Shown: positions 1 to 64,000 of the stretch, piece after piece | Layout of the letters: the number at the start of each line of letters is the position of its first letter | Numbering within the stretch: position 1 is the first letter of the stretch | Assembly (NCBI GenBank): GCA_965224085.1 | Contig: CBDCYI010000005.1 | Location: 1,344,001 to 1,408,000 of the forward strand | Reading direction: 5' to 3' | Length of the DNA stretch: 64,000 nt | Source of the DNA: Candidatus Marinacidobacterales bacterium | GTDB lineage: Bacteria; Acidobacteriota; Vicinamibacteria; Marinacidobacterales; SMYC01 | Notes under the pieces: generated by a model | Told to the model about the DNA's origin: nothing | Database searches by the model: none | The model's input: only the letters and a program-made list of their open reading frames with translations | Made by a program: the position numbers and the translations under genes

Positions 1-421
1 TGAAACATCCCAAACGTCCGATGGCGTGGCCGAGCGCCACGGACGGTGCGAGGATATCGGTCATGCGCCAAACGGGCAGCTTGTGCTTCCTGAAGAACCA
101 AAGTGACGTGATCACCGCGGCGACGAGGCCGCCATAGAACACGCCGCCCGATCGGATGAGACTGAGAGGGTCGTGTCGATAGTGTGGCCAGTCGACGATC
201 AGCAACAGGAGCTTCGCTCCAACGAGCGCGGAAATGAGGATCCAAAGTCCGAGGTCCATCGTCAGATTCGCGTCGACCCCGAATTTCTTACCGCGCCTTG
301 CCGCGACGTTCAAAGCGATGAGAAAACCTGCGGCGAGCAGGAATCCATAGGTATGCAATACGGCGTCGAACTCGATGCCGAGGAAGCCGACCTGTCCGAA
401 ATCGAAAAGTTTGGGATACAA
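1..421 (-). CDS. lgt: Prolipoprotein diacylglyceryl transferase (runs off the window edge)
   Basis: Manual translation from TTG at 421: MYPKLFDFG...HTYG...GAKL...RSGGVFYGG...WRMTDILAPSVALGHAIGRLGCF, which are Lgt motifs; directly downstream of lspA. Confidence 0.93.
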   Translation of the reverse strand, partial: MYPKLFDFGQVGFLGIEFDAVLHTYGFLLAAGFLIALNVAARRGKKFGVDANLTMDLGLWILISALVGAKLLLLIVDWPHYRHDPLSLIRSGGVFYGGLVAAVITSLWFFRKHKLPVWRMTDILAPSVALGHAIGRLGCF

Positions 422-424
422 AGC

Positions 425-991
425 CTAGTCGTCTCCTCGGCTCGCGGCCGCCGCAGCTTCGGCTTTGGGAGCCAAACCGGGTCTTGGCGCCTTTCGAAAG
501 CTGTCGAGTAGCAAGAGCCCCACGCCGATGCAGATACAGCTATCGGCGACATTGAAAGCCGGCCAATGCGTCCCGCCGTAGAAAACGTCGACGAAGTCCA
601 CAACATAGCCGAGACGCACGCGATCGACGATGTTACCGACAGCCCCGCCGAGAATGAAAATCAACCCGTAGCGGGTGAGGCGTTCGTGCTGCGCGGATCG
701 GAGGGCGTAGTAAGTCACCGCGACCATCGCGGCGGTCGAAAGAAACGTGACCAGAACCGCTTTGAAGGGAATGTCTGAGCCCGACAAAAGGCCAAAGGCC
801 ATGCCCGTATTGCGGACAAGCGTCAAGTGAAAAAAACCCGCCACGACGGGCACGGATTGCCCGAGTGATAAAGAGCTCGTGACCCAGAACTTGGTGACTT
901 GATCGAGGGCAACGATGCTCACCACAAACGCCACAATCGTTGCCAAGTTGGTTTTCCAGTGGGCGGTGCCCGTTAGGTCTTGTTCCGTCAT
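425..991 (-). CDS. lspA: Lipoprotein signal peptidase II
   Basis: DQVTK, RNTGMAFG, GGAVGNIVDR, VVDF and PAFNVAD motifs. Confidence 0.97.
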   Translation of the reverse strand: MTEQDLTGTAHWKTNLATIVAFVVSIVALDQVTKFWVTSSLSLGQSVPVVAGFFHLTLVRNTGMAFGLLSGSDIPFKAVLVTFLSTAAMVAVTYYALRSAQHERLTRYGLIFILGGAVGNIVDRVRLGYVVDFVDVFYGGTHWPAFNVADSCICIGVGLLLLDSFRKAPRPGLAPKAEAAAAASRGDD

Positions 992-1247
992 CGTCTTGCT
1001 CGAACCAGACTAGCACTCCGCTCCAGGCTTTTACAATATTTGCCCTGTCTTCGTCGTTCGCCCGCGTCCCCTATGTTATTGCCGATACTTGGGTTATTGC
1101 ATCGGATTCGCCTTTCACGGCATGCCGATGGTAGAATAGTCGCGTTGTCGGGACCCGACTCGGCATCGATGCAACTGGCGCGATGCAAGCTCGAGTACGT
1201 TGCCCCTTCATGAGCACCTTCCGTCGTAGATATTTCGCGAAGCGTTC

Positions 1248-3248
1248 ATGTCCGAAGAAGCCTCGATTCTCATCGTTGACGACGATGCTGAAGATCTCGC
1301 TTCGCTCACGCGAGCTCTAGAAGCTCTCGTTGCGACGATCCACAGCGTGCGCGACCCGCATGAAGTGCTCGAGGCGACCCATCGCGAGAATCCCGATGTC
1401 GTGATCCTGGACGCTCTTTTGCCCGGGTTGTCCGGCTTCGATCTGTGCAAGCAAATCAAGTCCGATACTGCGCTTAAAGGGATCCAAGTCGTCGTGATCA
1501 CGGGCGTCTACTTGAGGCAGCAATATCGGCAGGAGGCGCTGCAACAATTCAAAGCCGACGGGTTCATGACCAAACCTTATAAGCCGCCCGAGCTTCAGCG
1601 TCTCGTTGCGCAGCTTCTCGCGAAAAAGACACGAAGGCCTCAAAAAAGTTTTCTCCGCCGTTCGGGCCTGGCGGCGTCTCCCCCCGAGGCCAAAAAGCGT
1701 GGTTTCTGGGACCGGCTATTCGGAAGTACCGAACCGGAGGAGGCGGATACACGCATTGCACCCGTCGCAAGCCCGCCTCTAGCCGCACCGATGGCATCGG
1801 CACCGAAACCGGATCCGGGACCATCGCACGTGGCTCTGGTAGAAACGCCGGCCGTCACGAAGCTCGACGAGCCCGAGCCTGTCGCTGAGATCGAGAGCCC
1901 GAAGAGTGCGTCGGCTCCTTTAGGCTCGCGCACGGCCACCGAGCCCGAATCGAAGCCAGATGCGGTTGTCGAAAGCGCCGGGACGATCGCGGTATCGCCA
2001 GACGCACCGATCCAGAAATCCGAAGAGCCTGCGATCACGACCGAGAGCTCGTCCGCCGACTCCAAGCCCATCGCTACGGTTGACGAAGTGCCCGACGCCG
2101 ACGAGGCCCGCGCTATCGCCGCGGAGCCCGTGGCCGAAGCGGCGAGTGTCGAAGTCGAGGAAGCGGCGAGCGTCGTCGACAAGTCCTCGGCGGAGCCAGA
2201 GTCGGCCGCTCCCGCCGTTTCTGAAAAGCCGAGCGCTGCGGACACGAAACCCGTCTCCGAAGCGGCCGAGGAGGACCAAGAAAGAGTCGAGCCGTCGCAA
2301 GCCGACGACGCCGCGCCAGCCAAGCCGACGACCGCGCCAGCCGCGCCAGCGGAGCTAGCCGCGCCAGCCAAGCCAACGGCGCCAGCCGCGCCAGCCAAGT
2401 CAGCGGAGCCAGCCACGTCAGCCAAGTCAGCGGAGCCAGCCGCGTCAGCCAAGCCAGCCAAGCCAGCCGCGCCGACCGTGCCAGCCGCCCCCGCCAAGCG
2501 AACGAAGCCAGCGGAGGCGGCCGCGTCGGCTGGGCCCGTGGCGCCGACCGCGCCAGCTGAGCGAGTTGCGTCTGCCTCAACGTCAGAAGCATCGAAAAAG
2601 GAAGGCGACGAGGCCCCAACGGAGAAAGAGACGCGCGATGCGCCGGCCGGGATGCTCGATCGCGCTCCGCCGGCCGAAGCAGCCCGGGAAGACAAGGAAG
2701 TTCAAAGGACGGCCGAGCCTGCGTCTAGCGCGGCTCTTGAGACGCAGGCGCTGCCCGAGAAGCCCGCGCCCCAGCTGCGGAAGCCGAGATTCCGGGTTAG
2801 GGACGTCCCCATTTACGGCGAGCAGGACTTTCACGCCGAGTTGAAACGCGAGATTTCGAAATGCCGGCGCGTCGATCGGCCGTTGACCCTCATCCTCGTT
2901 CAGGTGGACGACTTGGGCCAGATTGTGGAGCTGTTCGGCAAAGAAGCTCGTGAAGGCGTGCTGTTGCACGTCGCGGAGCTTGCAACGTGGTGTGTTCGCG
3001 AAATCGACGCCGTGGGTATGATGTCGTCGAAAGACCTGGTCGCCCTCATCGCGTTCGCGTCAGACAAGTATGGCGGAAGCCGCGTCGTGGATCGGATGCG
3101 AAAGACCGTGCAGAAGAATCCCTTTCGCGTCGGCGAGGAGCTCCCCCCGATCATGCCCGCGCTTCGGTTTGGGATGTCGAGTTATCCCGACGATGGTGAG
3201 GATGTCGCCGGGCTCGTCGCGGAAGCCTACGAGGACATCGAAGACTAG
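1248..3248 (+). CDS. Response regulator: receiver domain, long Ala/Pro/Glu/Lys-rich linker, degenerate GGDEF-like domain
   Basis: N-terminal ILIVDDD, VILD, VITG and TKP; C-terminal ELKREISKCRR..RPLTLILVQVDD..FG and FGMSSYPDDG match the GGDEF fold, but the signature reads MSSKD. Confidence 0.85.
   Translation: MSEEASILIVDDDAEDLASLTRALEALVATIHSVRDPHEVLEATHRENPDVVILDALLPGLSGFDLCKQIKSDTALKGIQVVVITGVYLRQQYRQEALQQFKADGFMTKPYKPPELQRLVAQLLAKKTRRPQKSFLRRSGLAASPPEAKKRGFWDRLFGSTEPEEADTRIAPVASPPLAAPMASAPKPDPGPSHVALVETPAVTKLDEPEPVAEIESPKSASAPLGSRTATEPESKPDAVVESAGTIAVSPDAPIQKSEEPAITTESSSADSKPIATVDEVPDADEARAIAAEPVAEAASVEVEEAASVVDKSSAEPESAAPAVSEKPSAADTKPVSEAAEEDQERVEPSQADDAAPAKPTTAPAAPAELAAPAKPTAPAAPAKSAEPATSAKSAEPAASAKPAKPAAPTVPAAPAKRTKPAEAAASAGPVAPTAPAERVASASTSEASKKEGDEAPTEKETRDAPAGMLDRAPPAEAAREDKEVQRTAEPASSAALETQALPEKPAPQLRKPRFRVRDVPIYGEQDFHAELKREISKCRRVDRPLTLILVQVDDLGQIVELFGKEAREGVLLHVAELATWCVREIDAVGMMSSKDLVALIAFASDKYGGSRVVDRMRKTVQKNPFRVGEELPPIMPALRFGMSSYPDDGEDVAGLVAEAYEDIED
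2310..2560 (+). repeat. Degenerate in-frame 9-bp/27-bp tandem repeat encoding PAA/PAK/SAE tripeptides
   Basis: Repeated ccagccgcg and ccagccaag units; near-identical 27-mers cagccaagtcagcggagccagcc(a/g)cgt at about 2392-2445. Confidence 0.85.
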
Positions 3249-3289
3249 TCCCCTGTGGGTTCGTTGCCTAGAGCCTCGCCGCCTTAATA

Positions 3290-3318
3290 TTGACGCTTCC
3301 ACAAGCCGGCCGTATGAT
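3290..3318 (+). promoter_or_regulatory. sigma70-type promoter, probably giving a leaderless transcript
   Basis: TTGACG-17 bp-TATGAT followed 7 nt later by an in-frame GTG at 3326. Confidence 0.7.
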
Positions 3319-3325
3319 GCGCCGC

Positions 3326-4153
3326 GTGAGCGTTGCAATCAGAGGCCTCGAGACGTTTTCGGAATACGAGGCTTGTGCCCAACTTCAGCTCGACGTGTGG
3401 GGTTTCGCCGAAATCGACGTTGTCCCGGCGGGCCACCTCGTCGCCATGGATCACTATGGGGGCGTGTGCCTCGGTGCCTTCGACGGCAACAAGATGGTTG
3501 GTTTCGTCTGCGGTTTTGCCGGTTGGGACCACGGCCGTTCGTACCATCATTCGCACATGCTCGCTGTATTACGCGATTATCGCGGTCAACGACTTGGTGA
3601 GAAGCTCAAATGGGCGCAGCGGGAGCACGTGCTGGAGCAAGGCCTCGATGTCGTCAATTGGACGTTCGATCCCCTACAAGCGCCGAACGCGAATTTAAAC
3701 CTCAATCGTCTCGGCAGCGTTGTCCGCAAGTACAAAGTGAATCTTTACGGTGTGAGCGACAGCCCTCTTCATGGCGGTATCCCGACCGACCGCTTCGAGG
3801 CGGAGTGGCACCTCGAGAGCCAGCGTGTCGTGAAGGCACTCCGTCAGGAATGGGAGGAGTGGCCTGGCTGGGAAGAATTGCCGCGGGCCAACCGAACCAG
3901 CGTCAGCGATGAAGGCCTTCTGCGTTGCGACGAGGTCGACCTCGAGGTGGACGTCGAGGCTTTTGTCATAGAGTTCCCGAAGGCGATCACCGAGCTCATG
4001 GCGCGGAATCGGAAGCTAGCGCTCGATTGGCGTTTCCAGACACGCAAGCTCTTTCGGGAATATTTCGGGAAAGGCTATCGCGTCGAAGGCTTGCACCGCA
4101 CGGGCTCGAGCGCGTTTTACCGGCTCACCCGCGAACAAGACGCCGCTGGCTAA
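3326..4153 (+). CDS. GNAT-superfamily acyltransferase (COG3375-like)
   Basis: HHSHMLAV..YRGQRLGEKLK, WTFDPLQAPNA.LN..RLG and PTDRF.AEW motifs. Confidence 0.85.
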   Translation: MSVAIRGLETFSEYEACAQLQLDVWGFAEIDVVPAGHLVAMDHYGGVCLGAFDGNKMVGFVCGFAGWDHGRSYHHSHMLAVLRDYRGQRLGEKLKWAQREHVLEQGLDVVNWTFDPLQAPNANLNLNRLGSVVRKYKVNLYGVSDSPLHGGIPTDRFEAEWHLESQRVVKALRQEWEEWPGWEELPRANRTSVSDEGLLRCDEVDLEVDVEAFVIEFPKAITELMARNRKLALDWRFQTRKLFREYFGKGYRVEGLHRTGSSAFYRLTREQDAAG

Positions 4154-4212
4154 ATGGCTTAGCCGTCGATATCGATCTTGAGATCGACGTTCTGGCCAAT
4201 CGTTTTGGGTCT

Positions 4213-4989
4213 TCACTTCCCGACCCAGCAAGGCTTCCGCTTCTCGAGAAAAGCCGACATGCCCTCCTGGGCGTCGAGCGCCATGGCGTTCATGCTCATG
4301 ACTTCTTTGGCGTAGTCGTAGGCTTTGTTCTGTTCGAGATCGATTTGTGTATAGAACGCTTGCTTGCCGAGCGAGATGACGAGCGAGCTTGCGTCAGCGA
4401 CTTTTTGTGCGAGCCGCTCCGTTTCCTCCCGCAGCTTCTCCTTGGGAACGACGCGATTGATGAGACCCCAATCGGCCGCGGTCTCGGCGTCCACGAAGGT
4501 TCCCGTCAAAAGCATCTCCATAGCGCGCTTGCGGCCCACAGTCCGGGAAAGAGCCACCATGGGCGTCGTGCAAAAGAGTCCGATCTTGACGCCAGGAGTC
4601 GCGAAGCGGGCCCCCTCGGCCGCGACGGCGAGATCGCACGTTGCGACGAGTTGGCAGCCGGCGGCCGTCGCGATACCCGGCACTTCGGCGATGACGGGCT
4701 GCGAGATGCCCTGCACCGTCTCCATCATCTCGATACAGGTGTCGAAGACGAAGCGCTGATGGTTGAGATCCTTGTCGACCATGTCAGCGAGAAAATGCCC
4801 CGCCGAAAAAGCCGTTCCTTCAGCACCAAGAATAACCGCGCGCACGTCCGGGCTCCCCGCCAAGGCTTTGAGGCCGTGAGTCACTTCTTCCATCATCTGG
4901 ATGGAGAGCGCGTTACGTTTCTCCGGCCAACTCAGAGTCAATCGAGCTACCGGTTCCGTCTCTTCGATTCGAATCCGTTCGTAGGACAA
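4213..4989 (-). CDS. Enoyl-CoA hydratase/crotonase family protein (ECHDC3-like)
   Basis: FSAGH, ATAAGCQLVATCDLA, FATPGVKIGLFCTTP and EGMSAFLEKR. Confidence 0.93.
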   Translation of the reverse strand: MSYERIRIEETEPVARLTLSWPEKRNALSIQMMEEVTHGLKALAGSPDVRAVILGAEGTAFSAGHFLADMVDKDLNHQRFVFDTCIEMMETVQGISQPVIAEVPGIATAAGCQLVATCDLAVAAEGARFATPGVKIGLFCTTPMVALSRTVGRKRAMEMLLTGTFVDAETAADWGLINRVVPKEKLREETERLAQKVADASSLVISLGKQAFYTQIDLEQNKAYDYAKEVMSMNAMALDAQEGMSAFLEKRKPCWVGK

Positions 4990-5002
4990 AGTCCACTCCT
5001 TT

Positions 5003-6478
5003 TCAATTCGTAAGGAACTTCTTCCAGACCTCCTCCGGCGAAGGAGGCGTGAGCAAGCTCACGATCACTAGGCTCAATATCGAGGCCGTCGCGGCTGGAT
5101 AAATAATGTAGTCGTAGTCGAGCGGCAGTAGGAAGAATCCGAGATTCAAATGTGCCATCCCGCCGCTCACGAGAAAGCCGAAGGTGATCGTAGTCACGAC
5201 GCCCGCCGCGATCGACGCGACGCCTCCGGCCGGCGTCACGCGCTTCCACAAGAAGGCGGCCAGAAGTGCCGGCGTTACCGCGGCGCCCACCATCGTGTAA
5301 GCGTAGAGCGCCATATCGAGGATGCTCTCGAAGCGCGTCGTGACCACGAAGGCCACAAGGGCGAGGGCGACGATGCAAATGCGCTGGAACAGGATGATGC
5401 CTTTTTCGCTGACGTCGGGGTTGATGAAGCGCTGGTAGATGTCGCGCGCAAAGTTGGTCGAGGGCACCATCAAGAAAGTCGTCGCTGTCGAGAAAACGAT
5501 GGCGACCGCCCCCGCGAGCAAGAGACTGCCGGCGATGAGCGGCAAGTTGTGCCGCGCGAGCACGAGCAGGATGGTCTCCGTCGCGCGCGTGTTGAAACTG
5601 CCATCGGCGGCGACGAAAGCCGGGTCGGTCCAATAGCTGCCGGCAGCGAAGATCGCCGTCATATCGATCAGCGTTTCTACGAAAATGACGCCGAGGATCA
5701 TGCCGATGACGGCTTTGCGCGCCGCGTTTTCGTCGCGCGCGGCGAAAAACTTCTGATACATGCTGCTCTCGCCGAGCAGCAAGAACAGCGTCGGCAGGAA
5801 GAGTCCAATCGCCGAGGAGATTCCCAAGCGTCCTGTGATGGTGAAGTGTGTCGCCGGAAGCGTCTCGGTGAGCGTCGACCAACCGCCGGCGCCCGCGAGC
5901 GCCATAGGCGCGGCGACAGCGATGCTGACGATGATGATTATCCCGTTGAAGACATCGAGAGAGATGATCGAGAGCATCCCGGCGGTTACCGTGAACAAGA
6001 TAACGAGAGCGCAAATGATCGCTTTGCCGGTATCGGGATCGACGGCAGGGTAGAGGATGTTCAAAAGACGGCCGCCACCGATGAATTGGTAGCCGGCGAT
6101 CGTTAGATAGGCGATGACGATGGCGAGGGTGCCAAGGATTCGCGCTGACGGGTGGTACCGGGTCTCGAGAATGTCAGGCACCGTATATTGCGCAATCCTC
6201 CGTACCCGACCTGCGAGAAAATAAACGATCGCGATCCCGACCCACGCCCCCGCGCTCATCCAAAGAGCGGAGAATCCTTCGCGGAAACCTCGGCCGGCGC
6301 CAGCGAATAGGCTTCCCGATCCGATCCAAGTGCAAACGAGCGTCCCGACGAGCATGTACCAGGGGGCGCTTCGTCCCGCCACCATGAAGTCGTCCTGTGT
6401 CTTCACCTGCCGTGAGCGGTACAGGCTGACCCCGACGAGCAGGGCCAAGTAGACAACGACGACGACAACGTAAGTCAT
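5003..6478 (-). CDS. Sodium:solute symporter (SSS) family transporter
   Basis: DDFMVAGR, TWIGSG, TVPDILETRY, YQKFFAAR and many hydrophobic segments. Confidence 0.93.
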   Translation of the reverse strand: MTYVVVVVVYLALLVGVSLYRSRQVKTQDDFMVAGRSAPWYMLVGTLVCTWIGSGSLFAGAGRGFREGFSALWMSAGAWVGIAIVYFLAGRVRRIAQYTVPDILETRYHPSARILGTLAIVIAYLTIAGYQFIGGGRLLNILYPAVDPDTGKAIICALVILFTVTAGMLSIISLDVFNGIIIIVSIAVAAPMALAGAGGWSTLTETLPATHFTITGRLGISSAIGLFLPTLFLLLGESSMYQKFFAARDENAARKAVIGMILGVIFVETLIDMTAIFAAGSYWTDPAFVAADGSFNTRATETILLVLARHNLPLIAGSLLLAGAVAIVFSTATTFLMVPSTNFARDIYQRFINPDVSEKGIILFQRICIVALALVAFVVTTRFESILDMALYAYTMVGAAVTPALLAAFLWKRVTPAGGVASIAAGVVTTITFGFLVSGGMAHLNLGFFLLPLDYDYIIYPAATASILSLVIVSLLTPPSPEEVWKKFLTN

Positions 6479-6484
6479 CGCGAG

Positions 6485-6490
6485 ATTCTA
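6485..6490 (-). promoter_or_regulatory. -10 box of a probable leaderless promoter
   Basis: TAGAAT 6 nt upstream of the symporter ATG; no Shine-Dalgarno sequence in between. Confidence 0.55.
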
Positions 6491-6513
6491 TCGCATACGC
6501 CAAACTCTGAGGA

Positions 6514-7521
6514 CTAGCCCGCCGCGTTCAGCTCGCTATGTAAGCGCTGTTTCGTCGCGTCGTTCGCCCACGTCGAATCGATGGTTTGCCGTATGAGCGT
6601 CTTGACGTCGTCCAAGGTGAAGCTGAGCTCGTTTACGAGCGCGCGATATTCCTCGTCGAGTGAGTTGCCGAACAATTTGGGATCGTCGGTGTTCACGGAA
6701 ACGAGAAGACCCTCGTCGAAGAAGGCACGGATCGGGTGCTCCTTCAGCTTCGAGACGACGCCGGTACGGAGGTTGGAGAGAGGGCACATCTCGACGGGCA
6801 ATTGGTGCTCTCGAAGGTATTCCACGAGGGTGGCGTCTTCGCTCGCGCGGGTTCCGTGGCCGATGCGCTCGACGCGCAACGTGCGGATGGCGCCCCAAAC
6901 GCTTTCCGGTCCAGCGGCTTCGCCCGCATGGGCGGTCGTGCGCAAACCGATCTCTCGCGCCCTCTCGAAGACGTGCTCATACGGCTCGGGCGGATGGTCG
7001 TGCTCGCCGCCACCAATACCGACACCGATGATCGCGAGCTCCTCCGAAGCCGCGATCTCCTCGAGCCATCCCCTGCCTCGCTCGGGGCCGAAATCGCGGA
7101 TGAGATCGGCAATCAGGTGAATCTCGATCGCGTCACGGTGTGTGTCGAGTCCGACACGCACAGCTTCGGTGATGCGGGCGACATCGAGACCGTGGATCAT
7201 ATGGAAATCGCCGGGCGAGTGAAAAGCCTCGACATAGCGGATGTTTTGAGCCGCCAAGTCGGCGGCCACCGCCGAAGCGATGAAAGTGAAATCGTCATAT
7301 TCCCGAATGAAGCCGTTTTTCCACATCCACGTCGAGAGGAAGTGAGCGAAGTCGCGATAGCGGAACTTCTCTTCAAGTGCTTTGATGGTGGGCACCTCGC
7401 TCGTGCCGTCATATTTCTGCACCAGCTCCCAGAGTGCCGGGAGCGGGATGGCGCCTTCGAGATGAAGGTGGATTTCCACCTTGGGGAGGCGACGGATGAT
7501 CGCGGCCTCGTCTGGCGTCAA
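6514..7521 (-). CDS. add: Adenosine/adenine deaminase
   Basis: LPKVEIHLHLEG, TAHAGE, RIGHG, EMCPLSN and VNTDDP. Confidence 0.93.
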   Translation of the reverse strand: MTPDEAAIIRRLPKVEIHLHLEGAIPLPALWELVQKYDGTSEVPTIKALEEKFRYRDFAHFLSTWMWKNGFIREYDDFTFIASAVAADLAAQNIRYVEAFHSPGDFHMIHGLDVARITEAVRVGLDTHRDAIEIHLIADLIRDFGPERGRGWLEEIAASEELAIIGVGIGGGEHDHPPEPYEHVFERAREIGLRTTAHAGEAAGPESVWGAIRTLRVERIGHGTRASEDATLVEYLREHQLPVEMCPLSNLRTGVVSKLKEHPIRAFFDEGLLVSVNTDDPKLFGNSLDEEYRALVNELSFTLDDVKTLIRQTIDSTWANDATKQRLHSELNAAG

Positions 7522-8660
7522 AGGTTTTTCCGGGGATCGAAACCGGCCGTGCTCGGCTCGGGCTCTTCGTCCGCAGGCGTGAAATCCTCACCGGGATTGA
7601 TGAACCGGTTCATCTCGACCCGGTATTGGCGGTCGTAGAGCTCTCGGTACCGCCCGCCCTTTTTGAGGAGCGCTTCGTGATGGCCCCTTTCGACGATTTC
7701 CCCGTCCTCGATGACGAGGATCTGCTCGGAGCTTATGATCGTCGACAGGCGGTGCGCGATGACGAAAGTGGTCCGGCCGGTGCGCAGCGAGCGCAGACCG
7801 TCTTGAATCATCGACTCGCTCTCGCTATCGAGGCTCGAGGTCGCCTCATCGAGGATCAAAATCTTGGGATCGGCTAGAATCGCGCGCGCGATCGCGATGC
7901 GCTGGCGTTGGCCCCCGCTCAATTTGACGCCGCGCTCACCGACCACGGTGTCGTAGCCGTTGTCGAAGCCCGTGATGAACTCGTCGCAATGAGCGATGCG
8001 GCTCGCGTCTCGCATGTCTTGCTCGGAAGCGTCCGGACGCGAATAAACGATGTTGTCGGAAACGGTGCCGTCGAAGAGAAAGTTGTCCTGCAGCACCACG
8101 CCGAGATGTGAGCGGTAGTCGCCGAGTCGTATTTTGACTTGGTCTTTGCCGTCGATCAGCACCCGCCCCGACTCAGGTTGATTGAAGGCCAGGACGAGGC
8201 TCGCAAGCGTGCTCTTGCCGGAGCCGCTCGAGCCGACGAGCGCCGTCGTCGTTCCCGCAGGCGCCTCGAACGAAATGTGCTTCAAGACGGGAGCACCCTC
8301 CGTGTAAGCGAACGACACGTCCTCGAAGGCGATGTGGCCAACGACTATGGGCAGAGGCACACGGGCTTCGTCTTGGTCGAGCTCCGTCGAGCGGGAGCGG
8401 ATCTCCCGAATACGGTCGAGCCCCGCGAAAGCTTCGCTGAGCTGCGTGGAAATCGACGATATCTGCACGAGCGGCGCCGCGACCAGCCCGGTGAAGAAGA
8501 TATACATGACGAAATCGCCCAAAGTCATCGCGCCTGAAAGGATCGACTGGCCTCCGACGAGGATCATCAAGACTCCGACTGTGCCGAAGATGATCGTGGA
8601 CCCCGCAGAGACACCGGCCATGGCCGTCACCGCTTTTTTGACGTTTTCGAAGAGCGCGTC
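7518..8660 (-). pseudogene. 5'-truncated ABC exporter (MsbA-like; end of the membrane domain plus ATPase domain)
   Basis: GSSGSGKST, LSGGQRQR, ILILDEATS and AHRLS are intact, but only the last two helices of the membrane domain are present; similarity stops near 8655. Confidence 0.85.
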
Positions 8661-8800
8661 CAGGGGTGGGGTCGAACGCGCTCGAGCAAGCACCCAACGG
8701 GGTCGATTGGCTCGTCACGCTCCGAGACACCACGACGGACTTGAGCCGCGTTATCCGTGTGAGCCCAGGTGGGCGGGTGCAGCTGGAAGACGAGTTGTGA
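8660..8800 (+). pseudogene. 3' fragment of a FimT/GspH-like minor pilin gene
   Basis: Manual translation ..PNGVDWLVTLRDTTTDLSRVIRVSPGGRVQLEDEL* ending 11 bp before pilV; no start or prepilin leader present. Confidence 0.6.
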
Positions 8801-8811
8801 GGGGGCCAGGC

Positions 8812-9343
8812 ATGCCAGACATAATTGACAGAAGAAGCGAAACGAAGAGAAGAGAAAGCGGCTTCACGCTCATCGAGGTCCTCATGTCTATCGTCATTTT
8901 GAGCGTTGGGCTCTTGTCGCTGGCCCAGATGATGGTCTTGGCGACGCGATCGAACTCGCTCGCGGGTCGCATGACCTCGTCGGCAGCCCTCGCGCGTGAG
9001 CAGCTCGAACGATTGAAGGCCGCGCCTTTTTATTCCATCGCGCGTTGGGCCTTTTTATTCCAATCCGGCGTTACGAGCGCGCAACCCGGTGCTTCAGGAC
9101 GGGGGAGACGTCGAGGCGGGCGGCGGCGCCTACGTCCAGTTTTTCGATGAGAGGGGGCAGCCCGTGGCCGGAAACGGGTTCTATGAAGTCCGCTGGGAGA
9201 TCAGAAGCGTGTTCTCACCGGGGCTTCCTCTCGAAATGGTGGAGATCCGTGTGCGCTGCCTTCCGGCAGCGAGCATGAGCTCTCAGTTCGCGGTCATTGG
9301 GGATGCGCGGTTCACGACTTATCGAAGCGCGAGCGTTGGCTAA
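8812..9343 (+). pseudogene. pilV: PilV-like minor pilin, frameshifted by a 25-bp insertion
   Basis: Prepilin site ESG/FTLIEVL; removing 9038-9062 restores KAAPFYSNPALRARNPVLQDGG.. into the 9089-9343 ORF. Confidence 0.82.
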
Positions 9344-9414
9344 CCGTGGGCGCGCTTTGTGCCCGCGGCATTCGCGTTGTTTATTGAGACGATTCATAAC
9401 GAGGAGCAACACTG

Positions 9415-10269
9415 ATGCACTCAACTCGAGCTTTTTCTCGTGACGAAGGTTCGGCTTTCGTCATCTCAATTCTGATCCTCTTCGTACTTACAGTCTTGGG
9501 CATGGCTGTCATGCTCACGACCACGACGGAAGCGGACATCGCGATCAACTATCGGTGGGGCGAGCAGGCGTTTTTCAACGCCGATGCTGCACTGGAATAC
9601 GGTAAGAACGTGATCGCGGCGTGGGTGCTCAGCAACGGCGATTTCGCCGGGCTCCTACCGCCGGCAAGAACTGACGTGACGGTACCGAATTCGGGCGCGC
9701 CGTGGGGCTTGGGAACGCCCGCGCATCCTGATACGAACGCCTGTGACTCGACGACTCCCGGTTGTCGCGACTATCAATATGGGGTCGATCGCTGCCAGCC
9801 GGATGGGTCCGGGCCATGCGTGCGCATCTATATCGGTCGCGTGCTGACGCGACCGGACGGTACGTTGACACAATACGATTTTCGATGCCATGCCACACCC
9901 TGCCCTCCCCAGCTTCAGCCCGCGGTGTACGGCGATTTGGATGGGGACGGTTTCGCGGATTTGGAAGGGAGCTTCACGATTTGGGCGCGTCGACCGATCG
10001 TCGGCGATCAAGACTACGGTGCTCCTACGGTAACGGAACCGCTCGGGCGTCACGATCGCGTCATCTTGACGGCGGAGGGGACGGCCCCTGGGGCGATGGG
10101 CGCCGGCGCGGGACGGCCGGTATCGCTGCGGCGTTTGGAAATGACCATCCGGCGACCGAGCGGGGGCCTAGAAGGTGACGAATATTCCGACACGAGTCGC
10201 GCGAGCGACGCGGGCGTTCGGCGTACGACCTACGGGCAATCGAACGCGGTCGACTTCCCGGCGAACTGA
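9415..10269 (+). CDS. pilX: PilX-like type IV pilus assembly protein
   Basis: DEG/SAFVISILILFVLTVLG...AFFNADAALE matches the PilX N-terminal pattern; lies between pilV and pilY1. Confidence 0.8.
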   Translation: MHSTRAFSRDEGSAFVISILILFVLTVLGMAVMLTTTTEADIAINYRWGEQAFFNADAALEYGKNVIAAWVLSNGDFAGLLPPARTDVTVPNSGAPWGLGTPAHPDTNACDSTTPGCRDYQYGVDRCQPDGSGPCVRIYIGRVLTRPDGTLTQYDFRCHATPCPPQLQPAVYGDLDGDGFADLEGSFTIWARRPIVGDQDYGAPTVTEPLGRHDRVILTAEGTAPGAMGAGAGRPVSLRRLEMTIRRPSGGLEGDEYSDTSRASDAGVRRTTYGQSNAVDFPAN

Positions 10270-10301
10270 GACTCCGTTTCAAGATCGAGGACGAGAAAAT
10301 C

Positions 10302-13300
10302 ATGCGCTCTTATCGAATCATCAAAAGAACTCTCTTGGCTCTCATCACCGTCGGTATCGCGATCACCTTTACTCAGACGGGGCGGGCCGCACCACCCTGT
10401 CTCGTCGAAAGGGGTCTCAACCCGCTCGATATCATTGGGTCCGGCGTCCTTCACAACGTTTGGGTCATGCTCGGCACCTCCAGGTCGATGGACGACCCGT
10501 TCCAAGGTGGGGCATGCATTCCAGGGGTCGATTGCAAGATCGACATCGCGAAGGACGTTATCAAGGAGCTCATGGACCGGATAGTGGATGCTTCGGGGCG
10601 ACCTCGCGTCAATTGGGCTTTCGTGCACTACGGCGCCGGCTTGAGCAACAACCCGTTTGGTCGGGGAAAGTGCCTTCAAGTCGACGCGCCGGCAGATTTG
10701 GATTTTTTCCCGGACAAACCCGGTGAATGCGTCGGCCTCGAGGATACGGCTTTCGTTTCTCCTCCGCTTTGTGGCGACGATTCGAGGGGGGCCATCCGGA
10801 CAAAGCTCGATGGTATCGTTAGCGGGGGCGCTACGCCGCTCGGCATCACCTACACGGATATCGCGGAATACCTAATCGGAGAGCAACGCCCGGACGACCC
10901 CACCGTGAGCGCGAACACGACCAATTTCGTGGATGGCCTCCTGCCCGACCAGAAGAATTTCGTCATTCAGGTCACGGATGGCAACGATACGTGCGAATGT
11001 GAATTTGGTGGATACCCTGGCTTTGCCTTGACGCCTTCCGACCCCTCGAAAAGGTGTACCTATTCGCTGGCGGACCCCCCTTCTTCCGAACCCCACCAAC
11101 GACCCGGCGTGCGCCGACCTGGTGCCGCGTCCCGTCAAGATGCGGCCGAGCTCGACCGACCCTTTCATGGAAGAGGACTCCATTTTACCTGATGTTACCG
11201 TACCAGGATCTATCCAAAACGCCGGACGCGATGTCGCGGCTTACAACGCGGGCCTCAAAGGCGAAGCCGCGCTCAAGGCGATCGATCCTAATCTCGACGG
11301 CTCCCAAGGGAATCTCTTCACGATCGGGATGGATTTGTCAGATACGGACAAGAGGAGGATCAACACGATCTCCTGGCTGTCGAGCGGCGCCCGCCTCCCC
11401 GGTCGCGATGTGTCCTTAATGAACAAGGCGCTCTTTGCGAGTGACAGGGAGGGACTCGTCGCCGCGTTCGAGGACGTCCTCGACCGCATTGGCATTCCGA
11501 CGTCGGAAGTGTCTTTCGGCCCTTCGACCGTTGCCTCGGTGAGGGAAGTCGTCCCCACGCACACGAATACGGACGTGTCGGCCATCGAGCTGGACCCAGC
11601 AGGGGCGGCCAGTGCTGGCAAAATTCGTGAGGCGCGGATCGAGCGCGCCAACCACCGCAACAACGTTTTGTTCACGACGACCGCGGAGATACCGAGCTTT
11701 CGCGGTCATTTGAAAGCGTTCAATATTTATACGGTGACCGACCCAGCTTTCCCTCGCACGGCGCGTGAAGCAGATTTCTCGTTGATTTGGGACGCCGGAG
11801 TCGAGCTTCAAGACGACGACCCGGATGCGCGTCCCATTTTTTTCAACCGAGAGGGGGAAACCCTAGTCCGGGAATTCACCACGGTCGAAGTTCGTCCCGA
11901 GGATCTCGGCGTCATGGCTGGCTATCTGTCCGAGCTCGACGGGATCGGCGCACTGACCGATGAGCACGCGAGAGATATCGTCGTCAAAGTCACACGTGGC
12001 CACCGGCTCTCTGTCCATCCGACTACCGGTACGATCTACAAAGTGCCGTGTCCCTGCATAAATACGGACCTGAATTTCTCTACTCTGGACGAGAACGGCG
12101 ATCCTACGTGGAAGCTCTACGAGAACACCGCCGGGTCGATTGCGGTGGTAGCGAACCCGCCGCGGTCGCCCGATTTCGATCCGCCGCTTGCTCACGCCGC
12201 CGAGTATGGCGTCGGCGGCTCGGTCGCTGGTGACGGCTTCTTCTGGGACCACTTCAACCGAAAGACGATCGTTTATTACACATCCAACTTCGGAATGCTG
12301 CAAGGCTTCGAAGGGGAAACAGGCAAGGAGGTCGTCGCGTTCATTCCGGACGACATCGTCGGGCTAGCGCTCACTGAGGTTGCGGGAAGCCGGGACACGT
12401 TGAAGGACGTCGTCAAGAACGTCGTGACGAACAATAACGGCATTATCAATCACAAATTTACGGCATCGGGACGCGCGACCATCGACGACGCGTTCCTTCG
12501 CGCCGATAACGGCGAAGACGATAAATGGCACTCGATGATCGTGTTTGGCCGCGGTAAAGGGGGGCGTTTCATCACCGCGATGGACATTACTACCGTCCCG
12601 AGCGCCCCGAACTCCATCCGCTTGTTGTGGAATCGCGGTAATCGCGAACTTCCAGTCATGGAAGGGCCGATCGACGGGCTAGGCGAGACCTTCTCGACGC
12701 CCGTTCTAGGAAATGTCGATACCCGAGGTCCGAGCACGCCGCCCGAGGAGGCCGATCAATGGCTCGTTTTTGCCGGCGGTGGGTACGGTTGTGACAACCC
12801 CGAGAACGAAGGGCAGAACCTCTTTGCTTTTCGCGCCGAAGATGGCGTCATCTACTACACGGCCTGGGCCGGAAACGACTCCTCGGCCGCGATCCCGTAC
12901 AACGCGCTTCCCGCAAGGCCGACGCTATTCAACCCTCATGATGCGGACACTCTAGACCCCAAAGACTTCGTGACGCGCGTCTATATTCCGGACGTACAAG
13001 GCAAAGTCCACAAACTTGTCACGACCGATCCGGACCCTGCGAACTGGCAATTCACCGTCTTCGCGGAGATGGGAACCGATCATCCGATTACCGCACCGGT
13101 CACGCTGCTGGACGACCCGTTCACGCCGGATCGCGTCTTCGTCATGGCGGGCTCTGGAGGCGACAGCCGGGCCGCCGTCCCTGTCGACGGCTTTGGGTTT
13201 CGCATCTGGCTCGACACCGACGTCGAAGGCACGGCGACGACGCAATACCCTGTGGGATCGCCCGCTAGTTTCGAGACAGCGTTTCAGAACGAGGAAAGGA

Positions 13301-13689
13301 TGACGGGACAAGCCGTGACCTTGGGCTCCATCGGAGACCCGGCTCCCGCCACGGTATTTTTCGTCGCATCGGAAGGTGAATTCGACACCTTGGCTTGCAC
13401 GTCGTCCTTCTTTAGCACTCTTTACGCTATCGGCGTCGAGTCGGGCCAGCCGGAATTCGACCTCGACCCAGATTCCCCGGGGGAGACATCGACCTCTCTG
13501 GGAGAGGGCAAAGCAACCCTTTTCGGGCGCGACGGGAACCTCTATGTCACCCGAAGTGGCGGGCTAGACGTGAACGCGGACGTAAGCGTTTTTGGCGACG
13601 GCAATTTCGACGACGACTCCATGCCTTCTGGCAGCGGTCCTTTCTCCATTCAGCTCTCCGTGGAAGGATTTCGTATCTCGCCGTTCTAA
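10302..13689 (+). pseudogene. pilY1: PilY1/PilC-like adhesin (vWA-like domain plus beta-propeller) split by a frameshift at a C6 tract (11075-11080)
   Basis: Signal peptide, GTSRSM/GATPLG/VTDG vWA-like motifs, then PilC-type WDAG, NFGMLQGF..ETGKEVVAFIP and LGETFSTP; a C5 tract would join the two ORFs. Confidence 0.8.
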
Positions 13690-13930
13690 CGATTCGTAGC
13701 CCGGTGGAAAGAATCTGACCGTACAGGTCTCGGAGGAACCGCCTCCTAGGCTGAATCCATTCAGCGGGTGGCCGGACTCGCTCCGTATCGGTTGTCGGCG
13801 GCCATTGTAGGTCCGTACAGCGACGCAATCAATCGGCGCTACGCACGGCGTTCGACCAGGAAGTGGGGAAGCGCGACCTCGAGAAGTTCAGACGACCTTC
13901 CGGTACAAGAGCGCGTTGAGCTTGGTATCG

Positions 13931-14040
13931 ATGATCTTCGTCGACACCTCGTTTTGGGTCGCCATTAGGAATCGTCTCGACGCAATCACGAACAAGCAAC
14001 ACAGTTGCTGCGCGACAACGCCGGTGTGCGGGTTTCGTCG
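13931..14040 (+). pseudogene. Remnant of a VapC/PIN-domain toxin gene
   Basis: MIFVDTSFWVAIRNRLDA followed, after a 1-nt shift, by HEQATQLLRD; the gene breaks off after about 35 codons. Confidence 0.7.
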
Positions 14041-14067
14041 AGCTGAGAGCTTGATACTGCTGCCGCT

Positions 14068-15378
14068 TCAGAGCAAGTGGCGAGCTTTGACGTCGAGATA
14101 TTGGTTGATGACTTCAGCGGCGAGCTGGTTGGGAACCACTTCGGTCGCGTGGATCCCCGAGGCCCGCAAACCGAAGAGTCTCCGCTCTTGCGCCGCGAGC
14201 ATCTCCGTTGCCGCGGCGACTTGATACGCTTTCAGGTCGGTCCCCGGCAGCTGTTCGGCGAGGCCGATGAGAGGCAAGTCTTTCAGGAGCACGCAGAGAA
14301 AAAGGTGCGATGATATGAGCGTTCGCAAGTACCGGCCGATGGCGTCGAGATGCTGATCGTCGAGCGCGTAAGTGACGAGCAGAACGAGAGCGCGCTTTTT
14401 CTGGCGGCGCAGTAGCTCCTCGCAAGCGAGGCCGTAATCCGAGGCCTCGTGGCGAGGCTCCAGATCGTAGGTTTTTTGGATCAAAGAGTGGACGGCCGCC
14501 TTTCCGCGGATGGGGCCGACGTAGCGCTCGATGCAGTTGGAAAAAGCGATGAGCGATACGTTGTCCCCTTGACCGAGCGCGATATAGCTCAAGATGACCG
14601 ATGCATTGAGACCGCGGTCGAGATGTGAGATGCCTTCGGTCTCGTTGAGCATTGAGCGCCCGCAGTCGAGCAGAATGACGATGTTCTGATTTCTCTCGGT
14701 CGTGAATTCTCGACTGATGAGTTTTTGGTGTTTGGCGGTGGCGCTCCAGTCGATGTGGCGCATCTCGTCCTCGCGCCGATACTCCCTGAGCCGTTCGAAC
14801 TCGCCTTCCTTTCCGCGGAGCCTCCAAAGCTTGAGTCCCATTTCTGAAAGGCGGTTGCGCCGAGCGAGCAAGTCGAACCGCCGCACGGTTCGGATGTCGG
14901 GATAGATGCGCACTTCGTTCTCGAGCCGCCGCCGTACGTTGCGCGTCCAAAGCCCGAGGGGACTCTGATAGCGAAAGTGCACGAACGTGAATCGATTGGG
15001 GCCGCGTCGCTGCGGATAGACGTGATAGGTCACCTCGACTTCACGCTGCGGTTTGAGCTCGATTTCCATGGGCAGCCCTTCGACGCGGCTAGGCTCCGGC
15101 GGTTCATCAGTGAGCTCGAGCGTCATCGGTCCTGGAGCGCGGCTCAGGAGTCTTAGCACAACCGGGTTCTGCGCCCCGACGCTCAAAACGTCCGACACTT
15201 CCCGCAAGGTCTCGAATCGGTCGGGGCGGACGGTTCGGTAAAGGTCGACGCCGGCAACGAGAGCGAGCACTCCGTTTATGGCGAGCCCGACCAGCGTGAA
15301 CGCCGGGTACCACATCCCGAGCACGAGAGCGGTGCCCGCGAGTGCTATATATCCCAGAAGCGGCGTGCGAGGGATCAC
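14068..15378 (-). CDS. DUF58 family vWA-like partner of MoxR
   Basis: EFERLREYRREDEMRHIDWSATAK and LLDCGRSM; GTG start overlaps the moxR stop. Confidence 0.92.
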   Translation of the reverse strand: MIPRTPLLGYIALAGTALVLGMWYPAFTLVGLAINGVLALVAGVDLYRTVRPDRFETLREVSDVLSVGAQNPVVLRLLSRAPGPMTLELTDEPPEPSRVEGLPMEIELKPQREVEVTYHVYPQRRGPNRFTFVHFRYQSPLGLWTRNVRRRLENEVRIYPDIRTVRRFDLLARRNRLSEMGLKLWRLRGKEGEFERLREYRREDEMRHIDWSATAKHQKLISREFTTERNQNIVILLDCGRSMLNETEGISHLDRGLNASVILSYIALGQGDNVSLIAFSNCIERYVGPIRGKAAVHSLIQKTYDLEPRHEASDYGLACEELLRRQKKRALVLLVTYALDDQHLDAIGRYLRTLISSHLFLCVLLKDLPLIGLAEQLPGTDLKAYQVAAATEMLAAQERRLFGLRASGIHATEVVPNQLAAEVINQYLDVKARHLL

Positions 15379-16364
15379 GATCTTGGGGCCGTCACCGTGC
15401 CCAGGATCTGAGCCACGACACCGTCCGTCGTCTCGCCTTCGATCTCGGCTTCGGAGCGCAAGATCAAACGATGCCGCAAGACCCAGGGCGCGATTTCCTT
15501 GATGTCGTCGGGTGTCACGAAATCTCGCCCGCGGCATGCCGCCAGCACACGCGACGCGATGAGCAGATTGACGCTTCCTCGAGGGCTCGCCCCGACGGCG
15601 ACCGAGTGGAAACCGCGTGTCTTGGCTACGATCTCGGTGATGTACTGGATGACTTTGGGCTCGACGATCACATGCGAGGCGGCAAGTTGGGCGGCGATTA
15701 CGTCCTCCGCCTGCATCACCGGGTTCAGATCGAAATCGCTCAGTTCCCGAGGATCGCGTCCTTCGGCATAGTGCGCCAGGATTTTGTTCTCGTCCTCGTT
15801 CGTCGGGTAATCGACGAGCAGCTTGAACATGAAACGGTCGATCTGCGCTTCCGGCAGCGGATAGGTGCCTTCGTGCTCGAGCGGGTTCTGGGTGGCGAGG
15901 ACGAGAAACGGGCGCCTCAACCGATAGGTTTTGCCGTCCGCGGTGACCTGGTGCTCTTGCATGACCTCGAGCAGAGCGGATTGCGTCTTTGGTGGCGAGC
16001 GATTGATCTCGTCAGTGAGGAGCAGGTTGGTGAACACCGGCCCCGGCTTGAAGTGGAACTCTTGCTCCTTCATGTCGAAGACGCTGTGGCCGGTGAGGTC
16101 CGACGGCATCAAGTCCGGGGTGAACTGGATACGGCGAAAGTGGCAGGAAACGGTCCGCGCGAGAACATTGACTAGAAGCGTCTTTCCGAGGCCAGGCCGG
16201 CCTTCGAGCAAAATGTTGCCTTCGGAGAACAGCGCGACGAGGACGCCTTCGATCAGGCGCTTTTGACCTACGATGACTTTGCTCACTTCGGCGCTCACCG
16301 CCTCGAACAAACTCGCAACCCGATCTAGGGCCATCGGTTCCGGAATGTTCCGTTCTTCCATCAA
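15375..16364 (-). CDS. moxR: MoxR family AAA+ ATPase
   Basis: EGRPGLGKT, RIQFTPDLMPSD, DEINRSPPKTQSALLE and ATQNPLEHEGTYPLPEAQIDRF. Confidence 0.96.
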   Translation of the reverse strand: MMEERNIPEPMALDRVASLFEAVSAEVSKVIVGQKRLIEGVLVALFSEGNILLEGRPGLGKTLLVNVLARTVSCHFRRIQFTPDLMPSDLTGHSVFDMKEQEFHFKPGPVFTNLLLTDEINRSPPKTQSALLEVMQEHQVTADGKTYRLRRPFLVLATQNPLEHEGTYPLPEAQIDRFMFKLLVDYPTNEDENKILAHYAEGRDPRELSDFDLNPVMQAEDVIAAQLAASHVIVEPKVIQYITEIVAKTRGFHSVAVGASPRGSVNLLIASRVLAACRGRDFVTPDDIKEIAPWVLRHRLILRSEAEIEGETTDGVVAQILGTVTAPRS

Positions 16365-17491
16365 TGACTCCTCACTATCGCCTTGCGCCTCACTACTGCC
16401 AATGATCTCAAGATATGCGCGACGCGGCCACGCTCGAGGCTCGGGCTTCGCGCCGCCCGCACCGCCTGGTCGACCGCGGCGGCAGACTTCACATCGTCGC
16501 GCAAGGCGCGCTTGTCGAACTCGAGATGACGCTCCCGGCCCGACAGGCGTAGACCAAAATCCTGTCGAAAGAACTCGAGATAGGGGACGATCAGCTTGGA
16601 CCCCGAGCCCACCTTGAAGTGGAGCATGCCGAGGGCCTCGGCATGCTCGACGAGGCTTCGCCGCGCCGAGCTCGCCGCTCTACGGAGCGGTCCGAAGCGC
16701 CGCCCCACCATCCAGCCGAAGAGCAACGTGATAACGAGGAGCTGGATCGTCACGACGCGAAACGGCGATTCGAACAGAATGCCCACGACGCGAGGAGCTC
16801 CGGCCTCGTTCATCTCTTCGTCGAAATAGACCGAGCCCTGGGGCGATGCGGATTCCACGATGCGAAATGCGAGTAGGCCGTGACCCTCGGTCGCGAGGGA
16901 GCGGTTCGTGAAAATGTAGTCGCTCGCCACGACGACGACGACGCCGTCACCGATCGGTCGCCACATCACTTGTGGCGACCCGTCGACGCTGAGCGTGACG
17001 CTCACATCCGATGCCTCGCTCTGGACTTCGCCAGCGGAGACCCAATCGACTTCGCCGACGTTGAAATCGGTGGCGAAATCGGTGACGAAGCCCGGCGCCT
17101 CATCCTCTTGAAGAGCCGCGGTGGCTGGCACGACACGGATGTGGAAGGGCTCGAGTGCTATGGCCGGGTCTTGCTGCCGGGCGGCGAACACCAGCGCGTG
17201 TCCTCGAGCGACCCAGTCGAAGAGAGTCTGCCACTGGGCGCGATCGGGATAGCGTGCGGGTCCGAGCATCAAGAGCACATCCGCACCTTCCTCCGCGGGG
17301 ATGAGCGAGCCCGAGCTTCGCTCGACTCGGTCCAAGAGCTCTTGGGCCAAAAGAAAAAACGCTTTTTTCCCAGCCGAATCCTCGCTGAAGGAATCGATCG
17401 GGGTGCGCGCCTCGGGTGCGGGGATCAAGCCGTAGCCCACGGCAACGAGCATCAAGAGCGCGCCCACCCAAAGCCATTCGTTTTGTCTCAT
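16361..17491 (-). CDS. DUF4350-like membrane-anchored protein
   Basis: DSFS...GKKAF, IFTNRSL, VYFDE and RRFGP motifs; typical position in this operon. Confidence 0.75.
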   Translation of the reverse strand: MRQNEWLWVGALLMLVAVGYGLIPAPEARTPIDSFSEDSAGKKAFFLLAQELLDRVERSSGSLIPAEEGADVLLMLGPARYPDRAQWQTLFDWVARGHALVFAARQQDPAIALEPFHIRVVPATAALQEDEAPGFVTDFATDFNVGEVDWVSAGEVQSEASDVSVTLSVDGSPQVMWRPIGDGVVVVVASDYIFTNRSLATEGHGLLAFRIVESASPQGSVYFDEEMNEAGAPRVVGILFESPFRVVTIQLLVITLLFGWMVGRRFGPLRRAASSARRSLVEHAEALGMLHFKVGSGSKLIVPYLEFFRQDFGLRLSGRERHLEFDKRALRDDVKSAAAVDQAVRAARSPSLERGRVAHILRSLAVVRRKAIVRSH

Positions 17492-18255
17492 TCGGATGCC
17501 TCTAGCAGACTGCTCGACTCGTGGAAGCTCTTCCTATAGGCGCGGGCACACGTGAGATAACTTTCTGCGGTCGCGTTGCGTCGGCCGAAATAGACGAGCT
17601 CGAACGCGGCGGCGATCGTGCGGAGCGACTCCCGCATCGCGCCGCGCGCCGCCCAAATGTAGTCACGGTTGGTCAAGCCGCGGCGGTGCCGGATGAGCCC
17701 CCGTCTTTCGGTAGCACTCATGGCGCCGAGCAAGAGCTCCCGGATAGCACCTTTGTAGTCTTTTTGAGCTTGGAGTTTTTCGGCGCGCGCCCAGTATTGC
17801 TCTGGGGGCGTCTCCCCCGGCGTGGCGCCCGCCTGCACCAGGTGCGCTTGTGCATCCTCCCGCGGCAAGCTCTTCTGCCTGTGTGTTGAGAGTGCGGTTT
17901 TCAAGATGAACGCGAGCACGACGATGAGCAAAGCACCCACGAGTGCATAGACGAGAGTGTTCACGCCGACAAAACTCGTCGTCTTTGGAGCTTCCGCTTC
18001 GGGCTTGGACGCAAGCAGCTGCTCGAGCCACTCGAAGAAACGCTCGAGCCAAGAGGCGTTCTCGTCGGAGGTCTCCGGCTGGGGCTTTTCGGTGAGCCGG
18101 CGAAATTCCGGTTGCGCCATGATCGCCTCGAGCGTCTCCGTAACGACGATCGCGTCACGATACACGATGCTTTCCGCCTGCTCGTCTTGCGCAAAAGCCG
18201 CTGCCGCCGCCGTCCACACGAAGAGCCATAGCACGGCCCATCGCTCATTACGCAT
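17488..18255 (-). CDS. DUF4129-like membrane protein
   Basis: YKGAIR..L, GLTNRDY and FELVYFG; operon position. Confidence 0.75.
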   Translation of the reverse strand: MRNERWAVLWLFVWTAAAAAFAQDEQAESIVYRDAIVVTETLEAIMAQPEFRRLTEKPQPETSDENASWLERFFEWLEQLLASKPEAEAPKTTSFVGVNTLVYALVGALLIVVLAFILKTALSTHRQKSLPREDAQAHLVQAGATPGETPPEQYWARAEKLQAQKDYKGAIRELLLGAMSATERRGLIRHRRGLTNRDYIWAARGAMRESLRTIAAAFELVYFGRRNATAESYLTCARAYRKSFHESSSLLEASE

Positions 18256-19096
18256 GCGACAATCTCCCGGCCTCGGCATGTGACAATCTTCTGGCCTCGA
18301 CGCGAAGCTCGATCTCTACATCCCAACCTTCTTTGCGAACGCGTGCGTCCAGATAGCAGAAAAACCAAGCGAGGCGCGCGAGCGGATAGACGAGCCACCA
18401 CGTTGCGGAGAGAGCACCCACGAGCAGAGGATCGTAGGCGAGCAAGTTCGCGATGTCTTCGGCAGCAACGGCCCACGAAACTTTGGCCATCAGTATCGGC
18501 GTGGCGAATAGGAACTGCGTGCCTAAATCGAACAGCAGGAAGAGCATAACGCCGACGCAAAACGTGAAGGCTAGAATGCTCGCATAGCGGCCGCAAGTCT
18601 CCAGATAGGAGTTTCGGAGGATCTCTTCGAGGCGCTTCAGAGTCCGGGAACCGCGGAGCTGTTCGAGGATGAGTACTTCGGACAAGAAGCCGTAGCGTGT
18701 CGCCGCCGGAATGGAAAGAAGGCCCCAGCACATGACCCCGATGAGGGCATAAACGAAGCGGGCCGCGGGGAGCCAGAGAAGAAGCACCGGGAGCCGCCGG
18801 TAGGTGTGCAACAGGGCGCGTCGGATGGTGAATTCCTCGCCGAAGACGTGATGGCCCGCTCCGGCCACGACGGTGGCGCCCAGAAACGGGGACACGAAGA
18901 GAAAGAGCAGTCCCGACAGAATCCAACCGTTGCCATTGGCCGCGCCGAGCATTCCGAAGGTGACCGGAACGGCGCCGAAGATAAACGAGAGCGGGAGCAG
19001 TTTGCCGATGTGGTGCCGGTAAAACAGAATGGCGATGTCGATGCAAGCGCCGACCGATCGCGACTCGAGTGCGAGCGAAGCCTCCTCGAGCTTCAT
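18248..19096 (-). CDS. Conserved multi-pass membrane protein of RDD-MoxR operons
   Basis: Start MKLEEASLALESRSVGACIDIA; C-terminal YLDARVRKEGWDVE motif. Confidence 0.8.
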   Translation of the reverse strand: MKLEEASLALESRSVGACIDIAILFYRHHIGKLLPLSFIFGAVPVTFGMLGAANGNGWILSGLLFLFVSPFLGATVVAGAGHHVFGEEFTIRRALLHTYRRLPVLLLWLPAARFVYALIGVMCWGLLSIPAATRYGFLSEVLILEQLRGSRTLKRLEEILRNSYLETCGRYASILAFTFCVGVMLFLLFDLGTQFLFATPILMAKVSWAVAAEDIANLLAYDPLLVGALSATWWLVYPLARLAWFFCYLDARVRKEGWDVEIELRVEARRLSHAEAGRLSHA

Positions 19097-20079
19097 CGTG
19101 GGTCCTCCCCCCGTCCCGCGAAGCCGAGATAAGCGATCACCGCGAGCCAGAAAATGGAAGCGGCGACATATTTGACCATCGGCGGCAACGGCTGGGCGGA
19201 CCAAAAACCCTCGATCATCGCAGCGACGAAGAGCATCCCCGCAGCACCGAGAGCGAGCTGAACGGCGACGCGGCCGCGCTCGCGCAAAGAATCGACGCGC
19301 GACAGATTTCCGGGCCCGAGAATTGCGTGACCGAGCACGAGACCTGCCGCGCCCGAGACGACGATCGCGGTAAGCTCGAAGGAGCTGTGGGAGACGACGA
19401 AGCCCAGGAAACGCTCGCCGTGCCCTTGGGCGATGACATAGCCGGCTACCGTACCGATCTGAATCCCGTTCGAGAGAAGAACGTATATCGTTCCGAGACC
19501 GAGGAAGAAGCCGAGAGCAAAACACTGGAAGGCGATCGATGTGTTGTGCTTTATGTAGAAGCCCGCCATGGCCGCATCTTGGCGCTCGAAACCGCTATCC
19601 GCATCGTCATCGGATTCCGTCGAGTCGCCCTCGTACATGCTCTCCATCGCGTAGAGCACCGAGCCGGGAAGCACGCGATGCGCGAGACTCGGCTCGGAAA
19701 CGATAATGGCCCAGCTCACCGCCATGGGCACGAAGAACAACGCTGCTGCTGCCCAGAAGAAAGCTTGATTCTGTCGCAGCAGCCGCGGGAAGACGTGCGC
19801 AAAAAACGCGATCACGCGGCCGCGTTTCATGGGCTTGCCACCGTAAAACGCGCTGTGACCGCGGACGACGAGGTCGTTCAAGTAGCGTTCGATGGCCGAG
19901 CCCCAGTCACGGGACCGCACTTGTGCGAGGTCGTAACAGAGGGCGCGGAAGAGCTCCGAAAATTCACTGACTTCGTCGGGAGCGAGCTTCGGCTTTCCCG
20001 GTGCCTCGGCTCGCGTAAGAAGCGACTCGAACCGTTCCCACGCGGGTCGACGATCGCGGACAAAGCTCTGTTTGTTCAT
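19093..20079 (-). CDS. SpoIIM/DUF95 family membrane protein
   Basis: WERFE, YLNDLV.RGH, YIKHN, NGIQIG, SHSSFEL and AAMIEGF. Confidence 0.9.
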   Translation of the reverse strand: MNKQSFVRDRRPAWERFESLLTRAEAPGKPKLAPDEVSEFSELFRALCYDLAQVRSRDWGSAIERYLNDLVVRGHSAFYGGKPMKRGRVIAFFAHVFPRLLRQNQAFFWAAAALFFVPMAVSWAIIVSEPSLAHRVLPGSVLYAMESMYEGDSTESDDDADSGFERQDAAMAGFYIKHNTSIAFQCFALGFFLGLGTIYVLLSNGIQIGTVAGYVIAQGHGERFLGFVVSHSSFELTAIVVSGAAGLVLGHAILGPGNLSRVDSLRERGRVAVQLALGAAGMLFVAAMIEGFWSAQPLPPMVKYVAASIFWLAVIAYLGFAGRGEDPR

Positions 20080-20888
20080 GCGGCGCTCGAGCCCGTGACG
20101 TCGGCCTTGCCGCCGACACGCGAGCTCCTCAAAACGCGAAACAAGAACTCGGCGGGCTGTTCGCGCGCGAATTTTCTTAGGTCGAAGGATAAGAGCCGCC
20201 GTCCCATCGGCTCGGCGAGAATCATCGCGATCTCGTCGAGCCGGGCAGAAGCGAGGTCGAGCTTGCGACAAAAAAGCGCCTCGATCGCCTCGAGCGTTTT
20301 CTCGGCCGGGCGGTAGCGGTGCTCGAACGCGTTCATCGGAAAGGGCTCGTAACTGGCAAGACCCGCGATCTCACCTTTGAGCTCCGGGCGGCGCTCACGG
20401 ATGACCATCGTGCCCGCGACCAGATCGCCGATGCGTTGCATGCGGGAGGTCGACGCCGCAGCGATGAAGCCCGCTGCGTAGAAGAGCGGAAAGAAATCAG
20501 CCGCTCGGAGAAGGTTTCGAAGCATGGCGTCGTAAAAGCTGATGGAGTAACCCTCCGTCTTGATGACACGCAGTCCGAAGATACGCTTTCCGGGCGTCTG
20601 CCCGTTCCACCACGTCTCAAAAAAACACCCATAGCCCCATTCGAGCACGAAGGCGAGAACGTAGAAGACGCCCGTCGAAAGAGCGGTGCCGGTCACCGGG
20701 GCGAGGAGAGCTCCAATGGCGATGGCCATCGCAGAGAAGATGACGACCCGTAGCGCGAAGTCCACCAAATAGGCGCCGAGCCGCATGCCGGGGCCCGCGA
20801 GGCGAAAAGCGAGACGGACGTTCTCTGGAGTCTCGAGATAGGTGCGATTGCTCAGCGGTTCGAAAGATCGATCGTCGCGAGGCTGCAT
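20076..20888 (-). CDS. RDD family membrane protein
   Basis: ETPENV..AG...RLGAYLVD, GQTPGKR, RNLLR..D and QRIGDLVAGT. Confidence 0.92.
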   Translation of the reverse strand: MQPRDDRSFEPLSNRTYLETPENVRLAFRLAGPGMRLGAYLVDFALRVVIFSAMAIAIGALLAPVTGTALSTGVFYVLAFVLEWGYGCFFETWWNGQTPGKRIFGLRVIKTEGYSISFYDAMLRNLLRAADFFPLFYAAGFIAAASTSRMQRIGDLVAGTMVIRERRPELKGEIAGLASYEPFPMNAFEHRYRPAEKTLEAIEALFCRKLDLASARLDEIAMILAEPMGRRLLSFDLRKFAREQPAEFLFRVLRSSRVGGKADVTGSSAA

Positions 20889-20986
20889 GGGCGGCGGAAA
20901 GGGAAGCTTTGACGTCTATTGTCTCACGTCGATACGAGGCGCGGGAATCGCGGGAACTAGCAGCTTGGCCGCGTCGGGCCGGCCCC

Positions 20987-21641
20987 TCAGATTTCGATGA
21001 CTTTGGTGCCGGCGATATAGTCATGAACGCAGCGCTGCTCCGCACCGAAGATGAACAGGACATCCACGAGAGCGTAGACCGGTATCTGGCGCAGCGCAGT
21101 GTTCAGCACATATCGCATCCCGAGCACGCGGGACCAGTGAGGTATTTCGCCGTCGACATGATCGACGATACGAATCTTCATCAGCTTTTTGCCAATCGTC
21201 TGATCTTCACGGATGAGGTAGGACGCTTGGACGATCCCCAAAACGAAGAGGCCGGCGAATGTTGCTGTGATCCCGAGCTCACTGACGGCTCTCTGCTCGG
21301 AAGCCGCCACCAAGATGGCGGAGCTCAGCACGGGGAGGGTGACGAGGAGGGCGCAGACATAGTCAATCATCACGGCCGCCAATCGTGCGCTGCGACTGGC
21401 GATGGCTTCAGAGACGGTGGTCGTCTGGCGCGGCGCGGAGACCGCCTCGGGTGACGCGTATGGGCGTCCCGGTCGCCGGAAGTGGCATCGGCTGTATCGC
21501 GGGTATCGCGCTGACCCGTGGTGTCGGGGCTGGTTCCAGGCCCTCCGGCGCCGCCCGGTAGCTGCCTCGCATCATCTCGACGCCACAATCCTTGCATCGG
21601 AACGACAAAGGCTGACTTGCTTGGCAGGAAGGGCAGAGCAT
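20987..21641 (-). pseudogene. Zinc-ribbon plus RDD protein with a frameshift near 21465
   Basis: CPSC..CKDCG N-terminus; the other frame gives PYASPEA...ASRSARLAAVMID..QTIGKK..RCVHDYIAGT. Confidence 0.75.
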
Positions 21642-21653
21642 TGCTCGTAAGGA

Positions 21654-21669
21654 AGCAAGAGCGATGCCA
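21654..21669 (-). promoter_or_regulatory. sigma54 (-24/-12) promoter for the RDD-MoxR operon
   Basis: Minus strand TGGCAT-CGCTC-TTGCT with exact GG-N10-GC spacing, 12 bp upstream of the first ATG. Confidence 0.7.
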
Positions 21670-21843
21670 CGCGTCTTAGCGCTCTAACCTTATGGAATAA
21701 CATAACTTATTGGCCAAGCCGATAGCGGGCTATGGGAAAAAACCTACAATGGTACGAGCGCGCGGACGATTTTTACGAAAGTTATGGTCGAGCTTCATCC
21801 CCCCGCTCCTTTTCTCGCACACCGGCTCGGTTTAAGATGGGCT

Positions 21844-22524
21844 ATGGCGCGTGCAGTGTCGCTCGGCTTGTCCGTCGCGCTGGCGGCCTGCCATGCTTCG
21901 AAATCGGTCGAACAGGCATAGCGAGCGGCGAGAGCCGGTGCATGGGACGAGGCCGTTGTCTACTATGAGCGGGCTCGAGACGAGCACCCGGACAACATCG
22001 AATACCAAATGGCCCTTGATAGGGCGCGGCTCCAGGCCTCGCGTGCACATTTGAGACAAGCCCGTAAATATCTCGAAATGGACGAGCTTGACAAGAGTGA
22101 CAGGCGTAGCAGACTTGACAGGGCGGCATCGGAGCTCGAGCGGGCGATTTACTACGACCCGACGAATCGGTATGCGCATGACGACCTCGCTGAGATAGGC
22201 CGTAGCCAAGATGCGTCGCCGTCGGGGAACGTCTCGACCGACAGGTGGGCGATCTTCGAAGCCGACCGTGTGCTCGACCCGGATTCATCGAGAACCATTA
22301 GGCTGCACTTTCCGAAAGGGACGAGTTTGCGCACCGTGCTCGAGGCACTCGCGAAGCTCGCGGGCGTGAGCATCCTTTTCGACGAATCCTTTCGCGACAA
22401 AGAGGTGGCGGTGGAGCTCGATGGCGTGAGCTTTCGGGAAGCGCTCGATATCCTGATGCAGACCAACGGTCTTTTTTACCAGGCCGTCGGATCGTCTTCC
22501 GTGATGGTCTCACCACGGAAATGA
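21844..22524 (+). pseudogene. Lipoprotein with TPR and STN-like domain (resembles a secretin N-terminus), with an in-frame TAG at 21919-21921
   Basis: MARAVSLGLSVALAAC lipobox; QA*RAARAGAWDEAVVYYERA continues in frame into ORF 22009-22524 (LAKLAGVSILFDESFRD..ALDILMQTNGLFY). Confidence 0.75.
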
Positions 22525-22534
22525 GCCCGCTCCC

Positions 22535-23791
<1,257 letters not shown>

Positions 23792-23800
23792 TGCCTGCTC

Positions 23801-23846
23801 CCGCCTACGCGCTTCGGGCTTCGGCGAGGTCCCGACGAAGCCGGAC
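23801..23846. repeat. REP-like intergenic palindrome between prmC and murA
   Basis: ccgcctacgcgcttcgggcttcggcg; ggcttcg..cgaagcc inverted arms. Confidence 0.5.
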
Positions 23847-23895
23847 GCTCCGGTGAGACCGAGCAGCAGGATGCAAATGATTTTTCAGCACCCTG

Positions 23896-24768
23896 CTACA
23901 GCTTCCGCGCGATGACGACTCTTGGTATGCCGGCGAGGTCGGCCACGACGCGCTCCTCTTCCATCGCGGCTTCACGCAAGAGGGCCTCGACCGCCTGGGA
24001 CTGCCCGTGGCCGATCTCCATGATGAGCACGCCTCCCGGTCTCAGAGCTCGGTGAGCCTGAGGCCCGAGCCTTCGGATCACGTCGAGGCCATCGGCGCCT
24101 CCCGACAGCGCGCTGCGCGGCTCGTGCTCCGTGACTTCGGGCTCGAGGCCCGCGAGCTCTTCGTCCGGAATGTAGGGCGGGTTGCTCACCACCGCGTCGA
24201 GATCCGCATCGGCGACGGGCTCGAGCAAGTCGCCCTCGACGAACTCGACACGTGCTGCGACGCCGTGTCGGAGCGCGTTCTCCCGCGCGATCGCAAGCGC
24301 CGCTTTCGATCGGTCGATCGCGACGAGCTCGGCATCCTCGAGTGTTTGCGCGAGAGCGATGCTGATGCAGCCACTGCCGCAGCCGATATCCGCGATCCGG
24401 GGCGCGCGCTCGTTCTTGAGCTCGAGCACCGTTTGCTCCACGACGCCTTCGGTCTCGGGGCGCGGGATAAGCACGGCCGGCGTCACGCGGAAGCTGAGCC
24501 CGTGGAACTCCTGGGTTCCGATGATGTACTGAACCGGAACCCGGCCGCGTCTTCGCTCGACGAACTGAAAGAAGTGTCCGGTAGCCTCGGCGGGAACGGG
24601 TTCCTGAAGTCGCGCTAGAAGAGACTCGCGAGAGCAGCCGAGGGCATGCCGTAGAAGCAGCTCGGCCTCGAACCCGGCCTCGGCGATGCCGGCGCGAGCG
24701 ATCTCATCCGCGCCTCGCTCGACAAGGCGCGCCGCGCTCACACTCCCGCGGTTGTCGCCGGTCGTCAC
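23896..24768 (-). CDS. prmC: Release factor glutamine methyltransferase
   Basis: VLIPRPETE, DIGCGSG and SNPPY; follows prfA. Confidence 0.96.
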   Translation of the reverse strand: MTTGDNRGSVSAARLVERGADEIARAGIAEAGFEAELLLRHALGCSRESLLARLQEPVPAEATGHFFQFVERRRGRVPVQYIIGTQEFHGLSFRVTPAVLIPRPETEGVVEQTVLELKNERAPRIADIGCGSGCISIALAQTLEDAELVAIDRSKAALAIARENALRHGVAARVEFVEGDLLEPVADADLDAVVSNPPYIPDEELAGLEPEVTEHEPRSALSGGADGLDVIRRLGPQAHRALRPGGVLIMEIGHGQSQAVEALLREAAMEEERVVADLAGIPRVVIARKL

Positions 24769-24770
24769 GA

Positions 24771-25856
24771 CTAGACGGTGGCCTCGGCCTCTTTGAGCTT
24801 TTCCGTTTGGTAATGGGTGACGAGCGCGTCGATCATGGTGTCGAGATTGCCGTTGAGGATGCTCGCGAGCTGGTGGAGGGTGAGATGGATGCGGTGGTCC
24901 GTCACGCGCGCCTCGCGAAAATTGTAGGTCCGGATTTTCTCGCTTCGGTCGCCGGAGCCTATTTGACCTTTGCGCTCGCTCGCTATCTGGTCCTGTTGCT
25001 CCTTGCGTGCCAGGTCGTAGAGGCGCGAGCGCAGCACGCGCATGGCCTTGGCTTTATTCTTGATCTGTGACTTCTCGTCCTGGCATGTGACGACGAGCCC
25101 CGTGGGCTTGTGCGTGAGCCGCACCGCCGAATAAGTGGTATTGACACTTTGACCACCCGGTCCGGACGAGCAGTAGGTATCGGTACGAACGTCACTTGGG
25201 TTGATGTCGATCTCGACGTCCTCGGCCTCTGGAAGCACAGCCACTGTGACGGCGGAGGTGTGGATCCGCCCTGACGCTTCGGTTGCGGGAACCCGCTGGA
25301 CGCGGTGGACACCGCTCTCGTATTTCAAACGGCTATAGGCGGCCTTGCCTTCGATCAAGGCAACGACCTCTTTGATGCCGCCGATGCCCGTCTCATTGAC
25401 GCTCATGACCTGAACTTTCCAGCGCTGCTGCTCCGCATATTGCGAGTACATGCGGAACATCTCCTGGGCAAAGAGTGCGGCCTCCTCCCCGCCGGTGCCG
25501 GCGCGAATCTCGAGGAGCACGTTGCGCTCGTCGTTCGGGTCTTTCGGGAGCAAGTTTAAGCGCAACTCTTTCGTCAGGTGCTCGAGCTCCTGCTCGAGGC
25601 GGTTGATCTCCTCCTGGGCGAGAGCTTTGAGCTCATCCTCGTCTGCCTCGGCGAGCATTTCCCGAGTCTCCACCAGCTGGCTTTTGGTGCTCTTGAGATC
25701 CCGGTACTGGCTCACGACGGGCTCGAGCTCGGCGCGCACCTTTGCCAGGCTCTGGATCTGCGCTGGGTCGGAAACGACCTCGGGCTTTCCCAGCTCGGCA
25801 GTGACTTCTATGAAGCGCTTTTCGACGGCTTCGAGCTTCTGCTCCATGTTCGACAT
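24771..25856 (-). CDS. prfA: Peptide chain release factor 1
   Basis: RVPATE (PxT motif), GPGGQSVN and [11 protein letters not shown]. Confidence 0.98.
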
Positions 25857-25869
25857 GGCCTGCCGGGCG

Positions 25870-26103
25870 CTAGTTCGAGGACGCTGCCTTCTTTTTGCGT
25901 TGAACTTCGCCGTATTTCTGCTTGAACCGCTCCACGCGGCCGGCAGAGTCCACGAGTTTCTGCTTCCCGGTGAAAAACGGGTGGCATTTCGAGCAGATTT
26001 CCAGGCGGATCTCGCCGCCCTTGGTGGAACGAGTCGTGTACGTCTCCCCACAGGCGCAGCGAACGTTCACATCTTCATATTTAGGATGAATCTCAGCTTT
26101 CAT
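25870..26103 (-). CDS. rpmE: 50S ribosomal protein L31 (zinc-binding type)
   Basis: [13 protein letters not shown] and [10 protein letters not shown]; SD aggag. Confidence 0.97.
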
Positions 26104-26150
26104 GGCAGACTCCTGCAGTCTATAGCGCAATCCAATAGTATAGCCCAAGC

Positions 26151-26230
26151 AGTATTCAGGATTCAGGAAACTCTTGGACTGTGGTGCTCTTTCAGTCTTG
26201 AGAGTTCATGAATTTTGAATCCTGAATGCT
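26151..26230. terminator. Long hairpin immediately after the rho stop codon
   Basis: attcaggattca (26154-26165) pairs with tgaatcctgaat (26216-26227); inner arms aactct..gactg and cagtc..agagtt. Confidence 0.6.
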
Positions 26231-26232
26231 GA

Positions 26233-27480
26233 TCAGCCCTGCATCGAGTTCAGGAACTCCGCATTGCTGTTCGTCTTGCCCATGCGGTCGAGCAGGAGCT
26301 CCATTGCCTCCGCCTGGGAGAGCGGGGAAAGCACCTTTCGGAGAATCCAGACGCGGGAAAGCTCGTCTTTCGAAAGCAGAAGCTCTTCTTTGCGGGTGCC
26401 GCTCTTGTTGATGTCGACTGAAGGGAAGACGCGCTTGTCGACGAGCTTCCGGTCGAGATGGATCTCCATATTGCCCGTGCCCTTGAACTCCTCGAAGATG
26501 ACGTCGTCCATCCGGCTTCCGGTCTCGATGAGCGCGGTGGCCATGATGGTGAGCGAGCCGCCCTCCTCGATGTTGCGCGCCGCACCGAAGAAACGTTTTG
26601 GTTTTTGGAGCGCGTTCGAGTCGACGCCACCGGAAAGCACTTTCCCCGACGGCGGCACGACGGTGTTGTACGCGCGCGCGAGTCGCGTGATGGAGTCGAG
26701 AAGAATCACGACGTCGCGCTTGTGCTCGACGAGACGTTTGGCTTTCTCGATGACCATCTCGGCGACTTGAACGTGTCGCTGGGCCGCCTCGTCGAACGTT
26801 GAGCTGATGACCTCGCCGTTTACCGAGCGCTCCATATCCGTGACTTCTTCGGGCCGCTCGTCGATGAGGAGGACGATGAGCACGATCTCCGGATGATTGG
26901 CGGTGATGCTGTTCGCGATGTTCTGCAAGAGCATCGTTTTGCCGGTTCTCGGAGCGGCGACGATTAATCCGCGCTGGCCTTTGCCGATCGGTGTCATTAG
27001 ATCCATGACCCGCGACGATAGATTGTCCTTCCCCGCCTCGAGGCTGATGCGATCTTGCGGATAGAGCGGCGTCAAATTGTCGAAGAAGATGCGCTCGCGC
27101 GCCGCCTCGGGCGTCTCGAAATTGACCGCCTCTACTTTGATGAGTGCAAAGTAGCGCTCGCCTTCTTTCGGCGGTCGTATCTGCCCGGAGATGGTGTCAC
27201 CGGTCCTCAGGTCGAACTTCCGAATCTGAGACGGAGAAACGTAGATGTCATCCGGGCCCGGCAAATAGTTATATTCGGGGGCGCGCAGAAAACCGAAGCC
27301 GTCCGGCAAACATTCGAGAACACCTTCGGAGAATATGAGTCCGCTCTTTTCCGTCTGCGCTTGCAGAATCTTGAAAATGAGATCTTGCTTGCGCATCGCC
27401 GTGGCGCCCACGACCCCGAGCTCTTTTGCAACTGCACCGAGGCCGGAGATATTCATCTCCTTGAGTTCGGCGATGTTCAA
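26233..27480 (-). CDS. rho: Transcription termination factor Rho
   Basis: [36 protein letters not shown] and FEEFKGTGN; TTG at 27480 (MNIAELK) gives 415 aa and avoids overlap with engB. Confidence 0.97.
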
Positions 27481-27515
27481 GGGCTTTTGCTTCTCGCTGC
27501 GAGACGGCTCTTCCG

Positions 27516-28139
27516 CTATCTCTTCGGTGCTCGTCTCGCCTCGCGAACGTGTCTCTCGATCACCGTCCATAGCTCTTTCCTTCCTTCATTCGTGACCGCG
27601 GAAAAAGTGATGAGGGGTACTCCCTCCTCGGTCGCATAAATTTCTTCCAAAATCGTTCTCTGCCGCTTCAGCTGGCTCTTGGACAGCTTGTCCGCTTTGG
27701 TCGCGACGACCGCATAGGGTATGCGGGCTTTGTCGAGAAGCGCTTTCACCTGGAGGTCGCTCTCCTGCGGATCGCGCCGGACGTCGATGAGAAGCAAGAC
27801 GAGGCAGAGCTCCTCTCTCTCGAACAGATAGCTCGTGACGAGCGCTTCCCAGCTCTGCCTTGTTGCGCGCGGCGCTTTGGCGAAACCGTATCCGGGAAGG
27901 TCGACGAGCATCATCTCGTCCCCCACCCGAAACCGAAAAAAATTGATGAGCTGCGTCCGGCCCGGGGTTTTCGAGACGAAGGCCATGCGCTTGACACCCG
28001 TGAGCTGGTTCAAAAGCCTGGATTTGCCTACGTTCGAACGTCCCACGGCGGCGACCTCGGGACGGTCGGGCTTCGGGAAATCGCCCGCGGACGCGGCGCT
28101 CCGGACGAATTCCACCGAGGGCGTCTTCATCATGACCAT
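27516..28139 (-). CDS. engB: Ribosome biogenesis GTPase YihA/YsxC
   Basis: [22 protein letters not shown] and TKADK. Confidence 0.96.
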
Positions 28140-28241
28140 TGATCTCGATCGTTTCGTTCATGGAGAAATGAGAACTCCAGGCAGCCCCAAACTAATAGAA
28201 TCAGGTTGTTCAAAAACACGACCCGTGCGAGCCGCGATGTT

Positions 28242-30704
28242 CTAATGCGCGACCGACTCTCCCGCCACCGACCCATCGTCCTCTAGTGGATCGGGCGACT
28301 CGGACGGCAGATCGCTCACGATCGAAGCACTCTCGTCGAACGCTTCCAGCGACGCGTCGCGTGGCGGCGCCGTCAGCGCAGTCTCGAAAACCTCCTCGAT
28401 GTTGTCCACGAGCTTGATCGCAAGCGCCTCGCGGATATTTGCCGGGATCTCGCTCAGATCCGTTTCGTTGTCGAGTGGAAGAATGATGCGCGCAATTCCC
28501 GCGCGATGCGCGGCTAGCAGTTTCTCTTTGACCCCACCTATCGACAGTACTTTACCACGAAGCGTGATCTCACCGGTCATCGCCACATTGGAGTGAACCG
28601 GTATCTCCGTAAGAGCGGAGAGGAGCGCGGTGGCAATGGTGATGCCGGCAGACGGGCCGTCTTTTGGGATGGCGCCTTCCGGTACATGCAAATGAATGTC
28701 GCGCTTGTTGTGAAAGTCTTTAGGAAGCCGATAACGCTCGGCGCGGGAGCGGATGACCGACAAGGCTGCGCGCGCAGATTCCTGCATGACGTCACCCAGC
28801 TTTCCCGTGAGCGTGAGATCGCCCTTGCCCGGCATGAGCGTCGCTTCAGTGGTGAGAAGCTCGCCACCGACCTCAGTCCAAGCAAGACCGGTGGCGACGC
28901 CGATTTCGGCCTCACCTTCCTTGCTGCGGGGGCGGAATTTCGGGATGCCGAGCTGTTCCCCCACAAACTTCTCGTCGACAGCAATCTCGAGATCCGTCCC
29001 GGCTCGCACGATCTTCCGAGCGACTTTTCGGAAAAGCGAAGCGATCTCGCGCTCGAGGCTTCGGACACCCGATTCTCGCGTATAGCGCCGGATGATCTCG
29101 ACGATAGCGTCGTCGCTCATCGAGACTCTCTGGTTCTTGAGGCCATTCGCCTCTTTCTGCTTTTCCACGAGAAAGCGTTTAGCGATCTCGAGCTTCTCTT
29201 CCTCCGTATAGCCGGGAAGCCGGATGATCTCGAGCCGGTCCATCAAAGCGTGAGGCATGTTCGAGAGCGCGTTCGCGGTGGCGATGAACATCACGTGCGA
29301 CAGGTCGTATTCGACATCGAGATAGTGATCCTGGAACGAGTTGTTTTGCTCCGGATCGAGCACTTCGAGCAGGGCCGAGGCCGGGTCGCCCCGAAAATCC
29401 ATACTCATCTTGTCGACTTCGTCGAACAGTAAGAGTGGATTCACCGTGCCGGCTTTTTTCATCATCTGGATGATTTGACCGGGGAAAGCGCCGATATAAG
29501 TGCGCCGGTGGCCGCGGATCTCAGCTTCGTCGCGCACACCGCCGAGCGACAAGCGCACGAATTTGCGATTCGTGGCTCTAGCCACGGATTTCGCGAGCGA
29601 CGTCTTTCCGACGCCGGGCGGCCCGACGAGGCAAAGAATCGGGCCTTTTTGCTTCTTGACTAGCTTGCGGACGGCGAGGAACTCGAGAATGCGGTCTTTG
29701 ACTTTCGCGAGGCCGTAATGGTCTTCGTCGAGAACACGTTCGGCTCGGGTGATGTCGCGGCTCTCCCGTGTTCTCTTCTTCCACGGGACCGCCAAGAGCC
29801 AATCGAGATAGTTGCGGGACACGGTCGCTTCCGCCGACATCGGCGGCATGGCTTCGAGGCGCTTGAGCTCGATGATCGCTTTATCTTCGGCCTCGGACGT
29901 CATCCGAGCCTCGGCGATACGCGTGCGAAGCTCGTCGGTCTCGTTCCCTTTCTCGTCTCTCTTACCGAGCTCCTTTTGAATCGCCTTCATCTTTTCGTTG
30001 AGGTAGTACTCCTTCTGCGCACGCTCCATTTGCTTGCGTACGCGGCCCTGGACCCGCCGGTCGACTTGGAGCTTGTCCACTTCGAGCTCGAGGATGCTGG
30101 CTATGCGGGTCAGTCTTTCGAAGGGGTTCCAGATCTCGAGCAGATTCTGCTTTTCCTCGACCGTCATCACCAAGTGTGACGCGATGGTGTCGGCGAGCTT
30201 AGAGGGCTCATCCACCTGGACGGCGGCGTTTCTGACTTCGTTTTGAAGGTTGCTCGCGAGCTTGACGTATTGCTCGAACAGTGACACGACCTTGCTGATG
30301 AGCTCATCCGAGCCCGGTGGAAGATCGCGCGGCTTGGGCACGGTCTTGACGACGACCTTATAGAAGCCGTCCTCATCACGGCATTCGATCGTTCGGCCGC
30401 GATCGATGCCTTCCACGAGGACTTTAATGTTGCCGTCGGGAAGCTTCAACGATTGCAGGATGTTCGCGACCGTCCCGACCGTATAGATGTCGGGTGCACC
30501 CGGATTATCCGTAGTCGCGTCATGCTGGGCTGCAAGGAAAATCCTGCGATCGTGCGCGAGCGCGTATTCGAGCGCGTGCACCGAGGACGATCGGCCGATG
30601 ACGAAGGGCATCATCATATATGGAAAGATGACGACGTCCCGCAAGGGAACCATCGGAAGCGTCTCTCGGACTTCCGCGCGGTCTTTGCTCTTGGAGCCGA
30701 ACAT
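28242..30704 (-). CDS. lon: Lon protease
   Basis: [17 protein letters not shown] and GGVKEK. Confidence 0.98.
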
Positions 30705-30881
30705 ATCGGTCGTGACTCGTCCCTGGTTAGCGCCTGTTCAGTTTGGCGTCCGGTCGGTGCCCGTTCGGTCTGGTTTCAATTTGGGGAATTCGGTTCGCCG
30801 CGCAAACGGCGCGACGTGCCGTAATGAATAGCGTGTTCGATAATTTTAAAAAAAATGTCGCTTGTGGCCGGACTCGAGTGC

Positions 30882-32123
30882 CTAGCCTGCCTTCTCGATT
30901 AGCGTCATCGATTTCTCGCTGTCTTCCACAATTTCCTTGGTGACAACGACTTCTTTTACCTTTTTCTGAGACGGCAGATTATACATCATGTCGAGCATGA
31001 GGTCTTCGATGATCATCCGCAGGCCGCGGGCGCCAATATTGCGGTCGACCGCCAAGTCGGCGATGGCGCCGAGCGCGTCATCTGTGAATCGGAGCTTGAC
31101 GTTTTCGTACTCGAACAACCTCTGATACTGCTTGATGATGGCATTTCTCGGCTCGCTCATGATGCGGATGAGCGCGTCCCTACCGAGCTCGTGAAGCGTG
31201 CCCATGACGGGAAGCCTCCCGACGAATTCAGGGATAAGTCCATATTTGATGAGGTCGGTAGGCTGGACTTTTCCGAAGACCGCGCCATTGCCGGGCGTTT
31301 TCACCTTCAAATCCGCACGGAAGCCCAGACTCTTCTTTCCGATGCGCCGCTCGATGATCTTGTCGAGCCCCACGAAGGCCCCGCCCGCGATGAACAGGAT
31401 GTTCGTCGTATCGATCTGATAGAACTCCTGATGCGGATGTTTGCGGCCGCCTTGGGGTGGTACGTTCGCTACCGTGCCTTCGAGGATCTTCAAGAGTGCC
31501 TGCTGGACGCCTTCGCCGGAGACGTCGCGCGTGATGGAAGGGTTCTCGTCCTTGCGGCAGATCTTGTCGATTTCGTCGATATAGATGATGCCTTCCTGCG
31601 CTTTTTCGATATCTCCCTGGGCGGCCTGGAGGAGCTTGAGGATAATGTTCTCGACATCCTCGCCCACATAGCCCGCTTCGGTGAGCGTGGTGGCGTCCAC
31701 GATCGTGAACGGCACCGAAAGCAGCTTCGCGAGCGTTTGCGCGAGCAAAGTCTTTCCCGTGCCCGTGGCCCCGATAAGTAGAATGTTGCTTTTGGTGAGC
31801 TCGACGTCCTGGCGCGCCTTGGACTTCATGATGTTGACGCGCTTGTAGTGGTTGTACACGGCGACGGCGAGCCGCTTTTTCGCCTCTTCCTGACCGACGA
31901 CATATTCGTCGAGGAATTGTTTGATCTCTACCGGCGTCGGGAGCGTCGAGCGCTGCGACCGATTCTCGAAACGGTGATCGTCAGCAATGATGTCGTTGCA
32001 GACTTCGACACACTCGTCGCAGATGAAGACCGTAGGGCCGGCGATGAGCTTGCGCACGTCGCTCTGGTCCTTGTTGCAAAAGGAGCAGCGAAGTACTTCT
32101 GGGTCGCCATTCTTCTTGGACAC
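30882..32123 (-). CDS. clpX: Clp protease ATPase subunit ClpX
   Basis: CSFC..ICDEC zinc domain, [13 protein letters not shown] and GGRKHP. Confidence 0.98.
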
Positions 32124-32144
32124 GGTTGTAATCCTCAGGCGCTC

Positions 32145-32726
32145 TCAGGCGCGCTTGTCGATGACCTGGTCGATGATCCCATAATCGCGGGCGACCTCGG
32201 CCGTCATAATGAAATCCCGCTCGACGTCCTGTTCGATTTTGGAAATGTCCTGGCCGCAGTGATTTGCAAGGATCTCGTTCAGGCGCTGCCGCGTCCGAAG
32301 GATCTCTTTGGCCTGGATGTTGATGTCGGTGGCCTGCCCCTGGGTGCCTCCCGACGGTTGGTGGATGACGACTCTGGAATTGGGGAGCGCGAAGCGCTTA
32401 GAAGGCGTGCCAGCGGCCAGAAGCACTGCCGCCATGCTCGCGGCTTGGCCCATGCAATAGGTCGTCACGTCGGGTCGGATGAACTGGAACGTATCGTAGA
32501 TGGCGAGCCCGGCGGTGACCGAGCCACCAGGGCTGTTGATGTAAATCGAAATCTCCTTCTCAGGATCTTCCGCTTCGAGAAACAAGAGCTGAGCGACGAC
32601 GAGGTTGGCAACATAATCGTCGATCGGCGTGCCGATAAAGATTATGTTGTCCTTGAGCAAGCGCGAGTAAATGTCGAAAAACCGCTCACCCCGGTTGGTC
32701 TGTTCGACCACCATTGGGACCTGCAT
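32145..32726 (-). CDS. clpP: Clp protease proteolytic subunit
   Basis: DIYSRLL, INSPGG, QAASMA and IHQP. Confidence 0.98.
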
Positions 32727-32740
32727 CGTAAGTTCAACTC

Positions 32741-34012
32741 CTATTTAAGTTTAGCATGTTGCTTGATGAAGTCAAACGCCTTCTCTCGGCGAAGCCTGCC
32801 TGTAAGTCGCTCTAGAGAACCATCTTTCATCATTTGAGCCCGCAGAGCTTCCGGGCTTTTCTCGAGGGCCTCCGAAGCTTTTTCGAGCTCCGCGGACACC
32901 TCCTCCTCCGCGACTTCGATGGATTCCTGGCTCGCGAGCCGGTCGAGGAGCAGGGTCGCTTTGACGGCGGCCTCGGCGGCGGCTCTTTGCTCTGTGCGCA
33001 CCGCCTTCCAGTCGATCCCAGCCTTGGTGGGGTCGACGCCTCTTTGATAGAGGTCCCGGGCAGCGGCTTCGAGCCGGCTGTCGATCTCGCGCTCGGTGAG
33101 CGTCTGCGGCGGATCGAACGCATTCGCGTCGATGAGCTTCTCGATCAGCTGAGTCCGGAGGTGCTGCTCGTCCTCGCGCGCGGCTCGCTTCTCCGCCTGA
33201 CTGCGAAACTCTGCTTTGACCTCGCCGAGCGTATCGAAACTCCCGATGTCCTTGGCGAGCTCGTCATCGGCGTCGGGAAGGACCTTCTCTTTGAGCTCTT
33301 TGACGTCGAAGGTGATGTCGAAGCTTTTGCCGGCCCGCTCCGAGTCGCCTCCGTCAGCATCGAAGGTGGCAGTGAAAGCGATCAGGGCGCCGGGCTCGGC
33401 GCCCTGAAGGTTCTCGTGGAGAGACTTGTGATAAGCCTCGGTGCCTACCTCGATGGACACGTCCTCGTGACGTTTTTCGGCGCCACCGCCGGAAGGCGTT
33501 TCGACGAGGTCGCCGAGGACGATGTCGTGGTCTTTTGCGCCCCGGCCCTCGATGGGGTCGAAGCGGGCATTTTGTTCGCGCAGATGCTCGATCCCGGCAT
33601 CGATTTGCTCGTCCGTGACCCTGGTCTTTTGCTCGGTGGCTTCGATGCCCTTGTAGTCCCGGACTTCGATCCTGGGGATGACCTCGAAGGTGGCGCGAAA
33701 CCGGAGCGGCTCGCCGAGCTTCGATTCGAGATTGCTGACGCGCGGATCGTCGATCGGATAGAGCTCGCGTTGTTTCAACGCTTCGTTGACGGCTTTGGGC
33801 ACGAGGTCCTGAATGGCTTGCTCGAGTACGTTTTCGCGGAAGCGTTGACGGATGACGTCCTTCGGGATTTTGCCTTTGCGGAAGCCCGGCAGTTTCACCG
33901 AGCGGCTGAGGCGTCGGACGCCTTTTTCGAACTCGTCGTGAAGATCATCCGCCGGAAGCTCGATATCCATGTGACGGAGAGATGAGCCCTCTTCGACGTA
34001 GTCAACTTTCAA
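32741..34012 (-). CDS. tig: Trigger factor
   Basis: PGFRKGK motif; TTG start after aaggag; tRNA-Leu-tig-clpP-clpX-lon order. Confidence 0.95.
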
Positions 34013-34037
34013 CCTCGACCTACTCCTTGAAGGAACC

Positions 34038-34122
<85 letters not shown>

Positions 34123-34253
34123 GCTTGGGAATTCGATGCGCGAGAAAAAGAGAAGAACCTTCCGAACCGATTCCTATTCTAGACAGCGGACCTGGGCACG
34201 TCAACGGACGCGCGTGGTGTAACATGGGCCGCTCGCTTAGAGGAGGTGGCCGA

Positions 34254-34954
34254 TTGTCCGTTCGGCAATGGTTTGCTGATGCGCTTTTCTACAAATCGGA
34301 CAAGAGTTTGTCCTTTTTGCTCGTCTTTCTGCTACTTCTCGTCTTCGTTATCTATCCTTTCTTTCCACCCCGCGGATTTGGCAAGGTCGTGATCGATGTT
34401 TTCACGTCGCTCGTTTTGATCTCGAGCACGCTCGCCATCGAGCGGCGATCGTGGAGGTGGGGGCCTTCGGGCTTGCCGGCTTGACCCTCGGAACGCGCTG
34501 GGCCGCCTACGCGCGCCCGACATACGAACTCTTCGTGGCCACGATGCTTTTCAGCACGGTGTTCATCACCTTCGCTTGTATCGCCATTCTCTCTCGCGTC
34601 TTCGCCGCGGGTCCAGTAACGCGGCACCGCATCGAGGGGGCGGTTGCGGTCTATCTCCTCACAGGGTTGGCGTTCGGCTCGCTTTTCGCTCTCGTAGCAC
34701 TCGTGGAGCCGGGCTCATTCGATTTGACGGATCTCAAATTAGAAGGCGACGTGCGCACGGTCTTCGATCAGCTCGACGGGCGATTCAGCTATTTCAGCTT
34801 CATCACTTTGACCACAGTAGGTTACGGGGACGTTACCCCGGCCTCTGCCATGGCGAAACAAATCGCGGTGCTCGAAGGGCTCATCGTCCAGCTTTATCCG
34901 GCGATCTTGTTGGCTCGCTTGGTTGCGATGGAGCTCACGAGTCGGGGCAAGTGA
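34254..34954 (+). pseudogene. Potassium channel family protein (Ion_trans_2) with a frameshift at G5 (34459-34463)
   Basis: SD aggaggt then TTG; TLTTVGYGD filter; a G6 tract would join SWRWG to AFGLAG. Confidence 0.8.
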
Positions 34955-35142
34955 TAGGAATCAAGAAAAGGCATTCATGTAAAATGGGTTTTGTGACATT
35001 CTACTTTTAGCCTTCATCCCTGATCTAGCTCACCTATTTGCACGAAGGTTCCGATGACCCCACAACACGTTCTCGGCTGTCTTGCCCATGCCCGCGTTGG
35101 CGACTCGGTACTAGACGGCCCGCACAGATCGCGGGGAAACTC

Positions 35143-36309
35143 GTGACCCGGCTGGGTCGGACGCTCGAGCTCGTTGTTATCGAGGTGATGCTTCTGCGCG
35201 TCGTTGGCACTCTGGCCGCCGAGCCCCTTACTGCCCAAGCGACGCGGGCTAAAAGTGACGAGCAGCAACCGTCCAAGTTCGACACGACCTGGAAGTTCGC
35301 CGATTGGTATGAGAACGACGACAACTCCGTGATCCAGCGCCTGCAGTTCAGCGGACGCTTCCAGCTCGACTACGCGCTCGTGGATGCGGACCAGGGAGAA
35401 CACACGGAATGGAATATCCGCCGCTTGCGACTCGGCGTCAAGGCGAAGGTGTTCAAGAACTTTACGCTGCACGGCGAGGTCGAGCTGAATCCGCAGGAGG
35501 CGGACCCGGTTTTTACCCGGATTACAGATCTGTACTTGCAATGGAACCGCAGTGAGCGGTTCGAAGCGACCGTCGGCAAACACGGTGCGCCCTTCACGAT
35601 GGACGGCTCAACCTCGTCGAAAGAGCTTCTGGCCATCGATCGGAGCAACCTGACCGCCAATATGTGGTTCACCCAGGAATACGTTCCCGGGCTGAGCGTC
35701 TCCGGAGAATCCGATCGCTTCAGCTACCAGACTGGCGTTTACTCGACGGGTGGAAAGAACCGAGGGTTTGGCGAGTTCAACGGCAGCTTTTTCGGCCTCG
35801 TGGTGGTTGGCTACGACTTTGCGAAGCGCCTCGGTGTGAAGGAGGCCGTACTTGCGGCAAACTACGTTTACCAAGACCCCGACGAAGACAACTCGTTCAC
35901 CCGGAACCTCGATAACATCCTGTCCGTCAACTTCAAGCTCGACGCCGGCAAATGGGGTATCCGTACCGATCTCGCGGCGGCTACCGGCTTCGGCGATCAA
36001 AGCGATCTTTGGGGCATGATGGTCATGCCCTTCTACAACATCATAGACGACCTGCAACTCGTTGGCCGCTACACCTTCGTCGCGAGCAACAACGTCAACG
36101 GAGTGCGGCTCAACAGGTATGAACGCCAGCTCGTTTCGGACAACGGTGATCGATATAACGAGATCTACTTTGGTCTGAACTATTACTTTTACGGGCACAA
36201 GCTCAAGCTGCAAAGCGGCATTCAGTTTGCCGACATGAGGGATCGCGCCAATGACGGCGGCGCCTACTCGGGAGTGGCTTGGACGACCGCGTTTCGAATG
36301 AGCTGGTAA
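35143..36309 (+). CDS. Phosphate-selective porin O/P-like outer membrane protein (start uncertain)
   Basis: GRFQLDY, IRRLRLG, TSSKELLAIDRS, GLNYY..HKLK and terminal Trp. Confidence 0.85.
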   Translation: MTRLGRTLELVVIEVMLLRVVGTLAAEPLTAQATRAKSDEQQPSKFDTTWKFADWYENDDNSVIQRLQFSGRFQLDYALVDADQGEHTEWNIRRLRLGVKAKVFKNFTLHGEVELNPQEADPVFTRITDLYLQWNRSERFEATVGKHGAPFTMDGSTSSKELLAIDRSNLTANMWFTQEYVPGLSVSGESDRFSYQTGVYSTGGKNRGFGEFNGSFFGLVVVGYDFAKRLGVKEAVLAANYVYQDPDEDNSFTRNLDNILSVNFKLDAGKWGIRTDLAAATGFGDQSDLWGMMVMPFYNIIDDLQLVGRYTFVASNNVNGVRLNRYERQLVSDNGDRYNEIYFGLNYYFYGHKLKLQSGIQFADMRDRANDGGAYSGVAWTTAFRMSW

Positions 36310-36361
36310 TCCACTTCCGTTCTGTCCCGCCGCCTGAGGCGTTGGACCCCTCTAGGGAGTA

Positions 36362-37217
36362 CTAAGCGAGATCACCCGAGCCACGAGATGAACCTCCGCG
36401 GCCGCCTGTCCAAAAAGGCCCGTGTCGGGTCGCCGAGCCCGCAGTCGAATCTGCTTCGAGAAATAAACGTCTGCGACGAAGTCTCGCTCGAGACGACTTT
36501 CGAGATCTTTGCGCCCCTGCTTCGTAAAGCCTCTCCGATGACGGCAGCTCGACAACGAACGAAGACCCCTTCCCGAGCTCGCTCTCGACGGTGACACGGC
36601 CGCCGTGGAATTCCACGACGCACTTGACGATGGCCAGACCCAAACCGGCGCCCCCGGTGCGGCGCGATCGTGAGCGATCGGCGCGGTAGAAGCGTTCAAA
36701 GATCCGAGGGATATCGGACGCCGAGATGCCTCGACCGTCATCCGCCACGATGAGCCGCAAGATGTCCTCACTTCGGCCGAGCTCGACCGACACCGAGCCT
36801 CCGCGCTCTGTGTGTTCGAGAGCGTTGTCGAGCAGGTTCGACACCAGGCGGCGGAGTTGAGAGCGGTCCCCCGTAATGACGGAGGGCTCGACCTTCGTCA
36901 CATTCAGATCGACACCTTTCGACTCTGCTATCGCACGGAACTGTTCGACACTCTCCAGAACGAGGTCCGCGACATCAACCGAGGCTCGCTCCACGGCGGG
37001 AGACTCGAGCCGGGACAGTGTCAGAAGGTCTTCCACCATCAGAGCCAGGCGATCGATCTCTTCGAGCTGGCTTTTTATGAGTGACGCCGCCTCTGGATCG
37101 AACCCCCCCGAGGCGAGTGCCGACTGGGCTTGCACGTTGAGGACCGAGAGAGGGGTGCGGAGCTCGTGAGACGCGTCGGCGGTGAATTGACGGAGGCGAA
37201 GGACCGCAGCCTCGAGG
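36362..37217 (-). pseudogene. 5'-truncated sensor histidine kinase (HisKA plus HATPase only)
   Basis: RQFTADASHELRTPL, NLLDNA, DDGRGI, FERFYRAD and GAGLGL; no sensor, membrane or HAMP region and no credible start. Confidence 0.85.
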
Positions 37218-37333
37218 CACCGGAGACGCCATCGTCGTTCGCATCCGGCGCGGGTGGCCCGTGCCGTCATCGGGTCGGACGGGTATATAATCAGCCACTT
37301 TCGCTCTCGTCTCACGCACCCTGGAGGGGCAAC

Positions 37334-38776
37334 ATGCCGCAAATACCTCTTCTTCTCCTCCCACTCTTCCTCGCTCCGGCGCTTCTCGCGGGCCAAGACG
37401 GGCCCACTGATCCAGTCCTAGAACAATCGTCCGCGCGCAATGCGAGCTACACGATCGAGGTCACTCTCGACCCGAAAACGAAGACGATCCAGGGAAAAGA
37501 AACGATCACGTGGACCAACATCCAGCCGATCGCGACCGACGAGCTCCGGCTACATCTTTATTGGAACGCGTGGCGCAACAACCGGAGCACGTGGCTTCTA
37601 GAGTCCCGGCTTCGCGCACGCGGGAGGAACCGGCAAGACCCACAAGAAGGGGATTTCAGCTATTCCGACGTAACGTCCATCAAATTGATTCCGGATGTCG
37701 GCGTTCCGAGCATCGACGTCACGGGTGTGGCGCATTACGACGCACCCGATGACGGGAATCTCGCAGATCGGACCTTGATGGTCGTGCCCCTGCCTGAGCC
37801 TGTCGAGCCTCTAGGCACAGCGCAAGTCGAGCTCGAGTGGAGTGCTGCTATTCCGCGAACCTTTGCCCGTACGGGTTTCCGCGGCGATTTCTTTTTCCTG
37901 GCGCAGTGGTTCCCGAAGCTCGCGGTGCTCGAAGAAGGCGGGTGGAACGCCCATCAGTTTCACGCGGGCACCGAGTTCTACTCGGATTACGGCGAGTACG
38001 ACGTTCGCATCACGGTGCCGAGCGACTACGTCGTCGGGGCGACGGGCCGCGAAGCGGACAAGAGCGTGCACGACGATGGGACGACGACCCATCGTTACCG
38101 TCAAGCCGACGTGCACGATTTCGCGTGGACGACGAGCCCGGACTATCTCGTTCTCGAAAAACAGTTCAACGAGCCGCCGCTCCCTCCTGTGGACATGCGC
38201 CTCTTGCTCCAGCCCGAGCACGAGGAGCAGGCCGAGCGGCACTTCCACGCCACCGCGGCCGCCCTCCGAAACTACGGCACATGGTACGGCGCCTATCCCT
38301 ACGGCCATGTGACGATCGTCGATCCCGCTTACGGGAGCGGTGCGGGGGGAATGGAGTATCCGACTTTCTTTACCGCCGGGACGAGGCTCTTCAATCCTTT
38401 TGGCGGCGGCTCCCCCGAAGGGGTCACGGTGCACGAATGCGGGCATCAGTTCTGGTACGGCCTCGTCGGGAATAACGAGTTCGAGCACGCTTGGCTCGAC
38501 GAAGGCTTCAACACGTTCTCGACCGCCCGCACGATGGATGTCACCTACGGGAATCGCACGCTCGTTAGGCGCTACTTGAATCCACGGGGCACGCGCCGCA
38601 TGGGCGGGTTTCTTCCGGTCTTTTTCGAGGGCGTCGAGAGCGACCGTATGGTCGGCGGCAACCGCCTCGATGGCTATCGGAGTGCGGCGACCTCCGACGC
38701 GCAGTCGACCCCGACTTCCCGAGTGACGCCGAGGCCAGAGCCTAGTGGAGGCACATTCTCCCGGAAAGTCTCGTAG
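37334..38776 (+). pseudogene. M1 family aminopeptidase, 3'-truncated near 38720
   Basis: Signal peptide, GGMEYP and HECGHQFW...WLDEG; ends before the YxK catalytic-Tyr region. Confidence 0.8.
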
Positions 38777-39008
38777 GCCTCGTCAGGAGTAATCTTGCCC
38801 GATAGCAGATCGATTCCCAGACGTGCCGCCTGGTTACCGATATCAGCGTTCGATTGTACTCCCGGAAGCAAGCCTGTGCGACAGTCCGGCGTTTTGACTC
38901 CGTGAGGCGTTTGCCCGCTTCGCCTCGCCGTTTGACATCCAGCGAGTCGAGGAGGAGTATGGGCGCGTTGTGTTCCGGTGACTTGCCGGCGACACATGGA
39001 GGTCTACC

Positions 39009-40688
39009 ATGTCTTGGTCGCTCCGATGGCAAACGTTTCTCTGTCTGGCCGCAGTGCTCACTCTCGCTGCTGGCTGCGGCCCCGGCGGCGCTCCGAGCGA
39101 AGAGGCGGCGGGTACTACCGCCACGAGTACCAGTTACGATGATCTCGTCGCGCTGTTCGAGGAGTGGAGAGAGTTCGAGAAGCCCGAGTTTGTCGATGGC
39201 GTTCCGGACTACACCGCGGAGGCGATGGCAACCCAGCACCGCGAGTTGGCCGGGTACCAGCAACGGCTCGTCGCGATCGACCCGAGCGGCTGGCCGGTGT
39301 CGCAGCAAGTGGACCACCATCTGGTACGAGCCGAGATGAACGGCCTCGATTTCGATCACCGCGTGCGGAAACCCTGGGTGCAGAATCCGGCTTTCTATAC
39401 GCAGATCTTTTCGGCTCAGAGCGACGTCCCGGCTCACGAGGGTCCGGTCATCCACGGATGGATCGACTTGTGGACCTACGAGTATCCGCTTTCCGAGGCG
39501 GATGCTGCGGAGCTCGCAGCACGGATCGTGACCGTCGCGCCGCTTCTCGAGCAGGCCCGAACCAATCTGGTCGGAAACGCCCGGGATCTCTGGGTGATGG
39601 GGATCCGCTCCATGGAACGACAGAGCGCCGATCTGAAGGATCTTGCCAGTCAGGTGGCCGGCCAGAGCGACGAGCTCGAGGAGGGCATCGTGGCGGCTCG
39701 CGAGGCCACCGACCAGTTCCGTGAATGGCTCGAAAGCGAGGCAGATTCCAAGACCGGTTCTTCGGGCGTCGGGACGGACAATTACACCTGGTACCTGCAA
39801 AACGTCCACCTCGTTCCCTACACCTGGGAACAACAAGAGACGCTGATGCTCCGGGAGCTCGCCCGCTCCCACGCGTCGCTGCGGCTCGAAGAGAACCGCA
39901 ACCGCAAGCTGCCGGAGCAGACCCGCATCGCGAGCGAGGAGGAGTACGACCGCCGCTTCAACGATGCGGTGACCGAATACATGAAGTTTCTCGAGGAAGA
40001 GGAAGTCATTACGGTCCGTGACTACGAAGAGGCAGCGCTCCGAGCCCGAATCGGGCGTTTCAGCTCCGCCGACGGACTGCGAGGGTTCTTCTCCGAGGTC
40101 AGCTATCGTGACCCGCTGACGATGCGGACCCACGGCCACCACTGGTTCGACCTCGCCCGTATGGACCTAGAGCCGCACCCGAGCCCGATCCGGCGGGTGC
40201 CGTCGCTCAGCAACATCTACGACGCACGCTCCGAGGGGATTGCCACCGCGATGGAAGAGATGATGATGCACGCCGGGCTTTTCGACGATCGCCCCCGCTC
40301 GCGTGAGCTCATCTGGATTCTTCTCGCTCAGCGTGCCGCCCGCGCTCTGGGTGGCCTGCGCATGCACAGCAACGAGTACACCATCGACGAAGCGGCGCAG
40401 TTTGCCGCGAAATGGACCCCGCGGGGGTGGATGCCCGAGGACAGCGACACCGTTTATGGCGAGCAGCATCTCTACCTGCAACAGCCCGGCTACGGGACGA
40501 GCTACCTCATCGGCAAGATCCAGATCGATATGCTGATGGCCGAACGGGCCCTCCAGCTCGGCGACGATTTCACTCTCAAGCGCTTCATGGACGAGTTCCA
40601 TGCGACAGGGGTAATTCCCGTGTCGCTCGTTCGCTGGGAGCTGGCCGGCTACGACGATCAGATCACCCGAATGACGGCGGCGCGATAG
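39009..40688 (+). CDS. DUF885-like lipoprotein
   Basis: Lipobox AAGC; HGHH..SEG; QPGYGTSYLIGKIQI and FTLKRFMDEF..G.IP. Confidence 0.8.
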   Translation: MSWSLRWQTFLCLAAVLTLAAGCGPGGAPSEEAAGTTATSTSYDDLVALFEEWREFEKPEFVDGVPDYTAEAMATQHRELAGYQQRLVAIDPSGWPVSQQVDHHLVRAEMNGLDFDHRVRKPWVQNPAFYTQIFSAQSDVPAHEGPVIHGWIDLWTYEYPLSEADAAELAARIVTVAPLLEQARTNLVGNARDLWVMGIRSMERQSADLKDLASQVAGQSDELEEGIVAAREATDQFREWLESEADSKTGSSGVGTDNYTWYLQNVHLVPYTWEQQETLMLRELARSHASLRLEENRNRKLPEQTRIASEEEYDRRFNDAVTEYMKFLEEEEVITVRDYEEAALRARIGRFSSADGLRGFFSEVSYRDPLTMRTHGHHWFDLARMDLEPHPSPIRRVPSLSNIYDARSEGIATAMEEMMMHAGLFDDRPRSRELIWILLAQRAARALGGLRMHSNEYTIDEAAQFAAKWTPRGWMPEDSDTVYGEQHLYLQQPGYGTSYLIGKIQIDMLMAERALQLGDDFTLKRFMDEFHATGVIPVSLVRWELAGYDDQITRMTAAR

Positions 40689-40731
40689 GGCGCCCATTGC
40701 AGCCAGCCGTCACGTGCGCGTCGAGCGGATC

Positions 40732-40932
40732 TCATTGCGCCGCTCCCGGCTTCATTGCATCCTCGTTGTTTTTGCTTTCGAAAACTTCCCTGGAAAGCAA
40801 ACGGACGGCCCAGAGGCCGCTGTAGAGATCGGTGAAAAAGATGGGGGCCTTTGTGCGGTTGGGGTCCCCATGCAAAGAGCGCGTTCGGTATGAACCCCTT
40901 GGAATCGTCGGAGTAGAACTTGGCAATCTCAC
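40732..40932 (-). pseudogene. Frameshifted C-terminal remnant of an LVIVD-repeat-like beta-propeller gene
   Basis: Manual translation EIAKFYSDDSKGFIPNALFAWGPQPHKG, then shifted IFFTDLYSGLWAVRL. Confidence 0.6.
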
Positions 40933-41046
40933 GCGCCGGAGAGCGTCAAAATTTTTTTCGGGTTAGGGCTAGCACGAGGCGGGGTTGCCGCCTTCAACGC
41001 TGCGATGATAGTAGGAGAAGATAGAATAGGTCGACGAGAGGGGACC

Positions 41047-42783
41047 ATGGTAGTGAGCTCCGAGCATTGGCAGAGACGGATCCATCGGGTGGTGCTGGCC
41101 GCGGCAACCGTTTGGGTCTTCGGTTGTGGCGGGGCGGAACGTCCGGAGACGCGCTTCGAGATCGCTTTTCCAGAGTCGGTGAGTGAAAAGCCGGTCACCG
41201 GACGCCTGTTTCTGACGGTGAGCCCAGACGAGGATCCGGAGCCCCGCATCGCCGCCTACAACTCGGCGCGAAGGCGGGAGGCGCGGATGCCCTTTTTCGC
41301 CGTGGACGTGGAGCAGCTCGAGCCGGGTGAGCCGGCCATCCTCGATAACTCCGCCGTTGGCTACCCTCTGTCCAGTCTCAACGAGTTCGCGGCGGGCGAC
41401 TACTACGTGCAGGCGGTGCTGAACGTCTATACCGAGTTCCACCGCTCCGACGGGCACGTCATCTGGGCCCACATCGATCAATGGGAGGGTCAGCGTTGGG
41501 CCTTCTCTCCAGGAAACTTGATCAGCAAGCCGCAGCAGGTTCATCTCGATCCGGAAGCCGGCCGGACGTTCGAGCTCAGCTTGACGGACGTCATTCCTCC
41601 CATCGAGAGGCCGGAGGACACCGAGTGGGTCAAACGTTTCGAGATCCAGAGCAAGCTGCTCACGGAGTTTTGGGGTCATCCGATCGACCTCGGGGCTACC
41701 GTTTTGCTTCCCAAGGGCTACGAGGAGAATCCGGAAATCCGCTACCCGGTGGTCTATCAACAGAACCATTTCAGCCTTGACGCCCCATTCGGTTTCACCA
41801 CCGAGCCGCCGGACGAAGGTGCCAGGGATCTATTCCGGGATATGCGCGAGCGGGCGGGGGGTCAGAGGGAGTCCGGCTACGAGTTCTACCAGTCGTGGAG
41901 CTCGGACGGTTTTCCGCGGACGATCGCCGTGACCTTCCAGCACCCGACGCCGTACTTCGACGACTCCTACGCGGTGAACTCGGCCAACAACGGACCGTAC
42001 GGGGACGCCATCCTCACCGAGCTGATTCCCGAAGTGGAGAGCCGATTCCGTATCATCACCGAGCCCTACGCTCGTGTGCTGACCGGCGGCTCGACCGGAG
42101 GCTGGGAGTCGCTTGCACTACAGGTCTACCATCCGGATTTTTTCGGAGGGACCTGGACGTTCTATCCGGACCCGGTCGACTTCCGCCAATACCAGCTCAT
42201 CAACATCTACGAGGATGACAACGCGTTCGTCGTACCCGGAGCGCCCCGCGGAGCGCCGGAGCGTATGTTCCAGCGCAGGCCGGACGGCCAGCCGGTCGCC
42301 ACCGTGCGGCAGGTGAGCCAGATGGAGCATGCCTCCGGCACCCGGGGGAGATCGGGAGCGCAGGTCGACATCTGGAGTGCCACCTACGGCCCCGTGGGCG
42401 AGGACGGCTATCCGCGGCAGCTATGGGATTTGCAAACGGGCGTGATCGACCGGGAGGTGGCGTACTACATGCGGGACAACGGGTACGACCTCAGGCACTA
42501 CCTCGAGACCCGATGGCCGGAGATTGGACCCAAGCTTGTTGGCAAGATCCGCATCTACAATCCCGAGATGGACGACTTCTATCTTCCCAACGCGGTCTAT
42601 CTACTCGAGGAGTTCCTGGAAAGCAGCACCGACCCTTACTATGGCGGCGAGGTCGTTCACGGGCGGCCGATGAAGGGTCACGGCTGGCAACCGATGACCA
42701 CCGCGGAGCTGATTCGGATGATGGCCGAGCACATCGCCGCGAATGCTCCGGCGGGGGCCGACGCCTCGTGGCGACGCAGGTGA
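41047..42783 (+). CDS. Putative esterase, alpha/beta-hydrolase lipoprotein
   Basis: VFGC lipobox-like site, NSANNGPYGDA and nucleophile motif GGSTGG. Confidence 0.85.
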   Translation: MVVSSEHWQRRIHRVVLAAATVWVFGCGGAERPETRFEIAFPESVSEKPVTGRLFLTVSPDEDPEPRIAAYNSARRREARMPFFAVDVEQLEPGEPAILDNSAVGYPLSSLNEFAAGDYYVQAVLNVYTEFHRSDGHVIWAHIDQWEGQRWAFSPGNLISKPQQVHLDPEAGRTFELSLTDVIPPIERPEDTEWVKRFEIQSKLLTEFWGHPIDLGATVLLPKGYEENPEIRYPVVYQQNHFSLDAPFGFTTEPPDEGARDLFRDMRERAGGQRESGYEFYQSWSSDGFPRTIAVTFQHPTPYFDDSYAVNSANNGPYGDAILTELIPEVESRFRIITEPYARVLTGGSTGGWESLALQVYHPDFFGGTWTFYPDPVDFRQYQLINIYEDDNAFVVPGAPRGAPERMFQRRPDGQPVATVRQVSQMEHASGTRGRSGAQVDIWSATYGPVGEDGYPRQLWDLQTGVIDREVAYYMRDNGYDLRHYLETRWPEIGPKLVGKIRIYNPEMDDFYLPNAVYLLEEFLESSTDPYYGGEVVHGRPMKGHGWQPMTTAELIRMMAEHIAANAPAGADASWRRR

Positions 42784-42981
42784 GCGATGACCCGGATTTG
42801 AATCGAAACGGAGTCGGTTGAACGTGGACGCCGAGCTTCACTCGTTGGTCATCGAGGACAGGAAAGTCCAACGCCGTCCGTCGGCACTCATGTCGCGGCC
42901 TCCTGCATCGCGGATGGAGACGGAATCCTAACACGGTACCCAAGTTGTTCCCGCTCGTGCCCCGACGATAGTTAGAACATC

Positions 42982-43932
42982 TTGACCTTGCTGCTCGTGC
43001 CCGACGCCTTGGTGCGCCGATCCATCACCGTGGAGGAGTGTAACGAAGCGGTGGAATCGGGCTTTCGGCTTGCCGCGCGAGGCGATGTCGGCGACGCCTA
43101 CGGAGGGATGAGCTACAAAGGGGACACCTCCAGTATCAAACTCTACGCATCTCATGTCCCTCGAGCAGGCGTTGGGGCCAAGATTCTGGGGCTTTATGCC
43201 GACAACCCCGCGAAAGGGAAGCCCTACATCCGAGCGGTAGTTACTCTTCTGGATCCGGACACGGGTGAGCTCGAAGCCCTGGTCGACGCGACCTACCTGA
43301 CAGCACTGCGGACCGGGGCGGCCACCGCGCTCGCCGCGCGTGAGCTTGGCCGCCGAGACAGTCGAGTGTTGGGAATCCTGGGAACCGGTCTTCACGCCCG
43401 CACGCATCTGCTGTGTCACCTCGCTGCTCATGCCTTTCGGCGAGTCGTCATCTGGGGCCGCCACCCGCGACGGGTCGAGGAATACCTGACAGAAATGCGA
43501 TCGACGGTGGACGTTTCGGTCGAATCGATGCCTGCGGCAGATGCCGTGTGCGCTGAGGCGGATGTGATTGCATGCACGACGAGCGCGCGAACGGCTTTGT
43601 TTCGGGCGGGGGCCGTTCGAGCCGGCACTCACATCGGAGTGGCCGCCCCGATGGGAAGCCGCTATTCGGAGATCCCGCTGGAGCTCCTGGGCAGGAGTCG
43701 CCTGTTCGTCGACACCCGAAAGAAGTTTCGAGAGCACTGGGAGCCCGGAGACCATCCTGCAGTCCAGGCGGAGCTCGGTGAGGTCCTGGTGGGTTCGGCC
43801 GAAGGACGCATCAAAGCTGAGGACGTAACGATTTTCAAGCCGGAAGGGATGGCGTTCGAAGATGTGGTCAGTGCCCGCATTGTCGTCGATCGCGTGCGAC
43901 GCGAGGGAAGTGGCCAGGCGGTCAACTGGTAA
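42982..43932 (+). CDS. Ornithine cyclodeaminase/mu-crystallin family NAD(P)-dependent enzyme
   Basis: LTALRTGA, GILGTGLHA, ADVIACTT, AELGEV and GMAFEDV. Confidence 0.9.
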   Translation: MTLLLVPDALVRRSITVEECNEAVESGFRLAARGDVGDAYGGMSYKGDTSSIKLYASHVPRAGVGAKILGLYADNPAKGKPYIRAVVTLLDPDTGELEALVDATYLTALRTGAATALAARELGRRDSRVLGILGTGLHARTHLLCHLAAHAFRRVVIWGRHPRRVEEYLTEMRSTVDVSVESMPAADAVCAEADVIACTTSARTALFRAGAVRAGTHIGVAAPMGSRYSEIPLELLGRSRLFVDTRKKFREHWEPGDHPAVQAELGEVLVGSAEGRIKAEDVTIFKPEGMAFEDVVSARIVVDRVRREGSGQAVNW

Positions 43933-44030
43933 GGTGCGGGACAGAGAATCCTTGCCATGACTTGCCGCGCGTCAACCGCAGATCTGGCCTAGCTTCGTTC
44001 CGGATTCCGGCCTGTGACCCCAATGAGTGA

Positions 44031-45497
44031 TCATTTCGGGACGGACGACAGCGCATCCAGATCCGCCGGCCAGCGCGGATGTCGTGCCTCGCGGATCCGC
44101 TCGATGGGGCCGATGACGACGGTGTCCATGGTCCGCGGGTCGAGATATTTCTTCGCCACCGCTTCCACCTGATCGGCACTCACGGCCTCGACATCCTTCG
44201 GCCAGGAAAGAAGGCGCCCGGTGTCCCCATCGTGGAGCGTCGCCAGAGCATAGGCGGCGGCCGCACGGCGGGCCCCGTCCAGGCTCTCCTGCCATTTCCC
44301 CAGCCGGAGAATACCCTTGGCGAGGGCGAGCTCCTCTTCGGTGACCGGTCGCTCATTACGATGAAGCGCGGCCATCTCTTCGCGGCAATATTTGATGAGA
44401 GGCGCCACCGCCTCCGGTCGCCCGCCGGTGCTGATGTGGAGCAGCCCGGCGCCATTCATCGTCTCGGGCAAGAAGAACGTTGCACGATTTGCGAGACCCC
44501 GTATCTCGCGGACAGAGATGTTCAGCCGCGTGCCGAGAACCTGTCCGAGTACGGCAAGCGGAGCTCGCTCGTCGGCAGGGACAGGACCGAGGCCACGTCC
44601 GATGGCGACCCAGCCTTCCAGCGTGTCGACATCGATGGTCTCCAGAGTTCCCGATCCATCTCTCGAAGCGAGCTCGCGGGGCTCCGCCGCGTCCGGGACG
44701 GGCTCGCCGAGCTCCCATCCGGACGTCAGCTCCTCCAGCAAGGTGACCGCCTCGTCGCGAGGTACATCCCCACCGATGCCGACTACGAAACGGTTCGGTG
44801 CGAGACTCCGCGACGCCAGCGCCCGGACCGCTTCGAGCCTGACCGCAATTCCGGGCTCGGGAGGAGAGAGCGGGTATCCTCCCAGTCGCCGCTCGAGCTC
44901 GACCTTCGGTTGGAAGCCTCGGCCGGTGACACCCGCCGTAGGAGAGGCAAACCCTGGTCCGGTCCGAAAGTCACCGAGCGTCGCTCGTTCCACGCGTCGG
45001 TTCCGCAGAAGGTCGATCATCACGCGGATCGCCTGCTCCCAATCCTCGGAAAGAACTTCCACGGAGAGCGTGAGGCCGTCGACGTCGAGCTCGGCGTCGA
45101 GTTGCGTGCCGAGGGATTCGAGCCGGAGCGACAAGGGCGGTGAGCCCTGCGAGTCGCTGGTCAGAACGCGCGTCAGCGCCTCCGAGCCGCCCGCCTCACC
45201 CTCTCTCTCGTAGAATCGCCCGATCGGAATGGCCGCCGTCACCCGGACTAGTGGGTCGGAGGCATCCGCTATCACGTAGGCCCGAAGACCGCTCGCGGCC
45301 TCCAACCGGGCCGTTTCCGGAGCGGGAGGTCGAAACGAGCTGGGCTCGAAGGTGAAATCCCGCGGATGTGGCCAGTCGTGCTCGAGGAGAGGGCGCGAGT
45401 GACCGGGAAGTATCGTTGCTTCCTGCTCGCAGCTGACCAGCACAAAGGTCGCGACGCAGCAAAGGCCTGCCGAAACGATGAACGTCTTCAGAGTCAT
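44031..45497 (-). CDS. M16 peptidase-like lipoprotein, inactive subunit
   Basis: LVSC lipobox, M16-like elements (DPLVRV, RL...VRE.RGL, VSADQV..VAKKYL) and no HxxEH. Confidence 0.8.
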   Translation of the reverse strand: MTLKTFIVSAGLCCVATFVLVSCEQEATILPGHSRPLLEHDWPHPRDFTFEPSSFRPPAPETARLEAASGLRAYVIADASDPLVRVTAAIPIGRFYEREGEAGGSEALTRVLTSDSQGSPPLSLRLESLGTQLDAELDVDGLTLSVEVLSEDWEQAIRVMIDLLRNRRVERATLGDFRTGPGFASPTAGVTGRGFQPKVELERRLGGYPLSPPEPGIAVRLEAVRALASRSLAPNRFVVGIGGDVPRDEAVTLLEELTSGWELGEPVPDAAEPRELASRDGSGTLETIDVDTLEGWVAIGRGLGPVPADERAPLAVLGQVLGTRLNISVREIRGLANRATFFLPETMNGAGLLHISTGGRPEAVAPLIKYCREEMAALHRNERPVTEEELALAKGILRLGKWQESLDGARRAAAAYALATLHDGDTGRLLSWPKDVEAVSADQVEAVAKKYLDPRTMDTVVIGPIERIREARHPRWPADLDALSSVPK

Positions 45498-47044
45498 GGC
45501 GAACTCGCTTTCCCCGGGTCGCTTCGCGTCGTGGCGATGACCCGATTCGATGAAACGAAGTAGCGGCGGGCCACCCGCGCGATGTCGTCCGCGGACACGT
45601 CCAGGCGGCGCGCCATGTATTCGGAGAGCGTTTTCCACGCGTCCATCGACTGGAAGTGGCCGATGGTGAAGGCGAGCTCCAGTCGATCCGCTCTGGTCTG
45701 CTCCCATTCCAGTCGGAGGGAGCGCCGGGCTCGTTCGAGAAGCGCGGGATCGAGATGGCCAGCTCTCAGCTCTTCGATCGCCTCGAGCATCGCTCGCTCG
45801 GTTGCCGGAAGCGCCTCATCGCTCGTTGCCGCAGCCACGAAGTTGACCGCCGCCGGCGTGCCGAAGCGGTAGATGTGGATCACGCGAAAGTCCGCGCCGA
45901 CGGAGCTCGCCAGCCCCTGTCCGATCAAAGGATTGCTGAGCAGACCGTGACGCCCCTGCGCCAGCGCCGCGATTGTGTCCAGCGCGGGACGGTCGGGGTG
46001 ACCGACTCCGGGAATGCGGTAGCGCACGACGATGCTCGGGTACAAGGGCTCTTCCCAGTCCAGCCGGATGGAGCTTCGCGGCACCGGTTCGGCTTCCAGA
46101 TCGAGCCGCGCCGGAGGCTCCGGCCCCCTCTCGATGATGCCGAAGTACCTTTCGGCAAGCGAGCGGGCGGTTTCCGCATCGATGTCGCCGACGAAGACGA
46201 GCGTGGCGTTGTTGGGAACGAAGTAGTCCTCGTACATTCGAATCATGCTCTCTCGATTGAAGCTCGCAAAGTCCCGCGGATGCCCGCCGTCCGGCGTGTA
46301 CACCGGATGGGCGAGAGCGGTCACGCCGTCGATCGCGTGATTCAGGCGCGTTTCGGGACGACTCAGCCCGTTCAGGATCTGCTCGAGCACGGTGAACCGT
46401 TGCGCTTCCCACCCGCGCAAAACGGCGTTCACCATGCGCTCGGCTTCCTGGCGAAAGAAAAGCCCGATCGCCTCCTTGGGCAGCTCCACCGTTATCTCGA
46501 GGTACTCTTGCTCCGTGCTGGCGGGTACCGGATCCTCGTGTCGTGACAAAGCGCCGTATCGGCGATACCAGTTGTACTCTTCCCAGAACACGCGGTGTGG
46601 CGTCTGGCGGTCTTCCAGCGCGTAGAGCTTTTTTCGCAGCGTTTCGATCGCCGTTGTGCTCGGCCAGTCGAGCTCGTCGTAGAACACCTCGCGGATGCGC
46701 AGCTGGTTGCGCGCGCGACGGCGCTCTTCGAGAAGCTTCTGTTCCGTCTCGTAGATCTCCTGGAGAATCGGCAGCTCCGCGTGGAAGTCGGTCGTTCCCA
46801 CCGTCGTCGTTCCCTGGTGAATCACGTGCTCGAGAAAGTGGGCGGCACCGTGCTCACCGGCGAGCTCCTGCATCGAGCCGAAGCGGTACCACAGGCTCGC
46901 CGCAACCCGGGGCACACGATGGTCCTCGACGACGAGCAGACGGAACCCGTTGTCGAGAACGCTCTCCTGGATGTCGAGCGGGCTCGCGGCGAAGGCGATT
47001 GCAGGAACAAACGCGGCGGCGACGAAAAGTCTGGCTCTTTTCAC
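45494..47044 (-). CDS. M16 (pitrilysin-like) peptidase subunit
   Basis: LDNGFRLLVVEDH, GAAHFLEH and YFVPNNATLVFVGD. Confidence 0.88.
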   Translation of the reverse strand: MKRARLFVAAAFVPAIAFAASPLDIQESVLDNGFRLLVVEDHRVPRVAASLWYRFGSMQELAGEHGAAHFLEHVIHQGTTTVGTTDFHAELPILQEIYETEQKLLEERRRARNQLRIREVFYDELDWPSTTAIETLRKKLYALEDRQTPHRVFWEEYNWYRRYGALSRHEDPVPASTEQEYLEITVELPKEAIGLFFRQEAERMVNAVLRGWEAQRFTVLEQILNGLSRPETRLNHAIDGVTALAHPVYTPDGGHPRDFASFNRESMIRMYEDYFVPNNATLVFVGDIDAETARSLAERYFGIIERGPEPPARLDLEAEPVPRSSIRLDWEEPLYPSIVVRYRIPGVGHPDRPALDTIAALAQGRHGLLSNPLIGQGLASSVGADFRVIHIYRFGTPAAVNFVAAATSDEALPATERAMLEAIEELRAGHLDPALLERARRSLRLEWEQTRADRLELAFTIGHFQSMDAWKTLSEYMARRLDVSADDIARVARRYFVSSNRVIATTRSDPGKASSP

Positions 47045-47118
47045 GGTAGCTCCTGTCGGGAAAATGGACTTGAAGCCGAGCCGGATTGTATCCGTCTCTG
47101 TCGCCGAATGCCAACTTT

Positions 47119-48300
47119 TCAGCGCGAAGAGGCTTCCGGACGAGAAAGCGCCTCGAAACGCGCGAGGGCGGCGGCCGCCGCTGCCTCGTTTCCCAGGAAT
47201 CGATGCGTGAATCCGAGTCGATAGAGCGCTTCCTTGTAGTCCGGCGCGAGCTCGACCGCTTTGTCGAAGAGTTCGACCGCCCGCTCCAGCTCGTCTCGCT
47301 GCAGAGCGATCTTGCCGAGAGTGAAATAGGCTTCCGAGAATGTCGGATCGCGATCGATCGCCTGCCGGAAGTACCCCTCCGCACGTTCGAGCTCGTTGTT
47401 TCTGAGTGCGATGAGCCCCACCACGTGATAGGCGCGCATCAGATCGGGGTCCATTTCGATCGCGCTTTCGAGTAGCCGGAGCGCCTCCTCGTGTTTCGAG
47501 AACCTCCAAGCGATGTAGCCGAGCTGAAGGAGCGCCTCGCCCGAGCCGGGATGAAGCTCGAGAGATCGACGAAAAGATGCCTCGGCGAGAACGAGCTCCT
47601 CTTGACCCAGGTGAGCGCGACCGAGGTCGAAAAAGACGTCGGGAGCCGCGCCGCCTCGATCGATGGCCGCCTGGAGCTCGCTCTCGGCGAGCGGCCACTT
47701 TTCCTGCTTCAGGTACAGACCACCGAGGAATCGTCGGAGCTGTGGATCTCCGGGGACCAGAGAAACCGCCCGCGCGGCCGCCTCGATGGCCTCTTCGGTG
47801 CGACCGAGGAGATCGAGTGCGGCCCCCCGGAAGTACAGGGGCTCGGCTCTCGTCGGTGCCTCGCGTCCTGCTTCCTCGAGCAGTTCGAGGGCGCGATCGT
47901 AGTTGCCGGCCTGTCCCTCGTATTGGGCGAGGGCGAGCATCGCCTCGACGTACTTCGGATTCAGCTCGAGCGCGCGTTCCAGGTGAATACGCGCCTCCGG
48001 GCGGCTACCCCCCATGAGGTAGGCGGAACCGATTTGCAGCGCGACCTCCGGGCTCGCAGGGTAACGACCGAGAACTTTTTCGAAGAGCGCCGCTGCCTCG
48101 ACGAGCCGTTCCAATCGCACGTAGACCGCGCCGAGCTGAAACTGGGCGGGGGTGAAGTTCGGCTGCAACTCGAGTGTCCGCTTGAGCACCGACTCCGCGT
48201 CCAGGAGTTTGCCCTCCTGGTACAAACGCTTTCCGAGCTGGTAGCCTTCCTCCGCGGACTGAAGGGAGAGAAGTGTCGCGAGGAGGAGAAGAGCGCGCAT
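47119..48300 (-). CDS. Secreted tetratricopeptide repeat protein
   Basis: Signal peptide followed by about 10 TPR-like units (A...LG..Y...A...F..A....P). Confidence 0.9.
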   Translation of the reverse strand: MRALLLLATLLSLQSAEEGYQLGKRLYQEGKLLDAESVLKRTLELQPNFTPAQFQLGAVYVRLERLVEAAALFEKVLGRYPASPEVALQIGSAYLMGGSRPEARIHLERALELNPKYVEAMLALAQYEGQAGNYDRALELLEEAGREAPTRAEPLYFRGAALDLLGRTEEAIEAAARAVSLVPGDPQLRRFLGGLYLKQEKWPLAESELQAAIDRGGAAPDVFFDLGRAHLGQEELVLAEASFRRSLELHPGSGEALLQLGYIAWRFSKHEEALRLLESAIEMDPDLMRAYHVVGLIALRNNELERAEGYFRQAIDRDPTFSEAYFTLGKIALQRDELERAVELFDKAVELAPDYKEALYRLGFTHRFLGNEAAAAAALARFEALSRPEASSR

Positions 48301-48342
48301 GGCCGGACGTGCTCGAAAACTAGCACCCGTTTCGACGAGCTG

Positions 48343-50076
48343 TCAATCGACGCGCGACGGAACGTGACTCGTAGAGGCGCCGCTGTCGACATCCATGGGC
48401 AGGGCTTGCACGATCCCCCCTCCCTCTTTCACGACATAGAGGTGATCCGCGTCGAGTGGCCCCAGATTCTCTATCGTCCCGCTCGGCCATAGAAGCTCCA
48501 CCCGCTCCACCCCCAAAGTGTTTCCCAGGCCGAAGTGAACGCGCAGATCGTTGTGGCTGCAGTAACTGTAGGCACCGTGCACGTCTCGCAGTTGCTGACG
48601 GCCCGCAGCGTGAATCCGCACCCGCGTCCCGATGCCGTCGCGGTTGGCTTCACGCCCGACGGCCCTTATTGCCAGCATGTGATTCTGGTGTACCCCGTCG
48701 TTTCTCAGCAGGTTGGGCGACGCTCGCGAGTTGGTCACGAGGAGGTCCACGTCGCCGTCGTTGTCGTAATCACCGAATGCTGTTCCACGGCTCGAGCGGC
48801 TGAGCTCGAAGTGGCCGTCCGAGATTTCGCTCACGTCTTCGAATCGCCCGCGCCCATCGTTGTTGAATAGGAGGTTCGGCTGCTCAAAGAACACGCCGTC
48901 ATCGACGAAGTCGACGGTCTCCAGTACGTGGCCGTTTGCCACGAAGGCATCCAGATCGCCGTCGTTGTCGTAGTCGACGAAACCGGTCCCGAATCCTACG
49001 TACATCAAGCTCGGCTCGCCCATTCCGGACCGAGTGGTCTCGTCCACGAACCAGGCGCGTCCGGTGTTCCGATAGAGGGTGTTCGTCTCGTCGTAATAGT
49101 TGGTCACGAAGAGGTCCAGCAGACCATCTCCGTCGTAGTCGCCGAAGTCGACGCCCATCCCCGCCTCGGCGAGCCCGTCCTCGCTGAAAGCGACGCCCGA
49201 CAGGAGGCCGACCTCTTCGAAGCTGCCATCACCGCGATTTCGCCAGAGAAAGTTGGGTACCGAGTCGTTCGCGACGTAAATGTCCGTGTCGCTGTCGTTG
49301 TCGTAGTCGACCATCACGACGCCCAGACCTTTGCCCTCGTTGGTGGAGACGCCCGCCGAGCGGGTCACGTCGCTGAAAGACCCGTTCCCCTCGTTCCGGT
49401 ACAGGACATCGGGGAGACCGTGATAGACCCGCGGGTGACAGTAGTCTCGTCCGCCTGTCTCGGGACCCCCACAGACGATGTGATTCTCGAGACTGAAGTC
49501 GACATAGTTGGCGACGTAGAGATCGAGATCCCCGTCGTTGTCGATGTCACCGAACGCGCTACTCGTGCCCCAGAGCTCGCAACCGAGGCCGGCCTCCGCG
49601 GTCACGTCGGCGAACGTTCCGTCACCGTTGTTCCGGTACAGCACGTCGGGCCCGAAGTTGGTCACGTACAGGTCGAGGAACCCATCGTTGTCGTAGTCGG
49701 CGACCGCCGTCCCCATGCCGTAGCCGGGATCCCCCACCCGCGCGTGCGCCGTCACGTCGGTGAACGTGCCGTCCCCGTTGTTGCGATACAAAACGTTCCG
49801 GGGGGTCGTTTGGGTCTGAAAACCGGGGAGCGCCGCGCCGTTGACGAGATACAGATCGAGGAACCCGTCGTCGTCGTAGTCGAGCAGCGCGGCTCCCGCT
49901 CCGACGATCTCCGCCATGTACTTTTCCCCTGAGGAGCCCCGGACGTGGGTGAAGTCGATACCGGCGGCCTCGGTCCGATCGGTGAACGTCACCGGCACCG
50001 CATGGCTCGACTGTAGAAGGGTCGCGGAAGCGGTCCCGAGGCAAAGGATGGTTGCCAGGAGCGCAGGGTGAGGCAT
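48343..50076 (-). CDS. CRTAC1 family protein (FG-GAP repeats plus ASPIC/UnbV)
   Basis: Repeated DYDNDGxxD and LYRNxGDGTF; C-terminal RVHFGLG..WPSG. Confidence 0.92.
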   Translation of the reverse strand: MPHPALLATILCLGTASATLLQSSHAVPVTFTDRTEAAGIDFTHVRGSSGEKYMAEIVGAGAALLDYDDDGFLDLYLVNGAALPGFQTQTTPRNVLYRNNGDGTFTDVTAHARVGDPGYGMGTAVADYDNDGFLDLYVTNFGPDVLYRNNGDGTFADVTAEAGLGCELWGTSSAFGDIDNDGDLDLYVANYVDFSLENHIVCGGPETGGRDYCHPRVYHGLPDVLYRNEGNGSFSDVTRSAGVSTNEGKGLGVVMVDYDNDSDTDIYVANDSVPNFLWRNRGDGSFEEVGLLSGVAFSEDGLAEAGMGVDFGDYDGDGLLDLFVTNYYDETNTLYRNTGRAWFVDETTRSGMGEPSLMYVGFGTGFVDYDNDGDLDAFVANGHVLETVDFVDDGVFFEQPNLLFNNDGRGRFEDVSEISDGHFELSRSSRGTAFGDYDNDGDVDLLVTNSRASPNLLRNDGVHQNHMLAIRAVGREANRDGIGTRVRIHAAGRQQLRDVHGAYSYCSHNDLRVHFGLGNTLGVERVELLWPSGTIENLGPLDADHLYVVKEGGGIVQALPMDVDSGASTSHVPSRVD

Positions 50077-50221
50077 CTCTCGGTGTCTCTGTCTCGTCGC
50101 AACGGCGCTGGCCGAGGACGACGGCGCTTCAACGGGCACCGACCGCATGCTAGCATCTGCCGAAAACGGCTGTCAATCTCACGAATCGCTTGATGGTAGG
50201 CGTTATGATGCCGATCTCGGC

Positions 50222-51871
50222 ATGAGCGGATATCGTCTGTCTACGATCGCGCTCCTGGCCGGGCTCGTTCTGCCCGCGGCCGATTCGATGCACTTCGAAG
50301 ACGTCACCAAAGAAGCCGGCCTCACCTCCCCCAACATGTTCGGGGGCATCGACGAGAAGCGCTACATCCTCGAGACCACGGGCACCGGCGCGGTTTTCTT
50401 CGACTACGACGAGGACGGAGACCAGGACCTTTTCCTCGTCAACGGAACCCGACTGGACTACAGCGAGCTCGCGAGTCCTTCCAACACGCTCTACCGAAAC
50501 GACGGTCTCGGTTCGTTTACGGACGTGACCGGTGCCGCGGGCCTCGAGCGCTACGGTTGGGGCCAGGGCGGGGCGGCATCGGATATCGACAACGACGGCG
50601 ATCTGGACCTCTTCGTAAGCTACTACGGTCCGGACCTTCTGTACCGCAATAACGGAGATGGGACCTTCACCGAGGTCGGGGAAGCGGCCGGTGTGGCCGA
50701 TCGCGGTTGGAGCACCAGCGCCGCGCTCGCCGACTACGACCGGGACGGTTACAACGATCTCTTCGTCGCCAGCTACGTGGAGTTCGATCGGGACACGATC
50801 CCGGGGCCCGGGGAGGCTTCGAATTGCTTTTTCGTCGGCATCCCCGTGTTGTGCGGACCCAGAGGACTCCCGCCGGCGCGAAGCCGCTTGTACCGTGGTC
50901 GCGCGGACGGCACGTTCGAAGATCGAAGCGGTGTTTCGGGCGTCGCCGGGGAGGCTTTCTACGGCCTGGGTGCGGTTTGGGGGGATCTCGACAACGACGG
51001 CGACGTCGATCTGTACGTCGCCAACGACCAGACGCCGAACAACCTCTACCGAAACGAGGGTTCGGGGAAATTCACGGAGATCGCACTTTCCGCCGGCGTC
51101 GCGTACAACGCCGACGGGCGGGAGCAGGCCGGCATGGGAGTGGATCTCGGCGACTACGACAACGACGGCTGGCTGGACATTCACGTCACGAACTTCTTCC
51201 ACGATCACAACACGCTGTATCAGAACACCGGAAGGGGATTTTTTCGCGACGTGAGCTTTCCGTCCGGACTCGGCAACGATAGCTTCTTGTACCTCGGTTG
51301 GGGGACGGGCTTTCACGACTTCGACGCGGACGGTCGGCTGGATGTTTTTGTGGTCAACGGCCATATCTACCCGGAGCTCTCCTCGGAGCAGGTCGACAGC
51401 GACTACGCGCAGCGCGACCTGGTGTTCCTTCAGCGAGACGACGGGCGTTTCGAAGAGGTCGGTCGAAGCGCGGGACTCTCGCAGATGCAGGTCGGACGGG
51501 GAGCCGCGTTCGCCGATTACGACAACGACGGCGACGTCGATGTCGTGGTGACCAACATGAACGCCTTGCCGTCTCTGCTGCGAAACGACTCGCCCCCGCA
51601 TCACTGGATCGGACTGCGCCTCGTCGGAAGAGACAGCGCCCGCGATGCCCTGGGAGCGCGGGTCACGCTGGTGGCCGATGAGCGGACCCAGATGCGGGAG
51701 GTCCGGAGCGGCGCCAGCTATCTCTCGCAGAGCGACCTACGGCTGTTCTTCGGGCTCGGCGAGCGCGAGAGCGTCGATCGGGTCGAGATTCGCTGGCCCC
51801 GGGGCCGGTTGCAGGTTCTGGAGCGGCTTCGACTCGACGGCTACACCGTGGTCCTCGAACCACGTCCATGA
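50222..51871 (+). CDS. CRTAC1 family protein (FG-GAP repeats plus ASPIC/UnbV)
   Basis: Repeated DYDNDG motifs; SYLSQSDLRLFFGLG..RWP. Confidence 0.92.
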   Translation: MSGYRLSTIALLAGLVLPAADSMHFEDVTKEAGLTSPNMFGGIDEKRYILETTGTGAVFFDYDEDGDQDLFLVNGTRLDYSELASPSNTLYRNDGLGSFTDVTGAAGLERYGWGQGGAASDIDNDGDLDLFVSYYGPDLLYRNNGDGTFTEVGEAAGVADRGWSTSAALADYDRDGYNDLFVASYVEFDRDTIPGPGEASNCFFVGIPVLCGPRGLPPARSRLYRGRADGTFEDRSGVSGVAGEAFYGLGAVWGDLDNDGDVDLYVANDQTPNNLYRNEGSGKFTEIALSAGVAYNADGREQAGMGVDLGDYDNDGWLDIHVTNFFHDHNTLYQNTGRGFFRDVSFPSGLGNDSFLYLGWGTGFHDFDADGRLDVFVVNGHIYPELSSEQVDSDYAQRDLVFLQRDDGRFEEVGRSAGLSQMQVGRGAAFADYDNDGDVDVVVTNMNALPSLLRNDSPPHHWIGLRLVGRDSARDALGARVTLVADERTQMREVRSGASYLSQSDLRLFFGLGERESVDRVEIRWPRGRLQVLERLRLDGYTVVLEPRP

Positions 51872-52041
51872 ACACGCCACCGCGCGCTTGCGCCCGCTTC
51901 GACCAGTTAATCCAATTCAGTGGATTGCCATCCAAAGTATTGGAGGAATTCGACATGTTCGCCCTGGAAGCAAAGGCTCAGAGCGTGCATAATTTGTTGC
52001 ACAGAAAGACATTGACATCGTTCCCCCGATTCCCCAGTGGC

Positions 52042-52057
52042 TGGCGCTTTTCTTGCA
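52042..52057 (+). promoter_or_regulatory. sigma54 (-24/-12) promoter upstream of the TonB-dependent receptor
   Basis: TGGCGC-TTTTC-TTGCA (GG-N10-GC); palindrome GTGCA-N8-TGCAC at 51985-52002. Confidence 0.65.
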
Positions 52058-52209
52058 GGACATGTGCCGATTGGTAGGTCCACATCGGGCACTTCCATCA
52101 GCTATCGTCCACTTGCTGAACACCTACTGAAACAAGCGTGGTCGTACGAAACGTCGTGGGGCGGTTTCTTCGGCAAGCGTTTGCTACAAGAGAAGGAGGG
52201 TTACCAAAC

Positions 52210-55038
52210 ATGAACCCTAGATGGGTACGCTCAGTCTTGTTCTCGCTGTTGCTCATCGACAGTCTGGCCGGTACCGCGACGGCGCAGTTCGAATCCCGCG
52301 GAAGCGTCTACGGGGTAGTCACGGACCAGGAGGGGTTGGTCCTGCCCGGCGTCACGCTCGCCTTGACCAGTCCTTCGCTCCTCCAGTCCCAGACGACCGT
52401 GAGCAGCAGTCAGGGCAGATACCGCTTCCCCGCTCTCGATCCGGGTGAGTATCGCGTGGAGGCCAGCCTCAGCGGATTCCAGACCGTAACGCGTGAGAAC
52501 CTCCGTGTCACCGGCGGTCTGAACGTCCAGGCAAACATCACGCTGGGGCTCGCCGGGAGGGAGGAAACCGTCACCGTCGTGGGCACCTCGCCGACCATTG
52601 ACTTCAAGCAAAACGACATCCACGCGACCTGGGACGCGACGTTGGTCGAAGAGATCCCGACCGAGCGGAACATCAACTCGCTCATCAACTCGACCCCAGG
52701 AGTCAGCGACAGAACAGCCTACGGCTCGCTCCGCTCCGAGAACACCTGGTTGTTCAACGGCGTGGTGGTGAACGATCCAGCGACCCAGGGCTCGTCCTTC
52801 ATGGCCTATGACGTGGACAGCTTCGAGGAGGTTCAGGTCGTCACCGGCGTCAAATCCGCCGAGATCCGCGGCGCCGGCATCTTCATCGACATCGTGAGCA
52901 AGTCGGGAGGAAACGACTTCAGTGGGGGCGGGTACTTCTACGGCCAGACGGACTCCTTCGCTTCGGACAACGTGAGCGACGAGCAGCGCGCACAGGGCGT
53001 CACCGGAGGCAGCGGGGTGCTGCACGAATACGACGGCGGTGGACAGCTAGGTGGACCCATCCTGCGCGATCGCTTGTGGTTCTTCGCCTCGGTTCGTTTC
53101 CTGGACATAGACCAGAAGGTGATTGGGTTCACGCTTCCCGACGGCTCGGAGGGGAGCCTCCCGAGAACCCGCCAATTTTACACCGTCAAAGCCACCGGGC
53201 AGCTCGGGGACAACCACAAGGCCCAGTTCTTCTGGTCGCGCTCGACGAACCGGACGTGCTGCCGCGGCGCCAACCGGAACACCGCGCCGGAAGCGGTCTG
53301 GAAACAAGACTCCTTCGGAGACGTGCTCCAGGGAACCGTGACTTCCGTTCTCAGCGACAACGTGTTCGCCGACTTTCGCGGCGGCATATTGCTCGGGGAC
53401 TTCCCGCTCGTAGTGAACGAGGAGTTCGCCGGCCCCAACCCGGTGAGACGCATCGAGCTCACCACTGGAAAGATCACCGGAGGACCCCAGCAGATCCGGC
53501 ACCACTTCCGCAGCCGCTACAACCTCAGCGGCGCGCTGACCTGGTTCTTGGAGAACGCCGGTGGAAGCCACGACATTCGCGCCGGCCTCCAGTTCGAGGA
53601 CGGCGGACAGGACGTCTTCCAGGACGTCGTCGGGGATGCCACCCTTCGGTTCGAGGACGGCGTAGCGGCGCAGGCGGAGATCTGGAACAGCCCGACGCAC
53701 TACTACGACAAGCTTCGCGACCTCGCGCTCCATGTCAACGATACCTGGACAATCGGCAACCAGCTGACGCTCAACCTGGGCGTCCGGGTGGCCTTCCAGG
53801 AGTCCTACTGGCCCGCCCAGAGCAACCGGGACGAGTCCCGATCCCCGTTCGTTGATCTCAACCGCACCGGTCTTTTCTTCCCTGATGAGGTCGTGCTGCA
53901 GGAGAACCGGAACATCGTGGATTGGACGAATACCGCTCCGAGATTCGGGGTGACCTTCGACCCGACGGGCGACGGTACGTGGGCGATCCGGGGGAGCTAC
54001 GGGCGCTACTTTGCCGCCCTGGACTCGGACTGGGCCGACGTCGCGAACCCGAACCTCCCGCGACGCTCGAGAGTCGCATGGGAGGACCTCAACGGAGACG
54101 GCTTGGCGACGCCGGATGAGATAGACTCGGAGGGCCTTCTCACGTTCGGTGACTCGTCCGGTTTCGGCGCCTTCGGGGACGAGATCGCGCCCGGCGTGAA
54201 GCAGCCCAACGAAGATCAGTACATGATAGGCGTCGATCGAAAAATCACCGACGATGTGAGCTTCACCGCGACCTTCCAGTACCGGAAGGGTCGGGACGGC
54301 GTGGGGTTCAGCAATCCACTCATTCCCTTCAGCGGCTACACCGAGACGAGCGTCGACAACCCGTTGGGCGCCGGAACCCTGCCGATCTTCAACCTGAACG
54401 ACGAGTTCCGAGGCCAGTTCAAACGAGTGATGGACAACCAGGAACAGGCGACACGCGAGTACAAAGGCATCGAGTTCCGCATCAACAAGCGCTACTCGGA
54501 CAATTGGCAGCTGATGGCGGCACTCACCATCGGTGAGGGGAAAGGCATCGCGACCAACTTCTTCCGGGGATACTGGCAGGACCCGAACCAGCTCACCCAC
54601 CGATTTGGCGCCGACGCCTTCGACTCTAAATATATCGGCCGTGTCGTGGGGACCTATCACTTGCCCGCCGACGTTCGCCTGTCCATGAACTACCGCGGGA
54701 CCTCCGGCCAGCCGAACACCCGTCGGGTGCGCATCAGCGGCCTCACCCAGGGCAGCCAGACGATCAATGCGGAGGTGCCTGGTGAGACCCGATTTCCGGC
54801 GCAGCATCTCCTGGACATCGGGATCGAGAAGTACTTCCGGCTGGGCGAGACCACCCAGATCGGATTCCTCGTCGATTTCTTCAACCTTCTCAACTCTAAC
54901 GCCGTGACCGGCTCCAACACGCTCTTCGGTACGATCCGCTATCCCGCGGCGACGTTCTCACCGAGCAGCTCGTTCGACGAGATCACGGACATCCTCAACC
55001 CGCGGGCCTTGCGATTGGGGGTGCGCGTCCGCTACTGA
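52210..55038 (+). CDS. TonB-dependent receptor (Oar-like, with carboxypeptidase-regulatory N-domain)
   Basis: G.V.DQEG.VLPGV, LGGPILRDRLWFF, APRFG..FD and terminal PRALRLGVRVRY. Confidence 0.93.
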   Translation: MNPRWVRSVLFSLLLIDSLAGTATAQFESRGSVYGVVTDQEGLVLPGVTLALTSPSLLQSQTTVSSSQGRYRFPALDPGEYRVEASLSGFQTVTRENLRVTGGLNVQANITLGLAGREETVTVVGTSPTIDFKQNDIHATWDATLVEEIPTERNINSLINSTPGVSDRTAYGSLRSENTWLFNGVVVNDPATQGSSFMAYDVDSFEEVQVVTGVKSAEIRGAGIFIDIVSKSGGNDFSGGGYFYGQTDSFASDNVSDEQRAQGVTGGSGVLHEYDGGGQLGGPILRDRLWFFASVRFLDIDQKVIGFTLPDGSEGSLPRTRQFYTVKATGQLGDNHKAQFFWSRSTNRTCCRGANRNTAPEAVWKQDSFGDVLQGTVTSVLSDNVFADFRGGILLGDFPLVVNEEFAGPNPVRRIELTTGKITGGPQQIRHHFRSRYNLSGALTWFLENAGGSHDIRAGLQFEDGGQDVFQDVVGDATLRFEDGVAAQAEIWNSPTHYYDKLRDLALHVNDTWTIGNQLTLNLGVRVAFQESYWPAQSNRDESRSPFVDLNRTGLFFPDEVVLQENRNIVDWTNTAPRFGVTFDPTGDGTWAIRGSYGRYFAALDSDWADVANPNLPRRSRVAWEDLNGDGLATPDEIDSEGLLTFGDSSGFGAFGDEIAPGVKQPNEDQYMIGVDRKITDDVSFTATFQYRKGRDGVGFSNPLIPFSGYTETSVDNPLGAGTLPIFNLNDEFRGQFKRVMDNQEQATREYKGIEFRINKRYSDNWQLMAALTIGEGKGIATNFFRGYWQDPNQLTHRFGADAFDSKYIGRVVGTYHLPADVRLSMNYRGTSGQPNTRRVRISGLTQGSQTINAEVPGETRFPAQHLLDIGIEKYFRLGETTQIGFLVDFFNLLNSNAVTGSNTLFGTIRYPAATFSPSSSFDEITDILNPRALRLGVRVRY

Positions 55039-55059
55039 TTCCGTCTGACTGACGTCAAC

Positions 55060-55098
55060 GAAGGGGGTTGGGGCATCTTGGATGTCTCAACCCCCTTC
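55060..55098 (+). terminator. Stem-loop after the receptor gene (terminator or mRNA stabiliser)
   Basis: gaagggggttggggcatc-ttg-gatgtctcaacccccttc. Confidence 0.75.
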
Positions 55099-55171
55099 TT
55101 CACTAGGGGGATAGAATTTCCTTCCCGGCTCGCGAGCCTGGTCGAGCCGGCGATCCGTGGGAGGCGAACCC

Positions 55172-57625
55172 ATGTTGCGGAGATGTCTGCTTTACGTGGT
55201 CGGTTTTGGCCTGGGGCTCGCGTCGGCGAGCGGTCAAACGCTACGTTATCCAACGCTGGGCGGGCAGATCCGCGTGGAGGGTCATCTGCTGCCCGCGGTA
55301 TCGACGGGACCGCTCGACCCCAGCTGGAGCCCCGACGGCGAATGGCTCGCGTTCTCCATGCGCGGTGACATCTGGAAGCTCCCGGCGGAAGGAGGAGAGG
55401 CGGTCGCGCTGACCGAGGCGCCTGGCTATCACTTCGAGCCGGTGTGGAGCCCAGACGGATCCCGCCTGGCCCTCACGGTGGACCTCGACGGCAATCTCGA
55501 TATTGCTCTGGTGCGCGCCGAAGGGGGATCGATCGAACGATTGACGCAGGATCCGCACGTGGATATCCAGCCCGCCTGGAGCCCAGATGGACAGAGCCTT
55601 TACTTCGTCAGCGGCCGGGCAGGGAGCCTGGACATCTACCGTCTCGACCTTGCGAGCGGCGAGAAGATCCCGGTCGTGAGCGGCCAGCGACACGATATTC
55701 AGCCTTCCGTCTCGCCGGACGGGCGGCGCCTCGCCTATATCGCTCCGGTCCAGGGTCGTATGGGAAGCGGCGGCATTTGGGTCAAGCGCTTGCCGGATGG
55801 AGAGCCCGAGCTCTTGCATTACGAGGAGACTAGCTTCCGAGCGAAGCCGACCTGGACACCGAACGGTAGCGCCCTCGTCTACGTTTCGGATGCCGCCGGC
55901 TCGAACGACATTGCCGTCGTTCCCGCGAGCGGTGGCAACTACGTGCGGCTCACGGAGCATCCGATGGATGAGTACGCCCCGGTCGTGAGCCCGGATGGCT
56001 CCCGGATCGCCTTCGTCTCTAACCGAACCGGACCGACACGCCTTCACACGATGGCCGCCGGAGGGGGCGCGGGAGGGGCCTGGAGCCCGGTGCCGATCGA
56101 ATCCCGTCGCCCCCGAGTTGCGCACGGACGGCTGCGGGGCGAGGTGCGCAGAGCGGACGGAGCGGTCACGCCGGGACGGATCCTGCTTCTCGCGAGCGAC
56201 GGGCGGGCCTACGCGCCCGACGAAGGCTTTCATCGGGTGAGCTCGGTGAACGAGATCCACTATTTCCACACGCGGGACGCCTTCGAAGTGGAGCTCCCCG
56301 CCGGCGAGGTGAGCGTCGAGGTCGTGCGCGGCTTCGAGTATCAGCCACGGCCGGTTCGGGTCGACGTCCCCGTGGGAGGCACGGCCGACGTCGTGCTCAC
56401 GCTCGAGCGGCTCGTCGACGCTCCGGCGAGAGGCTGGTTCTCGGGAGACAACCACGTGCACGATCTCCACCAGGGACGATTCGGTCTCACCCAGGAGGAT
56501 TTCTTCTACCAGCTCGTCGCCGACGACCTGCACGTCGCGAATGCTCTCATCCACATGGACGGCACCAAGCTGATGGGACGGTGGAGCGATCTGACCGGGG
56601 AGCCCTTTCGGCTGTCCAATGACGATTACATTCTGTTCTACACCCAGGAGTTCAGGGGCTCCTTCGGCCACGTGGGTCTTCTGGGTGTCCAGCGTTTCAT
56701 CATGCCGCTCATCGGTGGGACGCGGGGGACACCCTACGCCGCGGACGTGTTGAAGGTTCGCTATCTCGACGAGGTGCGCTCTCAGGGTGGTATCGGGGGT
56801 TTTCTCCATCCCTATAACGGCTCGGTGGATACGCCGGAGCAGGCGGCCTCCTCCGACATCCCTCTGCACGTCGCGCTCGGCAAAGGGGATTTCTTCGACG
56901 TCGTCTGTATCGCGTCTGACGAGCTCTCGTCCGCGAAAATGTATTACCGCTTTCTGAACAGCGGCTTCCGCATTCCCGCGACCGGCGGGACGGACAATTT
57001 CAGCAACGTGTGGCGCGACCCGTCCGGCGGAACGGCCCGCACGTACGCGCACCTGGACGGAAAGCTCGGATATCGCGAGTGGCTTTCTGCCGTGAAAGCC
57101 GGGCGCACCTTCGCGACCAACGGCCCACTGCTGTTGTTCGAGGTGGAAGGGAAAGGCCCGGGTGAGGAGATCCGCTTGAAGCCGGGGGATCCCTCTGGTC
57201 TGAGCGTCAAGGCGGAGCTCGTCTCGATTGTACCAATCGACAAGCTCGAGATCCTGGTCAACGGGGAAGTCGTCGAGACCTCGCGACCGAGCGGTGACGG
57301 CACGCGCATGGAGGTTTCCGTCTCGGTCGACGTTCCGGGAAGCGGCTGGGTCGCGGCGCGGGTCATCGGGTCGAAGCACCGCTACGTGGGCGATAACTAT
57401 CCCTTCGCCCAGACCTCTCCGGTCTACGTCGAGCGCGAAGGTGCGCCCTTCGCGTCGGCCGAAGACGCCCGCTTTCTGCTCGAGGTGGTGAACGAGCTGT
57501 GGCGTCGCGTGGAGACCCGGGACGCCTGGCGCAGCGCAACCGAAAAGGAGACTTACCTTCGGGCGGTAGAGGAAGCGCGTTCGGCGTACCAGCGCGCCAT
57601 CGATATTGCAGAGGGTACCCAATAA
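55172..57625 (+). CDS. PD40/TolB-like propeller fused to a CehA/McbA-like PHP metallohydrolase
   Basis: Repeated P.WSPDG; GWFSGDNHVH, GH, HP, GGTD, ARTY and GRTFATNGP. Confidence 0.85.
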   Translation: MLRRCLLYVVGFGLGLASASGQTLRYPTLGGQIRVEGHLLPAVSTGPLDPSWSPDGEWLAFSMRGDIWKLPAEGGEAVALTEAPGYHFEPVWSPDGSRLALTVDLDGNLDIALVRAEGGSIERLTQDPHVDIQPAWSPDGQSLYFVSGRAGSLDIYRLDLASGEKIPVVSGQRHDIQPSVSPDGRRLAYIAPVQGRMGSGGIWVKRLPDGEPELLHYEETSFRAKPTWTPNGSALVYVSDAAGSNDIAVVPASGGNYVRLTEHPMDEYAPVVSPDGSRIAFVSNRTGPTRLHTMAAGGGAGGAWSPVPIESRRPRVAHGRLRGEVRRADGAVTPGRILLLASDGRAYAPDEGFHRVSSVNEIHYFHTRDAFEVELPAGEVSVEVVRGFEYQPRPVRVDVPVGGTADVVLTLERLVDAPARGWFSGDNHVHDLHQGRFGLTQEDFFYQLVADDLHVANALIHMDGTKLMGRWSDLTGEPFRLSNDDYILFYTQEFRGSFGHVGLLGVQRFIMPLIGGTRGTPYAADVLKVRYLDEVRSQGGIGGFLHPYNGSVDTPEQAASSDIPLHVALGKGDFFDVVCIASDELSSAKMYYRFLNSGFRIPATGGTDNFSNVWRDPSGGTARTYAHLDGKLGYREWLSAVKAGRTFATNGPLLLFEVEGKGPGEEIRLKPGDPSGLSVKAELVSIVPIDKLEILVNGEVVETSRPSGDGTRMEVSVSVDVPGSGWVAARVIGSKHRYVGDNYPFAQTSPVYVEREGAPFASAEDARFLLEVVNELWRRVETRDAWRSATEKETYLRAVEEARSAYQRAIDIAEGTQ

Positions 57626-57674
57626 AGCCTTGTTCGGGGTACTTTCGACTGACACTCCCGGCCGAAGGCATTTT

Positions 57675-59063
57675 TCATGATATGGATTGATCGGGAACGA
57701 GGCTGAAGCCGAGTCGGGTAGCTTTGCGTCGGAGATTACTCAGGAGGCGTTGCTGGTATTGCCTTTCATAGGCGTCCTGACCGAGCTCAATGAACTCCTC
57801 TCCAGTCGCAAGCATGCGGAAGTAGATGGTCGCTATTTTACGGGCGGTAGCTGTGATGGCCTTTGGAGCACCTCGTCGCGATCGGATTCGTCGATAGAAA
57901 GCGCCGAGCGCGGTTTGGGTATTGCGGACAGCGCACGCGGCGAGGCGAAAGAGTTTTGCAGCACGACTGGAGCTCATTGGGGTGGCCCGGCGAAAGATTC
58001 GACCAGCGGACTCCTTATTATTCGGTGCGAGAGCTAGCCATGAGGTGAAGTGCTTGTCACTTTTCCACGGGCTCATGTCGCAACCGGTTTCTCCTACGAG
58101 CTGCAGAACGGCATAGCTACCTAAGCCGGGAACCCTGGTTAGGTCCACCCCCGTGAGTCCCAATAGAGACTCAGCGAGCGGAAAGCGCGGCCCGTTGCCG
58201 CTACGCGCTCGCCGTGTCCGTGGTTTCGGCTTAGGCCGAGCGTCCTGAGGCCGGGTCTCCAATTTGGACAGGCATCTCTCGATCCGCTTGTCACAGTCTT
58301 CCATTTTCTCTTGATAGAAATCGTACAACTCCACCGACTGTTGAAGAGCGAAAACATGCTCGCTCCGATAGTTACCTTCTAAGGCTTTCGCGATCGTGGC
58401 CTCATCGTTGTGGCAACGTTCATGCCTCAGTTTTGCTAGGTCACGAGGATCTCGCTCTCCTCTCAAGATCGCTCGGATGATCGCAAGGCCGGTGACTCCG
58501 GTCACGTCGCGCAGGACGTGTTGTAGCTGGAGCCCCATTTGGTTGAGCGCTTTGTGCATATGCTGAATGTGGCGAGCCGCTGACTCCACCAGCGAGCTTC
58601 GTTGGCGGGTGTATGCCCTTAGCTCGCAAATCGCCGATTCCGGCCGAAAGGTTTTTGGGAGTAGCCCGAATGTATGCAGCTGTTGCAGCCACTCCGCATC
58701 CGACACGTCTGACTTGCGCCCAGATACGTTTTTCACTTTGCGAGCATCGACCAGATAGACTTCAAATCCCTCGTCTTCCAACAACTCGTACAGTGGAATC
58801 CAATAAACTCCGGTCGACTCCATCGCCACCGTGCACACGCCGCACGCCTTCAGCCAATTGGCCAGCTCTCGCAGCGAGCATACAAAGCTCTGAAACGTGC
58901 GGACATGTTCGCCCTCAGGAGTGCGCCCCTTCGGGACTGCCGCCACGATTGACTCCGCTCCAATATCAATCCCTGCAGCATCTAGATTTACCGTGTCGAG
59001 CTCGTGCTCCAATTTTTTCCGTCTTGCTTGACGACTGCTTTTTGTCCTGACGCGACGTGCCAT
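57675..59063 (-). CDS. IS110 family transposase/recombinase
   Basis: DEDD residues in GIDIG, AMESTGVYW and KSDVSDA; C-terminal domain with ESAG serine and KAITATARK. Confidence 0.96.
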   Translation of the reverse strand: MARRVRTKSSRQARRKKLEHELDTVNLDAAGIDIGAESIVAAVPKGRTPEGEHVRTFQSFVCSLRELANWLKACGVCTVAMESTGVYWIPLYELLEDEGFEVYLVDARKVKNVSGRKSDVSDAEWLQQLHTFGLLPKTFRPESAICELRAYTRQRSSLVESAARHIQHMHKALNQMGLQLQHVLRDVTGVTGLAIIRAILRGERDPRDLAKLRHERCHNDEATIAKALEGNYRSEHVFALQQSVELYDFYQEKMEDCDKRIERCLSKLETRPQDARPKPKPRTRRARSGNGPRFPLAESLLGLTGVDLTRVPGLGSYAVLQLVGETGCDMSPWKSDKHFTSWLALAPNNKESAGRIFRRATPMSSSRAAKLFRLAACAVRNTQTALGAFYRRIRSRRGAPKAITATARKIATIYFRMLATGEEFIELGQDAYERQYQQRLLSNLRRKATRLGFSLVPDQSIS

Positions 59064-59094
59064 TTCTCGCTCCTTTCGGCGCAACCAGGAGAGA

Positions 59095-59290
59095 GGGGCG
59101 ATTCAAAACATTCTTTCGAACGGGGTCATGCCTCGCGACATGCCACCACGGATACTCCCGCTAACCCTCCAGACCTTGCTGTCAAACGGGCACTGAGCAC
59201 CATCGTACCTTCGGCCTTGACTCCCGGCTGCACTCGATCGGAGTCTACTTCCTCCCACAGATCTCAAAGGGTCAGTCTCCGATTACCTTC
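59095..59290 (-). ncRNA. Candidate IS110 bridge RNA (ends approximate)
   Basis: Two guide-TGGTG-hairpin-CCCGTT-guide modules; the guides match the insertion target and one element end. Confidence 0.75.
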
Positions 59291-59348
59291 GCCCGCCCGG
59301 GCGATGCCATTGCTGTCAAATTGAGCTGGTGACTGACAGAATGGTCCA

Positions 59349-60053
59349 ATGAAGACCGATGCGCCAAGCTACCACGGCTATCGATTTCCACCGGAAATCA
59401 TCAGCCACGCCGTCTGGCTCTACCACCGATTCTGCGTGAGCTTTCGAAACGTCGAAGAGCTGCTTGCTCAGCGAGGCATCACGGTTTCCTACGAAGCGAT
59501 CCGACTTTGGTGCATCAAGTTCGGGCCGGAATACGCTCGGCGACTGAAGCGTCGGCAGGGTCGCCTTGGTGACACGTGGCTCCTGGACGAGGTCTTCATA
59601 AAGATACAAGGCGAACGCCAATACCTCTGGCGCGCGGTAGACCAAGATGGTGATGTGATTGATATCCTCGTCCAGCCTCGCCGTGATCAGAAAGCCGCCA
59701 AACGATTCTTCCGCAAGCTGTTGAAAGGGCAAGGCCGTCCGCCCTGGCAGCTGGTCACCGACAAACTGAGAAGCTACAGCGCCGCTCACCGCGAGGTCAT
59801 GCCGTCCGTCGTCCACGACACTGACCAGTACAGAAACAACCTAGCCGAAGTCTCGCACGAACCGACGCGACAACGGGAACGACAGATGCGGAAGTTTAAA
59901 ACTCCTGGGCAGGCGCAACGATTCTTGACCGTGCATGGACTCGTGCAAAACCTCTTTCGCGTCGGACGGCATTTGTTGCAAGCGCATCATCATCGGGAGC
60001 TACGAGACCGCGCTTTCATCGTCTGGCAGGAGGTAACCTGTGCCGTCCGATGA
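59349..60053 (+). CDS. IS6 family DDE transposase
   Basis: YRFPPEII..AVWLY, LDEVFIKI, YLWRAVDQDG, VTDKL and NN.AE.SH. Confidence 0.96.
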   Translation: MKTDAPSYHGYRFPPEIISHAVWLYHRFCVSFRNVEELLAQRGITVSYEAIRLWCIKFGPEYARRLKRRQGRLGDTWLLDEVFIKIQGERQYLWRAVDQDGDVIDILVQPRRDQKAAKRFFRKLLKGQGRPPWQLVTDKLRSYSAAHREVMPSVVHDTDQYRNNLAEVSHEPTRQRERQMRKFKTPGQAQRFLTVHGLVQNLFRVGRHLLQAHHHRELRDRAFIVWQEVTCAVR

Positions 60054-60185
60054 GAGCAAAGGAAATCAGCTCGACGCAATAGGTTCGCTCGCTCAACGTC
60101 AACTTGACAATACCTGCGATAGCGCGATTTTCGAACTGCCCGGCGCGCGCCGTGATGAATAAAGGGAAGGGACGGGGAGAACACC

Positions 60186-61538
60186 CTACTCGGCGAGGTC
60201 GCGAAGCGTTTCGCGAACGGTCTCGAGGCCGAAGGTCTTTCCCAACGGCATGTCCGCGATCGTCGTCATCACGGACGCCGCCAAGTCGGCCTGGTCGTAC
60301 GGGGGTGGGTCCACGAGTTTGCCGTCGCGCCGAGCAGCCGCGACCTGTTCGAGAAATGCCAGATAGGCGTCCGCTTCGTCTTCGAGCTTGTATTGGGACT
60401 CGACGTGCTCGCGGGCGAAGCGGCCCATCGCGTGTCGAAGCTGCGGCTTCTCGTAGAACAGCTGGAGCGTCCGCGCGATCGCCTCGACTTCGGGGGGGCC
60501 GAGATCGATGCGAGCCACGGTGTGCTCGGGAAATTCGACGAACGGGCCCGTGTTCGAGACGAGGACGGGCTTTCCCATGCCGAGCGTCCGGATGAGCGTC
60601 CCCGACAGCTCGCCCGTCGACGGAAAGCGGAGGTTCACGACGACGTCGCAGGCCAAGATGTACAGATAGAACTTATCCATGGGCTGGCGGCCCGTGAGGA
60701 CGAGCTTGTCGCGGAAAGCTGCGGTGTCGGCGATCGTTTCTAGGTCGTAGCTGCTTTGCACTTCGCCGACGACGAGAAAACGCGCATCGGCACCCGTCTC
60801 CAAGAATCGCTTGAAGCCTAAGAGAGCGCGGTCGATGCGCTTCGAGCGCGCCGCGAGTCCGAAGGCCGCGACCAGGAACGCGTCGTCTGGAAGGCCGAGC
60901 ATGCGTCGCGCTTCCAAAGGGGTGTTGACCGGAAGTGGCGGTGGCGGGGCGTAGTGATGTGGGGCGCGGCCGATGAACTTTCCCACCGGTACCGAGCCGA
61001 AACGCTCTTCCAGCCAGCGCTGCATGAATCTCGTCAGGACCAAAACTCCGTAGCTGCGCTCGACCATCCGCTCGCAAAGGGGAAACTTCGACGTCAGGAG
61101 GTCGCTCCCGAGCGCGGCGGCGATCTGACGGCCGAGCGCGGCGCCTCGTTCGCCATAGGCGCGCTTCATCTCGGATACATAGAGCGCCGCGTCCCCGCGC
61201 TCGACCGACAAGCCGAGAAACAAGTGCTGGAGCACCAGGTCATGAAGCACGACCACACCCGGAAAGCGCAGCGCGGCGTTCAGCGCGTAGCGATGAAACG
61301 CGCTATTGCCGATTTGATAGAGATTGAGGTCAAACGCCTCGCGCGCGGCCACCTCTTCGTACTCGCGCGCATAGTGCCACTCGAAGCTCTCTAGGATTTC
61401 GGGGTTGTCAGGCTCGTAGTCTTCGACGAACAAGTGAATGTCGGCGCCGCCGTTCTGGAGGTACGGAAGAAGCTCCTCGCTATAGTCGGCGATGCCCGTC
61501 CCTTTCGGAGAGAGCGGACTCCAGAAGGCGAGCTTCAT
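60186..61538 (-). CDS. Glycosyltransferase family 4 protein
   Basis: SPLSP..TGIADYS, YQIGNS.FH, VVLHD and NLRFPSTGELSG. Confidence 0.9.
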   Translation of the reverse strand: MKLAFWSPLSPKGTGIADYSEELLPYLQNGGADIHLFVEDYEPDNPEILESFEWHYAREYEEVAAREAFDLNLYQIGNSAFHRYALNAALRFPGVVVLHDLVLQHLFLGLSVERGDAALYVSEMKRAYGERGAALGRQIAAALGSDLLTSKFPLCERMVERSYGVLVLTRFMQRWLEERFGSVPVGKFIGRAPHHYAPPPPLPVNTPLEARRMLGLPDDAFLVAAFGLAARSKRIDRALLGFKRFLETGADARFLVVGEVQSSYDLETIADTAAFRDKLVLTGRQPMDKFYLYILACDVVVNLRFPSTGELSGTLIRTLGMGKPVLVSNTGPFVEFPEHTVARIDLGPPEVEAIARTLQLFYEKPQLRHAMGRFAREHVESQYKLEDEADAYLAFLEQVAAARRDGKLVDPPPYDQADLAASVMTTIADMPLGKTFGLETVRETLRDLAE

Positions 61539-62584
61539 CGGAGCGGCTCGGTCAGCTCGTCGAGGACGTGGTCCCAGTTGATGCCGTCGACGCGAGGCCT
61601 GCCCGCTGCCCCCAAATCGCGGGCTCTGTCGCGGTCGGCGAAGAGTCTATTGACCGCAGCACCGAGCTCCTCCGCGTTGGGCGCCACGACGTAGCCCGAC
61701 TGGCCATCCTCGACGAACTCGAGCGTGCCTCCCGAGTCGTGGCACGTCACGACCGGCTTTCCCGACAAGAAAGCTTCCACCGTGACGTAGCCATAGTCCT
61801 CATCCACCGGCGCGTAGAGCACCGCGAAGGCACCGGCGTATAAATCCAAGAGCTCTTCCTCGGGAACGAAGCCAGCGAGATGCACCCGATCCGTCAAACC
61901 GAGGCGGTCGGCTTGGCGCTCTAGATTCTGAAGCTGTGGGCCGCGCCCGGCGATCACGAGCCGTGCGGGCGGGTCGACGTGGCGAAAGGCTTCGATGAGG
62001 AGGTCGCAACGCTTGAGCGGATCGAGTCGGCCAGCATAAAGAGCGTAGTCGCCGAACGCGCCGCTTCGATATTGTCCCGCATAGTGAGGCGGTGGATATA
62101 AAGGCGTCGATTCGATGCCGTTGAATCGCTCGAGTCGTGCCGAAACGTTTTTCGAGATCGTGCAGATCTTCCGCGATTCTCGAAGCGTCTTGTTGTCCAT
62201 CCCGATGATCGTTTGCCGGATCTCCTGCTCTTCGGAATCGTCGGTGAAGCTGCAATAGGGCGTCCCGTAGAGATCGTAGACCTCCCGGTGCTGATGGAAG
62301 AGCCACGTCGTCTTGACGGGATGTTTCACGAGATAAGACGGGAACTTGGTTGGGATGACCATGTCGATGGGCGCGCCGTTCGACTCGGTGACTTCGGCGA
62401 AGCGCCAAATCAAGGCTTGCTTGACGATGTCCGTGACAGGATACCACTTGAAAGGGATATTGATGACATCGACGACAAAGCCGCGCGCCTTGAGCTGCGC
62501 GGTCAGCTCGCTGACGAGAATCTCGGCGCCGCCTGTAATGAAAGGCGCTTGCACCGAGCACACACAAATGCTTTGCCGGGCCAA
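61535..62584 (-). CDS. Glycosyltransferase family 4 protein
   Basis: GGAE, GRLDPLKR and EDYGYVTVEAF..GKPVV; probable TTG start at 62584. Confidence 0.92.
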   Translation of the reverse strand: MARQSICVCSVQAPFITGGAEILVSELTAQLKARGFVVDVINIPFKWYPVTDIVKQALIWRFAEVTESNGAPIDMVIPTKFPSYLVKHPVKTTWLFHQHREVYDLYGTPYCSFTDDSEEQEIRQTIIGMDNKTLRESRKICTISKNVSARLERFNGIESTPLYPPPHYAGQYRSGAFGDYALYAGRLDPLKRCDLLIEAFRHVDPPARLVIAGRGPQLQNLERQADRLGLTDRVHLAGFVPEEELLDLYAGAFAVLYAPVDEDYGYVTVEAFLSGKPVVTCHDSGGTLEFVEDGQSGYVVAPNAEELGAAVNRLFADRDRARDLGAAGRPRVDGINWDHVLDELTEPLR

Positions 62585-62588
62585 AGGC

Positions 62589-63254
62589 TTAGTCCTGTCC
62601 CGGGCGGGATAGGGCGTCGAGTTTCTCGATGAGCGCCGTGAGCTCTTCGCGTGTCTCTCGGAGCACCGCCTCGACGTGGAGATGGTTGGTCTCCGCGGTC
62701 TCGAAAACGAACTCGATGCGCTCGACGAGGTCATGGACGTGACGCACGAGCTCCTGTTGCAGAATCAAGTGTCGCTCGTCGATCTCTTCCATCCGCTTGC
62801 CGTGCTGGCCCAGGATGTCGTCGTAGTGCCGGCTCACGCGATCGAGCCGCTCATCGACGTATTGCACCATTTCATTGTCGAAGCGCACTTGTGCCGAGTT
62901 CACTTGAACTTGGCGTTCGATGACTGGGCCGAGCGCGAAGCGTACGAGCCGCTGGAGCGGTATGCGGATGGGACCCAGAAGACGACCCATGAGCCCGGGT
63001 GGCGTGTCGCGATACGCGGTGGACACGTCCCAAAGCTCGTTGAGCACCTCGCGCCCTGGTGAGCTGTGCGCCGCGTCTGCTTCTCGAGAGGCTGGGCTCT
63101 CGAGCTTAGGAAGAGCCGATCCTGGTCGAGCATCGCTTTCGTAGCGAGGTAGCTTGGGCCGCGCATCCGGTGTTTTCTCCCGGGAGGCCGCCCGAACGGA
63201 ACCCAACCTTTGCTTCAAATCGGATCGCTGCTGGTCGTCCTCGGCGGAGCTCAC
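62589..63254 (-). CDS. Hypothetical coiled-coil protein heading the glycosyltransferase operon
   Basis: P.IERQVQVN..VRF followed by a heptad-rich C-terminus; ends 4 bp before the glycosyltransferase start. Confidence 0.7.
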   Translation of the reverse strand: MSSAEDDQQRSDLKQRLGSVRAASREKTPDARPKLPRYESDARPGSALPKLESPASREADAAHSSPGREVLNELWDVSTAYRDTPPGLMGRLLGPIRIPLQRLVRFALGPVIERQVQVNSAQVRFDNEMVQYVDERLDRVSRHYDDILGQHGKRMEEIDERHLILQQELVRHVHDLVERIEFVFETAETNHLHVEAVLRETREELTALIEKLDALSRPGQD

Positions 63255-63571
63255 GAGGCAAGTTTCTAACGTCGTCTTGGGAGTGTCAATGAATATGCGC
63301 TAGGGATAGGCACCGTCGGAGCGGCGCCATGGTTGACGTAAAGGGGCTTTACATAAACATGACTAATATTGTATAAATTAAAACTAATTTCGGCAGCGGT
63401 AAAAAGTGGACACAAACTGTAAAGTTTGCCAGCGTTTGGATCCAGACATTCAGAGGCAAGTTTTGCTTAACTAATTACCATGAAAGGAGTTGTCCTTTTT
63501 CTTGCTTTTGGCACGAAACGTGAAGATATGAGCGTGCCAGAGGAGCGCAGAGGAAAGGACAGGCAATAATA
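63255..63571. promoter_or_regulatory. AT-rich divergent promoter region
   Basis: TTTACA..TGTATAAAT on the plus strand (63348-63378); TTGACA on the minus strand near 63289. Confidence 0.5.
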
Positions 63572-64000
63572 ATGAGAGCACCCACTATCGAAGTCCCAGA
63601 ACAAGAACTCCAGCTCGGCAGGGCCAAGGTCGAAGTCGAGAAGCCCGCCCAGGAAGAAGAGCCAGCTTTTGAGCTTGACGTGCTGGGACAATACCTCAAA
63701 GAGACGCACCGCTATCCTCTTCTCTCTCGCGAGGAAGAGCAAAAAGTTTCTCGCGCGATGCGGCGCTCGGAAGCCGTCCTCGAAGAAAAGAAGTCCGGTA
63801 ACGGCCGCCGGGGGGCCCGCAAGGAGTTCGACGAGACCCGCGCGACGATGATCGAGAGCAATCTCCGCCTCGTGGTTTCGATCGCGAAACGCTACAAGAA
63901 CATGGGGATGGAGCTCAGCGACCTCGTCCAGGAAGGCAATATCGGCCTGATGCAGGCGGTCGAGCGATTCGACCCTCGTCGTAACTTGAAGTTCTCGACG
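63572..64000 (+). CDS. sigma70-family factor, RpoD/RpoS-like (runs off the window edge)
   Basis: Manual translation [55 protein letters not shown]; short N-terminus without region 1.1. Confidence 0.93.

Follow-up and report, generated by a model that had tools for sequence, protein, structure and literature searches.

Why does an IS110-family element lie exactly within the terminal inverted repeat of an IS6-family element, and what directs it to that position? This question is raised by a 64,000-nt stretch of DNA (hereafter, the window, in which all positions are counted) from Candidatus Marinacidobacterales bacterium (assembly GCA_965224085.1, contig CBDCYI010000005.1, positions 1,344,001-1,408,000, forward strand).

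Structure and classification of IS110-1

The IS110-family element, designated IS110-1, is 1669 bp long (57644-59312), and its transposase gene and non-coding RNA region are both located on the minus strand. It starts with TTCGAC at 57644 and finishes with GCCATTG at 59312, two tips with no inverted-repeat relation to one another; the sequence adjoining it is GGTA-CT on its left side and CT-GTCAAATTGA on its right side. The left flank represents the outer 6 bp of a split IS6 left inverted repeat (57638-57643, plus strand), consisting of GGTA (57638-57641) and one copy of the CT core (57642-57643); the second CT copy occupies 59313-59314 and is followed by GTCAAATTGA. Only the CT is duplicated, and the bases beside it differ. 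An original prediction had placed the two CT junctions and both boundaries at these sites, and every coordinate was reproduced here. The genome contains seven full-length copies of IS110-1 (at least 99.88% identity) as well as fragments, with identical boundaries in every copy.

The transposase gene (57675-59063, minus strand) encodes 462 amino acids from an ATG at 59063 that is preceded by AAGGAG 7 nt upstream, and the open frame extends to a TTG at 59084 (57675-59084, minus strand; 469 amino acids). This longer frame matches the Pfam domain DEDD_Tnp_IS110 (PF01548; E 5.8e-25, 88.3 bits against a cut-off of 29, model positions 1-153 of 155), and the transposase also matches Transposase_20 (PF02371; 34.7 bits, cut-off 21.3). 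In the PDB, the sole match was the IS621 transposase (E 1.2e-5); the aspartate of GID, the glutamate of ME(S/A)TG, and the serine of (K/Y)ES are kept in the alignment, and the last two acidic residues fall beyond the aligned stretch. IS110-1 is thus a member of the IS110 family by its transposase domains, lacking classical terminal inverted repeats and having an invariant target.

The non-coding region 5' of the transposase gene spans 249 nt from the end at 59312 to the ATG at 59063, and 31 nt follow the stop codon; this upstream placement is that of the IS110 group and not that of the IS1111 group, in which the region is downstream. Sub-terminal inverted repeats of 7-17 bp have been described for the IS1111 group; IS110-1 has a 7-bp complementary sub-terminal pair that may or may not correspond to these, its members being 35 and 3 nt from the tips and its non-coding region being on the IS110-group side. 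The copy GACTGAC (57647-57653, plus strand), 3 nt from the transposase-distal end, is complementary to its partner at 59271-59277 (minus strand; GACUGAC in the element's own orientation), which lies 35 nt from the end and is preceded in that orientation by a GC hairpin (59289-59303). The pair covaries, reading ATGAACAG/CTGTTCAT and ATGAAC/GTTCAT in the related loci L081 and L073, respectively, and GAGTGA/TCACTC in a 64-bp miniature derivative (see below).

The host IS6-family element

The remainder of the IS6-family element (59313-60114, plus strand; 802 bp) opens with the second CT and the 10 inner bases of the left repeat, contains an intact gene for a 234-amino-acid transposase (59349-60053, plus strand; DDE_Tnp_IS240, E 8.4e-37), and ends with the right inverted repeat (60099-60114, minus strand; GGTATTGTCAAGTTGA as the reverse complement), in which TT stands in place of the CT core of the left repeat. 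Excising IS110-1 together with one CT restores the 16-bp left repeat GGTACTGTCAAATTGA, identical to the right repeat at 14 of 16 positions, and an element of 806 bp (4 + 802), confirming both of these predicted values. By its size of about 0.8 kb, its single IS240/IS26-type DDE transposase, and its short terminal repeats (16 bp, starting with GG), the host element belongs to the IS6/IS26 family. Unlike other members of this family, it is not bordered by an 8-bp target-site duplication: none was present at the 23 copies scorable on both sides in this genome, nor at the 24 such copies from two further genomes, G010 and G012. Intramolecular replicative events of IS26 leave no direct duplication, so membership of the IS6 family is still allowed. 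Among 47 IS6 flanks, a single cross-copy 8-mer pair was found (CTGCAGTC; about 0.03 pairs expected by chance), located to the left of the copy at C5:914561 and to the right of that at C5:946277; the two copies are inverted and 31 kb apart, and this single case fits an intramolecular inversion event.

The genome contains 24 full-length IS6 copies, 14 of which, all at different loci, are interrupted by an insert in the left repeat and 10 of which carry none. Three copies, including that in the window, adjoin a full IS110-1. Uninterrupted copies starting with GGTACTGTCAAATTGA are present (seven exact 16-mers), as a proposed search for empty IS6 copies had anticipated, and the right repeat GGTATTGTCAAGTTGA occurs in 35 exact copies. 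Thirteen further IS6 copies start with ...ATTG-CTGTC in the absence of a full IS110 element; all of them are preceded by a miniature insert (64 bp, and once 51 bp) with GGTACT on its far side, and they are thus mini-carrying copies and not intact elements with a different start. The interruption of 14 of the 24 copies at separate loci could mean either that new copies are quickly colonised or that interrupted copies go on moving; duplications do not discriminate between the two because no IS6 copy of any class has one.

Target specificity of IS110-1

In this genome, GGTACT precedes all 12 left ends of IS110-1 and CTGTCAA follows all 10 right ends; when the miniature derivatives are pooled with IS110-1, the same flanks are found at 34 left ends and at 30 of 30 right ends. 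The right-hand contexts diverge past approximately 12 bp and comprise full IS6 copies, IS6 fragments, other IS6 relatives, and solo repeats, and the repeat is therefore the only sequence common to the insertion sites. Most IS110-1 copies adjoin just 12-16 bp of the repeat, beyond which the sequence is unrelated. Ten empty GGTACTGTCAA sites remain in the genome, and about 77% of the approximately 44 CT sites are occupied, whereas none of the 45 GGTATTGTCAA sites, which are of the right-repeat type with TT, is occupied by IS110-1 or a miniature; no TT-core junction was found in the genome. In genome G021, which belongs to another family of the same order, six copies of IS110-1 are present at 100% identity, and the four loci examined are all flanked by (G/T)GTACT and CTGTCAA. 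The conclusions draw nothing from G027, an unpublished genome. This pattern, which is far beyond chance, supports insertion at the CT within the IS6 left inverted repeat as a true target specificity. The prediction that this IS110 element was inserted precisely into an IS6 terminal repeat and targets IS6 ends is borne out both genome-wide and in G021, and copies with differing boundaries or unrelated targets, the pattern named as contrary to it, were not encountered, all ends having the same flanks. The genome also contains a second, unrelated IS110 element, which targets the same IS6 repeat eight bases further in and carries a segment spelling its own part of the repeat.

A predicted bridge-type guide RNA

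The bridge-RNA-like region of IS110-1 (59090-59246, minus strand) is predicted to form two pseudo-symmetric internal loops, one target-binding and the other donor-binding. The two-loop consensus obtained from an alignment of 11 sequences (A1) contains 23 consensus pairs, 12 of which show compensatory changes. In the putative target loop, the 5' guide GGUAC (59205-59209, minus strand; LTG in the IS621 frame) is in the same sense as the GGTAC of the repeat, and the 3' guide (59177-59186, minus strand; RTG in the IS621 frame) consists of UUUGACAG, the complement of CT-GTCAAA, and CA. This CA, the complement of the element's terminal TG, is at the handshake position. The donor-loop 3' guide UCGAAAG (59113-59119, minus strand) is the complement of CT-TTCGA, i.e. 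the transposase-distal end and the core. Counted along the non-coding end, GGTAC, TTTGACAG, and TCGAAAG are located at nt 104-108, 127-134, and 194-200, respectively, the last matching the other end plus core. The predicted RNA thus has the two internal loops of a bridge RNA and three of its four guides, both in the target loop and that on the 3' side of the donor loop. The fourth, expected to resemble GCCAUUGCU on the 5' side of the donor loop, was found neither by k-mer search nor in the alignment, where this side is occupied mostly by a conserved motif.

Relatives with 40-53% identical transposases carry other octamers at the same loop positions, matching their own junctions. The octamer (a variable hexamer plus AG) is hypervariable, with 15 distinct sequences among 18 instances, and it was found at its own junction, 118-157 nt upstream, exactly in 5 of 18 instances and with at most one mismatch in 9 of 18, compared with 0 and 3 of 256 cross-locus controls, respectively; at the one-mismatch threshold, the guide is absent from its own junction in the other 9 of 18 instances. 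In these lineages, the two bases after the guide are the first two bases of the element, at the place of the IS621 handshake guide. The donor-loop 3' guide position also follows the element ends, reading UGAGGAG in L073 (end ...TGAGG + AG) and UCGGGAG in L081 (end ...TTGGG + AG). The 5' position of the target loop in L073 reads GCUGC, the complement of the GCAGC found in two of six right flanks of L073-element copies, and the corresponding guide of L081 matches its target poorly.

No family match was obtained in an Rfam scan of 57400-60300 at E values up to 1, and a scan of 57500-59500 for sigma-70 promoters and terminators yielded no sites of either kind. The outward-facing TTGACA of the IS6 repeat abuts the RNA-coding end of IS110-1, with no -10 element at proper spacing. 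Contigs from an RNA library cover 59051-59246 and 57668-58238, but they are no sign of transcription of the element because the same library also covers the neighbouring gene and the IS6 element.

Miniature derivatives at the same site

A 64-bp miniature derivative is inserted at the same CT in 19 complete and 2 truncated genome copies. It is composed of a left-end part of about 43 nt, containing the tip, the GC hairpin, and the sub-terminal repeat, and a right-end part of about 10 nt; miniatures of 64 bp and about 143 bp apparently consist of end sequences and two hairpins and nothing else. The 64-bp miniature is present in 11 full IS6 copies, each at a separate locus. Three sequence variants of the miniature were distinguished, each distributed over differing IS6 haplotypes, including two 97% lineages, and one IS6 haplotype was found in four states: empty, with the 64-bp miniature, with the 51-bp miniature, and with full IS110-1. 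In 6 of the 19 complete copies, the repeat beside the miniature is followed by sequence other than that of this IS6 element. No full-length parent with the ends of the 64-bp miniature was found in this genome, and no miniature-type junction was found in the 15 relatives' loci checked. The miniature occurs in at least five sequence contexts, and relatives from seven genera and two families add at least eight more genomes in which it is found. G010 and G012, in which no full IS110-1 was detected, likewise contain the composite of a miniature within the repeat; of the 26 scorable IS6 left ends at the loci of these two genomes, 25 are empty and one could not be classified, so that their miniatures must sit elsewhere than at IS6 left ends.

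Proposed mechanism and alternative explanations

IS110-1 is very probably an active-looking element that encodes its own bridge-type guide RNA, programmed for the left inverted repeat of the co-resident IS6. The GGUAC and UUUGACAG segments of the target loop would together read GGTA-CT-GTCAAA, with CT as the crossover core, and the joined ends ...GCCATTG-CT-TTCGA... would recombine with this site, setting the element between two copies of CT and splitting the repeat after its sixth base. The right repeat would be spared because TT replaces CT. With the end of a multicopy mobile element as its target, IS110-1 would find a fresh and harmless landing site in every new IS6 copy, as well as in every solo or variant left-type repeat. 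By analogy with IS621, the RNA is presumed to be produced and to act in the same manner; a circular or other joined-end intermediate of IS110-1 is likewise presumed, and the insertion may affect the mobility of the IS6 element, the originally suggested immobilisation being one possible outcome. Neither a circle junction nor an empty-site joint was found over 56600-60400 in the assembled contigs of four public runs, out of 24 that are all kept in contig form, and such contigs decide neither way.

It is very improbable that the transposase protein, and not the RNA, picks the target by reading the structure or sequence of the IS6 repeat, with the RNA matches being incidental. The missing fourth guide would agree with such recognition, and the conserved hairpins and 7- to 8-bp sub-terminal repeats are possible protein sites, but incidental matches are difficult to reconcile with 15 distinct octamers at one aligned loop position that fit their own junctions far more often than the controls, and also with the two unrelated IS110 elements in this genome that each spell their own part of the repeat. 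Even less credible is a reversed order of events, in which IS6 inserts beside the ends of IS110-1, or a composite unit formed by the two. The elements are adjacent in the window and at two other full IS6 copies, yet at all 12 left ends the outermost 6 bp of the IS6 repeat are found beyond IS110-1, 10 IS6 copies lack any insert, and most IS110-1 copies have nothing of IS6 beside them but the short repeat; both variants of this explanation were ruled out because the repeat is split and the right-hand contexts vary.

The miniatures call for separate consideration. They may be immobile passengers of an IS6 element that still transposes by means of its outer GGTACT tip, an explanation that we consider rather unlikely. 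The carriage of the miniature by 11 full IS6 copies at 11 loci, the composites in G010 and G012 despite the apparent absence of full IS110-1 there, and the presumed physical awkwardness of a 66-bp double-stranded circle all favour it. Against it are the occurrence of each of the three variants across several IS6 haplotypes, including the two 97% lineages, the four states of a single haplotype, the six miniatures that are not next to the sequence of this IS6, and the near-uniformly empty IS6 left ends of G010 and G012, the miniatures there being elsewhere. In the favoured reading, the 64-bp miniatures would be moved in trans. We tentatively propose, as a possible but still doubtful joint reading, that the miniature is a self-standing, trans-mobilised bridge-RNA miniature that moves by a route without a double-stranded circle and that IS6 ends serve as a shared landing pad. 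Such a route would be implied because a 66-bp double-stranded circle is implausible and yet the miniature is widely spread; a candidate is the single-strand 'direct transfer' pathway, as proposed in a 2025 preprint. If this reading is true, the 64-bp miniature delimits the minimal cis-acting donor in nature, and two RNA-guided lineages and their miniatures compete on IS6 ends, the second IS110 element using the other CT of the repeat, with the two base differences between left and right repeats deciding which parasite each IS6 end admits.

Comparison with known systems

As described for IS621 and the bridge-RNA IS110 group (Durrant 2024, PMC11208160; Hiraizumi 2024, PMC11208158), IS110-1 has a DEDD-type transposase, a non-coding region upstream of its gene, and two predicted pseudo-symmetric internal loops. 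The loop plan described there is also shared, namely a 5' guide in the DNA sense and a 3' guide that complements the core and the right half and is followed by a partner-matching dinucleotide, as are the CT core in the IS621 frame and the absence of duplication past the 2-bp core. The transposase of IS110-1 is longer, however (462 amino acids compared with 326 reported for IS621), and the similarity detected in the PDB is weak. The RNA and transposase genes of IS110-1 are on the bottom strand of an IS621-style frame and those of IS621 on the opposite one, so that in its own orientation IS110-1 has an AG core and a long guide matching the upstream flank; the analogy is thus not one-to-one. IS110-1 further differs from IS621 in its asymmetric sub-terminal repeats, its terminal GC hairpin, the one donor guide not found, and a target that is a transposon end. 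The natural target of IS621 is a REP sequence.

IS110-family elements aimed at the end repeats of other transposons are already known. IS4321 and IS5075 were described as inserting specifically into the terminal inverted repeats of the Tn21 family, in one orientation and at one position (Partridge and Hall 2003), much as IS110-1 does in its own target; they belong to the IS1111 group, with the non-coding region downstream instead of upstream, and their host is a Tn3-family transposon instead of an IS6 element. The closest IS-on-IS precedent is IS1383 of the IS110 family, which is reported to integrate in the inverted repeats of IS1384 in the same genome (Muller, Lauf and Hermann 2001); its host IS and bacterial group are different. 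No paper describing an IS110 element that targets IS6 ends was found in the literature searched, although IS6-type repeats might be among the natural targets tabulated in the supplements to Durrant 2024 and Siddiquee 2024. The original suggestion of novelty accordingly holds for IS6 as a target but not for the kind of element, which was known beyond the examples it cited, as IS1383 on IS1384 illustrates.

IS110-1 thus adds the IS6 family to the short list of transposons on whose ends IS110 elements live and, with every genome copy in the same repeat, is a parasite of a parasite. It offers a clean natural example of bridge-RNA target programming, in which the predicted guide segments can be compared directly with a known target present in many copies and the CT and TT sites provide the genome's internal control for the core requirement. 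IS26-type members of the IS6 family drive much gene movement elsewhere, and if interrupted IS6 copies are dead, elements such as IS110-1 would be a natural brake on IS6 expansion.

The miniatures, together with the conserved hairpin and the sub-terminal repeat, point to the cis needs of the donor ends. No report of miniature derivatives of IS4321 or IS5075 was found in the literature searched. Short non-autonomous elements with IS110-family end regions in several copies, as seen here, have been described in MITEPpu9/ssr9 of ISPpu9, for which excision as minicircles was reported and movement with the transposase in trans was proposed (PMC12288879). MITEPpu9 is described as carrying a small-RNA gene, whereas the 64-bp and about 143-bp miniatures apparently retain end sequences only.

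Structure of the split repeat

The IS6-family element of the window is split within its left repeat by a 1669-bp IS110-family element, here referred to as IS110-1 (window 57644-59312). The left junction (57638-57649) reads ...TTGTTCGG-GGTA-CT|TTCGACTGAC... and the right junction (59306-59324) reads ...GCCATTG|CT-GTCAAATTGA, and 1669 bp separate the two copies of CT. Deletion of the insert together with one CT generates an 806-bp IS6-family element and a 16-bp left repeat, which is identical at 14 of 16 positions to the right repeat (60099-60114; reverse complement, GGTATTGTCAAGTTGA). All coordinates of the original prediction agreed with the window sequence. The transposase ORF of IS110-1 (57675-59084, minus strand; 462 aa from the ATG at 59063, with AAGGAG 7 nt upstream) encodes DEDD_Tnp_IS110 and Transposase_20 domains (Pfam). 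The IS6 transposase ORF to the right of IS110-1 (234 aa, plus strand), which encodes a DDE_Tnp_IS240 domain, is intact.

The IS6 element is located between two convergent genes. The first (55157-57625), whose stop codon lies 12 bp from the IS6 repeat, specifies a protein of 822 aa containing PD40/beta-propeller repeats; the second (60186-61538, minus strand) encodes a group-1 glycosyltransferase. In two public sequencing runs (X1 and X7), contigs match the left flank as far as 57639, beyond which they resemble neither the window nor the right flank; these samples therefore contain another arrangement at this IS6 border.

Invariance of the target sequence

The genome containing the window (G000; 6.87 Mb, 12 contigs) carries seven full-length copies of IS110-1 (at least 99.88% identity) and additional fragments. 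GGTACT precedes 12 of 12 left ends and CTGTCAA follows 10 of 10 right ends, supporting the earlier proposal that insertion is targeted to the IS6 repeat. The right-hand contexts diverge past ~12 bp and include the full IS6 in three cases as well as fragments of it, solo repeats, and other IS6 relatives; the repeat is the sole element common to the insertion contexts.

The left repeat is uninterrupted in 10 of the 24 full-length IS6 copies, reading GGTACTGTCAA in six, GGTACTGTAAA in one, and GGTATTG in three. The remaining 14 are interrupted, all at the same CT, by IS110-1 (two copies) or by a short insert of 64 bp (mini64; 11 copies) or 51 bp (mini51; one copy). Uninterrupted IS6 copies starting with ATTGCTGTC, which had been named as evidence against targeting, were absent: the 13 copies with this start have a miniature insert before them and GGTACT beyond it. 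Genome-wide, 10 GGTACTGTCAA sites are empty and 34 are occupied; all 45 GGTATTGTCAA sites, which are of the right-repeat type with TT in the core position, are empty, and no TT-core junctions were found. The IS6 left repeat at G000:C4:1695373 (minus strand) reads GGTACTTTCGAATTGA, two bases off the normal repeat, and recreates TTCGA, the start of both IS110-1 and the miniature; either a deletion footprint or two point changes could account for it.

Among the 40 genomes of relatives searched for IS110-1, one from another family of the same order (G021) contains six copies with 100% identity, flanked by (G/T)GTACT and CTGTCAA[A/G]TT at 4 of 4 loci examined (L038, L049, L058, and L062). This identity across families suggests recent horizontal transfer of IS110-1. 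Partial copies were found in two genomes of the same genus, with GGTACT before their left ends.

Guide segments and predicted RNA structure

In its own orientation (window minus strand), IS110-1 has 249 nt ahead of the ATG. This non-coding end contains GGTAC (nt 104-108) and TTTGACAG (nt 127-134), jointly spelling GGTAC(T)GTCAAA, and TCGAAAG (nt 194-200), which corresponds to the other element end (TCGAA) plus the core. In the terms used for the bridge-RNA element IS621 (PMC11208160, PMC11208158), the target would be GGTA-CT-GTCAAA on the window plus strand with CT as the core, GGUAC and UUUGACAG would serve as LTG and RTG, respectively, and CA would act as handshake guide, matched to the TG of ...CATTG. 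In IS110-1, the genes for the RNA and the transposase are on the bottom strand of this frame, whereas the wording of PMC11208160 and PMC11208158 ('right end-left end junction'; 'bRNA from the left end') suggests the top strand for those of IS621. As a further difference from IS621, a search of the IS110-1 non-coding end for a donor-loop 5' guide found none.

We retrieved 53 related loci from several phyla with transposases 39-59% identical to that of IS110-1, plus one 100% identical partial copy; the non-coding regions of 11 were alignable. From these 11 loci, RNAalifold predicted two similar modules, in each of which a 5' and a 3' loop strand connect a base stem to a top stem-loop; 12 of 23 consensus pairs show compensatory changes. 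The 3' strand of module 1 comprises a hypervariable hexamer, an invariant AG, and two further bases, in this order, with 15 distinct octamers among 18 instances. The octamer recurs at the boundary of its own element, 118-157 nt upstream, exactly in 5 of 18 instances and with at most one mismatch in 9 of 18; guides compared with loci of other lineages as a control matched in 0 and 3 of 256 cases, respectively. The octamer is followed by the same two bases with which the element begins in all matching lineages but one (L112, one of two). The 3' strand of module 2 behaves in the same way toward the other element end, reading TCGAA-AG in IS110-1, TGAGG-AG in L073, and TCGGG-AG in L081, where the elements end in ...TCGAA, ...TGAGG, and ...TTGGG, respectively.

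None of the retrieved relatives carries the IS6 guide, and the L073 and L081 groups (two multi-copy sets with flanks read) and loci with similar guides (L080, L087, and L088) are located at TGTCATCCTGAG-type repeats. Given this distribution, the IS6 specificity represents a reprogramming particular to IS110-1. In the IS110-1 clade, the non-coding region precedes the transposase gene, the layout of the IS110 group, yet the elements possess sub-terminal complementary repeats of 6-8 bp that covary and lie beside a conserved terminal hairpin, at distances of 35 nt and 3-5 nt from the tips (59271-59277/57647-57653 in IS110-1; also in L073 and L081).

Miniature elements

In total, 19 complete and two truncated copies of mini64 were identified in G000, all at the same CT. 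The element starts with TTCGAGTGAAC and ends with GGTGCCATTG; its last eight and first five bases are those of IS110-1, and its right-hand part, as judged by eye, loosely resembles the RNA-coding end of IS110-1. It retains the terminal GC hairpin and a complementary pair (GAGTGA/TCACTC, termed heptamers) corresponding to GACTGAC/GTCAGTC of IS110-1 with a compensating change; relatives have the equivalent sub-terminal pair, differing in its sequence. Two hairpins were predicted in mini64 (z-scores, -3.2 and -4.3).

Spread of the miniature by hitch-hiking on IS6 appears somewhat less likely than movement of its own, as each of its three sequence variants occurs on different IS6 haplotypes, among them two lineages sharing only 97% identity with the others, and a single IS6 haplotype was found in four states (empty, with mini64, with mini51, and with full IS110-1). 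Furthermore, 6 of the 19 complete copies are in repeats not followed by the sequence of this IS6. These patterns favour independent movement of the miniature. At 94-100% identity, the miniature-in-repeat composite is also present in the genomes of eight further relatives, which represent seven genera and two families; in two of these genomes (G010 and G012) the search found no full IS110-1. MITEPpu9 provides a precedent for a miniature of an IS110-family element (PMC12288879). A circle-free transfer route, proposed in a preprint, would lessen the difficulty that a 66-bp circle poses for the miniature.

A second IS110-family element and known precedents

A tblastn search of G000 identified a second IS110-family member (~1.48 kb), whose transposase is 33% identical to that of IS110-1, in eight full or nearly full copies. 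A ~143-bp miniature of this element, composed of ~75 bp of one end and ~70 bp of the other, is present in ~13 copies (e.g. G000:C4:29374-29516 and ~12 other places), one of them in tandem, directly after a full copy. The junctions read ...TATTGTCA-AG|TT...TTATT-AG|TTGAC..., and the insertion site is the AG(TT) within the right-repeat form of this IS6 repeat, GGTATTGTCA-AG-TTGA. The non-coding end holds CCCG-TTGTCA-AG-TT / TTGTCAAGTT, with the same motif and loop context as in IS110-1, and in the IS621 frame its core is the CT found on the other strand of the repeat (TCAA-CT-TGACAATACC). This CT is missing from the left repeat, which has AATT for AGTT, and the CT used by IS110-1 is missing from the right repeat, which has TT in its place; thus, the two differing positions of the repeats are the first core bases of the two parasites.

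Only one copy of the second element is in a bona fide IS6 right repeat (G000:C4:169777-171267, equivalent to L037:2289-3779), and the IS6 copy at this locus also carries mini64 on its left; the remaining copies are in repeat-like sequences of other elements. At four places (G000:C9:13661-15222, C9:19331-20705, C4:1208494-1208712, and C11:683579-683797), a single 16-bp repeat, GGTACT[mini]CTGTCAAG[TT...], contains both mini64 and the second element (or its miniature) in nested arrangement. An unrelated ~197-bp repeat with 98-100% identity is present on all large contigs (G000:C4:27639-27835 and ~30 other places).

IS110-family elements aimed at the terminal repeats of other transposons are already known: reported cases are IS4321 and IS5075, aimed at Tn21-family repeats, and IS1383, aimed at those of IS1384. 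In a full-text literature search and in passages of a recent survey preprint, an IS6-family end was nowhere described as an IS110 target, although supplementary tables of published studies may contain examples. Less ordinary features are the readable guide-target match with its built-in CT/TT control, the convergence of two lineages on one target, and the very small size of the miniatures.

Effect on IS6 mobility

In IS26, copy-in transposition requires both ends, and the conservative targeted route can use one. On this basis, partial rather than full disablement of IS6 by a split left repeat is plausible. An 8-bp target-site duplication was found around none of 23 IS6 copies in G000, whatever the state of the repeat, and around none of the 24 copies in G010 and G012 for which both flanks were scored (loci L129-L157). 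One 8-mer pair (CTGCAGTC) is shared across two copies, C5:914561 and C5:946277, located 31 kb from each other in inverted orientation, suggesting an intramolecular inversion event.

Follow-up and report, generated by a model that had tools for sequence, protein, structure and literature searches.

The loop at positions 59172 to 59216 on the minus strand of the window, the whole 64,000-nt stretch of DNA that was analysed, is very probably the target-binding loop of a bridge (seek) RNA carried in the leader of an IS110-family element, as judged from sequence comparison. Bridge and seek RNAs have been known since 2024, and the system is of this known kind, RNA-guided IS110-family recombination, rather than a new principle. 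Tens of thousands of such RNAs have since been predicted, according to one preprint (bioRxiv 10.64898/2026.10.21.760802). The initial annotation had proposed a target loop whose guides spell out an IS6 inverted repeat, and this proposal is borne out by the covariation of the stems, by the covariation between guides and flanks, and by the position of every copy in the window genome at an IS6-type repeat. It is a clean natural case, in which a non-autonomous derivative and empty sites can be read beside guide, target and donor end in a single genome. As far as our limited searches show, the use of IS6-type repeat tips as a target and this combination of features are undescribed; a thin search of titles and abstracts returned no IS110-family element aimed at IS6-family repeats.

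The IS110-family element and its IS6-family target

The IS110-family element extends from 57642 to 59312 on the minus strand (1671 bp if the core dinucleotide, AG on the minus strand and CT on the plus strand, is included once) and sits 4 nt within the terminal inverted repeat of an IS6-family element at 57638-60114. Both of its ends are fixed by junctions and empty sites in the window genome (12 contigs), where 10 left ends and 11 right ends were found, the shared part being 100% identical. All 10 left junctions read ..AANTTGAC-AG|CAATGG.., and all 11 right junctions read ..GTCGAA-AG|TACC with unrelated sequence beyond, while empty sites elsewhere in this genome show ..TTTGAC-AG-TACC.. on the minus strand, or GGTA-CT-GTCAAA on the plus strand. 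Insertion is site-specific, the tips are devoid of terminal inverted repeats, and only the core dinucleotide is common to both junctions. The element has a leader of 249 nt upstream of its gene and 33 nt after the stop codon. Near the left tip is a hairpin (59289-59304, minus strand; UCGCCCG GG CGGGCGA), and further inside a 7-bp subterminal inverted repeat, whose left arm GACTGAC (59271-59277, minus strand; GACUGAC as RNA) is the reverse complement of 57647-57653, the right arm being GTCAGTC on the minus strand. The placement of this repeat is asymmetric, 4 nt from the right core and 35 nt from the left tip, and a subterminal inverted repeat of 6-10 bp occurs at the same place in all nine related families. 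The adjoining IS6 repeat bears a perfect TTGACA (59315-59320, minus strand) pointing outward into the leader, but a hybrid promoter is doubtful since a -10-like hexamer is absent 17 nt downstream.

The gene at 57675-59063 (minus strand; ATG at 59063, AAAGGAG 7 nt upstream) encodes a protein of 462 aa matching PF01548 (88.3 bits, cut-off 29), PF02371 (34.7 bits, cut-off 21.3) and the NCBIfam model NF033542, 'IS110 family RNA-guided transposase' (259.4 bits, cut-off 140). In an alignment of 22 sequences, D33, E82, D119 and D122 are conserved in at least 95%, and the column of S352 holds Ser in 20 and Thr in two; these positions were matched to the residues of IS621 by their spacing and by the residue list given in PMC11208158. 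By its sequence, the product is an intact IS110 RNA-guided transposase with the DEDD and Ser residues. Assignment to the IS110 or the IS1111 group by BLASTP was discarded, since with one reference per group ISEc21 and IS4321 tie, each scoring 33.9 bits at about 26% identity across the N-domain. Just upstream of the gene, at 59064-59100, the hairpin CUCUCUCC ... GGAGCGAG is able to mask the ribosome-binding GGAG ahead of the start codon.

The host element measures 806 bp without its insert and has the IS6/IS240-type DDE pattern of about 800 bp with terminal inverted repeats. Its transposase gene lies at 59349-60053 on the plus strand (PF13610; NF033587, 210 bits against a cut-off of 125). On the same strand, its left inverted repeat is split into an outer GGTA (57638-57641), corresponding to the TACC that follows all 11 right junctions with variable sequence beyond, and an inner part, CT-GTCAAATTGAGCTGG.. 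(59313-59330), as compared with the intact right repeat and with empty ends. The right repeat at 60101-60114 (plus strand) reads GGTA-TT-GTCAA on its own strand; it is unoccupied and has a TT core, not CT. The two repeats, GGTACTGTCAAATTGAGC and GGTATTGTCAAGTTGACG, are identical at 14 of 18 positions. No 8-bp target duplication was seen at this IS6 copy (57630-57637, TTGTTCGG, versus 60115-60122, TGCGATAG).

A census of the window genome gave 134 matches to AANTTGACA[AG], of which 10 are followed by the full element and 20 by a mini element; the remainder comprise 10 empty ends with core AG and TACC, 45 empty ends with core AA and TACC, and 49 matches running into other sequence. Ends with a CT core are thus occupied in 30 of 40 cases and those with a TT core in none of 45, so that the CT-core and TT-core ends of the same IS6 elements offer a built-in natural control for core specificity. 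Full copies occur in at least seven different IS-end contexts and minis in at least four, and because these contexts differ the copies represent repeated insertions, although some of the 14 minis found in one context could have multiplied along with their IS6 host.

The mini element, absent from the window, occupies 20 IS6-type ends of the genome (19 of 66 bp and one of 53 bp). The 66-bp form joins the first 43 nt of the element to its last 23 nt (for example in L054-L057, at about 2548-2613 of each). It keeps the hairpin near the left tip, with a U-A pair replaced by C-G, and retains the subterminal repeat through a compensating change (GAGTGAC with (T)TCACTC).

Stems and guides of the probable target-binding loop

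The minus strand carries the loop string letter for letter as quoted in the initial annotation. Read in that direction, it consists of GGCC (59216-59213), G, the 5' guide AAGGUAC (59205-59211), GA, an inner stem-loop, the 3' guide UUUGACAG (59179-59186), CAA (59176-59178) and GGUC (59175-59172), the two outer tetranucleotides forming a closing stem. The inner stem-loop UGGUGCUCAGUGCCCG (59187-59202; UGG-U-GC ... GCCCG) is conserved in the clade. The CAA after the 3' guide equals the first three nucleotides of the left end of the element and resembles the handshake bases of IS621.

Folding had been suggested as a check, and its outcome was divided. Folded by itself, the leader sequence gives no signal above that of shuffles (z -0.44), whereas relatives returned the closing and inner stems. 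The relatives were gathered because the single-sequence fold was uninformative and because an Rfam 15 search of 57000-60500, at E values up to 1, matched nothing. Protein matches were obtained in 33 of the 401 genomes searched within the phylum, the window genome among them, and further copies were taken from multi-copy genomes. The leaders of these relatives (30-55% protein identity) have a common layout, in which a closing stem encloses, in this order, CG with six variable bases and a C, two linker bases, a hairpin between UGGUG and CCCG, eight bases of which the last are AG, and two or three further bases.

Alignment of 22 of the 23 parsed loops (L039 was omitted as its parse looked off, and L029, which belongs to an unpublished genome, was unused) allowed these stems to be assessed. 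With no structure supplied, RNAalifold returned both the closing stem and the inner stem UGG-U-GC/GC-CCG. Over nine pairs, 99% of 198 cells are paired and five of the nine pairs have changed on both sides; in the inner stem (columns 21-26 and 43-47) 100% of cells are paired, with both sides changed in two pairs. The covariation score was 0.377 against 0.197 after shuffling, and none of 500 shuffles reached it, a figure that is not a probability because several rows are kin (L024/L027, L025/L026, L035-L038). Shifting the partner columns by one reduces pairing to 45-54%. The G-U pairs (5/22 and 4/22 in the closing stem, and one invariant U-G) are compatible only with the transposase-sense strand. 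The existence of a closing stem and an inner stem around the two guides is hence supported by covariation.

The 3' guide corresponds to the left flank TTTGAC followed by the core AG, and had been described as the exact reverse complement of core and flank on the plus strand. This holds at 8/8 positions in the window, where its complement is CTGTCAAA, and at 7/8 for ends with C or G in the eighth place. In the 5' guide, GGUAC equals the plus-strand GGTA with the first core base C and is complementary to G-TACC on the minus strand, covering the first five nucleotides of the IS6 repeat. The GGTAC shared with the target had also been pointed out, together with two mismatches ascribed to variable flank; indeed, the two A's of this guide face bases outside the IS6 repeat that vary over the 11 right junctions (cc, tc, gt, ca, at, tg, gt, ct, gt, tt, ct).

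Within the window alone, a search of 260 nt gave 8/8 for 13 of 1000 shuffled guides. The guide matches exceed chance because homology with 21 other elements fixes where the guides lie and because cognate matches lie far above non-cognate ones. The check put forward in the initial annotation, guide-target covariation across homologues, turned out in its favour for both guides. For the 3' guide, a match of at least 7/8 was found in 11 of 18 cognate loci versus 5 of 306 non-cognate pairs. This comparison covered 18 loci, the guide being searched in 70 nt located 95-165 nt upstream; short contigs (L015, L040), loci with an unparsed loop (L014, L028, L034, L042) and those with a 9-nt guide, unparsed for this purpose (L019, L021, L025), were left out. 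The dinucleotide that follows the 3' guide is the same as that opening the predicted left end in 9/18 cognate loci versus 39/306 non-cognate pairs. For the 5' guide, the four bases beside the core C are the reverse complement of the first four of the right flank in only four of eight cognate loci (the window element, L016, L022 and L026) versus none of 56 non-cognate pairs, L027 having been dropped since a further copy of the element makes up its right flank. All of these counts overstate independence, as some of the loci are kin (L024/L027, L025/L026, L035-L038).

Two pairs of close relatives illustrate how guides and flanks change together. L025 and L026 have nearly the same scaffold, but their guides differ (CAAUGCAAG versus ACUAGGAG) and their left flanks differ correspondingly (CCATGCAAG versus GCTAGGAG). 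L027 and L024, whose scaffolds are nearly identical as well, differ by one guide base (AAUCUCAG versus AAUCUUAG), and most of their flanks differ likewise. On this comparison, both pairs are cases of natural retargeting.

Two other explanations of the leader were considered, and each appears very unlikely beside a target-binding loop. According to the first, the matches would be a relic, left when part of the left junction (TTTGACAG-CAA) was copied into the leader, with the site chosen by the protein or by the subterminal repeats alone. The RNA string UUUGACAGCAA does equal 11 nt of the left junction, and the insertion repeats of some relatives look like their own end-to-end junction. However, the positional rule also holds in families with unrelated flanks, the guides are framed by covarying stems, and the flank on the opposite side is matched by a second guide, located in the other loop strand, something that a copied junction would not yield.

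The leader structure might instead be a mere regulator of transposase expression, acting by attenuation or by masking of the ribosome site and making no contact with DNA. Such a role would fit the hairpin able to cover the GGAG before the start codon, as well as the earlier idea, cited in PMC11208160, that small RNAs modulate the expression of IS110-family elements. We nevertheless give this explanation little credence, for it leaves unexplained why bases of the loop, rather than of the stem, vary together with the flanks, and the masking hairpin lies downstream of both loops.

Least credible of all is an IS621-like order, with UUUGACAG as the 5' strand, a 3' strand downstream (GGAGUAUC) and UUCGAAAG read likewise, which would agree with the long guide of IS621, equal to the left flank and described as the 5' strand (PMC11208160), and with the 5/8 expected bases matched by GGAGUAUC, but is countered by right-flank matches of 5'-strand bases in relatives and by the covarying closing stem GGCC/GGUC, which places UUUGACAG on the 3' strand and rules it out as the 5' one.

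The second loop, expression and spread

Downstream of the target-binding loop, a putative donor-binding loop (59092-59170, minus strand) has the same UGGUG/CCCG scaffold. It comprises a closing helix (GGAGGG/CCCUCU and GCG/CGC), a 5' strand GAGUAUC-CG (59157-59149), the UGGUG..CCCG hairpin and a long 3' strand. The closing helix was recognized by eye only, in 12 of 13 loci. Duplex energy, a weak test, averaged -17.6 kcal/mol for cognate and -14.7 kcal/mol (sd 4.2) for non-cognate strands; the cognate strand came first in 4 of 13 loci, and the window copy ranks 10 of 13.

The 3' guide of this second loop, UUCGAAAG (59113-59120, minus strand), equals the right end TCGAA with the core AG at 7/8 positions, and 11 of 12 related loci show 7-8/8 agreement with the sequence just before the right junction, although non-cognate pairs also often match because right ends are alike across families. 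By the rule of IS621, the 5' strand should read as the left tip in reverse complement, with a C added; it did so in none of 12 families, so that the donor half of the model is incomplete. This strand is instead identical, at 7/7 positions, to a same-strand segment of the left end (positions 24-34) in three families (L022, L023 and L024/L027), the segment lying between the hairpin and the left arm of the subterminal repeat. Such identity was found in 4 of 12 cognate and 2 of 132 non-cognate comparisons, both of the latter being L024-L027 cross pairs, and the window element reaches 4/7. The suggestion that RNA, target and donor are all readable in the window therefore stands for the RNA, the target and the right-end half of the donor (7/8), while the left tip is unmatched.

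Taken together, these features suggest the following course of events. The RNA would be read from the minus strand and bound by the DEDD/Ser recombinase of the element. Its 3' guide UUUGACAG would pair with CTGTCAAA on the plus strand of an IS6-type terminal repeat and its 5' guide GGUAC with GTACC on the minus strand, while the second loop would hold the right end of the element itself through UUCGAAAG. Strand exchange at the CT core would then place the element 4 nt inside the repeat in a constant orientation, and the copies would all lie at the same spot because the guides spell the tip of IS6-family elements. By analogy with IS621, ISEc21 and ISEc11, we infer that such an RNA is produced, that the recombinase binds it, and that the site is picked by pairing and not by the protein alone.

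Four sponge metatranscriptome runs from one study hold 33-43% of the words of the element. In all four, contigs from the RNA libraries cover the target-binding loop (59051-59246, 58939-59227, 59157-59325 and 59077-59235), and the contig at 59157-59325 continues into the flank of another copy of the element. These contigs have a depth of 2-4, are possibly derived from DNA, and show neither RNA ends nor strand; the portion 58304-58675 is without such contigs in all four runs.

The element is also found in G421 (L064, L073), a genome from the same order but outside the family of the window genome, with a leader and element 99-100% identical to those in the window genome, at least six copies and the same type of site. 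This near-identity suggests recent transfer. The mini element is nearly identical in seven further related genomes, at the same site. More distant relatives (48-55% protein identity) are carried by plasmids of Bradyrhizobium, Citrobacter, Enterobacter and Klebsiella. That of the Citrobacter freundii plasmid NZ_OW849259.1 (L075:2180-2540; 48% identity) shares the loop scaffold, and its 3' guide UAAAAAAAC matches its own left flank TTAAAAAAC, the core being apparently AA; by look only, this flank resembles the end of the first reading frame of an IS3-type element. In another group of relatives (L024, L046-L048, L027, L050-L052, L025 and L049, from genomes G015, G393 and G236), the insertion repeats resemble their own right-end/left-end junction over 12-19 nt, and one copy precedes a solitary left-end fragment.

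Comparison with known RNA-guided IS110-family systems

The features described above allow a tentative proposal, which we hold to be possible but rather doubtful, that the clade represents a third layout of RNA-guided IS110-family elements. It would combine a leader-encoded two-loop RNA similar to that of IS621, the guide order of IS1111 along with its long subterminal repeats, and a donor loop in which the 5' strand is directed not at the tip but at an internal left-end stretch next to the subterminal repeat. If so, the donor would be recognized as a structured junction, and the element and its 66-bp passenger-less derivative would be specialized parasites of IS6-type ends, spreading between bacterial families in sponges.

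The likeness to IS621 is extensive. The RNA belongs to a long left end that precedes the gene of a DEDD/Ser recombinase, and an internal loop exposes two guides that each pair with a different strand, one on each side of a CT core. Core bases are part of both, with C at the end of the 5' guide and AG at the end of the 3' guide. The two or three bases past the 3' guide match the donor, as does the handshake guide that directly follows the 3' guide in the description of IS621 (PMC11208158), and a putative second loop would serve the element's own ends, of which the right one is matched. A long left end with a short right end is also the pattern of the IS110 group, according to a figure legend (PMC11208160, Extended Data Fig. 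10).

Several differences set the two apart. As described in PMC11208160 and PMC13626964, the 5' strand of IS621 equals the left (LE-side) flank and core on the sense strand, and its 3' strand is complementary to the core and right flank; the right target guide is accordingly given as the 3' strand, pairing with the top strand (PMC11208160). Here, it is the 3' strand that equals the LE-side flank on the sense strand, and the recombination frame is therefore turned round relative to the genes. The initial annotation had noted such a reversal, which agrees with these published descriptions of IS621. The long guide is here the 3' one, the subterminal repeat has 7 bp versus 2-3 bp, and the protein has 462 aa versus the 315-330 aa reported for the IS621 branch (PMC11187229). 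The donor loop differs too, in that its 5' strand leaves the tip of the element unread, which hints at donor recognition outside the IS621 model. From an engineering viewpoint, the element offers a compact scaffold, with its conserved UGGUG/CCCG inner stem, and a long 3' guide.

ISEc21, an IS110-type element, likewise takes its guide RNA from an upstream non-coding region, and its natural target also belongs to a different insertion sequence, being a conserved portion of the transposase genes of the IS3 family (PMC11187229). This target lies inside a gene and not in a terminal repeat, and the guide order is reported in the same source as opposite, with the top-strand match located 3' of the bottom-strand match. 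The guides of ISEc21 were sought in locus L062 as a control for this order and were not decoded there, the order being that given in PMC11187229.

The IS1111-type RNAs, whose guide order is reported as the reverse of that of ISEc21 (PMC11187229), provide the closest parallel in strand order. In the seekRNA elements of this type (ISEc11, ISPa11, ISKpn4; IS4321/IS5075), as here, the top-strand match lies 5' of the bottom-strand match (PMC11187229). Long subterminal inverted repeats are shared as well (7-17 bp in the group, 7 bp here), and the terminal repeats of other transposons are named in a paper title as the target of IS4321/IS5075. The IS1111-type RNA, in contrast, is located downstream of the gene, in a long right end, whereas the RNA described here lies upstream, in a long left end, and transposases of that type have 330-350 aa versus 462 aa. 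The order of the guide strands is thus independent of the location of the RNA gene, a point of interest for the relationship between the IS110 and IS1111 layouts.
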